From: Malacoraja senta
Taxonomy: Eukaryota
DNA length: 64,000 bases
Direction of reading: 5' to 3'
NCBI GenBank assembly: GCA_038087875.1
Contig: CM075989.1
Span: forward strand, 5,146,001-5,210,000
In this document: positions 1-64,000 of the stretch, one piece after another
How positions within the stretch are numbered: the first letter of the stretch is position 1
How the letters are laid out: every line of letters begins with the position of its first letter
Position numbers and translations under genes: made by a program
Notes under the pieces: model-generated
Told to the model about the DNA's origin: nothing
Databases searched by the model: none
Seen by the model: the letters and a program-made list of their open reading frames with translations, nothing else

Positions 1-1837
1 ATTTGCACAGAATTGTAAGCAAGATATAATGAAAATTAAATAAAAAGCTGACATTTTAAATAGAAGCCAATTTAACCCATGGAAATGCATGTATTTTTCT
101 CACTAGTAATTCAACACACCTTTGTTTTCGTTCTTACTACTATCAATTACTACTTTGAACTACGAAGCAATTTGTCTTAACACTATGCCACAAGGTTTGC
201 ATCTTCAACATATTCACCAAGTCAGCAACAAAGGTGGTTTGCTGCACTGTGGTCAATTAAACTACGGACAACACATACAGATCAGGAATTTCCTGCAACA
301 ATGATATAACAGTAATTAATTAACATATGGAAATCTCATTGAAAAAATTAGTGCAGTGAAAAATAACCTAATCATTATCATTAACAATAGATGCTTTTGA
401 ATAATTCCAAGAGGCGTATCTAATTTCCAATTTCATTTGATAATACCAACTGGAAATTTCACAACTGTAATCTGATAAATGGTGAACTAACCTTTAAAAC
501 TATGGCTAGATAGAGTGTCTAAGGCTACGCGTTTTTAATTAATTGGCTTCAAAACAAGAAATTGTCGTTTCGCAACATGGAACGTCTACAAAATCATCCG
601 ACATGCTGTTATCTCTCAAAAAAGACAAAATATAGATTAGAAATGGAAATGGAACTGTGTAACTAGACATAGGTACTTAGTGAAAATTAGGGTCAGACAT
701 ATTGGTCTAAACATTTGCCAGCAGACAAAAAACAGACAATGGAACAATATTTTCTGATCAGAGCTCTTTTTACAGCAGTGATCGTCTCAAGCTGTCATGG
801 TGTTCCAGGATGGAGCTTCCGAGGCCAATGGTACAATAAGGCCAAGTCACCTCTCAGCTCACCCTGTCTTGTGGGACATTGCAGGTTGAAGGTTCGGGTT
901 GATAGACATAAAATACTGGAGTAACTCAGCAGGTTAGGCTGCATCTCTGGAGAAAAGGAATAGGTGACATTTCGGGTCGAGACCATTCAGGTTGTTTGGC
1001 TTACACACGTGGAATAGTCAATGGCAAATGCAGATACTGGGCTTGGCAGCAGTGTATTTTACATAGCACTTAAATGAAGACTTCAGAAGATTCCGAAATG
1101 TTGTGGAAGACAGTAAAATGGTCGCTATTATCTTTTTTTTCTTTGCTCTTAGGAAACTGCAAGAAAATCTAGATTAAAGCAGAATAAGGTGTTCCTGACT
1201 GTAAAATATTGAATTCTCAAGCTCAGAGGACTAGACATTTTTACATAACAAAGACGAACAGCCACTGATGACTAATAGAACACTAGTGGATGAAACTAGT
1301 TTGTACGGTGGCAGTGATCCAGGGACAAATAGTAATACTAAATAAACAAAACAAAAAAAATTGGAGCTCAACCCACTGAGCATCAAAAGAAACTCATCTC
1401 TACAATTTTCAATCCTCTGTGAAACAGAACATTCTTTGCTTTGTGTTTTAATAAAAAATAATTCAAAGAGTAAACTGGTCGAAGGACACTTTCAAATCCA
1501 TTCCGCCAGCATTTATCTCAAGTTAACATTCCCGTAGTAAACATTTTAATTATGAATGTATCACAATGAAGAATATGCAGCAAAAGAGTTTTCAGGTCAG
1601 AGCACACAAAAGGATTTACATGATGGATGAAACCATTTGAGCTGTGATTGCAGTTAAAACATCACCTACACACGACTGTCATTATGAGCACAGCGTCTAC
1701 AAACTGCAGAGACAATCACAGTAAAATTTTACCCAGTAATTCAAAATATTTTGGATTTGAAATATCAAAAACAAGTCTTGTCATCACCTTCTCAAGGACA
1801 TCTCAGAACAGGCTTTAATGTTAGCCTTGTTTGCAAT

Positions 1838-2037
1838 NNNNNNNNNNNNNNNNNNNNNNNNNNNNNNNNNNNNNNNNNNNNNNNNNNNNNNNNNNNNNNN
1901 NNNNNNNNNNNNNNNNNNNNNNNNNNNNNNNNNNNNNNNNNNNNNNNNNNNNNNNNNNNNNNNNNNNNNNNNNNNNNNNNNNNNNNNNNNNNNNNNNNNN
2001 NNNNNNNNNNNNNNNNNNNNNNNNNNNNNNNNNNNNN
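1838..2037. other. Assembly gap (200 N)
   Basis: Run of exactly 200 N; placeholder-size gap, so contiguity across it is not guaranteed. Confidence 0.99.
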
Positions 2038-2185
2038 GATACCTCATGAAGACTAGGCGACCGCTGTGTCGATTTCCTGTGCTCATCTGGACCTCCCAGT
2101 TGCCAGTCATTGTAATTCCCCTTCCCTCTGCCTCCACCACTACCAGGTGTGACGAAATGTAAACTGGAGGAACAGCACCCCATAA

Positions 2186-2465
2186 TCCATAGTCATACAT
2201 GATAGGAGTAGAATTAGGCCATTCAGCCCATCTACTCCGCCATTCAATCATGGCTGATCAATCTCCCCCGCCTGACCCCATTCTCCTGCCTTCTCCCCAT
2301 CACCTCTGACATCTGTACTAATCAAGAGTCTGTGTATCTATGTCTATGCCTTAAAAATATCCACTGACTTGGCCTTCACAGCCTTCTGTGGCAAAGAATT
2401 CCAGATTCACCATCCTCTGATTGAATACATTTCCCCTCATCTCCTACCTAAAAGAAGTCCTTTAA
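2186..2465 (-). mobile_element. CR1-clade LINE (HER1-like) 3' fragment
   Basis: Reverse complement of the CR1 3' end (gaattaggccattcagcccatc...cattctcctgccttctcccc...gccttctgtggcaaagaattcc). Related fragments at ~18880-19325, 21390-21715, 23690-23920, 26315-26825, 31005-31190, 34085-34462, 46440-47000, 47700-48150, 50530-50940. Confidence 0.8.
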
Positions 2466-2950
2466 TTCTGAATTTCCCAGGGTATTCTATAAGCTAATGG
2501 CATGAACACAGTTCTCCAATATACGGTTAAGTGACACCCCCCCCCCCACTGCCCCTTTCTCACTTGCTATTTATCCGGGTCCTCTTATTACATGCCCATC
2601 TTCACATTATAACCCCCTTCACCCTGTTTACCCTCCTCCAGATACACACATCTCTCCCACTGGACCTCCTTTCACAAAACTGCTCACCTCTCGACTCTCT
2701 CTGTTGTTCCCAACTGTCACCATCCTTCATTCAGTTCCATTCTTCTCCGTCCTTTATCAGATTCCAGGTTCTGCACTCTGATGTTCTCCACTTGTCACCT
2801 CCCAGCCTCTGTTGCTATCTCCACCCTTCCATCCCCACCTGACTTATCTGCCAATCCCTCCTCACCTACATCCACTGTCACTAGCTCTTGCCCACCCTGG
2901 CTACTACCCCCTCTACTCTTAGTCTAGCGGAAGGGTTAAAAACCTAAAAC

Positions 2951-3680
2951 GTGAAATTTTTGAAATCTTTACAAAATTATTTAAAATTAAACTGATACCC
3001 AAAGCAGAATGGATTATCTTCGGAACAACGGAAGATAGTCCAGAACTAAATGTGTTCCAAAAGAAATTAATAGACTATGGGTTAATAACTGGAAAAAAGT
3101 TAATCCTAAAATTCTGGAAAAACGCTCCAATACCAACTATAAACATGTGGATTTCAAATATGTTCGAAACATTACACCTAGAAGAGATAAGACTCCTCCT
3201 GGCAGGTAAACCAGATCACTTCCACCTGACGTGGTCTGCATTTATAGAATTATTACAAGTATAGGGTGCAAAAGTACAACAAAAAAACTGAGGTCAGGTA
3301 AGGGGGGATGAAAGCTGGAGAGTTGGTATGTCCCATTTGCGTGATGCTTACAAAAAAGTACTTGTTTTTCTCTTTTCCCTCTTTCTCTTTTTTCTTCTTT
3401 TTTAGGGTCTATTTCTTAACTCTTTCTTTTTGTTTTTAATTTCTTTCTTATAGGGTCTTTGTTTTTTTTGTCACGTTTTTTACACTTTCACTTTTTTCCT
3501 TCACTTTCTTCTTTCTCTCAATCTCATCCTTTCCCTTTATTAGTGTAAAAAATAAACGGAGTACATTAATTGTAATAAGATATATGTGATGAGTACTAAT
3601 GTAATTGGTTTTAATGGGATGTACATCTAATAAATAAACATTTAAAAAAAATAATAATAAAAATAAAATTTTAAAAAAAA
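2951..3680 (+). mobile_element. L1-clade LINE 3' fragment (ORF2 C-terminus, T-rich 3' UTR, A-rich tail) inserted into an old Penelope-derived unit
   Basis: ORF 3052-3264 (...KKLILKFWK...PTINMWISNM...HLEEIR...TWSAFI) is L1 ORF2 C-terminal-like. AATAAA plus A-rich tail; ctaaaacgt repeated at both junctions. A near-identical copy lies on the minus strand at 37822-38575. Confidence 0.8.
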
Positions 3681-3892
3681 ACTAAAACGTCAACTGTCCA
3701 TTTCCCTCCACAGGAGCTGCCTGACAGTTGGGTTCCTCCAGCTGCTCTGTTTCTTTTAACTTCAGTATCTTGTACAGTATCTATTTCTCATCAGTTATCT
3801 GTCATAGGAAGTGATGAAAGAAATAGGAAAAATGTTAAATGAGAGCATTTTGTGCAAACAAGGGCAACTGAGCCAATCTTATACAGGTCGCT

Positions 3893-4116
3893 GTTTAAAA
3901 AGGAACTGCAGATGCCGGAAAATCGATGGTAGACAAAAATGCTGGAGAAACTCAGCGGGTGAGGCAGCATCTATGGAGCGAAGGAAATAGGCAACGTTTC
4001 GGGTCGAAATCCTTCTTCAGAGGACTGAAGAAGGGTTTCGACCCGAAACGTTGCCTATTTCCTTCGCTCCATAGATGCTGCCTCACCCGCTGAGTTTCTC
4101 CAGCATTTTTGTCTAA
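3893..4116. mobile_element. Penelope-derived short element, head-to-head inverted pair with hammerhead-like core
   Basis: The ~90-130 bp unit (gtttaa..aaggaactgcagatgc...gagaaactcagcgggtgaggcagcatctatggagcgaaggaaataggcaacgtttcgggtcgaaa..cttcttcag) is followed by its reverse complement. The same unit is the 3' tail of GIY-YIG-encoding fragments at 13069-13390 and 50965-51597. Confidence 0.75.
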
Positions 4117-5584
4117 CTTATATAGGTCTCTGTTTATTTGGAGCATCTGATATCCAGTACCTTTGATTCCATGCCATAATCAAATATTTAAAACATAAAA
4201 AAACTATCACTCGAGCTGTCCATTCTGTTATCCAAGTTTGTTTAAACACATCATCATGTATTCCATACTGTCACAATGAACAAATACAAGATTCCTTTGA
4301 TCGTAAGGCAGTATCCAAAGGGGGGTAGAATACCTAGCATGTGTTGCATCACTGATACAATTCAATTACTTTCAAATTAATGACAACAATCTACAATATA
4401 GCGAATATTTATATTTTTTTAGTAAACAGTTATTTTGCATTGTGCGTTTCAGAAAGCAAGAATAAAACTGTCCCCAAAGGTTGACTTAAAAGTAGGTGTC
4501 ATGAGAATTCCCCGATTTCTCCAACTTTCTCATAAGCTGTGCTTCTGATCAACTGTGAAGGGGCATGTTTCATTAAAGACAGCATATCTCTGACAATCCA
4601 AGTATCACCTCCTATAACTACTTTGACAGGAGATATCTTCAGTTTGGCAGGAAGAACTCAATCAGATAAGAGGGAAGACAAGTCAACTATCCTCACGAGT
4701 TGGAAGTAAACGAGAGACTGGATTTGACAGGTTTGGTACATGGATAGGACAGTTTGAGGGGTATGACCCAAATGCAGGCAGATGGAACTAGTGTAGCTGG
4801 GGCAAGTTGGGCCGAAGGGCCTGTTTTCACGCTGTATCACTCTATGATTCTATGACTGGTGAAGAAAGGAGGACAGAGATCCCAGGTTGGCAACTTATAA
4901 TTATGTCCTTGGCTCCACAGAAATGAATAAGGTCAAGTGCAATGGAATAGGTGATTATACAGTAAGACTTGGAATATCAGGCATATTGGCTTTAATGGAA
5001 CATGCTCCTTAACTAATTACTGGGAGCACAGTTAATGAGGATGTTGTAAAAATGGGGAAATTCTTCTGACAGTAAGACAACCTTTGAGGATGGTTCTCAT
5101 TTCCTGCTTTCTGAAAAGTCCAGTACAAAATAACTGTTCACAGCAAAGCTTACACTGACAAAAATACAATTAGTGCATCAAACTGACCAAAAGTACAGGG
5201 TGGCCTGTGGCCTGCGCCCTGCGCTTCTTCCTGCACGCAGAGGGAGATTGCCCTCGGCTCCCAGGGTGCTGGGAGGCTGTCGAGAGATGAGTGGGTGAGA
5301 TGATGGGGTGGAGCAGGTGGGCAATGACCGGGGCGGGAGGGGGGGGGTGGATGTCATGGTAGGGGGGTGGTGGTGGTGGTACAGAGGGGGAGATGTAAGA
5401 GTAGATGATGAGGTGGTGGGGGAAAGGCAAAAAGAGACGAAAGGTAAAGGAGTTGGGAAACTTAAGGGGCAGTGGGGGAGGGGAGGTGGAGGTGTGAGGG
5501 GGAAGAAGGGAGGTGGATGGGGGAGCAGGGGATGGAGAAAAGTAGGAGGAGGTTGTGCGAGAAGGAAGAGAGACAGAGGGGTGA

Positions 5585-5715
5585 GGATGGGGGGAGTGGG
5601 AGGATGGGAGGATGGGGGGGGAGTGGGAGGATGGGGGGGGAGTGGGAGGATGGGGGGGGAGTGGGAGGATGGGAGGGGGGAGTGGGAGGATGGGAGGGGG
5701 GTGGGAGGATGGGGA
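5585..5715. repeat. G-rich minisatellite (~19-bp GGATGGGGGGGGAGTGGGA units)
   Basis: Tandem degenerate units seen directly. Confidence 0.9.
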
Positions 5716-5766
5716 GGAGGGGGAAGGGGATGAGGAGGAGGGGGGGCGGGGGAGAGAGGGGGAGAG

Positions 5767-6125
5767 GGGAAGGGAAGAGGGAGAGGGAAGAGGGAAGAGG
5801 GAAGAGGGAAGAGGGAAGAGGGAAGAGGGAAGAGGGAAGAGGGAAGAGGGAAGAGGGAAGAGGGAAGAGGGAAGAGGGAAGAGGGAAGAGGGAAGAGGGA
5901 AGAGGGAAGAGGGAAGAGGGAAGAGGGAAGAGGGAAGAGGGAAGAGGGAAGAGGGAAGAGGGAAGAGGGAAGAGGGAAGAGGGAAGAGGGAAGAGGGAAG
6001 AGGGAAGAGGGAAGAGGGAAGAGGGAAGAGGGAAGAGGGAAGAGGGAAGAGGGAAGAGGGAAGAGGGAAGAGGGAAGAGGGAAGAGGGAAGAGGGAAGAG
6101 GGACGAGGGACGAGGGAAGAGGGAA
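5767..6125. repeat. (GGGAAGA)n polypurine tandem repeat, about 50 units
   Basis: Near-perfect 7-bp tandem array; explains the long low-complexity ORFs in the track. Confidence 0.98.
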
Positions 6126-6640
6126 AGGCCGGCCGGCCGGCGGGTGAAGGAGGAGGCCAGCGCCTCGCCCCTGGCCCCGAAGCTGCACGACCCGGTTCAC
6201 GCCCGCTCACCGATCCCCACATCATCGCTCCTTCCCCTCTCTCCCTCTCTCCCTCCTCCACCCTTTCTCTCCTTCCTCCCTTCCTTCCTCCCTCCCTCCC
6301 CTCACCTCACACCCCAACCGCCGCTCACCTCCTCTGCGACCGGCGCCTTCACCCGCGCTGCGCCTGCGTCTCCTCCCCCCCCCCGGCAACGCCCCGCCCC
6401 CTCGGGCCGGCCCGACCCCCATTGGCCAGCGCAACGCCTAGTCCCGCCCCTGGCGCCGCTCCCCATTGGCTGGGGCAGCTGCCCGTCCGACCGCCGCCGA
6501 GTTTCTTGGTATCCAACGTCACAGATGCAGGTCCCGCCCCCCCCGCCTCTCTCTCATTGGCCTGACCCGCCCAGTGACATCACCTGACGGACGGCGAGAA
6601 CAACCAATAGGAGGTGAGGTGCGGTCGCTGGAACTCAAGT
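6126..6640 (-). promoter_or_regulatory. CpG-island promoter with CCAAT and GC boxes and a probable leftward non-coding first exon (~6375 to 6329)
   Basis: CpG-dense sequence unique in this window. ATTGG at ~6421, ~6465, ~6556; CCAAT at ~6604; CCCGCCC GC boxes at ~6393, ~6443, ~6533; NRF1-like tgcgcctgcgt at ~6359-6369; minus-strand donor GAG|GTGAGC at 6329/6328. Confidence 0.7.
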
Positions 6641-6809
6641 GTATGTTTTGTATTGTGGATGCTGGAAAACTGGAACAGTCATGGTCATATAGTCATAGTC
6701 ATATAGTCATATTCTTACTTAGACTTAGTTCCTCCCAATGTTGAGCGCATTGGGCGGCAAGCTTTCACCATTCTATTCGGTTATGTGCAACTTCGTCCAC
6801 CATCAATAA

Positions 6810-8352
6810 AGGGGCTGTCCCATTGCGGCGACCTAATCTGTGAGTTTAGATAAGTTTGCCCTCGGCTCATGGTCGACATGAGGTCCGATGAGGTCACTGG
6901 AACTCTCCTTCATGCTCGAGGACTACAATGGCAAAAACAGGAGCACTGTTCAGCCTACCGCTTTGCTCCCGGCCGAGCTTAACACCTTTTATGCCCGGTT
7001 TGATGCAGACAACACAGTGCCCACCATGAGTCCACAGGTGTGCAGGGGGACTACCACACTGACCCTACAAACGGCAGACGTGAGGCGGTCCTTCAAAAAG
7101 GTCAATGACCCCAAAGCTCCAGGGCCGGATGTTATTCCAGGGCGGGCTCTCAGGGGGTGCGCTGATCAACTGGCAGAGGTGTTCACCAACATCTTCAACC
7201 TCTCCCTGAGTCAGTCTGTGGTTCCCACCCCCTTCAAAGCATCCATCATTGTTCCTGTTCCAAAGAAACCAATAATCTTCTGTTTAAATGACTACCATCC
7301 TGTCGCACTGACATCAGTCATCATGAAGTGCTTCGAGCGGCTAGTCAAAACTCACATCTGCTCCTCTCTCCCTGACACCTCGGACCCTCTTCAGTTTGCG
7401 TCCAGACCAAACAGGGCCAAGGACGATGCCATCGCTATGGCAACTCACACTGCGCTCACCCACCTGGACAAAGGGAAAACAAATGTGAGAATACTCGTCA
7501 TTGACTACAGCCCGGCATTCAACACTATCATTCCCTCAAAACTCATCCCCAAGCTCCTTGATCTTGGACTGGAGACCTCCATCTGCGGCTGGATATTCGA
7601 CTTCCTGACGGGCAGGCCCCAGGTGGTGAGAATTGGCAGCCACACCTCTTCCTCACAGATCCTCAACACAGGCACACCACAGGGCTGTGTGCTCAGTCCT
7701 CTCCTGTACTCCCTATTCACGCACGACTGTACTGCTAAGCACAGCTCTAACATCATCCTAAAGTTTGCTGACGACACGACCATCCTGGGCCTCATCACAG
7801 ACAACAATGAGAGGAGGTAAAGGAACTAAACAGCTGGTGCCAGGAAAATAACCTCTCTCTCAATGTCAGCAAAACTAAAGAGATGATCATGGACTAGAGG
7901 AGACAGCAGGAGAGTGAACACCTCCCCATCCACATCGGTGATGCTGAGGTTGAAACCGACCGGTTGGTAAACTGCCCGCTAAACTTTATTAGACTTCTTA
8001 AAAGTATCTCCCCTCCTTTCTCCCCCCCTTCTCTCCCCTTCTCTCCCCTTCTCTCCCCTTCTCTCCCCTTCTCCCCACCCCCCTCCACGCTCACTAAAGG
8101 ACTTACCGTACACTGTGGTAGCCGTCTTTTACCTTCCTCTTCATCGCGGGTGTGAATTTCAGACAGCGCTCGCCCGCTTTCCCTGGCCCCCGCCTTTGCG
8201 ATGTGTTTGTGTGCGGTCGGTCGATCCAGCTCGTGGTTTCAACGCGGACGGTCGATCCAGCTCGAGGTTTTCTAGGCGAGTGCCCTCGAGCTTGAAGGTC
8301 GAAGACACTCTTCTTAACTCGCAGATTAGGTCGCAGCAGTGGGACAGCCCCC
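6810..8352. mobile_element. PIF/Harbinger-type MITE carrying an internal Rex1 RT fragment
   Basis: TAA|AGGGGCTGTCCCATTGCGGCGACC...GGTCGCAGCAGTGGGACAGCCCCC|TAA; both arms are homologous to the uninterrupted copy at 40867-41720. Confidence 0.75.
6921..7955 (+). pseudogene. Rex1/Babar-clade LINE reverse transcriptase fragment
   Basis: ORF 6888-7820 contains KAPGPD, NDYHPVALTS..MKCFERLV, DPLQFA, IDYSPAFNTI, GTPQGCVLSPLLYSLFTHD and KFADD. Homology continues past a break (WCQENNLSLNVSKTKEMIMD). Confidence 0.92.
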
Positions 8353-8844
8353 TAATCCGCGAGTTCAGAAGAGTTTAGGAGAGTTTGAAAAAGTGTCATG
8401 TTGAAGACCTCCTTCGACTATGTTGAAGACCAGCTTCGATTAGCTACGGGAAAATTGAAAATAGTGGAGAGTGAAGACGACCTCCTTCGATCTCCTTCGA
8501 CCTCCCTTCGACTATGTTGAAGACTATCTACGACTACCTTCGACTACCCTCGATTACCTACGAATAACATGACGACCTACTACAACCTACTACGACTAAA
8601 CCTACGAGTAAAAAAAATATCGATTTTTGCCATGGCGACCATTTTTTACTCGCGGGCATTTTTCAGCATGTTGAAAAATACGCCGCGACCTAGCTGAGGC
8701 CTCGAGTATGCGGGGACTACTCTCGCGCATGAAGGAGAGTTACAAAGACGTCTTTGGACCTCGTGTCGACCATGCTGTGAGTATGAGTCGAGAGCAAACT
8801 CTTCTGAACTCACGGATTAGGTCGCCGCAGTGGGACAGACCCTA
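8353..8844. mobile_element. PIF/Harbinger-type MITE (left terminus missing) with internal CTACGAC/CTTCGAC micro-repeats
   Basis: Ends GGTCGCCGCAGTGGGACAGACCCTA|TAA; begins inside the subterminal cctaatccgcgagttcagaagag. Confidence 0.7.
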
Positions 8845-8849
8845 TAAGC

Positions 8850-9360
8850 TTGCACCCTGGGCTTCCAAATCCTTCTGGAATGTTCACCTCCATGTGAGTT
8901 TTGGTCGGCCTCTTTTCCATCTTCTGTCAGGTTGCCATGCCATTGCTATCTTAGGTGCACGTCTGGTGACATTCTGAGTACATGTCTTGCAAATTTCATC
9001 CTGCATACCTCTATGTCCTGGCTGAGAGGCCATGTTGCAGTTTCACAGTAGATCTCCTCGTTTGTGATGTGGTCTCTGTAGCTAGTCTTCAGGATCTTCC
9101 TCAAGCAGCGTTGTTGGAATGCATCCAATTTCTTTTTCATCTTATCATTGATTTTCCATGTCTCACTGGCATAGATGGCTGTAGGAAGGACTACGAACTG
9201 GAAGAGCTTGACTTATAGCATCTTGGATATCTCCCCACAGCTGCATTCTTCTGAAGACTGATGCAGCTTTACCAATTTGGGTAGTTGATGTTGACCTCTA
9301 CATCTCCATCTGCTGTGAACATGCTGCCTAGATAGGTAAATCTTGTTGCGTTTTCCACAG
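8850..9360 (-). mobile_element. RTE-clade LINE ORF 3' fragment (decayed)
   Basis: ORF 8946-9140 KLDAFQQRCLRKILKTSYRDHITNEEI...KFARHVLRM is the typical RTE C-terminal signature. Confidence 0.8.
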
Positions 9361-9802
9361 GTTCCCCAAGTCATATTCATAGAGTCATATAGTCATAGAA
9401 TCTTACAGCGTGGAAACAGGCCTTTCGGCCCAACTCGCCCACACCGACCAACATGTCCTGTTGACACTGGTCCCACCTGCCTGCATTTGGCCCATATCCC
9501 TCTAAAACTATCCTATCCATATACCTGTCCAAATGTTTCTTAAGCATTGCAATAGTTCATGAGTAAGAGTCAAGAGTGTTTTATTGTCATATGTCCTGAA
9601 ACGGAACAATGAAGTTCTTACTTACATCAGCACAACAGATATGTAAACATAGTACTCCTTAACTTCTTAATAAACAAAATAAGAAACAAATGTAAATGTA
9701 ACAAATAAAAAGGAACTGCTGGTTTATATCAAGGATAAACACAAAATGCTGGGGCCTGACTTGAAACGTCACCTATCCATTTTGTCCAGAGAAGCTGCCT
9801 GA

Positions 9803-10131
9803 AAGCCCTGTCCCACTGTACGAGTAAATTCCAAGAGCTCTCCCGAGTTTGCCTGATTCGAACTCGGAGATTTACGGTAATGGCCGCTCGTCGGTACTCG
9901 GGGCTCTCGTGGACATTTTTCAACATGTTGAAAAATCTTCACGAGTCTTCCCGTGCTTACCTGCCATTAGCGAGTCTTCCCGAGTACCTGCCGTTAGCGT
10001 TACGAGCCGCTGAGAGACGACCCCGAGCTCCAACGTACCCGCTACGTTCATTCTCCGTGCTTACCACGAGTTTGATTTTTTTTTAGCTCGGGAGAGCTCT
10101 TGGAATGAACTCGTACTGTGGGACAGGGCTA
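9803..10131. mobile_element. PIF/Harbinger-type MITE inserted in a Penelope-derived unit
   Basis: TIRs AGCCCTGTCCCACTGTACGAGT / ACTCGTACTGTGGGACAGGGCT; 3-bp TGA/TTA flanks; host gaagctgcc-tga-cccgttgtgttactc resumes after it. Confidence 0.8.
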
Positions 10132-10558
10132 TTACCCGTTGTGTTACTCGAGCATTTTGTGTCTGACAAAAAAAAGTTAGTCAAAAAGAAAATGAAATAA
10201 ACTATGAAAGTGCAAGGACAAAGTCAATGCCCCCCCCCCCCCCCCCCCAAGTCTAAGTAGTTATGAGCCCATTTGAAGTTCATAAAGTTTACTAGTTGTT
10301 GGGAAGAAGATGGTCCTGGTCCTGTACCTTCTTCCCATTGGCAGGAGCGAAATTCGAGTGTGAGCAAGGTGGTGTGATAATGCTGTCTCTGATGACGCTG
10401 GCTTCCTTTTTGAGGCAGTGACTCCTGCAGATCCTTTCGATGGTGGGGAAGTCAATACCCATGATGAATTGGGCAGTCCACTTTTTGTGCAATCATCTTT
10501 GTCCCTTGGTGTTCGAGTTGCCGAAGCAGGCTGTGATGCAACCAGTCAATATGCTCTC

Positions 10559-11318
10559 TGGTATGGTATGGGACTTTATTTGTCACATGTACCGAGGTAC
10601 AGTGAAATTCATTTTTGTATACAGTTCAGTCCGTACCAATATACATAAGCACTTAGATACATATTAGATAAGCAACTCAGATACAGTACAAGTGTATAAC
10701 AGTAGTACATTGAGACAGTATACAGAGTTGCGAGATTGGCACCATTTTCAGGTCCCAGTTGTTGTAAGTGCGGGGATCTTAATCTGACAATGAAGGCCCA
10801 TTGTCCTGGTGGCGTTGCAGCGTCGGCCTGGCCAAGCGTAGCCATGTTGTTCTCCACCGTGGCTCCACCGCTCTAGACCGCGTTCGGTCCATCTACTCGG
10901 CCTCTTGGAACGGCGTCCAGTCCAGCCGTGCCCCAGGCTGCTGCAGGGCCTCCAGCGGCCCACTGCCCCATCGAAGCCATGCACTCCCTCCCTCAGCAGG
11001 TCTGCTTAACTGCCCACCGTCTGACTCCTAACACGCTAGGCGGGCGAGCGGGGCCTTCCAGGTAGGTTCCGGTCCACGGCCTGTGTCCTCGATGCGTGGC
11101 CGGTGCGTCCCCTGCAGGCGAGCTGGTCTTTCCGGGCCGGTTCCGGTGTGCGGCACAGCTCCCCTGTCTGCAGCGGGCTAGTTCACAGTCTGCGGCAGGT
11201 GAGCCTGGGCGGGTCCTTCTTCCTCAGTCCACAGTGAGCGATCTGGACCTTCCAGCCTGCTCGTGGGTCTGGCCTCGACTGCCGGGATACTCCCGCCGTG
11301 TGTGGCTTGCTGGGATCT
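10559..11318 (-). mobile_element. GC-rich non-autonomous retroposon with Rex1-type tail, inserted in a Rex1 3' fragment (10262-10558 + 11319-11460)
   Basis: Minus-strand tail aatttcactgtacctcggtacatgtgacaaataaa+(CCATA)n; host Rex1 sequence (...atgctctc / cactgtacatc...) continues across it. Confidence 0.6.
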
Positions 11319-11473
11319 ACTGAACTCTCCACTGTACATCTAAAGAGGTTCAAGAGAGTATTCGACAACATACCAAATGTCTTCAATCCTCTAAGGAACT
11401 AGAGGCATTGACGGGCTTTCTTTATGATTGCATCAATGTGCTGGGTCCAGGACAGATCTACACAATGTCCACT

Positions 11474-12330
11474 AGGGGCGCCACATTGATGGCAGCCTCT
11501 GCCTACAGTCTGTCTGTTTTTTCTATCTTTTTTAAATTTTAGTTTGTCTTAATAGTTTGTTTTGGAGGTTTCTTTAGTTTTTCTATGTGGGGGAGGGGGG
11601 TAGGCTGAGGGGAAAATCGTTTCCCAGTCACTTCCTGGCGAGGATGCGACTATTCTCCGAGTCGCATCCTCGTCCCCCTCCTCGCGGCCTACCAACTGGA
11701 TTTGCACGGCCTTTCCTGCCGGGGACCGGGGACCGGACCTGAGCTTCAGCAGCGGCGGCGCAGCACTGGATCTATCACGGAGCGGGCGATGCCTACCTGA
11801 ATCGCCGTTTCAAGCTCCGGAGTGTTGGGCCTGCTGCTTCAACATCGCAGAGCTGTGGTTCGTGGGGCTTCCAGCGCGGGCAGCGCTGACTTCAGCATCG
11901 CGGAGTCCTGGGATCCCTTTGCCGGGGGCCGCCGGCATGGGTCTCCACCCGGCGCGGCCTGTGGACTTTGGGAGCCGCGGACTCCGGTAGGAAGTGGCCG
12001 ATTCGGAAGTCCAAGCCGCTGAGGTTGTTCTCCCGTTCCGACGTCAGAGTTCCATCATCCCGGCGAGTTGGCCTGAACATCGGGCCACCCGTAGGGCCAA
12101 CTGCGGAGGGCTCGTTAGGCCCCGACCACGGGTGAACATCAAATATCATCAGAGGAAGATGACTGAACTTTTGGTGCCTTCCCTCATAGTGGGAAACTTT
12201 GATTCTGCTGTGTGGAGATGTTTTATGTTGTAGTCTATAGTGTGTTGTGTTCTTTTTTATTCGTATGGCTGAATGGTGGCCACACATTTCACTGTACCAA
12301 TTGGTACATGCGACAAATAAATGTATCTTG
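11474..12330 (+). mobile_element. GC-rich structured non-autonomous retroposon, copy A
   Basis: Head GGGGCGCC..ATGGCAGCC, T-rich tract, G-run, hairpin 11638-11673, GCGGCCTACCA motif, 3' hairpin ~12178-12218, Rex1-type tail. Confidence 0.7.
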
Positions 12331-13391
12331 TACGTTGGCGAATTCTTTGGTGAAGTCAAGTACAAATAGGTAGAGTCAACTTGCTGATCAACCCACAACC
12401 CATCTACAGTCGGGACAAAGCGCAGTAGTTGATTTACCCGTCAACTAACACATTTTTAGGATTTGGGCAAAAATAACTCAGTAATCCGCGCACATTAACC
12501 AGAAAATTTGCATCCTCTGCACTGTCAGAACTAAAGCGCAGCATCACACTTGGATGGTTTGAGCTCTGAGAGTGGTAGTATCGTTCAGATAATAATTAAA
12601 CAGAATATATAAACCAAAAATGTAACCATCAACTTTGATTTAAATGGCTTTTCTAACATAGCAACAATTCACAACAAAAACCTTAACAACCATGCGAGTA
12701 AAATTAATGCAGATCTACGTAAGGACAAGATAGGAAAGATGTCCAAATGCTTGGCTGAAGATTTTGTTTTTAAAGAGCTTATGGCAGGAAAATAAAGTAA
12801 AATGCTTTATAGAGAAGCAGCTTTGAAAAGGGAATGACAGAGCCTGGGGTTTTGTCAGCAGAAGGCAAACATTAAATTCTGGATAGTGCTCGAGGCATGA
12901 ATCGACATGTTGAAGGTGTGGAAGCAATAAAGAAAATGCTAATTCTGATCAAAGTGCACAGATGACAGCACCGTAGTGGACCGGATTCCAAACAATGACG
13001 AGGCGGAGTACAGGAAGGAGATTGAGAACCTCGCAAGCTGGTGCAAAGACAACAACCTCTCCCTCAATTTCCCCTCCCATTCCGAATCCGACCTTTCTGT
13101 CCTCGGCCTCCTCCATGGCCAGAGTAAGGACCACTGGCAATTGGAGGAGCAGCACTTCATATTTCGCTTGGGCAGTTTGTACCCCAGCGGTATGAACATT
13201 GACTTCTCCAATTTCAGGTAGCCCTTACTGTCTCCTCCCCTTCTCAGCTCTCCCTCAGCCATCTGGCTCATCCTCTTCCTTTCTTCTTCCCGCCCCCCCA
13301 CCCTACATCAGTCTGAAGAAAGGTTTTGGCCCGAAACTTTGCTATTTCCTTCGCTCCATAGATGCTGCCGCACCCGCTGAGTTTTTATCTA

Positions 13392-15006
13392 CAGTGGCTT
13401 GCAAAAGTATTCATACCCCTTGAACTTTTCCACATTTTGTCACGTTACAACCACAAACGTAAATGTATTTTATTGGGATTTTATGTGATAGACCAACACA
13501 AAGTGGCGCATAATTGTGAAGTGGAAGGAAAATGATACATGGTTTTCACATTTTTTTACAAATAAAAAACTGAAAAGTGTTGCGTGCAAAAGTATTCAGC
13601 CCCCTTTACTCTGATACCCCTAAATAAAATCCAGTGCAACCAATTACCTTCAGAAGTCACCTAATTAGTAAATAGAGTCCACTTGTGTGTAATCTAATCT
13701 CAGTATAAATACAGCTGTTCTGTGAAGGCCTCAGAGGTTTGTTAGAGAACATTAGTGAACAAACAGCATCATGAAGCCCAAGGAACACACCAGACAGGTC
13801 AGGGATAAAGTTGTGGAGAAGTTTAAAGCAGGGTTAGGTTATAAAAAATATCCCATGCTTTGAACATCTCACGGAGCACTGTTCAATCCATCATCCGAAA
13901 ATGGAAAGAGCATGGCACAACTGCAAACCTACCAAAACATGGCCGTCCACCTAAACAGACAGGCCGGGCAAGGAGAGCATTGATCAGAGAAGCAGCCAAG
14001 AGGCCCATGGTAACTCTGGAGGAGCTGCAGAGATCCACAGCTCAGGTGGGAGAATCTGTCCATATAACAACTATTAGTCTGCACTCCACAAATCGGGCCT
14101 TTATGGAAGAGTGGCAAGAAGAAAGCCATTGTTGAAAAAAAGCCATAAGAAGTCCCGTTTGCAGTTTGCCACAAGCCATGTGGGGGACACAGCAAACATG
14201 TGGAGGAAGGTGCTCTGGTCAGATGAGACCAAAATTGAAGTTTTTGGCCTAAATGCAAAACGCTATGTGTGGCGGAAACCTAACACTGCACATCACCCTG
14301 AACACACCATCCCCACTGTGAAACATGGTGGTGGCAGCATCATGCTGTGGGGGTGCTTTTCTTCAGCAGGGACAGGGAAGCTGGTCAGAGTTGATGGGAA
14401 GATGGATGGAGCCAAATACAGGGCAATCTTGGAAGAAAACCTGTTAGAGTCTGCAAAAGACTTGAGACTGGGGCGGAGGTTCACCTTTCAGCAGGACAAC
14501 GACCCTAAACATACAGCTAGAGCTACAATGGAATGGTTTAGATCAAAGCATATTCATGTGTTAGAATGGCCCAGTCAAAGTCCAGACCTAAATCCAATTG
14601 AGAATCTCTGGCAAGACTTGAAAATTGCTGTTCACAGACGCTCTCCATCCAATCTGACTGAGCTTGAGCTATTTTGCAAAGAAGAATGGGCAAAAATTTC
14701 AGTCTCTAGATGTGCAAAGCTGGTAGAGACATACCCCAAAAGACTTGCAGCTGTAATTGCAGCGAAAGGTGGTTCTACAAAGTATTGACTCAGGGGGGCT
14801 GAATACTTTTGCACGTGACACTTTTCAGTTTTTTATTTGTAAAAAAATTTGAAAACCATGTATCATTTTCCTTCCACTTCACAATTATGCACCACTTTGT
14901 GTTGGTCTATCACATAAAATCCCAATAAAATACATTTACGTTTGTGGTTGTAACGTGACAAAATGTGGAAAAGTTCAAGGGGTATGAATACTTTTGCAAG
15001 CCACTG
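13392..15006 (+). mobile_element. Full-length Tc1-family DNA transposon (Passport-like, IR-DR type)
   Basis: TA|CAGTGGCTTGCAAAAGTATTCATACCCC...GGGGTATGAATACTTTTGCAAGCCACTG|TA; ~213-bp TIRs (13392-13604, ~14794-15006), each with an inner TGCAAAAGTATTCAGCCCCC direct repeat. Confidence 0.97.
13771..14788 (+). pseudogene. Tc1 DD34E transposase with two frameshifts
   Basis: ATG 13771 MKPKEHTRQVRDKVVEKFKAGLGYKK, frameshift ~13845, LNISRSTVQSIIRKWK...GRPPK, frameshift ~14080, ARRKPLL...WSDETK...FQQDNDPKH...SPDLNPIENLW...KGGSTKY*; 34 residues between the second D and E. Confidence 0.95.
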
Positions 15007-15063
15007 TATCTTCGATTTTCCAGCATCTGCAGCTCCTTCTTAAACCTCTCCCTCAATGTCAGC

Positions 15064-15751
15064 CAAGAGCGGAACTCGCTATCAAAACATGGAGGGGACG
15101 GGACACAATTTTTTGGCAGCCACGAGCGTATGCGCACACTCACACACACGCGCGCGCGAGGCTTCGGAGGCTCAATCCAGCGCTAAATGCAGCTCAACAA
15201 TGCCTGTCTCACCGGGTTAACTACAGCCCTGTCTGGACTGATGGGACACCAGCGCTGTTTCTCCGCGCTGGCCATATTTCCCGCAAGTCCAGGAAGGGTT
15301 GTAAGCTCACCTGGCGGGACAGGCAGAGTTAGCTGGGTTTAGCGCTGCTTCTCTGCCCTGGCCCGTCTGATTCCCGACCAAAGATCCTATAGCGGAGGAT
15401 GTTTGCTCCCGACCTCTCCGGCCACCCGTGGGAGGGGGGGGGCACTCGGGAGGGGACAGGACAACGCCGGAGACCCGGCCGGGATCGATCCTGCCTGCGG
15501 ATGAGGCGCAAGTCTGTGCCACGTCTCCCTCCTCCAATCATCGCGCTGAATCATGTCCTGCCCCCATTGCCTGCTGACCGACGTCTCTCTCGTCCAATCA
15601 GCGCCCTCGATCATCAGTCCCACCCCCACTGTGTCGCGGAAAGCGGGGATTTTAAAATCCGGATCACAAAAACTTGGGGGGGGATGTCCCCCACCTCTCA
15701 AAACATGGAGGGGACGTGTCCCCTCTGGCCCCCCCGGGTTTTCCGCCCCTG
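15064..15751. mobile_element. hAT-type non-autonomous element
   Basis: 8-bp TSD atgtcagc (15056-15063, 15752-15759); imperfect TIRs CAAGAGCGGAAC / TTTCCGCCCCTG; subterminal direct repeat tcaaaacatggaggggacg at both ends. Confidence 0.8.
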
Positions 15752-17314
15752 ATGTCAGCAAGGCAAAGGAGATTGTAATTGATTTCAGAAAGCAAAGCAA
15801 TACGCACAGCCATTGATGGTGCCGAGGTAGAGATGGTTGAAAGCTTCAAGTGCTAAGGAATAAATATCAGCAGCAATTTGTGCTGGACCAGTCACATCAA
15901 AGTTATGGCCAAGAAGGCACACTAATGCCTCTACTTCCTTAGAAGGCTTTAAATGGATTGATTGTAATCATGTATTGTCGTTTTGCTGACTCGTTAGCGC
16001 CCAACAAAAACCTTTTCACTGTACCTCGGTACACATGACGATAAACTAAACTGAAGACTGAGGAAGTTCAGCATGTCCCCAACAACCCTCACCAACTTCT
16101 ACAGGTGCGCCGTTGGAAGCACTTTATCAGGATGCGTCACAGCATGGTTTGGGAACAGCTTCACCCGAGACCGCAAGAAGTTGCGGAGAGGTATGCACGC
16201 AACCCAGACCATCGCGCAAACCCAAACCTCCCTTCCATCTACTCCATCTACACTTCACGCTGCCTCGGCAAGGCTACCAGCATAATCAAACACCTAGTCA
16301 ATCCCTCTCCTCCCCTCTCCTATCAAGCAAGAGGTACAAAAGTTTGAAAACGCAGACCTCCAGATTCCGGGAGAGTTTCCTCCCAGCTATTACAAGCAAC
16401 TGAACTGTCCTCTCGCCAGCCAGAGTGCCGTCCTAACCTCCCATCTACCTCAAAACTATCTTTATTCGGACTTTATTGGACCTTAGAAACATTGAACATG
16501 GAAAAAAATAGGTGCAGGAGTACGCCATTAGGCCCTTCGAGCCAGCACCACCATTCAATATGATCATGGCTGATCATCTAAAATCAGTTCCCTGTTCCTG
16601 CATTTCTCCCATATCCTTTGACTTATCTTACACCAGTTATTATACCCTTTATCCTTTATCTATACACTATGGACGGCTTGATTATAATCATGTATAGTTT
16701 TTACTTTGACTGGATAGCATGCAACAACTGTCGGTAGACACAAAATGCTGAAGTAACTCAGCAGGGCAGGCAGCATCTCTGGAGAGAAGAAATGGGTGAT
16801 GTTTTTCAGCTTTGCACTGTACCTCAGCACACATGACAATAATAAACTAAACGAATCCAAATCTAAACTAAAAAGTACTCCTCAAATTCTATTGTAGACA
16901 AAAATGCTGGAGAAACTCAACGGGTGAGGCAGCATTTATGGAGCGAAGGAATGGGCGACGTTTCGAGTCGAGACCCTTCTTCAATTCTAATAATATTTCT
17001 CGTTTACATTATGCATTCCAGTACCTCCAAGGACGACCCATCAAGTAAAACGTCAAGCAAAATAGTGAATCCTCTCAACCATTTCACCACGTGGTTTTCT
17101 GGTCTTTGTTTCAGTATACTTCCAGAAAGAATGCCGACACTGGTACCTCACACAAGCATGACAATGGGTTCGATTGCACTTGTCCTGGCCCACATCATCC
17201 TGGTTGACTCTATGTTAGCCCCAGCAGCAGCACTAACCATAATTGTTTGCACATCTCCTTAGTATATCAGTCATGCAAATCCTTTCACATAAAGTACCAT
17301 TTTCTTAATACATT

Positions 17315-17481
17315 GTTTAAGAAGGAACTGCAGATGCTGGAAAATCGAAGGTAGACAAAAGTGCTGGAGAAACTCAGCGGGTGCGGCAGCATCTTTGGAG
17401 CGAATGAAATAGGCGACGTTTCGGGCCGAAACCCTTCTTCAGTCTGAAGAAGGGTTTCGGCCTGAAACGTTGCCTATTTTC
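17315..17481. mobile_element. Penelope-derived inverted unit with hammerhead-like core
   Basis: ...gaaacccttcttcag|t|ctgaagaagggtttcggcctgaaacgtt...; flanked by repeated ttttcttaataca. Confidence 0.75.
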
Positions 17482-18084
17482 TTAATACAATTGGGTTAGT
17501 TGTGTCATCATAAAATGATACAACGAGGGGTGAGGCAAATGAAAAAGGATCTAATTGAAACCTAAAACATATTGACAATGCCAGCAAGCCTGCATATAAG
17601 GTATGTGTTGTCTTTAGCTGAGAGTGGAGAGTCTAGAATCGGGGGTTCACAGTCTTGGGTCACAGAACAAGATAATTAGGATTAAACTGAGGAGAAATTT
17701 CTCCACTCAATAGTTGGGGAACCTGTTCAATTTATAGGTCTTGACCCGAATCGTCACCCATTCCTTTCTCCAGAGATGTTGCCTGTCCCGTTGAGTTACT
17801 CCAGCATTTTGTGTCTACTTTCTGTTCAATTTATTACCACAGATGACTGTTGAGGCCAACTTACTGAATATTTCAAAGGAACCAGATACACTTTTAAAGC
17901 TATTAAAGACATAGAGAGAGAGCAAGGCTACGATACTGAGATAGATGATCAGCCATTGTTGGATGGAATGCTGGAGCAAACTCAATGAGATAAACGGCCT
18001 CTGACTAACATTGTCTATGTTTCCGTGATTCGAAAGACATAAATAATTTTAAAACTGTTCAAATAATTTCACATAAAGGGATTT

Positions 18085-18406
18085 GGGTAGCACAGTGGCG
18101 CAGCGGTAGAGTTGCTGCCTTACAGCAGCAATGAACTAGGTTCGATCCTGACCACGGGAGCTGTCTGTATGGAGTTTGTATATATGTTCTCCCTGTGACC
18201 ACGTGGGTTTTCCCCGGGTGCTCCAGTTTCCTCACACACTCCAAAGACGTACAGATTTGTAGGTTAATTGGCTTTGGTAAAAATTGTAAATTATCCCTAG
18301 TGTGTAGGATAATGCTAGTGTACGGGGTGAATGTTGGTCGGCAAGGACTTTGTAGGCTGGGGGGTCTGATTCCACGCTGTATGTCTAAACTAAAAACTAA
18401 ACTAAA
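18085..18406 (+). mobile_element. tRNA-derived V-SINE (HE1-like)
   Basis: A box (tggcgcagcggtag), B box (ggttcgatcc), V-domain (ggagtttg..gttctccc.gtgacc.cgtgggtttt.ccgggtgctcc.gtttcctc.caca), CR1-type tail, (TAAAC)n end. Confidence 0.9.
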
Positions 18407-19640
18407 TTTAACAGTCATACATTAATTAAAAAATATAATTGTTAATTAAAAAAAAAAAAAATACTCATCTTCAGTGCCTTTCACAGTGAAGGTCCACTGT
18501 CTCATTCATATGAATGATGCCATTCTGGATGTGGTCTGAAGGCGGGTTCCAGCCTGAAATATTATCTGTCCATTTCCCTCGGTTGGTGCTGCCGAACCCA
18601 CTGCGTTCCTCCAGCGCTTTGAATTTTACTGAAGATTCCAACACCTGCAGAGTCTTGCATGGCCCTTCGGGAAATGTTGGCAATGGGTGGAATTATGCTG
18701 AGGGGCCAGATAAGAAGTGCACCTGACCTGTTAGTGGGCAACAGTACCTCTGGCTCCTTGGATGGATCTGCCAGTGAGTTGGACTTACTCTAGACTTCCA
18801 TGTTGCAATGAACAGATGTGTAAGTCCAGAGTGCATTGACATGTGCACCACATCTCACTAATGGAAATATTAACTAGCTAAGTCATATGAGCAGAATTAG
18901 GCCATTTGGCCCATCAGGTCTACTCCCCCATTCAATCATGCCTAATCTCTATTTCCCTCTCAACCCCATTCTCCTGCCTTCTCCCCATAACCCCTGACAC
19001 CCTTCCAAATCATAAACAATAAGTCAATCTCTGCCTTAAAGATACCAAATTAATTGGCCTCCACAGCCATCTGTGGCAATGAATTCCACAGATTCACCAT
19101 CCTCTGACTAAAGAAATTCCTCCTCATTTCCTTCTGAGTCTATGGCCTCTGGTCCTAGACTCTCCTGCCAGTGGCAACCTCCTCTCCACATCCACTCTAT
19201 CCAGACCTTTCACTATTCAGTAAGTTTCAATCAGCTCCCTCTTCATCCTTCTAAACCCCACCGAATACAGGCCCAGTGCCGTCAACCACTCATCATACCT
19301 TAACCCAATCATCGCTGGGATTATTCTCTGGTTCTGGTTGATTTTAAAAAAATGTAAACACATTGAAGCTATGTAAGAAATCTGTAATTAAATTGTCGCT
19401 TACTATTATTTGTATACATGCTTCTAATAAAAATATTTACAAAAAATAAAAATAAAAAATAAATAAAAAAAGAAGACTGTGCTGAGTTTTAGAAAATTAA
19501 TATAGATCGCTGAAAGTGGTGCCTTAGGGTGATGAAGGAGGCTTTTGCCACACTGGCTATCAGTGAGGGCACTGAATATAGAAGTAGGGATGTTATGTTA
19601 CAGTTGTACAAGGCATTGGTTCAGGCACACTTGGAATATT

Positions 19641-19948
19641 TAGTTTTGTTTAGAGTTACAGCATGGAAACAGGCCCTTCGGCCCACCGTGTCCATGCTGA
19701 ACAGCGATCACCTGTACACTAGTTGTACCCTACACACTAGGGCCAATTTACAATCTACAGAAGCCAGCTCACCTACAAACCTGCACGTCTTTGGAAAGTG
19801 GGAGGAAACTGGAGCACCCGGGGAAAACCCACACGGTCACAGGGAGTACTTACAAACTCCGTACAGACAGCACTAGCAGTCGGGATTGAACCCAGGTTTC
19901 TGGTGCTGTAAGGCAGCAACTCTACCGCTACGCCACTGTGCCACCCAA
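19641..19948 (-). mobile_element. V-SINE (HE1-like) inserted in an old CR1 fragment (~19520-21060)
   Basis: Reverse complement of the same SINE; CR1 ORF2-like sequence (DVMLQLYKALVQAHLEY) flanks it. Confidence 0.85.
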
Positions 19949-20282
19949 GTTTTGGACATCCATTCATAGGAGAGATGAATAAAGCTAGAAATAGTGCAGA
20001 AAGGACTTTGGAGGGTTTCCATTATTTTGAGGGGGTGAATTATATCAAGAGGTTGGGTTGGCATTATTCCTTGGAGCAGAGAAGACTGAGGAGGTGATCA
20101 TATACAGGTGAAGTAGATCATGAGGGTATAGATTGGGTCAACACACACGGTCTTTTTCCCAGGTTTGGGTATTTAAGAAGTAGAGGGCATGAGATAAGCT
20201 GGGCAAGATTTAATAGGTACCTGAGAGTGAACCTTTGCACTCAAGAGGGTTGTGGGTATATGAATGAGCTGCCAGTGGCTAA

Positions 20283-20857
20283 TGGGCCTGTCCCACTTAG
20301 GCGATTTTTTCAGCGACTGCTGGCGACTGTCATAGTCGCAGCAAGTCGCCGAAAAAACAGCGACTGGACCCCCCTGCGACAATGTCCACGGCAATGTCTA
20401 CAACAACTGACTTCCTCGTCAACGTCAAGCTACGGCAAGCTACCGACCATCGGTGACCCATAGGACGTCCACCTACGACCACACCTGCGACATCCTACGT
20501 CCACCCGTGACAAGCTACGACAAGGTAAGACAATTCAGTCGGCAGCACCTGTTGCCGGTTGACGTAAGTTGACGTAGGTAGTCGCCAATGGAATTCACCA
20601 AAGTCAGCACCGGTGACCACCTACGTCATCCTGGCGACAGCACCTACGTCATCCTGGCTACGATCGTTGGCATCAAGCACACGGGCGCCGACTGTTGCCG
20701 AAAAGTTTTGAACATTTCAAAATCCAGCGGGGCCTAGAATAAAGGTACGACTCTTTGGGTGACTGAGGAGACCATGCAGGCGACACCCCGGCAACCATGT
20801 GGAGACAGCCTAGTCGCCTGTAGTCGCCTAAAAAATCGCCTAAGTGGGACAGGGGCA
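20283..20857. mobile_element. PIF/Harbinger-type MITE
   Basis: TAA|TGGGCCTGTCCCACTTAGGCGATTTTT...AAAAATCGCCTAAGTGGGACAGGGGCA|TAA; perfect TAA TSD. Confidence 0.9.
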
Positions 20858-21780
20858 TAAGGAAGGAAATTTAAGGGAAATTTAACATTTAAAGTTAAAT
20901 TTAACATTTAAGGGAAATTTGGACGGGCACAGGGATCAGAAACGTATTGAGGAGCGTAGGACCAACAAGAACAACTGGATGTGTGTAGACGGGCATTTCT
21001 GTCAGCGTGGATCAATTGAAACAAAGGGCATATTTCAGTGCTATATAATTTCTGTGGCTCTAAAAGGTGCTAAACTTTAATTAAAGTAATACTTTTATGT
21101 ATTTAGTTTAATGTGGTAAATGAATAATTTTATAGATGTTTAGATCAAAAGTCAGTAAGATAAAATTCTTTGAAAGGTTTAGATAAAGTGTCAGCGGTTT
21201 TTATATATCGTAGATGTATTTCATTCTTTTGTTTGCCACGGTTGATGTTGCTAGTTTATCATTTAATCTATTGCAGTTTGGATAATAAAATTTTCAGTAT
21301 TTGCATTGCATTGTCAACGTGGCATAATGGGGAAACAAGGAAGTGATGACAAGTCTTTGACTCTTTGACCTTGTTTCTATCTCCAAGTTCCCAATGTTTT
21401 GGGGAAGTCCAGAACCAGGGGCCACAGTCTAAGAATAAAGGGGTAGGCCATTTAAAACTAAGATGAGAAAAAACCTTTTCGCCCAGAGAGTTGTGAATTT
21501 GTGGAATTCTCTGCCACAGAAGGCAGGAGAGGCCAACTCACTGGATAAATTTAAAAGAGAGATAGATAGAGCTCTGGGGGCTAATGGAATCAAGGGATAT
21601 GGGGAGAAGGCAGGCACGGGTTACTGATTGTGGATGATCAGCCATGATCACAATGAATAGCGGTGCGGGCTCGAAGGGCCAAATGGCCTCCTCCTGCACC
21701 TATTTTCTATGTTCTATCCAGCCTGTTCTGCAGGACATTTACATTGTATACATTTTATATCAGATTTTCAGAACCAACAA

Positions 21781-22100
21781 GGGTGGCACGGTGACGCAGC
21801 GGTAGAGTTGTTGCCTTACAGTGCCAGAGAAACAGGTTAGATCCTGTCTACAGGGCTGTCTGTACGCAGTTTGTACGTTCTCCCTGTGACCACGTGGGTT
21901 TTCTCCGGGAGCTTCGGTTTCCTCCCACACTCCAAACACGTGCAGGTTTGCAGGTTAATTGGCCTTGGTAAAAATGTAACTTGTCCCTTTTGTGTGTAGG
22001 ATAGTACTAGTGTACAGGGATCGCTGATCGGCATGGACTTGGTGGGCCGAAGGGCCTGTTTCCACGCTGCATCTCCAAACTAAACGAAACTAAGCTAAAC
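21781..22100 (+). mobile_element. V-SINE (HE1-like), full length; a second copy in opposite orientation at ~22160-22403
   Basis: A/B boxes, V-domain, gggccgaagggcctgtttcc tail, (TAAAC)n. Confidence 0.9.
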
Positions 22101-22685
22101 CTACATCGTCTTACTTGAGGTTGGTGAAGATTAATGCGGAGAAATGTGGCAATGCACACCAGCGATCCCCGCACATTAACGCTACCCTACACACACTTGG
22201 GATATTTTTTACATTCATACCAAGCCAATTAACCTACCAACCCGTACACTATTGGAATGTGGGAGGAAACAGATCTTGGCGAAAACCCACGCAGGTCACG
22301 TGGAGAACGTACAAATTCCGTACAGACAAGCACCCGTATTCCGGATCGAAACCGGGTCTCTGGCGCTGTAAGGCAGCAACTCTACCGCTGCGCCACCGTG
22401 CCGCTCTCACGGTCTCGGGAGGATTGAAAGGAGATTTACCTGGAGACACAGGCGTTGAAATTTGCCTGCTTTTGTAGGGCTGCACATTCTTCCTAGTTGA
22501 TTATTAAAAGGGGTGGTGGGGTGGAAGTACACATACGTCTCCCCCCTCTATCTCTGAGCATGCCAAGGGCAGACCCACTGAACGGTCAATCAGCTCCATT
22601 GCAGCGCCTCACCGCCTCACCGCCTCACCCTCATAGCACCAATTGGCACCATCTGTACAGGCAGCGAGTTCCCAAAGGCAGCACA

Positions 22686-23600
22686 TTTTAAAAAATTTCA
22701 AAATAGACTTTATTCAAGTATGTACAATACATGTACAGTGCAATAAACTCCATCCGACATTCACGGAGGTTATACATACATTCAATACATTTTACCCAAA
22801 CACAATTTACCCCACACCCTTGCCACTCATGTGGCCCACTGGCGTGAAATCCCTTCCCTTATTTTGAGGGGGGTCTCCACCACACCATGCCCCCCAATGT
22901 CCAGCAGCGGAAGGACCCTAGACTGTTTTTTAAAATCCAAAAATAATTTAAATCAACTATTTACAATAATACAAACAAACCCACCGCCAAAATACAAAAT
23001 AAAAAAATATTCTTCAATACTAAATCACTATTTCCCTATCTTTATTGAGGATACATTCCCAACGGTCCCGGAAATCCCCCAGAGCGTAGTCCATTTCAGA
23101 AACTACCCGGGCACGGACGTAACCCCGGAAAAGGGGCAGGTAGCCGGTTCGGGCAGAGCCCGCTTCCACCTGGCGCCGTGACTCGCAGATGGCCAGCTTG
23201 GCCAGGCCTAGGAGCAACCCAACCAGGACATCTTCGGCCCCACCCTCTCCCCTACGCACAGGGGTGTCCAAAGATGAGGGTGGTGGGTGAAAAATGCAGC
23301 CAGAAGGCAAGGAACAGCCCCTTCAGGTATTGGAACAGGGGCTGCAGCCTCACACACTCCACGTACATGTGGAACACAGACTCGTCCAGCCCGCAAAAAT
23401 GGCAGGCGGCTGGCGAAGGACCTGAGACTGTGATTCTCCCCCACAGGGCCTTGGCGTTGGCTGCACCGAGCTTCAGTGTATCCCTCAGCACGTACTTCTG
23501 CAGTCTGGAGCGGGCCAGTCGGCAACACTCCCCGACGGACATCTTGCTCTGCTGGCCAAAGGCTGCACAAGCTCCTTCGGGCAAGGCAGTCTGAAGAGAG
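22686..23600 (-). mobile_element. Two nested L1/Tx1-clade LINE 3' fragments
   Basis: Minus-strand ORFs with a zinc knuckle CHFCGLDESVFHMYVECVRLQPLF and LLLGLAKLAI...LFRGYVRARV; two separate A-rich tails (~22686 and ~22927). Confidence 0.75.
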
Positions 23601-24792
23601 ATTTATAGAAGCATTTAACAATGGGGTTTGACAACATGACACAAACAAATTATTTTACTGGCAGGAGGATTCTGAAACCCATTCATAAGATCATAAGGTC
23701 ATAAGGGATAGGAGTAGAATTAGGCCATTTGGCCCATCAAGTCTGCTCCGCCATTCAATCATGGCTGATCTATCTCTCCGTCCTAACCCCATTCTTTTGC
23801 CTTCTCCCCATAACCTCTGACACCCGTGCTAATCACGAATCTATCTGTCTCTACCTTAAAAATATCCACTGACGGCCTCCACAGCCTTCTGTGGCAAAGA
23901 ATTCCACAGATTCACCACTCCATCATATAGGATTGTTTAAATTCTTTTGATTTTGGTATCTTTATGTGGGTATAAAATATGAAATTGCAACTGTTCTGAG
24001 CATTTGATTCTATTATAATTTATTGCCAGATAAAGGAGCTGGCAGCCTGAAGCAAACTTAACTCCTATGTAGCGAATGAAGATGCATAAATGCAAAAAGC
24101 CAACAGTGACTAAAGCAGATCACAAGGGGATGCTGTGGTCACATTACTAAGCATTTGCACGGCCACATATAGTCGGCTGTAAAGAAAAGGGAAGCTAAAT
24201 ACACAAAACTGAGCCATTCCTACTTCATGAAAGAGAAGATGTACCAAACCTTGAAGTTTGGGCCCCCCCCCCCAAAAAAAAAGAGGTTTAAAAGGTGAAC
24301 TTTGGTGCATTCTCCATTTCAGTGTTAGTGGAGCTAAACAGGTTGGCTGTGACATACAAAGGGCTGGAGTAACGCAGTGGGTCAGGCAGCATCCCAGGAG
24401 AACATGGATTGGAGACGTTTTGGGTCGGGACCCTTCTTCAAACTGATTGTAGGGGTGGGGTGGAGGGAAAGAAAGCTGGAAGAGATGCAGGACAAAAACA
24501 TGATGAACACTGGTAGGGTTGGTTTTTGATAGGCTGATGATAGGCAGATGATTGGATGAAAAACAGAAGGTGTTATACGAAAGGATCGATGAGTTGCGAA
24601 TTGTGAAGCCAGAGGAAGGAATGGAGGGGGAGGGGGAGGGAGAGGGAGAGGAGCAAGTCCAAGTGGACCCAGGGGAGTGAGTGGAGATGGTGACAAAGCC
24701 AGACATAGAGTGGGAGAGGAGTGAGGGGGGTCAGGAAACATCAACTATCTGCACATCAAGGTTTGCCCAGTGACAGAACAACGAGAAAGAGC

Positions 24793-25244
24793 GGGGCGGC
24801 ACGGTGGTGCAGTGGTAGAGTTGCTGCCTTACAGCACCAGAGACCCAGGTTCGATCCTGACTAGGGGTACTGTCTGTATGCAGTTTGTACATTCTCCTCG
24901 TGACCTGCGTGAGTTTTCTCCGGGTGCTCTGGTTTCCTTCCACATGCCAAAGACCTTTGTAGGTTAGTGTTTAAGAAGGAACTGCAGATGCTGGAAAATC
25001 GAAGGTACACAAAAATGCTGGAGAAACTCAGCGGGTGCAGTAAGGTACACAAAAACACATAGATGCTGCTGCACCCGCTGAGTTTCTCCAGCATTTTTGT
25101 GTACCTTTGTAGGTTAATTGGCTTCTATAAATTGTTCCCGGTGTGTAGGATAGAACTAGTGTATGGGTGATCGTTGGTCGGCGTGGACTCGGTGGGATGA
25201 TGTGCCTGTTTCCACACTGTATCTCTAAACTAAACTAAACTAAA
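24793..25244 (+). mobile_element. V-SINE (HE1-like) interrupted by a Penelope-derived inverted unit (24968-25105)
   Basis: acctttgtaggtta duplicated around the insert; SINE resumes afterwards. Confidence 0.85.
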
Positions 25245-25287
25245 CCGTCTTGGTGCTTATACGTTGTGGGTGAGAGATACATCTAAT

Positions 25288-26058
25288 CATGATCATAATA
25301 ATGATCATAATCATACTTTATTAGCCAAGTATGTTTTGCAACATACGAGGAATTTGATTTGCCACACAGTCATACCAATAAAAGGCAACAAAACACACTA
25401 AATACATTTTAACATAAACATCCACCACAGTGACTCCTCCACATTCCTCACTGTGATGGAAGGCGACATTTTTTAAAATCTCTCCCCTTCTTTGTCCTGC
25501 AGCGGTCGGGGACCTCTAACCTTCCGTTGACGGGACGATCACTTACTCCGGTAGCCAGCGACGGGCCTCCACATCTGGGCAATCTAGCTCCTGCATCAGG
25601 GGGGGATCTCAGCTCCTCCGCGCCGGACCATCTAACCCGGGTTTGGGCTAGTCGAGCGTCGTGCGGCCTTTGGAGCTTCCCGACTAGATTTCTCCCGAGA
25701 CTGCGAGCTTCCCGATGTTAAAGTCCACAGGTCGCGGTTGGAGCGTTGATCCCAGGCAAGGAATTGGCTCAGATGGTGAGTCCGCGCCCTGCGGTGGGGC
25801 TCAAAGTCATTCCCGAGCAAGGCCTCCAGCTCCACGATGTTAGGCCGCAGAGTGACCGGAGATACGACCCGGAAAAGAATCGCATCTCCGGCAAGGTAAG
25901 AGATTGAATAAAAGTTTTCCCCGACCCCCTCCCCCACCCCCCACATAAAACAAACCAGAGAGCATTACCACAAACTTTTTAAACACACGAAAACCCCCCC
26001 CCCAAAAAACGAGAAGGACAGACAGACTGTAGGCGAGGCTGCCATCGAAGCGCCACCC
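25288..26058 (-). mobile_element. GC-rich structured non-autonomous retroposon, copy B
   Basis: Same architecture as copy A on the minus strand; hairpins at 25856-25891 and ~25422-25460; tail aaattcctcgtatgttgcaaaacatacttggctaataaa+(ATGATT)n. Confidence 0.7.
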
Positions 26059-26949
26059 GGTGGTATGTGGAGGCATCCCAAATAAAGTTGGCAGTGAGTG
26101 GATAGCAACATATGGGATGAAACAATTCCCTCACCCCCGCAGACACCGGCTTATTGACATCAAGACTTGTTCCTTTCAAAATCTCTTGATAGTGATGCTA
26201 AAATGTCCATCTTCCCTCTGTTGTGAGCAGTCTACCGACCTATGCACATCATTCACACAAAGGAGCCCACACAGATCCTGATCACATTAGCACATTGAAC
26301 GGTATAAGCTCATGTTCATAAGTCATTGGAGCAGAATTAGGCCATTCAGCCCATCGAGTCTTCCTCGCCATTCAATCATGGCTGATCTATCTTTCCCTCT
26401 CAAGCCCATTATAGACAATAGACAATAGGTGCAGGAGTAAGCCATTGAGCCCTTCGAGCCAGCACCGCCATTCAATGTGATCATGGCTGATCATCCACAA
26501 TCAGTACCCCGTTCCTGCCTTATCCCCATATCCCCTGACTCCGCTATCTTTAAGAGCCCTATCCAGCTTTCTCTTGAAAGTATCCAGAGAACCGGCCTCC
26601 ACTGCCCTCTGAGGCAGAGAAATCCACAGACTCACAATTCGCTGTGTGAAAAAGTGTTTCCTCATCTCCGTTCTAAATTGGTTACTCCTTATTCTTAAAC
26701 TGTGGCCCCTGGCTTCTCCTGCCTTCTCCACCATAACCCTTGACATCCTTACAAATCAAGAAGCTGTTAATCTCCACCTTAAAATACCCAATGACTTGGC
26801 CTCCACAGCCGTCTGTGGCAATGAACAGGCACTGTGGTTCACAATGTCTGTGATGAACACGATGCCAAGTTAAACTCATCTCATTTGCCTGCACATGATC
26901 TGTATCCCTCCATTTCCTGCATATCTTTGTGCCTATCTGAAAGCCACTT

Positions 26950-27658
26950 TAAGATAAGATAAGATAAGATAAGATAAGACTTTATTAATCCCCTTATTCA
27001 GGAGAAATTAGGATGTCCTTGCAGCACACTAATAAAAATACAACATAGTGTTCAAAAAGAAGTTCAACACAAAAACATCCCCCCACAATGGTTCCCACTG
27101 TGGGGGAAGGCACAAAGTCCAGTCCCCATCCTCTTGTCCACCCAGAGTCGGGCCCACTGAGGCTCCACAGTCCCGCCACGGCGCCCAATATTCTCGCCCA
27201 GGCTCCGGGATGTACCATTCAGCGTCGCAGCTGGCCGCTCCACAGAACCGCGGCTCCACGATGTTCCCATCGGCGGTCCCAGCATACTGGAGTCCCAGCG
27301 CGGCGACCCAGGAAAGGCATCGCCCGCTCCACGACAGCGCTCCAGCGCTGCACCGCCGCCAAAGCCGATGTTCTGCGCCGCCGCCAAAGCCGGTGTTCTG
27401 GCCAGGTCCCCCAGGGAAACCCGCTCCAGGACCAGCTGGTAGGCCGCAAGGACAGGTCGAAGGCGCTGCTCGGAGGAAGGCAACCCCTCCGACCAGGTAG
27501 GGACTCGAAAAACAGTTTCCCCCTTCCCCCCCACCACCCCCCACACATAAAAAGATTAGGCCCCCTGACTGCACACTCAACGTACTAAAAATAATAAAAA
27601 AAGAAGGGAAAAAGACGGACAGCTGCAGGACAGGCAGCCGTTCAGGACAGCGCCTCCA
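26950..27658 (-). mobile_element. GC-rich structured non-autonomous retroposon, copy C
   Basis: Body closely similar to copy E (41863-42700); (TCTTA)n tail on the minus strand. Confidence 0.7.
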
Positions 27659-27967
27659 GTGCCTATACCACTATGGTGACTGCCTCCACTACCACCCAAC
27701 CTGTTCCACGGACCAACCACTCTCTTTTTAAAAATAACTTGCCCCTCTCACCTTAAAGATATTCGCTCTAGTCTTTGTCATTTTTATCCTGAGCAAAAAG
27801 GTTCTGATTGTCTACCTTATCTGTAGCTCTCATCATTCTATAAGAGTGGCACAGCTGGTAGAACCAAAGATTATATAGCGGAGCAAGATGCGCCACTCAG
27901 CGAAAAAAGCGTAGTATGACATGGGTGATTGTTGACGCCATTTTACCGGACTGCCTCGACTACCGTC

Positions 27968-28077
27968 ATGGCGTCTACATCTAAATCTTCATCTCACTGC
28001 TCTGCTATCAATTGCTCTAATCGTCAATGTAGACGACCCGACCTGTCATTCTTTAGGTTCCCCAATAAAAAGGAAAG
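27968..28077 (+). pseudogene. THAP zinc-finger first coding exon of a transposase (orphan exon 1)
   Basis: GTCATGG start, MASTSKSSSHCSAINCSNRQCRRPDLSFFRFPNKKE(R), then AG|GTGAGA donor. C-x4-C...FFRFP is the THAP N-terminal signature. Too short for the ORF track; no downstream exons recognised. Confidence 0.85.
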
Positions 28078-28451
28078 GTGAGAAAATATTATTATTTTCT
28101 GTCGATATTATTCTGAACTGAAAATGTTATTTTCTGTCTCCCATCAACGGCCATTCATTGGGAAACTAGGTTTGTCGGTACATTAGAAAGTTATTAGAAT
28201 TATGTTTTAATAGATCTTTACTTACCACAATAATAAAGTCAATGATTTTAACACTTCTGCACGTTTTGGGTTTTGTTCTTGTAAGGCAGGGGTCTCCAAA
28301 ATATGGCCCGCGGGACACATTAGGCCCACCAGGAGATTTTCCGAGCTCAGATTCGAGTCCGGGAACGCGGCGGCTGTTACTGGTTATGTCCCTCGAATTG
28401 TCGAGACATCACAAACAAAGATCACAAGCCCGCCGTGAAGAAGGGTGCAAT

Positions 28452-28481
28452 CAAAGATTATAGAACGCTCTATAATCTTTG
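28452..28481. mobile_element. 30-bp P-type TIR remnant (footprint 1)
   Basis: ggtgcaat|CAAAGATTATAGAACGCTCTATAATCTTTG|ggtgcaat; 8-bp TSD. Confidence 0.85.
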
Positions 28482-28524
28482 GGTGCAATGGTGGGGCGGG
28501 GGGTTCGGCGGCGGCGGTCGGAAT

Positions 28525-28560
28525 CAAAGATACTAGAGGAGCTCTGCTCTATAATCTTCG
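28525..28560. mobile_element. 36-bp P-type TIR remnant (footprint 2)
   Basis: gtcggaat|CAAAGATACTAGAGGAGCTCTGCTCTATAATCTTCG|gtcggaat; 8-bp TSD; first 18 nt identical to the right TIR of the enclosing element. Confidence 0.85.
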
Positions 28561-28599
28561 GTCGGAATGGGACGGCTGCTCATTATAACGTGCTCTCGT

Positions 28600-28848
28600 T
28601 CCACTCTCCCTCTCCCCCTTTTCCCTCTCCCCCTTCTCCCTCTCCCCCTTCTCCCTCTCCCCATTCTCCCTCTCCCACCTTCTCCCCCTCCCTCTCCCCC
28701 TTCTCCCTCTCCCCTCCCTCTTCCCCCTCCCTCTTCCCCTTCTCCCCCTCCCTCTCCCCCTTCTCCCTCTCCCCTCTCTTTTTCCCCTTCTCCTTCTTTC
28801 CCCTTCTCTCTTTCCCCTTCTCCCTCTCTCTCTCTCCTCTTCTCTCGA

Positions 28849-28882
<34 letters not shown>

Positions 28883-28955
28883 CCTTTTCTCCCTCCCTCC
28901 CTTCCCTCTCTCCCTCCCTTCCCTCTCTCCCTCCCTTCCCTCACTCCCTCCCTTA
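28600..28955. repeat. CT-rich low-complexity polypyrimidine tract
   Basis: Seen directly. Confidence 0.95.
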
Positions 28956-29022
28956 CCTCTGCGTGAGAGTTGGCAGCCCTGCTATGCCTTAGGTCCAAAA
29001 GAGGATAGAAACACACACACAA

Positions 29023-29053
<31 letters not shown>

Positions 29054-31687
29054 GATTGAAAGAAAAAGGTTGCTAAACAAATTAGAGGAAATCTGAAGAA
29101 AGAAACTAGAGAAATATTTCAAGTCAAGTCACTTTTATTTATATAGCACATTTAAAAAACAACTCTCGCACAACGCCACGCGCTAGGCGTACGCCGTCAA
29201 GACGCTGCGTACGACATCGAGACGCTGCGTACGCCCGTCGAGACGCTGCGTATGCCCTCAATGCGCCTGCGGGCCGACAGACCGTTGGCGCGCGGGATTT
29301 TCGGACAGTGCAAGATTTTTCAAGCGACCACGTTTGGTCGTGCTAGACGCATGCAATCGCATGCTGGTGGGACAGGCCCTTAACTTGCCTCTCACACACA
29401 GGCACACACAAACACACATTCATATACATATATATATAAGTTAAATTTAATTTTGTGCACAGTGTGTGTTAAAGCAATACAAGGGAAGCTGCACAATACA
29501 ATGCAAGGGAAACTACGCAAAGGTGGCGGCTGAGGAGGAAAGATGGGAGGGAAATGGGGGAACAGGGGGTAAACATTTACAATAAAATTAACTAAAATAA
29601 GTGAGGTGATAGATGCGCTATATCAAACACTGTTCCCTACAACACTGATTACGTCAAGGATGATAGAGCGGAGTGCACAGCGGGAGGCATACCGGAAGTT
29701 GCGTTTTGCATTAAAAAATGGCAGCCGTGACGTTCCGTTGCGTACTACACGTCAGTCCATTGGATTTTGGAGGAGTGGCCTATTTTGCTCCTCTAGTATC
29801 TTTGGGTAGAACTGCTGCCTCACAGCACTAGAGACCCAAGTTCGATTCTGGCCTTGTGTACTGTTTGTCTGGAGTTTGCACGTTGTCCTTGCGACCACTT
29901 GGGTTTCCTCCGGGTGCTCCGGTTTCCTCCCACATCCAAAAGACATGTTGGTTTGTAGGATAATTGACCTCTGAAAATTGCCTCTATGATGTAGGGAGTA
30001 GATGAGAAAGTGGGATAACATAGAACTAGTGTGATCAATGGTTAGTATGGACCTAGCAGGCCGAAGAGCCTGTTCCATGCTGTATCTCTAAACAAAACTA
30101 AAGAGTTCAGTTGACCTTTAGATTTTACATTCAATTCCTTCATATGGTACATTAAAAAAAATAGCATTGCTCTGTTTAATTTTGAACTCCTGATCTTTTA
30201 ACAAGTTCACATCCTTCAAGTTAAGACTTGTATTCAAAGTATGAAGTCGTGCATGCTAAGTCCTTTTACTTAAAAAAATCAATTGGACAAAGGAGCTTTC
30301 TTCACTTCCCACACCTTTCTTTGATATGACAAAGGTGAATGAAGCAATGAGCTAAAGGTGACCTTGAATCTTTCACAGGTTGCATTAGAAAGTTTGCGTT
30401 TTTAATTCTGATTATTTAGAGTGTGTTTAAGGTAGTCAGATTTGGCCGTGTAGAATGGGCAAGAGTTGGACTCTTGAGCAAAACACAAAGTGCTGGAAGA
30501 ACTCAGAGGGCCAGGCTGCACCTGCGGAGGGAATGGTCAGACAATGTTTGGGGTCGGTGACCATTTGTCAGAATGATTGTAGAAGAGGGGAGAAAGCTGG
30601 CAATCTAACCCCCCCCCCTTCCCCCCCACTCACCTGTATCCACCTATCACTTGTCAGGTTTTGTCTTGCCCTCACCTCTTTCTTCCAGCTTTCTCCCCTC
30701 TGTTGCAGTCAGCCTGATGAAGTGTCCCAACCTGAAATGTCATCTATCCATTCCCGCCACTGATTTTGACTGACCCCCCTTGACCCCGGTCCTTTGTGCT
30801 TTGTACAAGAGTGACTTGTAGTGTTGGACCATTGGAAGTGATGTGAACCAGTGGGGAGGTCAGTACCTGTGATGGCCCGGGCAGTGTCTCCCACTATCTG
30901 ATGCCACCTTCGTTCCTGGGCGTTTGAGTTGCTGAGCCAGGCCGTGATGTGACCAGTCAATATCCTCTCCAAGCAACACACCGATAGAGGTTCAAGACAG
31001 GTTCAAGCCACAGAAGGATGTGGAGGCCAAGTCAATGGATATTTGTAAGGTAGAGATAGGTAGATTCTTGATTAATACGGGTATCAGGGGTTATGGGGAG
31101 AAGGCAGGAGAATGGGTTTAAGAGGGAGAGATAGATCAGCCGTGATTGAATGGCGGAGTAGACCTAATTCTGCTCCTATCTTTTATGAACTTGTGAAGAC
31201 AGAATTCGGCAACATAGCAAATCTCCTCAATCATCTGAGGAAAGTCCTGCCATTAACAGCATATTATAGACATAAAGAAGCTTAATCTGATTTTAACTGC
31301 CTCTTAACTGTCAACCGGTCCTAACCAGTCAGAGAAATTTCCTTTCTTCCATCCATCCTCCTCCTCCATTTCCTTCGACACTTAACCAACTTGTTTTTCT
31401 AGTTCCCAGTTGTGCTGAAGGATCATAGACCGGAAACATTATCTGTTTCTCTTCCCACAGATGTTGTCTGACCTTTGCTGAGTGTTTATAGTGGTTTCTG
31501 TTTGAAATGGCAGGTTAATATTTCGGGTGAGGAACCGGATCCAAATGGACTAATGGAGGCTGAATAAGAATATTAACAGACATGAACATCTCGGGGACAT
31601 TCACCAGGATCACAGACACTGAATAAATGCAAGCTGGTTTTGACATAGACGAGAAAAGGTTTAATAGGGTTAATTTCCTAATATTTT

Positions 31688-32112
31688 AGACACAAAATGC
31701 AGGAGTAACTCAGTGGGACAGGCAGCATCTCAGGAGAGAAGAAATGGATGACGTTTCGGGTCGAGACCCTTCTTCAGACTGATGTCAGGGGGGAGGAAGA
31801 TATATAGATAAGGAAGTGTCAGGTGTGAAAACAAGACAAAGGGGATGCCGATCCAGGAAAATGTAAAATAGATCATTGCCAGCTGGGAGAAGGTAACAAC
31901 AAAACAAAGCGATAACATGTAGTCGGAGACAGTCAGACTGGTCGGAGAACTGGGAAAGGGGGAGGGATGGAGAGAGAGGGATGCAAGGGCTACTTGAAGT
32001 TAGAGAAGTCAATGTTCATACCGCTGGGGTGTGAGCTGCCCAAGCGAAATATGAGGTGCTGTTCCTCCAATTTGCGCTGGGCCTCACTCTGACAATGGAG
32101 GAGGCACAGGAC
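31688..32112 (-). mobile_element. Penelope-like element 3' fragment with intact hammerhead-like core
   Basis: Minus strand encodes ...LLHCQSEAQRKLEEQHLIFRLGSSHPSGMNIDFSNFK*; CTGAAGAAGGGTCTCGACCCGAAACGTC at 31777-31750. Confidence 0.85.
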
Positions 32113-33693
32113 GGAAAATTCCAGAGCAGGAGTCAGAGCTGGAAGTACTTAAAGGCACATTATTCACACCCCCTTCCTGGAGATGCTGCCACCTACTCTT
32201 ACCCATAACTCTACCTCATTTGGTTATTCCATTACTGTACCTTTTAGTATATTTGCTATGCCTCACGTTTAGATTGCATTACAATCTTGCACCATTCTGC
32301 AGTGTTGCACTAATTGTTATATTTATGGCCTTATTTATCATTACTCTATGTATACTGTTTAGTCCATGTGATACAAGGTGGAAGGGGAAATGGAAGGGGG
32401 AGAAAGTAGGGAGCCTCCCTGCTAGTTGTGTTCACCTATCACAGATTCGAGGAAGACTGAGCCAGTGGGTCAAACCGGACACCAACACAAGACTGGGCTG
32501 CCGGGTAGAAGCCCTAGACAGCCAGCGCCTCTACTGAGGCTAAGTCTGCGTAGCCGGAGTCAGTCTGAGAACCCAGCGCCTCTTCCTGCCCACGGACAAA
32601 GAGAGTCCTGTGCCCTCAAACTGGCAAAGACTGAGCTGCCAGGTTAACCCAGGGACTGCCACACCTCCTCTCGAGGCAAGTGTGAACTGTAGGGAGAAGC
32701 CTGAGATTGCCACGCCTCCTCCTTCAAGATCATGACTGAGCTGCCGGGACAAGGCCGAGATCGCCAGCGTTGCCTCACGAAGGGCCTGGCGACGAGGGAC
32801 AGCGCCCCCGTGTGGTCCTGGACTTGCTTGTCACTGTAAATGAAACATATGTGAGTTCACTCTACAGCGAATGTTGGTGTGGTCAGCGTCAAACCCGGCG
32901 TCATCCCCGACGCCACAACATATAATAAGGAACAAACTTGCAACAAGCCACAGTGGCACCGCTGGTAGAGCTGGGGGTGGTGAGAGTCTCAGTCTCAGTC
33001 TTTTGTCGTGGGGTAGACTGAGACTGAGACTGACTCTCACCCCATCCCCCCCACCCCCCCCCCACCCCCACCTCCTCAATCTCTGCACATCCCCCAAGCC
33101 TTTCCACTCGTCACTTTAATTTAATGTTTCAAGTATTTTATGTTTTTTTATGACTGTTGGCAGATCAATATCCCTCCTGGGATAAATATTCTATCGCATT
33201 GTCGTATCGTATCGTATCGTAGCTGCTACCTCACAGCGCCAGAGACCAAGGATCGATCTTGACCTCGCGTGATGTCTGCACGGAGTTTGCACGTTCTCCT
33301 TGTGACCGCGTGGGCTTCCTCCGGGTGCTCCGGTCTCCTCCCACATCCCAATGACGTGCGGGTTTGCTGGTTAATCGGCCCTCTGTAAATGACCCCTAGT
33401 GTGTGGGGAGTGGATGAGGAAGTGCGATAACACAGAACTAGTGTGAACAGAAAATCAATGGTCGGCCTGGAATCAGCGGGACGAAGGGCCTGTTTCCACG
33501 CTTCATCTTTCAATCAGTGTTATAGATCAGACAAGGATGAGAGATAACAGATGGAAAATTATGAGCTGTCATTTCTACAAATGGAGGCCAATGACCTATT
33601 TATGAGTCCTTTAATCAAACACAGGACATGCTTAGACTTATGGCGGTGTGGCATTGTGACACAAAGGACCAAAATTCAGCCTCCAACCATTGA

Positions 33694-34027
33694 AGCTACC
33701 TGTCCCACTTGGCGTTTTTTTTTTCGGCAACTGCCGGCGACTGTCATGGTCGTAGCAGGTCGCCGAATAAACGGCGACAACCTACGTCATCCTGGCGACA
33801 ACCTACACCAGCACCTACGTCAGGAAAAGTCAAGCTACGATCATCGGCATCAAACCCACTGTCGCTGAAATTTTTTTTCAACATGTTGAAAATTTAGCGG
33901 CGACCAGAAAGAAGCTACGACTTTTTGCGCGACTGAGGAGACTACTCCCGGCGACCACCGGCGAACATGTGGCCACAAACTAGTCGCCTGTAGTTGCTCA
34001 AAATATCGCCTTAGTGGGATAGGCCCA
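33694..34027. mobile_element. PIF/Harbinger-type MITE (internally shorter relative of 20283-20857)
   Basis: cctgtcccacttggcg...tcgccttagtgggataggccc; TGA/TTA flanks; shared internal cctacgtcatcctggcgaca. Confidence 0.8.
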
Positions 34028-35385
34028 TTAGAAGATACGAGCTACAGATGCAGATTTACACCAAAACACACATATCAAATATAAAACCACATATAAAATT
34101 CTTAAGGGTTTAGACAGGCTAGATGCAGGAAAAAATGTTCCCGATGTTGGGGGATCCAGAATCAGGTGTCACAGTTTAAGAATAAGGGGTAGGCCATTGA
34201 GAACTGAGATGAGGAAAACTTTTCACCCAGAGAGTTGTGAATCTGTGGAATTCTCTGCCACAGAAAGCAGTGGAGGCCGATTCACTGGATGTTTTCAAGA
34301 GAGAGTTAGATATAGCTCGAAAGGCTAAGGGAATCAAGGGATATGAGGAGAAAGCAGGAACGGGATACTGATTTTGGATGATCAACCATGATCATATTGA
34401 GTGGTGGTGCTGGCTTGAAGGGCCGAATGGCCTACTCCTGCACCTATTTTCTATGTTTCTATGTAAAAAAGCTGGAGGAACTCAGCGTGTCAGACAGCAC
34501 CTGTGGTGAAAGGGAATAGGTGACGTTTTGGGTCGAGACCCTTCTTCAGACACTGAGTTAGATGATCCGAGCTGGCAGAGGGAAAGTAAAAGCAGTTTTT
34601 GTCGATCTAACTGAGGCTGGTCTCTTCCAAAGCTACCGACAGTGATTAGTTTAGTTTAGAGATACAGCATGAAAACAGGCCCTTCAGCCCACCAAGTCCA
34701 CGCCGACCATCCAACACACTAGGCAATTAACTTGCAAACCTTCATGTCTTTGGAATGTCAGAGGAAGCCAGTTCACACGGACAAAACCCACGCGGTCACA
34801 GGGAGAACGTGCAAACTCTGTACAGACAGCACCCAGAACCCAGGTCTCTGGAGCTGTGAGGCAGAAACTCTACTGCTGCACCACTATGGCGCCCCAAATT
34901 TGGGTGTTAGACTTCAGGCTACGGGGTGAAAATTAAAAGGACAATATAAAAAGGCAGGAATTTATGGTTTAAAAATACTCCTGAAACAGCCTGGTGTATT
35001 GTCTGATGATCAGAACTAAATGACCTGAGGTGATAATAGTTCCAAAGTCAAACATGGTAAATCACCTGTTGCCAAAACCCTTCTATTACATCCCTGCACA
35101 CTATTACATAATGGCTTATTGAGCATGGCTCGATCATGTTGGGCTTTTTTTTAAAGCATGGCATCAAATTCAGGCATGGAAAATCAAAAGAGTTCTATTT
35201 ATGTTTTTCACTAACCATATATCTGATCATGCTTGTGATGTCCAAGTTCCCACATCTGGAAAGATAGTTGCTTAAATCCATCTGAGGAAGGGTCCTGACC
35301 CGAAACATCGCTTGTCCATTGTGTTTTGCTCAGGATTCCAGTTTCTTGTGTCTCCTGGTTGTTCAAATGGGACTTCAGTTGTTCT

Positions 35386-35922
35386 AGTTTAGTTTAGTTT
35401 AGAGATACAGTACAGAAACAGGCTCTTCGGCCTACCGAGTCCGCGCTGACCAGCGATCCCCGCACACTAACACTATCCTGTGGAGGCCTCAATAGGCCCG
35501 ACTATGGGTGGTCATGGGATGGGGACTGGACTTTGTGCCTTCCCCCACAGTGGGAACCATTGTGGGGGGATGTTTTTATGTTTTATGTTAAATTTCTTTA
35601 ATGTTGTGTCTAAGTTGTGCTGCACGGCAAGACAAATTTCACCACACCATTTGGTGTATGTGACAATAAATGTCCTTTGTCCTTTGTCCTCCTTGTCCTT
35701 GTCCTACACATGCTAGGGACAATTTACAAATGTTACCCTAGCCAATTAGCCTACAAACCTGTACGTCTTTGTAGTGCGGGAGGAAACTGGAGCACCCGGA
35801 GAAAACGCTTGCGGGTCACGGGGAGAACGTACAGACTCTGTACAGACAGCAGCCATAGTCAGGATCGAACCCGGGTCTCTGGCGCTGTAAGGCAGCAACT
35901 CTACCGCTGCGCCACCGTGCTG
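35386..35922 (-). mobile_element. V-SINE (HE1-like) interrupted by a 5'-truncated GC-rich retroposon fragment (35480-35700, + strand)
   Basis: SINE ...cactatcct / tcctacaca... resumes after the insert, which matches 42488-42690. Further V-SINE copies at ~33222-33515, 34646-34893, 36372-36775, 37149-37450, 40200-40457, 43608-43883, 49402-49717, 51710-52010, 52738-52925, 62940-63243, 63520-63820. Confidence 0.85.
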
Positions 35923-37604
35923 CTGATGGGACTTTATCACAATGACGTGCAGTATTCTGTTATTGCTCTGCATTAAATAAGAGATGCACATTCACGGACT
36001 ATTTTAGACGCTTGATATGTGAAGGGATGTGGGCTCCAAGCAGGCTTGAAGGTCCAAGACTGGCCATCATCGTATTAAATGGTGGAGCCATCTGAGGTTT
36101 GACATGGCCCACTCCTGCTTCACTTCCTGTAACGTCGTTTCCAAAACAAAGCCCCTTTGTCAGCTATGTCACTCTGTTTGAATTATGATGGGGTTGTGGC
36201 GTGGGGGGTGGCGCCCTGGAGTATTGTGTTGGGAACAAGATTGGACCAGCCATGATCTTATTGATGGAGATCTGGCTCGAGGGACGGATTGACCTATACT
36301 TGCTCCTGTAAACGTGTGTTCTCATGAGGCTCAGAATATGGATGGGTTATTTGGACAGTACCTGCCAATGGTCAGCACGGTGGCGCAGCTGGTAGAGTTA
36401 CTGCCTCACTGCACCTGAGGCCAGGTTCGTTCCTGACCTCGGGTGCTATCTGTGTGGAGTTTGCACGTTCTCCCTGTGACTGCATGGGTTTCCTCTGGGA
36501 GCTCCGGTTTCCTAATACTTCACAAAGGCGTGCGGGTTCGCAGGTTAATTGGCTCTCAGTGTTCAGGGAGCCGATAATTCCATTTCCACAGCCATAGTTT
36601 GTATGGCTGTGGAAATGGAATTTCGTTTGAGCCTCTTTGAGGTTCAAATGACAATAAAATCTAATCAATCAATCAATCAATAGTGTGAACGAGCGATCGA
36701 TGGTCGGTGTGGACCCGGTGGGCCGAAGGGCCTGTTTCCATGCTGTATCGCTAAACTAAACTAAACTAAACTAAACGTGAGGGTTGGGATAAAAACTCTG
36801 GTCAAACATTGAACAGTACAGATGTTAACAATTGGAGGACAAATCTACAGATGCTTGACATCCAAAACTAAAACGGAAACGCCTGGAAGATTCGCAAGCA
36901 ACAGTGGGATTAGAAACAGGGCTGAGATTTGATGACTAAAATCGACCTTCCATCTCTACTGATGCTGCGTCAATACTTCCAGCATTCTGTTTTTGTTTCA
37001 GATATGGATGAACTTTGGGTGATTGAAAGAAGAAAAGAGGAACTAAATACTGGGACTGAAAAAAAAAGTGATGTTTTGTTTAATGTTGACATTAAGTTAA
37101 AAGAAACGCAGAAAGTTTTGATAGCATCTTGGTGACAGCCACCTTAAGGGGTGACACGGTGGCGCAGCGGTAGAGTTGCTGCCTTACAGTGCTCACAGCG
37201 CCAGAGACCCGGGTTCGATCCTGACTACGGGTGCCGTCCGTACGTTCTTCCTGTGACCGCTTGGGTTTTCTCCGAGATCTTTGGTTTCTTCCCACACCCC
37301 AAAGACGTACAGGTTTGTAGGTTAATTGGGTTGGTATAAATGTAAATTGTCCCGCGTGTGTGTGGGATAGCATTAGTGTGCGGGGATTGCTGGTTGGTGC
37401 AGACTCTTTATGCCGAAGGGCCTGTATCTCTAAAACTAAAAAAAACTAAAACCCTAAATGTTCTGCTGCCTCAATACTATCTCTCGTCCCATTACTCTTC
37501 ACCGGATGATGTAAGCTAATGTTCTATTCACTAAGACCCAATATTTATAGAACATAGAACATAGCACTATGTTCTTCAGCACTTGCTGTACAGTGCAGGA
37601 ACGT

Positions 37605-37770
37605 GCAGGAAGAAACTGCAGATGCTGGTTTAAACCGAAGATAGACACAAAAAGCTGGAGTAACTCAGAGTCTGAAGGAAGGTCTCGACCCGAAACATCA
37701 CCCATTCCTTCTCTCCAAAGATGCTGCCTGTCCCGCTGAGAGACTCCAGCTTTTTGTGTATATCTTCACA
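37605..37770. mobile_element. Penelope-derived inverted unit
   Basis: aagatagacacaaaaagctggagtaactcag...ctgagagactccagctttttgtgtatatctt inverted arms. Similar units at 42700-42918, 53087-53277, 44334-44460, 46494-46608, 52231-52323. Confidence 0.75.
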
Positions 37771-37821
37771 GCACAGCACAGCACAGTCCCTTCAGCCCAC
37801 AATGTCCGCGCTGAGAATGAG

Positions 37822-38575
37822 TTTTTTTTTTTTAAATTTGTATTTTATTAGAAGTACATTACATTACAACCACATACATTAGTACTTGTCATTTATATCT
37901 TCTTACAATTAATGTACTCCATTTATTTTTTACACTAGAAAAGGAAAAGATTGAAAGAAAGAAGAAAGTGAAGGAAAAAGTGAAAGTGTAGGAAATGTGA
38001 CAACAAAAAAGGACGAAGACCCTATAAGAGCAAAATTAAAAACAAAAGAAAAAGAGTTAAGAAATAGACCCTAGGAAAGAAAGAAAGAGAGAAAGAGGAA
38101 AAAGAGAGAAACAAATATTTTTATGAGCATTACGTAAATGGGACATACCAGCTCTTCAACTATCATCCCCCCTTACCTGACCTCAATTTTTTTTTTTTTT
38201 AAGTACTTTTGCACCCTATGTTTGTAATAATTCTATAAATGCAGACCACGTCAGGTGGAAGTGATCTGGTTTACCTGCTAGGAGGAGTCTTATCTCTTCT
38301 AGGTGTAATGTTTCAAACATATTTGAAATCCACATATTTATAGTTGGTATTGGAGCCTTCTTCCAAAATTTTAGAATTTGCTTTTTTCCAGTTATTAACC
38401 CATAGTCCATTAGTTTCTTTTGAAACACATTTAGTTCTGGACCATCTTCCGTTATACCGAAGATAATCCATTCTGCTTTGGGTATCAGTCTTGTTTTAAA
38501 TAACTTTGTAAAGATTTCAAAAATTTCATTCCAAAATTTTGAATTTTTGTACAAGAAATGAATGAGTGCGTTATG
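37822..38575 (-). mobile_element. L1-clade LINE 3' fragment
   Basis: ORF 38216-38596 nearly identical to 3052-3264; poly(T) at 37822. Confidence 0.85.
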
Positions 38576-38774
38576 GCGCGCTGAGAATGATACCAAGGTA
38601 AACTAATCTGATCTTCTTGCATGTGATTGATACCCTCCATTCCCTGCATATCCATGTGCCCATCCAAAAGCCTCTTAAGCACCACTATTGTGTCTGTCAC
38701 CACCACCATCAACACCCTGGCAGCACGTTCCAGGCACCCACTATTAGATTTAGTTCCTCCCACACTGTTGAGTG

Positions 38775-38905
38775 CATTGGAACTCCCCCTCTGGTTATGG
38801 ACAACCCAGGCCAGTGCCGGTCCCAAGACGGACAAAGGAGGGTGGTTGGGCATAGGGCGAGCACCCCTTCCCTGTAAAACCCTGTAACCCGCTACGGAAA
38901 CAGGC
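38775..38905 (+). ncRNA. Degenerate twister-ribozyme motif within an RTE-type 5' UTR fragment
   Basis: AACTCC...GCCGGTCCCAAGACGGACAAAGGAGGGTGG resembles the twister core GCCGGUCCCAAGCCCGGAUAAA...GAGGG; followed by RTE-like ggttgggcatagggcgagcaccccttccctgtaaaac...gctacggaaac. Confidence 0.6.
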
Positions 38906-40866
38906 ACCCACTGTAACTAGGTAAAAATGACCTGCCCCACACATCTCCTTTAAACTTTGCCCCTCTTACCTTGAAGGTATTTACATTCTATATATTCCAA
39001 ATGGAACAATCAATAGCAGCCAAGCAAAGAGTGAGCAGGTTCCACTCTGGTGGATTCATACTTTCCACTTCACCAGAGTCCTCGGATCTCACACCAATTG
39101 TAAGTTGCTTACCCGACCACTGAGTTAGTTAGTCAGTGAGTTAAGTACCTTGCAAAAATCTTTCCGAACGAATTGTTCTCAGCTTCTCACTCAACTAACC
39201 AGCCAATTAACCTATTTCTCAATGAAATAACTACTCACTCAACTACTAGCCATTCATGGAACGATCTGCCAGAGGAGGTAGTTGAGCCAGTTACTATAAT
39301 AGCATTTAAAAGACATTTGGATAAGTACATGGTCAGGAAATGTTTAGAAGGATGAGCACCAAATGCGGGCAGGTGGGCCTAGTGTAAATGGGGCATCTTG
39401 GTCAGCATGGGACAAGGTGGGCCGAAGGGCCTGTTTCCATGCTGTATAACTGAGTGTATGGCTCTAAGAAGTCATTGAACTGAGTGCAGGAATACACAGA
39501 TTCCTTCACCCATTCCTTCTCTCCAGAGATGCTGCCTGTCCCGTTGAGTTACTCCAGCATTTTGTGTCTCTCACAGGAATACACAGAAATGGAACTATTC
39601 CAGGACTCGTGCAGAATTTATGCTCTTTTGCAGAAAGACTATGTCCTGATTTTCATTGCTCAAGGTCCCTTCAGAAGCATTTCCCACATCAAAGTATTGC
39701 CTGAACCGCTCTTTGCCTAATCACCCAGATCGCCAGTAAGTAACTTGATCAAGCATCCCTCAGTCCCACACTCGTTCCAGCACCTGAACATGTGATCGCT
39801 GGTTACAATCTCCCTGCCATGCATAAACCAGCTCACATCACCTCCCAGCCACATAATTACCGGCCACTAGATCACCCAGCCAGGTAATTGTTTGATCACT
39901 CAATTTCCAAGTCGTATGATTACCTCCCTACTCCATCACCTAAACGGCAAATCATTTAGCTTTGCTATAATCTGCCCATACCATCACCCATGAAATCATT
40001 CCATTGGGCATAGACCGTGGATAGATTGAATGATATAACATCAAAACAAGCCCTTCGGCCCATCAAGTCCAAGTCTCGACCAGAAACGTCACCCATACCT
40101 TCTCTCCAGAGATGCTGCCTGTCCCGCTGAGTTACTACAGCTTTTTGTGTCTATCTTCAGTTTAAACCAGCATCTGCAGTTCCTTCCGACACGAGTTCAC
40201 ACCCACCATCGATCATCCATTCGCACCATTTTCTCATCCGCACCCTACATATTAGTGTCAATTTACAGAGACTAACTAATCTAAAAAACCGCACATCTTT
40301 GGGATGTAGCAGGAAATTGGAGAACCCGGAGAAAACACACACGCTGACAAGGAGAACGTGCAAACTCCACGCAGATCGCACCCCGAGGTCAGGATCGAAC
40401 CTAAGTCCCTTGGGATTGTGGGGCAGCAGCTCTAACAGTTGCGCCACTGTGCTGCCCTATGTTCACACTGCTAGTCTATGCTAGAGTTGTGGATGTAGCC
40501 CAGACCATCACACAAACCAACTTCCCTTCCATTGACTGCATCTACACTTCACGCTGCCTCAGCAAGGCCACAGGCATAATCAAGGACCAGTCTCACCCTC
40601 TTCTCCCCTCTCCCATCAGGAAAATTAACTGTCCTTTCAACAGCCAGAGTGAGGTCCTGACCTCCCATCTACCTCATTGGAGATCTTCAAACTATCTTTA
40701 ATCAGACTTTACTGGACTTTATCATGCACTAAACATGATACCCTCTATTCCATATCCGCACACTGTGGACGACTTCATTGTAATCGTGTATAGTCTTTTC
40801 TCTGATTGGATGGCAAGCAACAAAAAACCTTGGTACATGCGCCAATAATAAACTAAACAAAACTAA

Positions 40867-41720
40867 AGGGCCTGTCCCACTTGGGCGACCTAATCCGCAG
40901 GTCCAGAAGAGTGCCTTTGACCTTCAAGGTCGAGGGCACTCTCCTGGAAAGCCTCGAGCTGGATCGACCGAACCGCGAGCTGCATCGACCTACCGTACAC
41001 ACACACACACACACAAACACATCGCGAAGGTGGGGGTCAGGGAAAGCGGAGGAGCACTGTCTATGCGATGAAGACAAAGGTAAACGGCTCCATAGAGTAC
41101 CATAAGTCCTTTAGAGAGCGCGGGGGGGGGGGGGGGGGGGAAGGGGAGAGAAGGGGAGAGAAGGGAGAGAGAAGGGGGAGAGAAGGGGAGGAGAAGGGGA
41201 GAGAAGGGGAGAGAAGGAGGAGAGAAGGGGGAGAGAAGGGGAGGAGAAGGGGAGAGAAGGGAAGGAGGAGAGAAGGGGGAGAGAAGGGGAGGAGAAGGGA
41301 ACAGAAGGGGGGGAGCAGGAGTGGAGACACTTTTAAGAAGTATAATAAAGTTTAGCGGGCATTTTATCTACCGGTCGGTCTTCCTAGGTCGTGAAAACTC
41401 CAATGAGCCAATCAAAATGCCCGGTCAGCGAAGGAGATGGCCTACGGCTGCCCTCGAGTGCCTGTAAGTAAATAGCGGCCCCACTCCACTGCACTACGAG
41501 TGAAAAAGACCCATGCCGACCAACATTTTTCAATATGCTGAACATTTTTCCGCGACCTAGCTGAGGCCGCGAGTAGGCGGGAACCTCCCTCGAGCATGAA
41601 GGAGAGTTCCAGCCACATCATCCCACCTCCTAGGACCTTGTGTTGACCATGCTGCGAGTTTGAGTCCAGGGCAAACTTGTCTAAACTTGCAGATTAGGTC
41701 GCCCAAATGAGACAGGCCCT
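40867..41720. mobile_element. PIF/Harbinger-type MITE with internal GA-rich repeat
   Basis: TAA|AGGGCCTGTCCCACTTGGGCGACCTAATC...GATTAGGTCGCCCAAATGAGACAGGCCCT. Confidence 0.85.
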
Positions 41721-41862
41721 GAGGAGAAACTGGTTGTTTCCTGAGGTAATCAATCACTGGATCAATCGATCACAGTCATGCCACTGCAGGGCAACTTAAT
41801 CACTTCCATGTATTTGGAAATGCACCTCAGTGAATTAATCCAATCATTACCATGGTGTGGGG

Positions 41863-42700
41863 GGGTGCCGTCCTGTATGGGTTTGGCTGCCCAGCTGTCC
41901 CTTTTTTCACCTCTTCTTTTAATTTTTAGTGAGTTAAAGTGTTTTGTGTTGGAGGTTTTAGTCTTTTTTGTGTGGTGGGTGGTGGGGGGGGGGGGGAAGG
42001 GGGAAACTGCATTTCTCAGTCACTACCTGGTCGGGGGCGGCTTTCCTCCAAGCAGCAACTTCGACCCGTCCTCGCAGCCTTCCATCGGGGTCTGGAGCGG
42101 CGTTTCCTGAGGGGACCGGCCAGAACGACGGTTTCGGCGGCGGCACAGCGCTGGAGCGCTATCGCGGAGCGGGCGATGCCTTACCCGGGTCGCCGCGCTG
42201 GAGCTGGGACCGCCGATTGGAACATCGCGGAGCTGCGGGACTGTGGAGCGGCCAGCCGCGGGCGGCGGCACTGAACTTTACATCGCGGAGCCTGGGATCT
42301 CTCGCCGAGGTCGCCAGTGGTGGAGTTCCGTCCAGCGCAGCCTGTTGGCTTCGGAAGCCGCAGTCTCCGGTAAGGAAGCGGCCGTTCCAGGCATCCCAAG
42401 CCGCTGAGAGGATTCTCCCGACGCCGGAGCACCATCACCCGGCGAAGAAGGGCCTGGAACATCGGCCCCCGTAGTGGCGACTGCGGGGGCCTCAATAGGC
42501 CCGACTATGGGTGGACATGGGGATGGGGACTGGACTTTGTGCCTTCCCTCACAGTGGGAACCATTGTGGGGGCATGTTTGTATGTTCAAATTTCTTTACT
42601 ATTGTTATGTTTGTATTCTTATTAATGTGCTGCAATGGCAACTTGAATTTCACTACACCAATTGGTGTACGTGACAATAAATGTACCTTTGAACCTTTGA
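41863..42700 (+). mobile_element. GC-rich structured non-autonomous retroposon, copy E
   Basis: Head, T-tract, G-run, hairpin ~42029-42066, 3' hairpin ~42545-42572, tail aatttcactacaccaattggtgtacgtgacaataaa. Confidence 0.7.
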
Positions 42701-43076
42701 ACTGCAGATGCTGGTTTAAACAAGATAGACGCAAAAAGCTGGAGTAACTCAGCGGGACAGGCAGCATCTCTGGAGAGAAGGAATGGGTGATGTTCGGGAT
42801 CGAGACCCTTCTTCAGACTCAAGTTTTGAAGAAGGGTCTCGATCCGAAACGTCACCCATTCCTTGTCTCCAGAGATACTGCCTGTCCCACTGAATTACTC
42901 CAGCATTTTCCGTCTATCGAGCAGTTTATAGATGAGCAGCAATCACATGCACAGAATAAACATACCGCAGAAAGCTGTAATCTCCAAAAATGACAGGGTT
43001 TGCAACAAGTAAGATGTATTTTAAATTCCAAAATTCAAAGCCAGTTGATTCCCATCGGCTTTCAGATTTAATGAAT

Positions 43077-43246
43077 GTGGGACATGTTGTGGACAGTAAA
43101 CCCTCTCCAAAGTGATTTCAATGAGTGCCTCAGGAACTAATTCAATTCCAGGTTTAACTCTGGTCAGCCTTGTTTCAAAGATGCTTCATCCAAACGTTCT
43201 TTATTTGCCACACATGTTACTGCACGGTGGAATTCCTTTTGCATAT
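43077..43246 (+). repeat. Local direct duplication, partner at 46023-46213
   Basis: gtgggacatgttgtggacagtaaaccctctcc...aattcaattccaggtttaactctggtcagccttgtttcaaagatgcttcat...ttccttttgcatatg in both. Confidence 0.85.
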
Positions 43247-44552
43247 GTTACACATGCGGGCGCCAACATTAAAGGGCACCATTAGTCCAAAGTCCGGTCG
43301 GCCCTTGCGCTCGATGTACTGGAGCAGTTCCTGTGAACCGACGCCCCTCTCCTCCCCTCGCCCGGCCATCTATGTGTCCCCGGGGCACTTCGTGCAGCCG
43401 ACCTTGAAGGCGCTGGAGGCATTACCCCGGTTCACCCTCCTCACATCCGACATCTCCGCTCCATCCCGGTCCCGCCGAGCCTTCGGGAGGGGGGTTGGGG
43501 GGGGGGGTGGTTACCTGTCCCGATGACTGGTCCCAGGCAGCTACCCCTAGTAGCCAAAGGGAGACAAAGATTTTTACAATGAAGATAATCTGTGCTGAAA
43601 CTAACACACTGGTAGAGTTGCAGCCTCACAGTGCCGGAGACCCGGGTTCGATCCTGACCTCGGGTGCTGTCTGTGTGGAGTTTGCGCACTTTTTCTTTGA
43701 GACTGCGTAGTTTATCTCTGGGTGATCTTGTTTCCTCCCGCATCCGAAGGTTGTGGGTTAAATTGGCCTCTGTAAATTGTCCCTAGTGTGTAAGGAGTGG
43801 ATGAGAAATGGGTGTTCGATGGTTGGCATGGACTCGGTGGGTCGAAGGGCCTATTTCCATGCAGTATCTCCAAACTAAAACTGAAGCTTAAACGAAATCC
43901 TGGACTGAAGTGGTGCCAGAATTGCAGATTTTTTGGACACTTGGATATCATTCAAATAGAAATGCTGACACACTTTTAATTCAGTTGTATTTCACTGTTA
44001 CATGGTAGTGCAATGCATTTTCCAGCAAATCTAGTAAGTTTAAAGAATGTGTAGGAAACAGGACCAGGTGAGTTTGGAAGGGAGCACAGGATATAGGCAT
44101 GGGTGAGTTTTGAAGGGAGCAAGGGGCCCAGGGCATCAGTGTGTTAAAGAGAGCAGAGGAATTGGGGCCCCAATATGTTACCGGGCGGACAGGAGTCATA
44201 GAGTGATACAGTGTGGAAACAGGCCTTTTGGCCCAACTTGCCCACACCGGCCAACATGTCCCAGCCACACTAGTCCCATCTGCCTGCATTTGGTCCATAT
44301 CCCTCCAAACTTATCCTATCCATGTACCTGTCTAAGAAGGAACTGCAGATGCTGGAAAATCAAAGGTAGACAAAAATGCTGGTGAAACTCAGCGGGTGAG
44401 GCAGCATCTATGGAGCGAAGGAAATAGGCAACGTTTCAGGTCGAAACCCTTCTGCAGACTCATCCCGTGTATCTGTCTAACTGTTTCTTAAATGTTGGGA
44501 TAGTCCCAGCCTCAACTGCCTCCTCTGGCAGCTTGTTCCATACACCCACCAC

Positions 44553-45045
44553 ACAAAAAGGGACCACATCACCCCGACCCTGGCCTCTCTCCACTGGCTC
44601 CCTGTGCGGTTCCGTATACATTTCAAGATCCTCCTCTATGTCTACAAAGCCCTCAATGGGCTTGCCCCCACCTACATTAAAAGTCTTCTCACCCACCACT
44701 CCACCTCCAGGTCCCTCAGACCGGCCGACTTGGGGTTGCTGAATATCCCGCGGTCTAGGCATAAGCTCAGGGGCGACCGCGCCTTTGCGGTTGCAGCCCC
44801 TAGACTGTGGAACAGCATCCCCCTTCCCATCAGAACTGCCCCCTCCATCGACTCTTTTAAGTCAAGACTAAAAACGTGTCTATACTCCCAAGCCTTTCTT
44901 GACGTCCTCTGAGCGAGGGCTATATGTATATATGTATGTAGTTTGTTTGTTTATATTATTCTTATAACAAATGTAAAGCACTTTGGCCAACGAGAGTTGT
45001 TTTTTAAATGTGCTATATAAATAAATGTGACTTGACTTGACTTGA
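44553..45045 (+). mobile_element. L2-clade LINE 3' end inserted in a CR1 fragment
   Basis: HITP...LHWLPVRFRIHFKILLYVYKALNGLAPTY...GDRAFAVAAPRLWNSIP...FKSRLKT; tail tgtaaagcactttgg...aaatgtgctatataaataaa+(TGACT)n. Confidence 0.92.
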
Positions 45046-47224
45046 CCCTTTCTGTGAAAAAGTAACCCTTCAGATTCCCATTAAGTCTTTTCCCCTTCAC
45101 CTTGAACCTGTGTCCTCTGGTCCTCGATTCCCCGACTCTTGGCAAGAGATAATGTGCATCTACCCGATCTATTCCTCTCATGATTTTATACATGATTTTA
45201 AAGGGCAGGAATCAGCAGCTGCTGAGCTGGATGCTGAACCATCAGGATTTCTGAACAATTGCATTGGGGATTATTGGAGTTTACTATAATGGTATGGTAC
45301 CGCTTGGAATATTTACCCTCAGTTCCGCGCCAAACAAACCTGTTACCAGCGCTGGAATCAGAAGCATCGCAAGACCACCTTGTCACCAAACCCGCATCCA
45401 CCCCCATCAGCTCCATACCACTTACACGTTCACTAATCTTAATCACAATGCCCCATTCCACTAATCCCATCACACTCCACCTTCCAGCATTAATTTCCAC
45501 CAAAGATAGACACAAAATGCTGGAGCAACTCAGCGGGACAGGCAGTATCTCAGGAGAGAAGGACTGCATCTGCTGTTCCGACTAATAATTTCAACCAACA
45601 AATCCTGCTCCATTACGTAAATTGGAGGAACAGCATCTTATATTTCACTTGGGGAGCTTACAGCCCAGTGTATGAGTTGATTTCTCTCACTTCAGGTAGC
45701 CCCGGCATTCCCTCTCTCTATCCCTCCCCCACCCAAGTCACACTAGCTTCTCGTTTCCACCCAACAAACAGCTAACAATGGTCTGTTTCTTTTATCATCG
45801 TTACATTTTGCATTTCTTTCATTCATTGTTCTTTATCTCTCCACATCATCGTTTATATCTCTCGTTTCACTTATCCCTAACCAGTCTGAAGAAGGGCCTC
45901 GACCCAAAACGTCACCCATTCCTTCTCTCCAGAGATGCTGCCTGTCCCGCTGAGTTACTCCAACATTTTGTGTCTATCTTCTGCCCCATGAAGGATCAGA
46001 GCCAATACTTCCATTTATGAAGGTGGGACATGTTGTGGACAGTAAACCCTCTCCCAGGAGGCAGTCGTTTAAGTGATTTCAATGAGGTTGAGTGCCTCAG
46101 GATATAATTCAATTCCAGGTTTAACTCTGGTCAGCCTTGTTTCAAAGATGCTTCATTCAATCATTCTTTATTTGTCACATATGTCACTGCACAGTGAAAT
46201 TCCTTTTGCATATGAGACAATTCTGAATCTGTGTGTGTGTGTTGTGCCTTCTACAGATGCGCCATAGAAAACATTTTAACAAGGCGCTTCACGGCATTGT
46301 TTGGGAACAGCTCCATCCAACACCGCAAGAGAATGGTGGGCACAATCTAATCCATCACACAAAGCAACCTCCCTTCCGTTGACTCCATCTACACTTCACA
46401 CTGCCTCAGCAAGGCCAGCAGCATAATCAAGGACCAATTAATGGAGCGGCTGGGCTTGTATACTCTGGAGTTCAGAAGGATGAGAGGGGATGTTCAAGAA
46501 GGAACTGCAGATGCTGGAAAATCGAAGTGCTGGAGAAACTCAGCGGGTGAGGCAGCATCTATGGAGGGAAGGAAATAGGCAACGTTTCGGGCTGAAACCC
46601 TTCTTCAGAGAGGGGATCTTATTGAAACATATAAGATTGTTAAGGGTTTGGACACACTAGAGGCAGGAAACATGTTCCCGATTTTGGGGGAATCCAGAAC
46701 CAGGGGCCACAGTTTAAGAATAAGGAGTAAGCCATTAAGAACGGAGACGAGGAAACACTTTTTCTCACAGAGAGTTGTGGGTCTGTGGAATTCTCTGCCT
46801 CAGAGGGTGGTGGAGGCCGGTTCTCTGGATACTTTCAACAGAGAGCGAGATAGGGCTCTTAAAGATAGCAGAGTCAGGGGATGTGGGGAGAAGGCAGAAA
46901 CGGGGTACTGATTGGGGATGATCAGCCATGATCACATTGAATGGCGGTACTGGCTCGAAGGGCCGAATGGCCTACTCCTGCACCTATTGTCTATTGTCTA
47001 TTGTCAGTCTCATCCCGACCACTCTATCTCCTCACCTCTCCCATCAGGCAAGAGATACAGAAGTGTGAAAAAGTGTGAAAATGTGAAACCTCCAGATTCA
47101 GGGACAGTTTCTTCCCAGCTGTAATAAGGCAACTGAATCATCCTATCAACAACTGGAGAGTTGTCCTGAGCTACTATCTACCTCATTGAAGACCCTTTAA
47201 TCTGACTTTACTGGACTTTATCTC

Positions 47225-47330
47225 TGTGATGTTTGGTGGACTGTGTGGGGTGGGAGGACCCGTTGCTCCTCCCGTGCAGCAGGTGGCGCTGCACAGGACA
47301 AAGGGAGATGTTTTGTATATAGTTCTCTCC

Positions 47331-47371
<41 letters not shown>

Positions 47372-47477
47372 CCATTTTGAGTTGTCTTGCTGCCAGCATT
47401 GAGTAAAGCATTAAAGACTTCTATTGTAAATTAAAGACTCTCAAGTTTTTGTGCAGACTTAGAAAACGAACACGAAA
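47225..47477 (+). mobile_element. Solo LTR (Gypsy/BEL-type) inserted in a Rex1 3' UTR
   Basis: 5-bp TSD atctc (47220-47224, 47478-47482); starts TGT, TATA-like tatata, ATTAAA signals, ends ...acacgaaa (terminal CA not intact); host ggactttatctc-gtactaaacgttattccc rejoins. Confidence 0.65.
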
Positions 47478-48629
47478 ATCTCGTACTAAACGTTATTCCC
47501 TTTATCATGTCTACACTATTCGGCCATGCATCGTCTTTCCGCTGACTGGTTAGCACACAACAAAAAACTTTCACTGTACCTAGGTACCTTGGTACACATG
47601 ACAATAAACTAAACTATACTAAACTAAGCTAAACTAAACTAGATTAGATCCCGAGTATTGTCATATACACCAAGGAGCAATGAAAATCCTTGTTCACATA
47701 GTCATAGCATGGAAGCAGGCCATTCAGCCCAACTTGCCCACGTTGACCAACATGCCCCACCTACACTTGTCCCATCTGCCCCTGCTTGGCCCATAAGCGT
47801 TTAAACATATCCTATCCATGTACCAGCCCAAAAGTCTCTGAAACATTATGATAGTACCTGCATCAACTTCTTCCTCCAGCTTGTACCATATACCTATCAT
47901 CCTTTGTGTAAAAATGTACACCTCAGTTTCCTATTAAATCTTTCCCCGCTCACCTTAAGCCTGCGTTCTCGATTTCCATTCTCTGGTGTAAAATACCCAA
48001 ACTATTCCTCCCATAATCTTGTACACCTCTATGAGGTCACCTCTCATCCTCCTGTGCTCCAAGGAATAAAGTCCTAGCCTGCTCAACCCTATAGCTCAGG
48101 CCCTCGAGTCCTGGCAACATCATGGGAATTCATCTCTGCACCTTTTCCCACTTGAACACAACTTCAATAACTGGCACTGGCCACTCAAATCAGCCACCCC
48201 GGACATGTTTATGATTGGTCTTACTGTACTTTAACGTTGTTTGTATCTATTTTAACTTATACTGTTCCATCAGGGACTGGATTGTTTTAGTGTTGTTATT
48301 ATTATGTGTGAAATGTTTTAAACGTCATGTGCGATGCTCCGGTATTCCCTGGGAAACGTCTTTTCGTGTTGCACTGCACAACTGTTGCTTGCAAGATGAC
48401 AATAAAGGAATTGAATTGAATTGAATTGAATTGAATGAAGCATAGAGTAAGCAGCGTACATACACTAACGATAAATACAGTAATGAGTTCACAACTGCAA
48501 AATGGTCCAAGATTGTGGAGCAAAATCAGAGTAGGTCAAAGGATTATTAAAGTACAATAACGGAATAAGCAAATGAAGTAGCATTCAAAGTAAAACTACA
48601 TCACTTCATGGAACGGGGTGAGAGAGGTA

Positions 48630-49220
48630 TTTGGTTCAGTAGTTGGATAGCAGTGGGGAAGAAGCTGATCTTAAATCAGGGCGTCTGAGTTTCAACTCCA
48701 GTATCTTCTCCCAGAGGTAGAAGAGAGAAAAGGCAATGGCAGGGTGGCCTGCATCCTTGATGATCATGGAAGGAAGTGAGGAGCCTGCGATGGACTGGGC
48801 TGAGTTCACCACTCTCTGCAAGTTCAGGCAGTCAAGAGCAGAGCAGTTGCATATCTGACTGAGATGCCTCCCATCACAATACGTTCCAAAACATATCAGT
48901 CGAATTTGAGAAATATCCTTGAGGACATACCAAATCTTCTTGGATCTGATTCAATGGGCTTCAGTCATTGAGATGTCACTTTATTTTTCTTGGCGACTGA
49001 AGGGATGGAGATTTCTTTGAAGTAGACGGACACTGTGGTTTAACAGTACACTGTTGAACTGAGAGGTGGAAGATGTTGGCAAAGACTGTGGATAGTTGAT
49101 TGCAACATGATTTCAAAACCCATCCAGGAACTCCATCCAGGCTGACCTTTTCCCAAGCGTTTACTCTTGTGAAAGCAGATCTGACTTCTACCACCGAGAT
49201 GTATGGGTCAGAGCCAGTGG
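48630..49220 (-). mobile_element. Old Rex1/Babar fragments
   Basis: ORFs 48636-48821 (QRVVNSAQSIAG) and 48976-49353 (EVRSAFTRVN..K..LDGVPGWVLKSCCNQLSTVFANIFHLS). Confidence 0.7.
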
Positions 49221-50964
49221 GAGAGCCTTGTTTGCATGTCCAAAATGGGCGTAAAATGCATTGTTCATCCGGTGAGGATGCCTCGTTACCAAAGAGTAAT
49301 ATTTTTGGAAATATTATAGATAAGGAAGTGCTGTGGATGCCGTTGGTTGACAATTACATGCCTCGAATACACAAAAAAAACAATCCCTGAACATGTACAG
49401 AGTGGCACGGTGATGCAGCGCTAGAGTTGCTGCCATTCAGCACCAGGGACCCAGGTTCAATCCTGACGACAGGTGCTGTCTGTACGGAGTTTGTACGTTC
49501 TCCCCATGATCACATGGGTTTCCCCTGGGTGTTCCTGTTTCTTCCCACACTCAAAATATGTACAGGTTGGTTGGTTAATTGGCTTTGGTAAAAATTGTAA
49601 ATTGACCCTCGTGGAGGATAATGTATGGGATAGAGTATGGGAATCGCTGGTCAGTGCAACTCGGTGGGCCGAAGGGCCTGTTTCCGCGGTGTTTCTCTAA
49701 ACTAAACGAAACTAAACAAAGTACACTCCAGTAAATATTGTTAACAACTACTAAATCGAGAGCCAACTGCAACATTCAACTACAAGTTTAATCCAATTTC
49801 CATTTTGAATTATATTTAAACTTCCAATTTGTTTCCAACTTCAGTTGCAAATTCATTTTAATTTCAATTTCAAAACTAAATACAAATTTCCATTTCAAAT
49901 GTCATTGTTATTGAATTCTCTATCTGGACAGCCAGGCTACTTGGAGACACCAGTGAGTGCTGTGGCATAGATTTATGAGAAAGTCTGGACTGAGAACTGA
50001 GTGGAGACTGTTGGAGAACCTTATGGGCGACAGGTGTGGGGTCGCGAACCATTGTTGCCATTTAGCATCGTTGCGCCCTCGCAAGGACAGATCTTTCTCT
50101 TTTACCTATAATTATCATAATGAACAGGTAAGTCTTGCTGTTGCCACCCTTTGGCAGCATGTTAGGGTAATAATTTGCTCCACGCTGGGGTTAAGTGGTC
50201 AGGAGGCAGGCCTGGATTGATGCATCTCAGCCTGTTACTGAAGACGCAGCTACACTGGGGAAATAAACACAGTAAGAACAGAGACACTTCATGACACTGC
50301 AGGTTAGGCGATGAGACACACAGATTATGAACTTTTGTTTCCCATTCTCCACTTATTTACTTGACGCATTGATTAATTAAATAACCCTCCATGTTATTAC
50401 ACAAGATTCTGTGTTTAAAAAAAAAAGACATATTTTTATTGTGGTAATTGTATATCAGTAACTTTGACAATAATTCATTGATCTGGTTATTAAATATAAG
50501 AAAATGTTGCAGACAATTAGAGCCATTGTCACATGGCATGGAAACCCTTCGGCACAACTATTCCACGCCGACCAATTGAGCTGGTCCCATTTGTCCACAT
50601 TTGGCTCTTATGCGTCTAAACCTTTCCTATCCATGTATCCAATTGACATTTATACACCGTGATAGTACCTGGCTCAACTACCTCTTCTGGCAGCTTGCTC
50701 CATTTACCTACCACCCTCTGAGTGAAAAAGTTGCCCCTCAGGTTCGTGTGAAATCTTGCCCCTCTCACCTTAGGCCTATGCTCTCAGGTTTTTGATTCTC
50801 CTGCCCTGGATAGGACTCTGTGCAGTTACCAATCAATACCCCTCATGATTTTATACACCTTTATAAATAAGATCATCCTTCAGCTTTCTGTGCTCCAAGG
50901 AATAAAGTCCTAGTCTGCCCAAACTCTCCCCATAGCTCAGACCTTCAAGATCCCACTGAAAAAA

Positions 50965-51597
50965 ACCCCATCCCCTCCCCAGGTACTTTCCCCTGCAACT
51001 GCAGGAGATGCAACACCTGTTCCTTTACCTCCCCCCTCGACTCCATCCAAGGACCCCGACACTTTTCAGGTGAGGCAGAGGTTCACTCGCACCTCCTCCA
51101 ACCTCATCTACTGTATCCGCTGTTCCAGGTGTCAACTCTTGTACATCGGCGAGACCAAGCGCCAGCTCAGCGATCGTTTCTCCGAACACCTCCACTCAGT
51201 CCGCCTAAACCTACCTGATCTCCCGGTTGCTCAACACTTTAACTCCCCTTCCCATTCCCAATCTGACCTTTCTGTCCTGGGCCTCCTCCATTGTCAGAGT
51301 GAGGCCCAGCACAAATTGGATGAACAGCACCTCATATTTTGCTTGGGTAGCTTACACCCCAGCGGTATGAATATTGACTTCTCTAACTTCAAATAGCCCT
51401 TGCTTTTCCTCTCTCTCCATCCCCTCCCCCTTCCCAGTTCTCCCACCAGTCTTACTGTCTCCGACTACATTCTATCTCTGTCCCGCCCACTCCCCTGATA
51501 TCAGTCTGAAGAAGGATCGCGACCCGAAAAATCAATCAATCCTTCTGTCCTGAGATGCTGCCTGTCCCGCTGAGTTACTCCAGCATTTTGTGTCTCC
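50965..51597 (+). mobile_element. Penelope-like (Neptune-type) element 3' part: Cys-rich linker + GIY-YIG endonuclease + tail
   Basis: PGTFPCNCRRCNTC, then ORF 51070-51396 SSNLIYCIRCSRCQLLYIGETKRQLSDRFSEH...VAQHFN...GMN; inserted in a CR1 fragment (ctcagacc.tcaag duplicated at the flanks). Confidence 0.92.
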
Positions 51598-52129
51598 CTC
51601 AGACCCTCAAGTCCTGGCAACATCTTCGTTAATCTTCTCTGCACTCTTTCCAGATTAATGACATCCTTCCTATTGCAGGGTGAACACAGTACTTCAAGTA
51701 TGGATACAAGGCAGCGCGGTGGCGCAGCGGTAGAGTTGCTGTCTTACAGCACCAGAGGCCTGGGCTCGATCCTGTCTACGGTTACTGTCTGTACGTAGTT
51801 TGTACATTCTCTCCGTGACCTGCGTGGGTTTTCTCCGGGAGCTCCGGTTTCCTCCCACACCCCAAAGGTGTACAGATTTGTAGGTTGATTGGCTTTGTTA
51901 AATTGTAAATTGTCCCCAGTGTGTAGGATAGTGTTAGTGTGCGGGGATCGCACTCAGTGAGCTGAGGACCTGTTTCCGCGCTGTATCTCTAAACGAGAAC
52001 TAAACTGAACTGACCTGCTGAGTTATTCCAACATTTTGTATCGAGCCTCTAACTCCAGGACAATCCAGAACGATAGAACGTAACTATGTTATTCCACTCA
52101 CTCCCTACACATTAGGAGCATTTTACTCA

Positions 52130-52736
52130 TACTAATATAATATAAGAGGAATTTCATTAGCCATACAGTCATACTAATAAATAGCAACAGAACACACAAA
52201 ATACATTTAAACAAAATGTTCAATCTCTTCCCTGAAGAAGGGTTTCGGCCCGAAACGTTACCTATTTCCTTCGCTCCATAGATGCTGCTGCACCCGCTGA
52301 GTTTCTCCAGCATTTTTGTGTACCCTCTTCCCTTCTTTGTCCACCAGCGGTCGGGGGCCTCTAACCTTCCATTGATGGGACGATCTTACTCCCGTAGCCG
52401 GCGGCGGGCCTCCTCGTCGGGGCGATCAAGCTCCTGCATCGGGGGGGAATCTGAGCTCCCCCTCGGCAGGCGATCTACCTCGGGTCGGGGCTAATCGAAC
52501 GTTGTGCGGTTTTGGAGCTTCCCGACCCGGTCTCTCCTGAGACTGCGAGCCCTTGATGCTAAAGTCCGCAGGCCGCGTTTGGAGCGTCGATCCCAGGCAA
52601 GGAATCGGCTCCGATGGTGAGTCCACTGCCCCGCGGTGGGGCTCAAAGTCAGTCCTGAGCAAGGCCTCCAGCTCCATGATGTTAGGCAGCAGAGTGACCG
52701 GAGATACGACCCGGAAAACAATCGCATCTCCGGCAA
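52130..52736 (-). mobile_element. GC-rich structured retroposon, truncated copy D (same subfamily as B), containing a Penelope-derived unit
   Basis: 52325-52736 aligns by eye with 25485-25895. Confidence 0.7.
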
Positions 52737-53704
52737 GCCAGAAGCCATTAACCTAAAAACCCACATGTCTTTGGGATGTGGGAGGAAACAGGAGCACCCA
52801 GAGGAAACCCACGCAGTTACAGGGAGAAAGTACAAACTCCACATAGACAGCACCTGAAGTCAAGATCAAAACTCGGGTCTCAGATGCTGTGAGGCAGCAG
52901 CTCTACCAGCTGGGCCACTGTGCCCTGGAGTGGAGGAGGTGCAAGTTTTTAATCTCTACTTCACATGAAAGTTTGGTTGGGTTCTTGGTTGGAGGCACGA
53001 CATTAAAGGATAATTGTTGCTTCTCTCATTCCCCAGTGAAGGGGGATCGTTGGTGGAGATGAAAGAACCGGCCACTTGCTTCTCTAAGATAGACACAAAG
53101 TGCTGGAGTTACTCAGCGGGACAGGCAGCATCTCCGGAGAGAAGGAATGGGTGACGTTTCGGGTCCCGAAACGTCACCCATTCCTTCTCTCCAGAGATGC
53201 TGCCTGTCCCGCTGAGTTACTCCAGCATTTTGTGTCTATCTTCGATTTAAACCAGCATCTGCAGTTCTTTCCTACACACTTGTTTCTCTATCCCAGTTCT
53301 GAAGAAAGGTCACTTTTCTTCCCATCAATGCTGCCTGACCGGCAGAATGTTTCCAAGTCAAGTCAAGTCAAGTTTATTCGTCACATACACATCCGAGATG
53401 TGCCGTGAAATGAAAAGTGGCAATGCTCACGGATTGTGCAAAAAAAAAAATAAACTACAAACAGAATGGAACAGAATAGTAAGATTAAACGAGAACTTAC
53501 CAGTTTGAAGTTTGATTTTTATTTTATGAGGAGTTACGTTGGTGATTACGTGAAGAAGACCCGTCAGGGCGAATGCGCGTCAATCTTCAAAGCAGCGGTA
53601 TGAAATCACAGACAACACCATAATTGAAGTAACATATTAAGATGATCAACATGAGAACTACCATTATGACCTTTTTTCTATGAGAGAGGGTTGGGCGTGG
53701 CGGG

Positions 53705-53816
53705 CACGTAATCACCAACGTAACTCCTCATAAAATAAAGATCAAACTTCAAACTGGTAAGTTCTCGTTTAATCTTACTATTTTACTTCGGAGTCACGTG
53801 AGTGACTACGTGAAGA
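53705..53816 (+). other. DIRS internal complementary region (ICR)
   Basis: 53705-53779 is the reverse complement of 53478-53552; 53780-53816 is the reverse complement of 58966-59002. Confidence 0.95.
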
Positions 53817-54028
53817 TTTTAAAGCTCTGTGATTTTTATGCCGCAGATCAAAATCCCGGCTTCTCACTGCATCGATTGACTCTGAGTATCATCAATAATG
53901 CTGTAAACATGACATTGCATATCATGCAAAAACAAAACAGTTTTATTTTTGGTCATAAAACAACCAATAAACCCTCTTAATGTAGGGGCAACAAACGAAA
54001 CAGAATTAAACAGTATTGAAAACAGACT

Positions 54029-54960
54029 TTAAACAATAGCAACAGCACTCAATATTGAGTTGGCAAACAGCCCTCCATCGGCAATCGGCCGATTGTAGTA
54101 TTGCTGAAACACAAGTTCATTTTTCCAACCTGTGGCTTTTAATATATGGTCGATGGGAACGTCCATCGCCCTGGCCACAGATGTTGCTACTGCGCTAGTG
54201 GAATGAGATGTAAACACATAAATGTTAATTCCTGCCTGAACCAACTCTTGCTTTAACCACCTTGAGATAGTCTGAACTGCCACTCTTTTATATTGGCTTC
54301 TTGTAACTGACAAATAATCCTGTTTCTTCTTGTCTTAAAGCCCTTGTGGCTTCAATGTAATGTAACAAATGTGTCCTTACACATAAACATGGAGCTGTAG
54401 GATATGCTGAGAAAACAATCTTAAATCCTGTCACACCTGGCCTGCTTTGTTTGAGCAGGTCATAAATATAAAACATAACATTCTCTGTAGTCACTTCCAT
54501 TCTATCAAACTGAAGTTTTTGCAAAGTCTGCACTCTCTGTGCTGACACCAATGCCATTAGCATAGCCAATCTCATGGTTAATTTTAACAAAGTTATAGAC
54601 GTGACAGGGACCGAATGACGAAGCATGTTAAGAACAACGCTTACATCCCAGATTACCATCTACCTAGGCTTAGTCGGTTTGGAATGAAAGATTCCTTTCA
54701 TCAACCTAGATATGAGAGGGTGAGAACCTATACTTCATGTCCGTGTACCTATTACAAGATATGCCGACAACGCACTTCTAGCTGTATTGATAGCACTATA
54801 GCTAAGACTCTCATCATAATAAAGTGTAGATAAACTCTAACACATTTTCAATAACTACAGTATCATATTGAATATTCTTTTCGACACAATATTGTTCCCA
54901 TTTTTTACATAAGTCATATACTGCTTTTGAGTACTCTTTCTCCAGGCTGCAGTGAGCAAG
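54029..54960 (-). pseudogene. DIRS tyrosine recombinase (frameshifted)
   Basis: WDVSVVL...LTMRLAMLMALVSAQRVQTL...LKQSRPG...LCV...LFVSYKKP / TISRWLK...FTSHSTSAVATS...ILKATGW...FQQYYNRPI; the HxxR Arg reads as Ser. Confidence 0.92.
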
Positions 54961-55099
54961 TCCTCGACCAATGTAAGGCATTCTTAAAAAACCTGCAAAT
55001 TAACAGATCAATATGATCACATAACGGATGAACTTAACGCGTTACTGGATGCTCCAGCAAATTCCTACTGTTTGGAATCAGCAAAAAGAGGTTGGATCG

Positions 55100-57620
55100 C
55101 TATCTGTAACATCAAAGGGAACCATGGTTGAATCGGGCAATTTGGTATCACCAAAACCCCTGAAGCGGCATCTTGCTTGATTTTCTCAAACACCGACCTA
55201 TGAGGCAGAATGGTGGGAAAATGTACACAAACATATCATCCCAATTTAGTGAAAAAGCATCAATTGCCACTGCCCCTGGATCTGGTTCCCATGAAACATA
55301 TTTTGGCCTTCCATATAGAAGTACTATGTTCTTGAACACATCCTGGTTCAACATCCACTCTGTATTATCACGGAATTTTCGTGAGCTGCCATCTGGTACT
55401 ACATTAAGTTTCCCAGGCAGATAGATAGCTCCAATCCAAATATCTCTATCCATACTCCAGGTCCAATTTTATTTGCCAACCTGTCACATGATAACAATTT
55501 GATTCCACCCATGTGATTCATATAAGCAACTGCTGTAGTGTGGTCTATTTTGCACTGCACATGCAAACTAGTTTAGTTAGTGCCATAAGCCTTGAGTCCA
55601 TAAATACTCTTGGTTAATTCCCCATGTTTGCAGAAGCAATGTCCATCTGTCTCCACAGCTGGATCTTGTATCAGTAGCACCCTACCCAAGTGCTCTGACA
55701 TCTGTCTGCAAAATCATGGAAGCTTGGTCCAATAACACTTTGGAACTACTAGTGGACACATGCTGAATCCACCATTGTACATCAGCAACAGCCTCTATTA
55801 ATAGAAACATAGGTCTATTATAATGACCCTAATGTATCCTCAGTGCTTGTTCCTTTGACCTTTGTAATTGTAGATAATGAAGTGGCCACTATTGAACTGC
55901 TGGAAATGCTGCCAGCAATTTCCCCAGCAGACTCGTCACCTGGCTAATTGAAGGCTGTGTGTCAGCAATTAACTTGATACAGCTCTTAATTAGCTCTACC
56001 CTTTTTTGCCTGGGCAAGGTCACAATCATGTTGATTAAGTCTATTGTGAACCCAACTAGTCAATTTGTGTCACAGGTATTAATTTAGATTTCTCTGGATA
56101 GCTTATGAAGCCCAATTTAAAAAAAATGGTTTTTACCAACTGCCACTGATGCTTCAGCTGTTTCCTTTGATTGTCCTACAACCAAGATATTATCTAGTTA
56201 AGCCATGAGCACATGCCCTTGACTTCTCATCATGCCTAGAATAAGTTTTAACAACTTTGTAATCACTCTAGGAGCTGAAGACAAACCATTGGGCAGTGCA
56301 TTGTATTGACATAATTGCCCCATCCAGCTGAATTTTAAATCTTCTATCCTGCAAATGAACAGACACTGAATCCGCATCTTTAAGATCTCCTTCACAAACG
56401 TTTCCATCTTAAAATGTCTATACCGTACAAAAGGGTTAAGCCTATTCAGGTCCAGTATAATTCTGCATCCCCCATCCTTTTTTGGTCTGGGAAAGGTCTG
56501 GTTTTGGTCTGGGAAAGAGGGTAGGGGGCGCTGCTCTGGGCAGCGGCCATGTCAGCAGCGTGTTAGTTTTTTCAACTTTTTTTATTTTTTAGTATGTTTT
56601 AAAGTGTGTATTTAATGTTTCTTTGTGTGTCTTGTGTGGGGGGTGGTGTGGGGGGGTAAGGGGGAAACCGCTTCGGTCGCCTCCTCCATGGAGAGGCGAC
56701 TTTTTCCAGGTCGCCTCCCCCATGGCCTAACATCAAGGATCGGCGCGGCCTTTCCTGGAGACGCGCCCGGGGCTTCAGCGGCGGGCGCAGCGTGGACTCT
56801 CGGCGTGGAGCGGGTGAGCCCTCGCTGGGGCTCGCTGGAGGGGAGCACTCCGTTTCGCTGGCCCGCGGCAGCCGGCAGCCTGAAGTCGCAGCCTGAAGTC
56901 ATGGTCTGCAGAGCTCCAGCTGGTGTGGCGTCTACAGCAAGGGATCCCTCGTGGGGGACCCGGGGGAAGAAGAAGAAGCCATCACTGCCGGCCCGCGGCC
57001 AACTTCTACCGCGGGGCCGGCATGGACTTACCAACACCTCTGCAAGGGAGCTTCGACCGCCGGCCCTGCTGTCTACGGTGCTTCTGGCTGCGGCGGAGAC
57101 TTTATATCTCGACAGCCAGCTTGCGGCCTACAACAACTTAAAGCCGCGGTCTCCGGTGAGGAAGAGCCGATCCTGGACTGACTCTGGCTCTGGTCCTGTC
57201 CACGGAGGGGAAATAGAGGAGGATTGGCCAAATGTTTGTGCCTTCCACCACAGTGTTGAATGCTGTGGTGGATGTTTGTGTTACATTTTTTATTGTGGTT
57301 GTGTGTTCTTATTATTGTATCGCTGCTGACAACCCAAAATTCCACCAGCTTGGCTGTGTGGTCATTAAAATACTATACTATACTATACTATACTATACTA
57401 TATTGGACACAAACTGATGGCTTTGGTAAACTGCCTTAGCAATTACACCTTTATTACATAAGCTTGCAAGTTCCACCTGAACTTCCAATTGTTCAGTGAT
57501 ACTGAAGTCCAACTCCTTTTTGGAACATGTTGCATGGGTAAATCAGAATTTGCATTAAGCTTTATTCGGTACCCTTCAATAACCTTCAGTATAAACATAT
57601 CTGAGGTAAACATTTAATTG
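55100..57620 (-). pseudogene. DIRS RT / RNase H / methyltransferase-like ORF (stops, frameshifts, one insertion)
   Basis: RPKKDGGCRIILDLNRLNPFVRYRHFKMET, YNALPNGLSSAPRVITKLLK, A*LDNIL (dead YLDD), QTDVRALG*GA (RNase H), YLPGKLNVVPD, YVSWEPDPGAVAIDAFSLNW...YIFPPF (MT-like). Confidence 0.9.
56522..57402 (+). mobile_element. GC-rich structured non-autonomous retroposon, copy F, inserted in the DIRS RT
   Basis: Head GGGGCGCT, T-tract, G-run, hairpins 56690-56720 and ~57243-57272, (TACTA)n tail; RT frame resumes on either side. Confidence 0.75.
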
Positions 57621-58822
57621 TATCACATTAGATCTGTCTACATGAGAACCAGACCCACTTACCTCCTTACCACCTGGCATTCTTCCCCGGCCTCGAGCTG
57701 GATATCTCACCTTCCCTGGCGCTGCTACAGCCGAACGCCAACTGCGCTGCATCGTAGCTGGACTCGTCCCTTGCCCGGACCAGTCTCCTCGCTTATAGGG
57801 ATACTTCCACTTTGGTGGATATGTGGCTGCTGGCTGCTTAATCAAGCCCACCGTCTTGGCCTCCTCCTCCAGCTCCTTCACCTGCTTTGCGAAATCCTCG
57901 CCAAACAGCTGTGCCGGTTGCACAGTGCCAGGCTGGCAGAGTGAAGCATATTTAGGGTTGATGGTTGGTCTAAACGCAGTCTTGCGGAGGCAGTTAATCT
58001 CAAAGTGGGCACTCCACAATAGCGTCCCACATTTGTTGTAATTTTGTCATTGGCCTCTCCATCCACCATCTTGGGCAAAGCTCGTTATGCCAGATGCCAG
58101 CAACTTTAAAAATATGCTGGAGCTTCACCTCCTCCTGGGCTCTCATTTGTATGCCCATCTTGCCCCCAAATCTTCCTTACTGTCTCATCCATTGTCAGCT
58201 CCTGTAGCTGATGTGAGACTTGGTAATTTATGCTGGTGGCAAGTTCCTCACCCAGAGGCTCACCAGCGTCCGACGACATGGCAAACTGTGCTGCACACGG
58301 TGTCAGCTCTGGCCGCTGCATGCCCTCCCTTTGGAAATCGTCGTCGGACTTAGGGTCAGAGCATATCTGCCCTTCTGCACTAACCTCTTGCAAAGAGGGT
58401 GCTTTCAAGCAGGCCTCTCTTAGGCACTGCCGGCGGAGCCGTCCCCACAGCCTCCCGCCTGCACAACTCCTCCTGGAGTGTGGCTTTGTGGAGCAGACCC
58501 TGTATGAGCTGCTCCTTTTGGATAACCGCTGGGGCACGGTATCCTGTCCCCGACGGGACTCTCCTGGCCCGACTCTGCGGAGTCAATGGGCCTGACAGAC
58601 TTGGCTTATGCCTACCGCCCGACTGGCATTGGCTGTGTACCCGGCTGGGCACTTTTCCAAGTCTGTCGCCGCACCGCTAACGGCTTGCGACTCCCCAGAG
58701 GTGACAGGCTGCCTTTCAGAGACTGCGCTCCCGCAGCTCTCTCTCTCCTTGTCCGTAGCACGCCTGAACCTTGATGATTTTTTACTTGTTCCTGTATTGT
58801 GGGGAAAAACATACAGCAACAA
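57576..58822 (-). pseudogene. DIRS ORF1 (gag-like), fragmented
   Basis: Minus ORFs 57576-58019 (SAHFEINCLRKTAFRPTINPKYASLC...LFGEDFAKQVKEL), 58106-58537 and 58583-58822 upstream of RT inside the element. Confidence 0.65.
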
Positions 58823-59002
58823 TTTTTCTACTTTTTTCTAACTCCTCCAAAGTCTCCCCGACGTTGGTGGAGCTGTAACTACTCACCTGCAGGAGGAGCT
58901 CCGTCTTCCTGCTGCCGGGCGCCAATGCGTCAGACGTAATGACGCGCATGCGCCCTGACGGGTCTTCTTCACGTAGTCATTCACGTGACTCCGAAGTAAA
59001 AT

Positions 59003-59395
59003 CACATATTCACATATTACATATTTGTGGGAGGAAAAAAGAAAAAAACAGCAATTTAAAAAGACACCACCCAACAGTAACTTGGTCCAGTAAAGTTAGT
59101 CCCTGGTGAGATAGGAGTTTACAGTCCTGATGGCCTCTGGGAATAAACTCCTTCTCATCCTCTCCGTTTACACAGCATGGCAACGGAGGCGTTTGCCTGA
59201 CCGTAGCCGCTGGAACAGCCCGTTGCTGGGGTGGAAGGGGTCTCCCATGATCTTTTGGCGTCTGGAGTTGCACCTTCTGATGTATAGTTCCTGCAGGGGG
59301 GCGAGTGTAGTTCCCATAGTGCGTTCGGCCGAACGCACTACTCTCTGCAGAACCTTCTTGTCCTGGGCAGAGCATTTTCTAATGTCCAAACATTT
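59003..59395 (-). mobile_element. Rex1/Babar 3' end; its tail lies at 53354-53474 on the other side of the DIRS
   Basis: CSAQDKKVLQRVVRSAERTMG..L..LQELYIRRC...DPFHPSNGLFQRLRSGKR; tail ...gtgacgaataaa(CTTGA)n. Confidence 0.85.
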
Positions 59396-59640
59396 TCTAA
59401 TGTTCCAGCATCTGCAGTTCTATTTATTTTTAACTTGCTTTTTTATTAAATAACTGAATATAAATTTCAGAGCAGCTATAATATGATTTGAACTCAATTT
59501 CCTTGATCATTGGTCTAAACTTCATCCAAAGACATAGTAATAGAGTCATACAGCATGGCAACAGGCTCTTCAGCCCAATTTGTCCATGCCGAGCAGGAAC
59601 CCCATTCCCTTGACTTCCTCCTCCATTGGGTCCCATACCA

Positions 59641-59961
59641 GGGCAGTCGCGCTGGCGCAGCGGTAGAGTTGCTGCCTTACAGCGAATGCAGCGCCGGAGA
59701 CCCAGGTTCAATCCCGACCACGGGTGCAGTCTGTACGGAGTTTGTACGTTCTCCCCATGACCTGCGTGGGTTTTCTCCGGGATCTTCGGTTTTCTCCCAC
59801 ATTCCAAAGACGTGCAGGTTTGTAGGTTAATTGGCTTGGTAAATGTAAAAATTGTCTCTAGTGGGTGTAGGATAGTGTTAATGTGCGGGGATCACTGGTC
59901 GGCGCGGGTCTGGTGGGCCGAAGGGCCTGTTTCCGTGCTGTATCTCTAAACTAAACTAAAC
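59641..59961 (+). mobile_element. V-SINE (HE1-like), full length
   Basis: A/B boxes, V-domain, CR1-type tail, (TAAAC)n. Confidence 0.9.
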
Positions 59962-60484
59962 CAGGATGCCCTGAGAATCGGCATTTTTTTCTTATACAAA
60001 AACCCAATAAACATTAAACAGCTTCTTTAATGCCACTCATTTGTTTTGAATGAAAAGCCTCTTGCATATGGACTCAGTGGGCTGCTCTGTACATTCTGTA
60101 CTGACCAGGGGCGATTCTGCCTATGTATGGGGTAGTCTTGCTGAGGTGTATGCAGAAACATGTATTTCACTGTACCTTATACACATGACAATAACCATTG
60201 AACCTACATGTGTTTTGGCCCATTTCCCTCTAACCCTTTCATAGAGTCATAGAGTCATACAGTGTGGAAACAGGCCCTTTGGCCCAACCTGCCCACGCTG
60301 ACCAACATGTCCCATCTACAGTCCCACCTGCCTGCATTTGGCCCACATCACTATTAACCTATCCTGTCCATATACCTGTCAAATGGCTTTAGTCACTAAA
60401 ATATTGTATCTGCTTTGCCTGAGCATTGTCAGAAACACCACTGCTCCTCTTTGTGCTGTCCACTGGACCATATACACATCCTAC

Positions 60485-60647
60485 GAGCAGATGGGACCTC
60501 AATTTTACGTCTCATCTGAAAGATGTCACTCCTGAAAGTGCATCGTTCTCTCTATATCACCTGTAACTTAGTGACTGTCTGGACAATGCGCTCAACTCCT
60601 TGGGTGTGCAGTTAAACCTTCTGATGAGTTGCTTTCACCGAGCCAGG
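60485..60647 (-). mobile_element. Ancient DeuSINE-like fragment (SacSINE1/AmnSINE-related)
   Basis: cctcaattttacgtctcatctgaaagatgtcactcctgaaagtgcatc...gctcaac...aaccttctga...ccgagcca resembles the reverse complement of the recalled DeuSINE head. Confidence 0.5.
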
Positions 60648-61544
60648 TTAGGGGTAATGCCACTGAGTTCAAATTTAATGGTGCAATTGTTTCCTGACTA
60701 AAATCAAGCAACACAGGCTATGAATAAAACCTCAACCCCTCCAGGCCTGCAAGGTTCAAATCTTTACTGGTTTGTCAAAGTTGACTTCTCCTTGGTTTAA
60801 TGCACGGATACCAATGCTGCTTTTCTTCATGCCCAAGTTATACTTTCCCCTCCCCTGGTCGTTTCTCTAATGATATATGTTCACGAAGCCCACAGCATGG
60901 AAATAATGATCATTCAAGCTTAGAATAAGATGTTTTCTCTCTGAGTTTCTTCACACATAAATCACTGGAGTGGAAGGTGGGCGAGTGATGGCCTGTGATT
61001 TATTCATGTTTCTTTTAAGGCACTTTGTCGGTGGTGTCCGGGAGAGCTCTGGCCCCATTACATCAAGTTCACTTCAATGAACAGTCCAACATGGCTTGAA
61101 GCACTAGCTTTCACTGCATTAGGCAAATGGTCGCTTGATCCAACAGCGCAGAGTACAATAATGAGTGGTTTCAGTGCGATTAGCTGGCAAACTTGAAATT
61201 GCTTTTTTTTTTCCATCCCACTATTTTAAGTACAGGGTATAATCAGCATTATACATGGCCTGTAGGCAAGTTGTAGAACAAGGCCGGGGCTGTGGCAGGG
61301 ACTCACTGTTGTAGGGGCTGCTCGATAAATTGGAATCTTTTTTTTCCAATTGTTCGTGAATTGAAAGTCATATGATTGTCCCATGATAAATCATCAAGCC
61401 CACAAATGTATCAGTTGATTATTCTCAACTGGCATTTATATAGTTGCGATTAAACACACACAAGGTGTTTCACAAGGGCCCAGTGAAAAGAGGAACTGCT
61501 CGAGAGAAAAGAATGTAGATCAAATCCTATTATCAGTTCAGTTC

Positions 61545-61824
61545 AGGTCGGGGGGGGGGGAGTCCCCCCCGCCACGGGTACCATGTAATCCCGTGCTACC
61601 TGCTCCATGGTCGGATAGTCGGCGACTAAACCGTCTCCCCCAGCTGGTTTGCCAGGTGAGGAGGGGGCTGTGGACCCCCAGCAGGACCAAAAACAAGACC
61701 TGTCAAAGGGCGGATGAGCTTCTAGCGAGCCAACGGCCGTCCACACTTCAGTAGAAGTTGCGATCACTGTCGTACACAGCATCGTAAGGCACCGTGCCTG
61801 TTGATGTTTTCAACGATGATGTTG
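61545..61824 (+). mobile_element. Short putative RTE/Vingi-related non-autonomous element
   Basis: G-run start, GTCG...GGCGACTAAA motif, (GAT)-like tail, agttcagtt at both flanks. Confidence 0.4.
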
Positions 61825-61969
61825 AGTTCAGTTTAGTTTAATGTCACGTATACCAAGGTACAGTGAAAAGCATTTGTTGCGTGCTAACCAGCCAGCGGAA
61901 AGACAATACATGATTACATTCGAGCCATTACAATGTATAGTTACACAATAAAGGAATAATGATTTAATA

Positions 61970-62623
61970 TTCAGAATCAGAATCACACTTTATTCTCCAA
62001 ATATGTTTAGCAACATACGAGGAACTTGATTGGCCAGGTCAGTTCAGAAATAAAGTTCAAGTCCTTCCTTTTGTTCTTCCTCGGTCGGGGGCCTCGAGCC
62101 CTCCGTTGACGGGATGATCTTGACTCCCGTAGCCGGCGGCGTTTGGGCCCTCCACATCGAGGCGATCTGCTCCCGCATCGGGGGAATGTCAGCTCCCCCG
62201 CGCCGGCCGATCGAACCTCGCGTCGGGGCTGGCCGAGCCTTCTGCGGCGTTGGAGCTCCCGACTAGCCTCTCCCGAGACTGCGAGCCCTAGATGGTAAGT
62301 CCACGGTGGTCGTGGTGGGAACGATCCCAGGCAAGGGATTAGCTCCGATGTTAAGTCCGCGCCCTTCGGTGGGGCTCACGACAGTCCGAGGAGGCCTCCA
62401 GCTCCAGCGATGGTAGGCCGCAGAGCCCGGAGAATGTGATCTGAAAATTGATCACATCTCCAGGAAAGTAGGAGCTTGAAAAAAAGTTTCCCCCTATCCC
62501 CTCCCCCCTCCCCCCACATAAAACATACCGAAGAACATTAAAACAAACTTTTAACACACTAAAAAATAACAAAAAGAAAGAAAAAACGAACTGACTGCCG
62601 GCAGGGCTGCCATCTCCCCGGCG
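61970..62623 (-). mobile_element. GC-rich structured non-autonomous retroposon, copy G
   Basis: Head GGAGATGGCAGCC, hairpin 62427-62463, body similar to B/D, tail aagttcctcgtatgttgctaaacatatttggagaataaa+(TGATTC)n. Confidence 0.7.
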
Positions 62624-64000
62624 ATTAGTGCAAGGTTAAGAAGATCTTAGTTACTGTAAGAAATGTTGCTGTTGGAATAGAGATTTAAGAGTGTGGAGCG
62701 ATTGTAACATATGACTGTAGATCTGGCTCCGTGGCTAGCATGCAAACAGTCGCCCGGCTTGGGCACCATCTTGGGAGCAACCCTAGTGATGGTATTCTTG
62801 GTGAGGTTTAAATCAGGTGAAGGATGTTTAGAGATTTCAGAAAGGCATTCCGTAATATTGTCTCCAAGACAGATACAGGTGGTAGCGGTGGCTGGGTGTG
62901 TGAGCATGTACATCAAGAGAAGATTATAGAAATGGAGAGGTTTAGTTTAGTTTTGAGATACAGCATGGAAACAGGCCCAACGAGTCCACGCCGACCAACA
63001 ATCCCCGCACACTAATGCTATCCGACACAGTAGGGACAACTTACAATTTTTATACCAAAGTTAATTAACCTATAGATCTGTAAGTCTTTGGAGTGTGGGA
63101 GGAAACCGGAGCACCCAGGGAAAGCCCACAGGGTCATGGGGAGAACGTAAAATCTCGGTACAGACAGCACCGGTAGTCAGGGTCAAACCCGGTTCTCTGG
63201 CACCGTAAGGCAGCAACACTACTGCTGTGGCACTGTGTTGCCCAAACAGTTGGAGAGAAAAATGTAAAACAAAACTATAATGAGAGAGAGGGTATTCTTG
63301 GCTGGCTTTAAAACAGGTAAAGGAGGTGTAGGGATTTCAGAAAGACATTCCAGAATATTTTCTCCATGATAGCTGCACGCACAGTGAACAGTGTCTGGGT
63401 GGGTGGGTGTGTACATGTGTCTGGGTGGATGGGCATGTACATGTGTCTTGGTGAGTAAGCATGCACATTGAGAGATGGAGAGACAGACACTAGGCTCTAT
63501 TCATTTAGTTGTAAAGCAAGGGCGCACACGAGCACAGCGGTAGAGTTGCAGCCTTACAGCACCAGAGACCCCATTTTGATCCTGAATATGGGTGCTGTTT
63601 GGACGGAATTTGTACGTTCTCCCCATGACCCCGTGGGTTTTCCAGGGGTACTCCAGTTTTCTCCCACACTCCAAAGACATTCAGGTTTCCAGGTTAATTT
63701 GCTTTGGTAAAAATTGTAAAATGACTCTAGTTTGTAGGATAGTGCTAGTGTACGGGGATCGCCGGTGGCACGGACTCGGTGGGCCGAAGGGCCTGCTTCC
63801 ACGTTGTATCCCTCAACTCTGAACACAGATATGACCCTTTGGCCCACCATGCCCATGCTGACCACTGTATCTATCTACATTAATCACATTCACCCACATC
63901 AGGTCAATAGGCTTCTATGTTTTAATTGCAAGGATACTAATTTTACAATTGAAATATTAGATGATCAGAAGCCATTTAGATCAGTGGGAACGAGTAGTGG

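Follow-up and report, generated by a model that had tools for sequence, protein, structure and literature searches.

A staggered cut of 17 nt has been described for the transposase of the Drosophila P element. Vertebrate P elements as such are already known, from zebrafish, in which the P-like Pdre elements carry target site duplications (TSDs) of 8 bp and include internally deleted copies, and zfTHAP9 shows excision without transposition, according to the available text of PMC7776569 and bioRxiv 2024.03.22.586318. Human THAP9 is homologous to the P transposase over its full length and is described in the available part of PMC7776569 as having neither terminal inverted repeats (TIRs) nor deleted copies. 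The accessible text of these reports on the vertebrate homologues (PMC7776569; bioRxiv 2024.03.22.586318) mentions no cut mapped at native vertebrate ends, and the corresponding part of a THAP9 survey (PMC10824691) contains no passage on sharks or fish. Judged by title and start of the abstract, none of the literature searched, in which subscription journals were few, dealt with P elements in cartilaginous fishes or with genome-wide P scars.

The window, that is, the whole 64-kb stretch of skate DNA analysed here, contains at positions 27865-29804 an internally deleted, non-autonomous copy of a P-superfamily transposon. We are confident that this copy belongs to a young P family with a three-exon THAP-P transposase, an enzyme that would have moved it by a cut-and-paste reaction requiring GTP and involving a long staggered cut. 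The family, which may already be catalogued in Repbase or Dfam, has 8-bp TSDs and internally deleted copies in common with zebrafish Pdre. However, Pdre2, in the parts of its description available, combines TIRs of 13 bp with subterminal repeats of 12 bp lying at a distance, and counts about 50 homologous sequences and one full-length gene, whereas the family of the window shows TIRs of 32 to 34 bp, thousands of ends and several near-identical full copies at different sites. Homology to the P transposase is shared with the domesticated human THAP9, from which, on the same partial text, the family differs in possessing TIRs and deleted copies. The P element of Drosophila melanogaster (PDB 6P5A, 6PE2) has the same 8-bp TSD, CA...TG ends and TIR of about 31 bp, and long TIR remnants are found at donor sites in both. 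The two differ in length (5 to 9 kb with nested inserts in the skate, 2.9 kb in Drosophila), in coding structure (882 aa from three exons, the second intron being GC-AG, versus four ORFs) and in the outer TIR tip, which in the skate varies from 17 to 20 nt with the scar limit moving along, versus a single reported value of 17 nt.

Structure of the element and its insertion site

The element is flanked by the TSD GGTAGAAC, at 27857..27864 on the left and 29805..29812 on the right, with 8 of 8 positions matching. The left TIR (27865..27898, plus strand, 34 bp) consists of a 19-nt outer tip ending in GAG, which recurs in other copies, followed by an inner CAAGAT, and the right TIR (29773..29804, minus strand, 32 bp) has a 17-nt outer tip also ending in GAG. 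The TIRs are thus imperfect, the left tip being two bases longer than the right one and different in sequence. The 8-mer GCCATTTT at 27937..27944 is mirrored by its reverse complement AAAATGGC at 29715..29722 (both given on the plus strand); these are candidate YY1 or THAP sites, and two further 8-mers of this kind lie elsewhere in the 64-kb window.

Exon 1 of the transposase (27968..28077, plus strand, 110 nt) differs at four bases from that of the intact copy L056. It contains no stop, has G at positions -3 and +4, and is followed by GTGAGA. It encodes the first half of a THAP zinc finger, matching positions 1-28 of the THAP profile when taken alone (E value of 0.0034, 18.5 bits, below the 23.9 cut-off), while exon 2 of full copies supplies the rest of the domain (profile positions 30-87, 41.2 bits, above cut-off). 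Downstream, the 5' part of intron 1 (28078..29011, plus strand), common to full-length copies, contains nested remnants and a CT-rich tract and ends at the deletion junction (29011..29012), where about 5.9 kb is missing compared to L056 (its bases ∼1308-7220, including exons 2 and 3). The remainder (29012..29804, plus strand) aligns to the 3' non-coding part of L056, except for an extra insert at 29160-29320 without counterpart there, and includes near the right end a degenerate single 19-nt TIR tip (29655..29673, plus strand) common to other copies.

The TSD lies inside the head of a multi-copy, SINE-like repeat, whose 5' part occupies ∼27844-27864 and whose 3' part occupies 29805..30100 (plus strand), other copies in the window being 69 to 80% identical. 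We take this repeat to be a V-SINE, a type characterized by a tRNA-derived head and a conserved V domain. Uninterrupted copies in the window and at other loci run through the insertion site with a single TSD sequence. A Pfam scan of 82 of the 102 window ORFs of at least 95 aa, which short exons would escape, revealed no host gene in the surroundings of the element; it returned only reverse transcriptase, Tc1-type and GIY-YIG matches.

These results bear out most of what a sequence-only reading of the window had proposed, namely a perfect 8-bp TSD, CA...TG ends, a stop-free THAP exon 1 with a donor site, YY1-like motifs near both ends, and insertion into a SINE that rejoins exactly. Its figure of about 31 bp for the TIRs was close in length, but hid the asymmetry of 34 versus 32 bp.

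Copy number and activity of the family

At least 3,455 exact TIR ends were present in the genome, while a reversed-pattern control gave none. Genome searches with the TIRs yielded 927 and 1,628 candidates, 40 of which were scored in each case (92 to 96%), and the outer tips measured 17, 18 or 19 nt, and once 20, in 100 listed ends. TIR-bounded copies with 8-bp TSDs, predicted by the sequence-only reading, were abundant: perfect TSDs flanked 7 of the 11 fetched full-length copies having both ends and 14 of 19 short ones. The TIRs were linked to a transposase, since 13 of 40 left-end matches had a PF21787 match 1.8 to 3.6 kb downstream on the same strand. All 150 PF21787 matches scored were above the cut-off; a domesticated THAP9 gene, single copy and devoid of TIRs and TSD, was discarded on these grounds. 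Many transposase matches are duplicates rather than independent copies, as 9 of 20 fetched shared one left flank. The possibility that a virus-like or Maverick-like unit carries these shared-flank copies was not supported: in the 12 neighbouring stretches, satellites and LINE-like ORFs occurred along with a GPCR of the rhodopsin family (the Pfam scan here covered the GPCR ORF only).

Full-length copies measured 5 to 9 kb, with nested inserts. Of 16 scored copies, picked for long ORFs, three were open, with frames of 882, 882 and 888 aa, in agreement with the suggestion that autonomous, intron-containing copies might occur elsewhere. L056 has an open frame of 882 aa across three exons, and its ends, frame and splice sites are intact by sequence; L059, which belongs to the set of open copies, has a GA donor.

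Whether the family is active today is a separate matter. The reading that we slightly favour is that it has already died, the open frames being young relics and the transcripts by-products or the output of a domesticated copy. In accordance with this, the remaining 13 of the 16 scored copies were broken, exon 3 of 15 copies showed a median distance of 1.9%, with no identical pair at different sites among them, and chondrichthyan genomes evolve slowly, as stated in the available text of PMC5381603. Against it, L056, L059 and L064 are only 0.2 to 0.35% apart and have different TSDs, L056 appears undamaged, and synonymous differences per site exceeded non-synonymous ones in every close pair, an excess that CpG decay may inflate. 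More tentatively, and in our estimate with the lesser chance, this would be a vertebrate P transposon that is alive and has full competence, in which L056 excises and integrates its own ends and a sequence-placed inner cut yields 17- to 20-nt overhangs within one genome. Were it so, the element would perform excision and integration of its own ends, unlike zfTHAP9 as described in that work, and no native element exists for human THAP9; the scars described below would amount to a natural record, kept in the germline, of the way a vertebrate repairs breaks with long 3' overhangs. Death of the family bears on present activity only and is compatible with P-type excision.

Tip-plus-tip sites

The genome contained 975 sites (427 + 546 + 2) made up solely of a pair of TIR tips in a head-to-head junction, those with two TA-type tips being rare (2 sites). 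An 8-bp TSD matching at 7 of 8 positions or better flanked 41 of the 50 inspected (28 of 35 and 13 of 15), whereas a full match in a 7-bp register was found in none of 35. The scars fell into 33 independent flank classes, 29 of them with a TSD; 15 of 35 belonged to three classes, so that some are copies carried within other repeats. The same arrangement is given for the Drosophila donor site (TSD + 17 + 17 + TSD) in the available part of PMC5466332.

The arms ended at a defined position. Among short-tip arms, 343 reached base 18, 24 stopped at base 17, 3 reached base 19 and none reached base 20. Among long-tip arms, 115 ended in GAGC followed by T, and 10 went past this limit into the following TIR base, two of them as far as CAAG. 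The stop thus falls at base 17-18 in short tips and at base 19-20 in long ones, and the inner motif there is identical. The cut position, read off repair products, carries an uncertainty of one base, since a GAG-to-CTC joint creates the palindrome GAGCTC. Given that the search patterns require exact outer arms, mixed-tip and decayed scars were missed. These limits are consistent with the long (17-nt) staggered cleavage at each end that is a feature of the P superfamily. The 975 sites are likely to be footprints left by excision, through a staggered cut of P type whose position is dictated by sequence and not by distance.

Footprints of this kind lie in the window. Two are nested inside the window element and had been overlooked by the sequence-only reading: one of 30 bp at 28452..28481, with its own perfect 8-bp TSD GGTGCAAT and related forms at the same place in many family copies, and one of 36 bp at 28525..28560 (a 17-nt tip plus a 19-nt tip), with its own perfect TSD GTCGGAAT, a footprint that full-length copies likewise carry in their intron 1. 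A separate P-superfamily footprint of 27 bp (a 19-nt tip plus 8 nt) lies at 15379..15405, with a TSD matching at 7 of 8 positions.

The presence of 8-bp TSDs and terminal inverted arms, together with the recurrence of 28-, 32- and 34-bp forms, might suggest that the units themselves transposed in this form, as tiny MITEs. We consider this very unlikely. The junctions are highly variable (listed sites range from 26 to 40 bp, inserts included), the recurrence stems partly from carriage inside larger repeats, and an exact stop at one inner motif in both short- and long-tip families would be unexpected. Moreover, the units are devoid of the inner TIR half, which is contacted by the HTH domain in the Drosophila structure (available text of PMC7776569). 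Slightly less probable still is an origin independent of transposase, by deletion between inverted repeats in the course of replication or hairpin repair. Many junctions do fall on short palindromes (GC, AGCT), but more small palindromes lie deeper in the TIR, within the range of the search, and yet base 20 was reached by no short-tip arm compared to 343 for base 18; the limit also moves two bases with the two-base-longer tip.

Transposase and splicing

Full-length relatives gave matches above the cut-off to PF12017, PF21787, PF21788 and PF21789, and the single PDB match of their exon 3 was the Drosophila P transposase (E value of 2.4e-44). They contain the HTH, the split RNase H domain with its D, D and E, and the GTP-binding insertion domain, all deleted from the window copy, in the same THAP-HTH-RNase H-GTP-binding order as in Drosophila. 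When L056 was aligned with 6P5A, the three catalytic acids (D230, D303 and E531) were identical, as were seven of the eight GTP-site residues (K385, V401, S409, F443, D444, N447 and D528), K400 being replaced by R (residue list from the available text of PMC7776569). A requirement for GTP as cofactor is predicted from these seven residues.

The P-superfamily interpretation is therefore supported by the proteins of the full-length relatives. That hAT transposons also make 8-bp TSDs, and that end motifs in intron 1 presumably resemble hAT ends, carries practically no weight in favour of a hAT, Kolobok or Harbinger element with a separately acquired THAP domain, an identity refuted by the Pfam and PDB matches, given that exon 3 matched only P families above the cut-off and that no hAT, Harbinger or Kolobok domain was detected in exon 2 or exon 3 at an E value of ≤0.1.

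Splicing was studied in run contigs from other organisms, presumed to be RNA (no run containing the sequence was on record as RNA, and 14 were guessed to be so). Four runs were compared, the region covered being exon 2, intron 2 and the beginning of exon 3, and all four skipped 459 bases, equal to the predicted GC-AG intron 2 of full copies. Since the comparison covered this region, the joining of exon 1 rests on loose ends: in two of the four runs (X6 and X7, from related organisms), the end of exon 1 directly preceded exon 2, in concordance with the splice from 28077 that had been proposed, while in run X1 the loose ends were a different sequence. Both predicted introns are spliced across in these contigs, which are likely to be RNA.

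Proposed mechanism

The window element was probably moved by GTP-dependent cut-and-paste catalysed by the three-exon THAP-P transposase; having lost exons 2 and 3, it would have moved in trans into an older SINE. The transposase would cut one strand at the very end of the element and the opposite strand immediately past the inner GAG(C), leaving 3' overhangs on the host DNA of 17-18 nt for short tips and up to 19-20 nt for long tips. The two overhangs would then undergo end joining, often at a microhomology of 1 to 4 bases (GC, AGCT) and in some cases with templated inserts added, which would produce scars of 26 to 40 bp between the old TSDs.

The scar limit tracks the motif rather than distance. 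For this reason, the transposase probably positions the inner cut by recognizing the inner TIR, and the outer tip probably forms a loop of tolerated length. More speculatively, the inner CAAGAT repeats the terminal CAAAGAT, so that the single-stranded end might fold back onto the other strand, although the bases behind this conservation argument are fixed by the exact-arm search. A fold-back of the single-stranded end is reportedly described in the structure of the Drosophila complex.

The family provides in-genome evidence of a vertebrate P element cutting as in Drosophila, and suggests an offset set by the inner TIR and possibly longer than 17. L056 offers a natural, intact-looking enzyme with matching ends, suited to a direct test. 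The family could also yield a new gene-transfer tool, as well as about 1,000 natural end-joining products.

Relationship to other P-type transposases

The name THAP9 appeared in none of the 120 best database matches, most of which had no names, and ten sequence clusters carried no informative names for placing the family against THAP9. The atlas returned P/THAP9 clusters only, mostly from arthropods. P-type transposases of invertebrates (the molluscs Batillaria and Elysia) contain the same Pfam set and are 35 to 42% identical to exon 3. In a quick tree of 43 rows, L056 grouped with six proteins at 56 to 81% identity (SH-aLRT of 100), Batillaria and Elysia falling outside.

The P element of the window and its host SINE

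The element spans window positions 27865 to 29804 and is flanked on both sides by GGTAGAAC, the perfect 8-bp target site duplication (TSD) described in the sequence-only reading. Uninterrupted copies of the host repeat, which we take to be a V-SINE, are continuous across the site and contain the TSD sequence once, confirming that the SINE rejoins exactly. The terminal inverted repeats (TIRs), previously put at about 31 bp, measure 34 bp (left) and 32 bp (right) and are unequal in their outer tips (19 versus 17 nt), with an inner CAA-AT motif after both. Exon 1 (27968 to 28077), claimed to be an intact THAP exon, is stop-free, ends at GTGAGA and matches positions 1 to 28 of the THAP profile, albeit at E 0.0034, a score that by itself stays short of the cut-off.

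About 5.9 kb of L056, an intact-looking full-length relative, has no counterpart in the window copy; the deletion includes exons 2 and 3, and its junction is at 29011/29012. The P family is real, and this copy is one of its ordinary deleted members. Within intron 1, the segment 28288 to 28981 is common to full-length copies, and the motifs at its ends presumably resemble hAT-type TIRs. An insert at 29160 to 29381 contains three 20-bp direct repeats (29160 to 29320 has no match in L056) and closes with a motif that we take to resemble a Harbinger-type TIR. Other window open reading frames (ORFs) correspond to a reverse transcriptase (6882 to 7817), a frameshifted Tc1-type transposase (13845 to 14785) and a weak GIY-YIG match (50914 to 51393).

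Copies in the genome

The exact end pattern gave 3,455 matches, and its reversed control gave 0. The left-end (416 bases) and right-end (355 bases) queries yielded 927 and 1,628 candidates, respectively, 40 of which were scored in each case. All 150 scored PF21787 matches, among 300 candidates, were over the cut-off, and 13 of the 40 left-end matches had one 1.8 to 3.6 kb downstream. Among 20 stretches fetched for their long ORFs or an end-to-PF21787 link, 11 contained both ends, with TSDs that were perfect in 7 (copies of 5.0 to 8.6 kb), 6/8 in 1 and 2/8 in 3. Shorter paired elements (375 to 1,796 bp) had perfect TSDs in 14 of 19 cases; TIR-bounded copies with 8-bp TSDs thus exist elsewhere, as anticipated. 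Uninterrupted copies of the flanking SINE are 69 to 80% identical to the window SINE copy, versus 92 to 96% among the best P copies. The SINE family is therefore older, in agreement with the earlier proposal that the P family was mobile after SINE amplification.

Nine of the 20 stretches are duplicates of one insertion, since they have one left flank in common, beside a 30-bp satellite. One P insertion adjoining this satellite has increased in number within duplicated, satellite-rich blocks of short contigs (L061-L063, L068-L073; G000 contigs C3243, C1957, C4000 and others), and one such block (L167:1395-2330) contains a 312-aa rhodopsin-family GPCR ORF (PF00001, E 2e-20). Among right-end loci, one flank is common to 10 of 15. 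Stretches L118-L145 (G000:C1, 4.7 to 8.9 Mb) form a dense cluster of 375- to 430-bp P-type MITEs with 8-bp TSDs, each having an 18-nt tip and a 19-nt tip. L075 (G000:C5:8606258-8616257), a fetched stretch with no ends matching the main family, represents a second P subfamily whose transposase region is about 86% identical.

Transposase gene and its relatives

In full copies, the gene model comprises three predicted exons, with GT-AG and GC-AG introns. Reading frames were checked in 16 of the 20 copies, those in which every anchor site was present, and were open in three, L056 and L059 (882 aa each) and L060 (888 aa), so that the intron-containing copies expected elsewhere were indeed found; L059 has GA at the first donor. 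Exon 2 scores THAP, and exon 3 gave PF12017, PF21787, PF21788 and PF21789 over the cut-off, while the Pfam scan of both exons revealed no hAT, Harbinger or Kolobok families. The sole PDB match was the Drosophila P transposase (E 2.4e-44), and a hAT, Harbinger or Kolobok identity is ruled out. On each feature that this analysis could test, the family belongs to the P superfamily. An EHSY motif at the exon 3 start (L056:3030-3065) presumably resembles the HCF-1 binding motif of THAP proteins. Exon 3 of L056 diverges by 0.22% from L059 and 0.31% from L064, with a median of 1.9% among 15 copies (five rearranged, truncated or divergent copies excluded). Among the residues listed in section 6 of PMC7776569, the catalytic D230, D303 and E531 are kept along the PDB alignment, as are K385, V401, S409, F443, D444, N447 and D528; K400 is replaced by R.

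Putative RNA contigs of other organisms (four runs from four studies) were aligned to L056:2200-4200. All four skipped 459 bases, which matches the length predicted for intron 2; the joint can fit GC-AG ends in three and is placed three bases earlier in run X1. As for the splice expected from 28077, the exon 1 end directly precedes exon 2 among the loose letters in X6 and X7; X1 has a different sequence there, and the exon 1 end is absent from the loose ends listed for X4. These joins support the gene model in relatives, rather than expression in Malacoraja senta.

Among named database proteins, mollusc transposases come closest (35 to 42% identity); six unnamed proteins (56 to 81%) group with L056, and DNA runs of four further organisms contain 27 to 58% of sampled words. 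Among vertebrates, P elements are described from zebrafish (PMC7776569, bioRxiv 2024.03.22.586318); their TIRs are 13 bp long, and the enzyme carried out excision but not transposition. P elements may already appear in repeat tables of genome papers' supplements; what this analysis adds is the intact-looking copies and a scar record pointing to a sequence-set, variable-length cut.

Probable excision scars

The window copy holds two micro-elements, each built from a head-to-head pair of TIR tips and flanked by a perfect TSD, which we read as excision scars. The exact patterns, which take in same-type tip pairs only, gave genome counts of 427 for AC-type, 546 for C-type and 2 for TA-type tips; controls gave 0. 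Two sets of sites (35 and 15), drawn from the start of the listing for contig C1, had perfect TSDs in 19 and 10 cases and TSDs of at least 7/8 in 28 and 13, respectively; in the set of 35, four further scars matched 8/9 when read in a 9-bp register. When flanks were cross-paired, 34 of 1,190 pairs reached 7/8, partly owing to shared-flank sites. The 50 scars represent 33 flank classes, of which 29 have a TSD. The 20 distinct TSDs, both strands counted, prefer G-T at the first two places and A-C at the last two.

Of about 854 short-tip arms, 343 extend to TIR base 18, and 24 end at 17, followed by another base; 3 get to 19 and none to 20. Among long-tip arms, 115 end at GAGC followed by T (base 19-20), and 10 continue into the next TIR base; of these 10, 5 have a further A and 2 reach CAAG. 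Full scars of 19+19 (38 bp) and 18+19 (37 bp) are present. The limit tracks the inner motif rather than a constant distance, and the scar record points to a cut that would be set by sequence and be of variable length. Drosophila P has the same donor-site form: its cleavage lies 17 bp inside the TIR (PMC7776569), and the site before repair consists of TSD, 17 nt, 17 nt, TSD (PMC5466332).

We propose that THAP and HTH would bind the subterminal region and inner TIR, that the enzyme would cut at the element end and after GAG(C), that host end joining would seal the overhangs and that integration 8 bp apart would generate the TSD. As described in PMC7776569, the transferred strand loops out, with a disordered stretch, and folds back to pair with the other strand in its 5' part. 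The repetition of CAAAGAT as inner CAAGAT, together with the variable tip length, would fit a looped strand; because the search patterns fix these bases, fold-back in this family is offered only as a hypothesis.

Intron 1 of full copies contains scars, as does the region near their right end; this would mean that members of the family inserted into one another and later left, and that the scars were passed on to descendants. At the junction of the subterminal scar near the right end (L056-L061, L065, L068-L070), CTCCG occurs in one to three tandem units, which look like templated insertion during alternative end joining or like slippage at a later time. Single scars have also been amplified as passengers in other repeats (L080, L083, L086, L093, L095, L099, L101, L105 and L110; L146, L148, L150, L156 and L159).

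Follow-up and report, generated by a model that had tools for sequence, protein, structure and literature searches.

Two short inserts carried by a P element of the window (the whole 64,000-nucleotide stretch of DNA analysed here) are best explained as donor-site scars of a vertebrate P transposase, whose inner cut would fall just before an inner AAGAT repeat. On sequence evidence we place the probability of this explanation as a whole at about 80%. The host element is an internally deleted, non-autonomous copy of 1,940 bp on the plus strand (27865..29804), flanked by an exact 8-bp duplication, GGTAGAAC, at 27857-27864 and 29805-29812. It displays the same CAAAGAT ends as the inserts, and both ends are common to the 7.5-kb transposase-bearing copies. 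The left end (27865..27889, plus strand) comprises a 20-nt outer segment followed by an inner AAGAT (27885-27889) that repeats tip bases 3-7, which would place the inner cut between 27884 and 27885. The right end (29782..29804, minus strand) is formed by an 18-nt outer segment (29787-29804) followed by an inner repeat altered to AAAAT. The predicted first transposase exon, containing the start of the THAP domain, occupies 27968..28077 (plus strand) with a putative splice at the GT donor at 28078. Both inserts are located behind this first THAP exon and would thus lie inside the first intron of the transposase gene; a location in the promoter was rejected for this reason. The host element itself interrupts a common repeat (window 27800-27864 and 29805-30070), which we take to resemble a tRNA-derived SINE of cartilaginous fish.

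Insert 1 (28452..28481) measures 30 bp and is made of two element-end arms joined tail to tail. Its 8-bp duplication, GGTGCAAT, is exact at 28444..28451 (plus strand) and 28482-28489, and the same 8 bp are present as a single copy in L110. Insert 2 (28525..28560) measures 36 bp and combines an 18-nt right-type arm with a 20-nt left-type arm through a 2-nt GC overlap. The exact duplication of insert 2, GTCGGAAT, lies at 28517..28524 (plus strand) and 28561-28568 and is single copy in L107 and L108. Both inserts open with CAAAGAT and close with the complement of this motif, with one substitution at position 28559 in insert 2, and a pairwise comparison revealed no difference between insert 2 and the right end of the host over the initial 18 nt of the insert. 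The sequence-only reading of this region had described two end-only inserts with their own 8-bp target-site duplications, the second carrying the exact right-end sequence, and in these respects, as in the tail-to-tail arrangement of the arms, it was accurate; the arm length of ~14-19 nt that it proposed was not, the arms of insert 2 being 18 and 20 nt long and sharing GC. Insert 1 is mostly 33 bp long in other non-autonomous copies and 37 bp in autonomous copies, and its 30-bp form was seen only in the window copy. The ancestral insert 1 was likely the 33-bp form, consisting of a 15-nt and a 20-nt arm sharing GC, and the window version is likely a shortened derivative from which 3 further bases are gone.

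Both inserts are inherited parts of the family, copied along with the element. A search with the host region produced 261 candidates, and the 40 that were scored all align across nearly the full length. All 19 of the other copies fetched contain both inserts, which rules out events at the window locus, and insert 2 is found in 139 exact copies genome-wide. A gap-pattern search identified two copies without insert 2 (L107 and L108) and two without insert 1 (L109, a fragment only, and L110). L110 is an older, more diverged copy that has neither insert, and its left end is of the type seen in the insert 1 arms. The presence of insert 1 alone in L107 and L108 and the absence of both inserts from L110 indicate that insert 1 came first and insert 2 second. 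Empty-site alleles, which had been expected among other copies, are thus provided by L107, L108 and L110, and clean empty paralogues exist within the window for five other scars. Contigs assembled from runs of four other organisms include some that span the inserts and some with single-contig joints that skip them, a weak hint that the insert-bearing and insert-free states both predate a species split.

End-only inserts occur by the hundreds in this genome, in which the family pattern picks out ~1,158 element ends. Patterns requiring G or C on both sides, which leave out both window inserts, recovered 136 loci of 18-26 bp, 340 of 27-34 bp, 55 of 35-38 bp and 128 of 39-69 bp, counts that take in copies spread within repeats, chiefly in the longest class. 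Reversed-pattern controls gave 4 loci in the shortest class and 0 in each of the others, so the end-only inserts are not due to chance. A non-random set of 166 loci was fetched, which took in most of the loci listed for two search patterns, nearly all of the listed 35-38 bp inserts and some short and long ones, and was collapsed into 130 events (one cluster wrongly joins three). The 8-bp duplication is exact in 92 of these 130 events and has at most one mismatch in 117, compared with 0.6% of shuffled pairs; the 13 events without a near-exact duplication were left out of the arm counts given below. The length distribution, for which a peak near 30-36 bp had been predicted, is peaked, with 56 of 69 events at 29-34 bp and a mode of 34 in a set whose search patterns exclude inserts below 22-26 bp. 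Scars and intact copies (24 copies with matching duplications) share a target bias for T at position 2 and A at position 7, at 70% and 73%, respectively. The joins are heterogeneous: their genome-wide lengths span 20 to 66 bp and templated additions occur, the longer inserts holding additions copied from element ends. Microhomologies (CTAG and AG, for example) are used at the short joins. These junction classes match those listed for the fly in Table 1 of PMC2895639. The near-exact duplications in 117 of 130 events, the empty alleles and the hundreds of end-only inserts make it very probable that the inserts are real P excision scars, as the description of fossil P excision footprints had implied. 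One search, covering the two window sites, found no full element at a scar site; L263, a candidate for a full element at a window site, was rejected on account of its unrelated end.

Scars are also found within scars (L240:155-295 and L023:1455-1595), and in L240 the outer insert encloses a 31-bp one that has a separate 8-bp duplication around it. Tandem copies of a scar together with its duplication are repeated twice in L114 (1455-1595) and four times, ~95 bp apart, in L138. A ~595-bp family with 18- and 20-nt ends (L245, L250, L253, L254 and L257) carries its own inherited 32-bp scar and probably gave rise to scars of the 36-bp type.

The putative cut position was located from the points at which the arms stop. 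Element ends consist of CAAAGAT, a spacer and AAGAT starting at position 19, 20 or 21, AAGAT being included in the search pattern that picked them. The inner repeat matches the tip over 5-7 bp at all 95 catalogued ends, with AAGAT again part of the selecting pattern. Among 234 arms, a sample enriched for 35-38 bp inserts, 80 stop at 18 and 21 at 20, and 4 enter the inner repeat. Divided by end type, 145 arms are of the 18/19 type (80 stopping at 18, 13 at 19 and 1 at 40) and 47 are of the 20 type (21 stopping at 20, 3 at 19 and 2 beyond), the remaining 42 being too short for assignment. Overlap joins are blind to n versus n-1 nt because the GC at the arm end is self-complementary, and only blunt joins discriminate between them. 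Blunt joins of two full arms are present at 11 loci genome-wide, 10 of them independent and 8 with exact duplications; nine are 18+18 and two are 18+20, and they include ends with GAAC in place of GAGC. Only 2 joins genome-wide, at lengths up to ~60 bp, run past into AAGAT. When the right-right joins of an unbiased set are written as a 17-nt arm plus its partner, the partner ends in G in 22 of 23, on C18 in one and in A or T in none; 17-nt blunt joins would be expected to show any base there, and the observed G fits pairing with an 18th base C. The CC-type 19-nt ends gave 3 matches, none a blunt join, and as neither these nor the listed loci of the sister subfamily described below provide a clean blunt full-arm join, the putative 19-nt tail is read from overlap joins. 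The sequence-only reading had assumed the same 17-nt stagger as in the fly. This part of it fails, as the arms extend to 18 or 20 nt and stop immediately ahead of the inner AAGAT; a fixed 17-nt stagger was rejected on the basis of these arm stops, the blunt joins and the presence of only 2 run-past joins. The data suggest that cleavage by the enzyme occurs 18 to 20 bases in from each tip.

In the proposed mechanism a family member would insert and duplicate 8 bp, and the transposase would later make its cuts at the tip on one strand and within the end on the opposite strand. These staggered cuts would leave 3' single-stranded tails on the chromosome, and end joining would then fuse the tails, mostly via pairing of the terminal GC. 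Such pairing would result in a full-length scar equal to tail a plus tail b minus 2 (34, 36, 36 or 37 bp). The inner cut would be placed directly before the inner AAGAT, independently of a fixed distance from the tip. It would also free a 5' AAGAT on the excised element that could re-pair with tip bases 3-7 of the transferred strand, and the loop between the paired strands would absorb the difference of 18 to 20 nt. In Drosophila the transferred strand loops out, doubles back and pairs with the 5' portion of the opposite strand, an arrangement required for transposition according to the review PMC7776569, which also notes that it is not known in what order and by what mechanism the P strands are cleaved. 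By analogy, re-pairing is, by a small margin, the favoured reason for the placement of the cut. The scars would have been fixed in succession within the predicted first intron of the transposase gene and then copied with the family.

A larger sister subfamily with CAAAGATCCT ends yielded 3,140 end matches with 19- and 20-nt spacers and consists mostly of ~390-bp MITEs (L282-L289 and L280). Its end-only joins amount to 2,449 strand matches, many of them probably spread in repeats. The rule a plus b minus 2 predicts 37 bp for 19+20 and 36 bp for 19+19; the 19+20 product was found at 15 of the 50 loci listed (of 60) at 37-46 bp and the 19+19 product at 8 of 12 loci at 34-36 bp. Twenty sister loci were fetched, about 17 of them independent, with 13 exact and 16 near-exact duplications. 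Run-past joins in this subfamily comprise six matches that form three pairs, and none of the 62 loci listed shows two full arms in a clean blunt join. The 36- and 37-bp joins need arms of at least 18 and 19 nt, respectively. Thus the sister subfamily shows that scar length tracks the spacer, in a manner equally compatible with tails of 19/20 and of 18/19 nt. Since scar length follows spacer length in both subfamilies, the inner cut likely follows the inner repeat, and tail length is probably set by this repeat and not by a fixed ruler.

A conserved inner protein-binding site that sets the cut would lead to the same scars. An enzyme with a single fixed cut distance is improbable, although it would leave equally real scars, with longer arms derived from brief sister-chromatid copying and an 18/20 wall that reflects GC joining. 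The GC overlap used in most full-length joins, the few arms that do run on and the gap repair with aborted synthesis reported in PMC2895639 as common after fly P excision are all in agreement with it. Copying, however, would give a length tail, whereas no more than 2 joins extend beyond the inner repeat; moreover, the 10 independent blunt joins stop exactly at 18 or 20 nt, GAAC ends included, and scar length follows spacer length in two subfamilies. It is highly unlikely that the 30-36-bp units are micro-MITEs transposing on their own. Identical 34-mers and 36-mers are indeed found at numerous unrelated sites, each of which has a separate duplication (6 such sites for the 36-mer of insert 2), and the 139 exact copies of insert 2 would suit such a unit, but the checked copies of insert 2 all occupy one site in the host element (19 of 19 loci). 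In addition, the junctions are heterogeneous, with templated additions and lengths of 20 to 66 bp, the recurring units are sums of existing element ends, such as the 18- and 20-nt ends of the 595-bp family, and the units have neither the inner repeat nor any subterminal sequence. Ordinary internal deletions by replication slippage or end-end recombination, with no transposase cut, have just as slender a chance: they would explain the microhomologies (CTAG, AG) at short joins, but the sharp upper wall, with only 2 joins between it and ~60 bp, the blunt joins, the templated additions and the intact duplicated outer ends fit the repair of a defined break.

Two scars separated by 75 bp, and additional ones close to the right end, have accumulated in the element lineage, far above the genome average of <1 per megabase for the subfamily of the host. 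An end-like subterminal stretch at 29655..29673 (plus strand) is the position of further footprints in other copies, and the window copy represents the empty allele of the 36-bp insert that L020 carries there. A nest of further end-derived inserts is located ~130-180 bp from the right end in L092, L093, L095, L102 and L104, and the right-end nest of full-length copies contains 41-46 bp and stacked forms that vary by lineage. An unrelated 688-bp repeat (window 15064-15751), which is flanked by an 8-bp duplication, ATGTCAGC, and whose inverted ends are imperfect, is presumably a hAT-type MITE. Its copies carry at least 5 different scars, two of which are stacked in L076 and L148. The window copy of this repeat contains a third footprint, of 27 bp (15379..15405), with sister-subfamily ends and a duplication that has 1 mismatch in the window and is exact in L076 and L148; for the scars of L022/L024, L137 and L148, this window copy represents the empty allele. 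Scar flanks are richer in GC (p 0.010) and CpG (p 0.042) than DNA 1-1.5 kb away (43 pairs). Local hopping into the interior of the element, which had been proposed for the clustered scars, is not supported as a needed cause, with 3 clear P-internal cases in 117 events (15 BLAST matches read) and scars present in a non-P repeat as well. A preference for GC-rich sites, intron tolerance and later amplification would account for the clusters without local hopping; hopping or selection may nevertheless have contributed.

The transposase, the THAP domain, the catalytic residues and the 8-bp duplication with its target bias identify the family, at the sequence level, as a member of the P superfamily. 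A PF21787 profile search of the genome returned 300 candidates, and all of the 150 scored lie above the cut-off. The transposase frames are situated between CAAAGAT ends, the same ends and inserts are present in 18 of the 20 transposase regions fetched (L103 and L105 being the exceptions), and L093, L101, L102 and L104 are complete ~7.5-kb elements with exact duplications. All three frames tested match PF12017, PF21787, PF21788 and PF21789 (P-type HTH, RNase H and GTP-binding insertion domains), and one of them matches the Drosophila transposase structure PDB 6p5a with an E of 2.5e-44; a P-family transposase behind the inserts, as suggested by their appearance, is thereby supported. The hAT superfamily, which also generates 8-bp duplications, is ruled out, as the three frames contain no hAT transposase domain and the P-type families were their sole matches. 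The catalytic triad D230, D303 and E531, read from an alignment against the residue list of PMC7776569, is identical to that of Drosophila, and sequence comparison shows 7 of 8 GTP-site residues to be identical, with K400 replaced by R. In the P superfamily both cleavage and strand transfer require GTP. Exon 2 of the full-length copies matches the THAP profile PF05485 (E 1.9e-07), and the first two THAP cysteines would be contributed by exon 1 through the predicted splice. A single strong RAG2 match assigns the host to the jawed vertebrates, in accordance with the vertebrate germ line that had been assumed.

Four copies are 98.8-99.8% identical across 1.8 kb, so the family is young. Transposase relatives named among the matches listed (120 of 180) come from molluscs, ticks and insects, together with one hake protein, and none of these 120 of 180 is named THAP9. 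In the hake protein, named O-GlcNAcase (P0095), one stretch shares 61% identity with part of the transposase, closer than every named invertebrate relative among the matches listed; this may reflect a related fish element fused to it during annotation, or horizontal transfer. Metagenomes provided 1 related locus, at 35% identity, whose element ends were not found. Among the public sequencing runs listed as containing the sequence, none was of RNA. Many transposase-bearing copies on small contigs (L087-L089 and L095-L100) share one common left flank and have no matching duplication, as if amplified within a larger repeat or tandem array.

The chances are even, in our estimate, that P transposases rely on an inner copy of the tip, and not on a 17-nt ruler, to position the inner cut, as recorded in hundreds to thousands of fossil scars with 18-, 19- or 20-nt tails, and that the near-identical full-length copies may represent a vertebrate P system that is still active, transposes fully and stands apart from the THAP9 lineage. 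With natural ends whose spacers vary by 1-2 nt and whose scar lengths vary to match, the cut rule is open to a direct test. The scars, which are too short for usual repeat annotation, form a large natural record of vertebrate germ-line end joining, and a young family with intact-looking frames offers a candidate vertebrate P transposase for study. Full-text searches, with most subscription papers and repeat-database entries outside their scope, found no report of fossil P scars in a vertebrate or of a P stagger other than 17 nt.

The family resembles Drosophila P (PDB 6P5A/6PE2) in its THAP, HTH, RNase H and GTP-binding domains and its catalytic D, D and E, and similarly in its 8-bp duplication, its CA...TG ends and its target bias, which is of the palindromic GT....AC type described for the fly consensus in PMC2577343. 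Its scars share with the fly P excisions described in PMC2895639 the long 3'-tail joins, overlaps of 1-3 nt, blunt joins and templated additions. In contrast, Drosophila P transposase leaves 17-nt tails at both ends (PMC7776569) and the fly junctions in Table 1 of PMC2895639 include no arm beyond 17 nt, whereas the tails here would be 18, 19 or 20 nt long, depending on the spacer that precedes the inner repeat. The end sequence also differs from that of Drosophila P, the inner repeat is exact, and the scars are germ-line-fixed by the hundreds and carried within the element itself. Zebrafish Pdre2, as presented in bioRxiv 10.1101/2024.03.22.586318, is likewise a vertebrate P-like element with an 8-bp duplication and deleted derivatives, but its end is a different 13 bp; the same preprint describes zebrafish THAP9 as excising without transposing and leaving larger deletions. 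P-superfamily MITEs such as BuT5 (PMC3698922) are short non-coding P partners with 8-bp duplications, and this genome has MITE families of this kind, of ~390 and ~595 bp. Unlike such P MITEs, the 20-66-bp inserts are heterogeneous and lack inner and subterminal sequence, and they are likely the products of MITEs leaving and not MITEs themselves.
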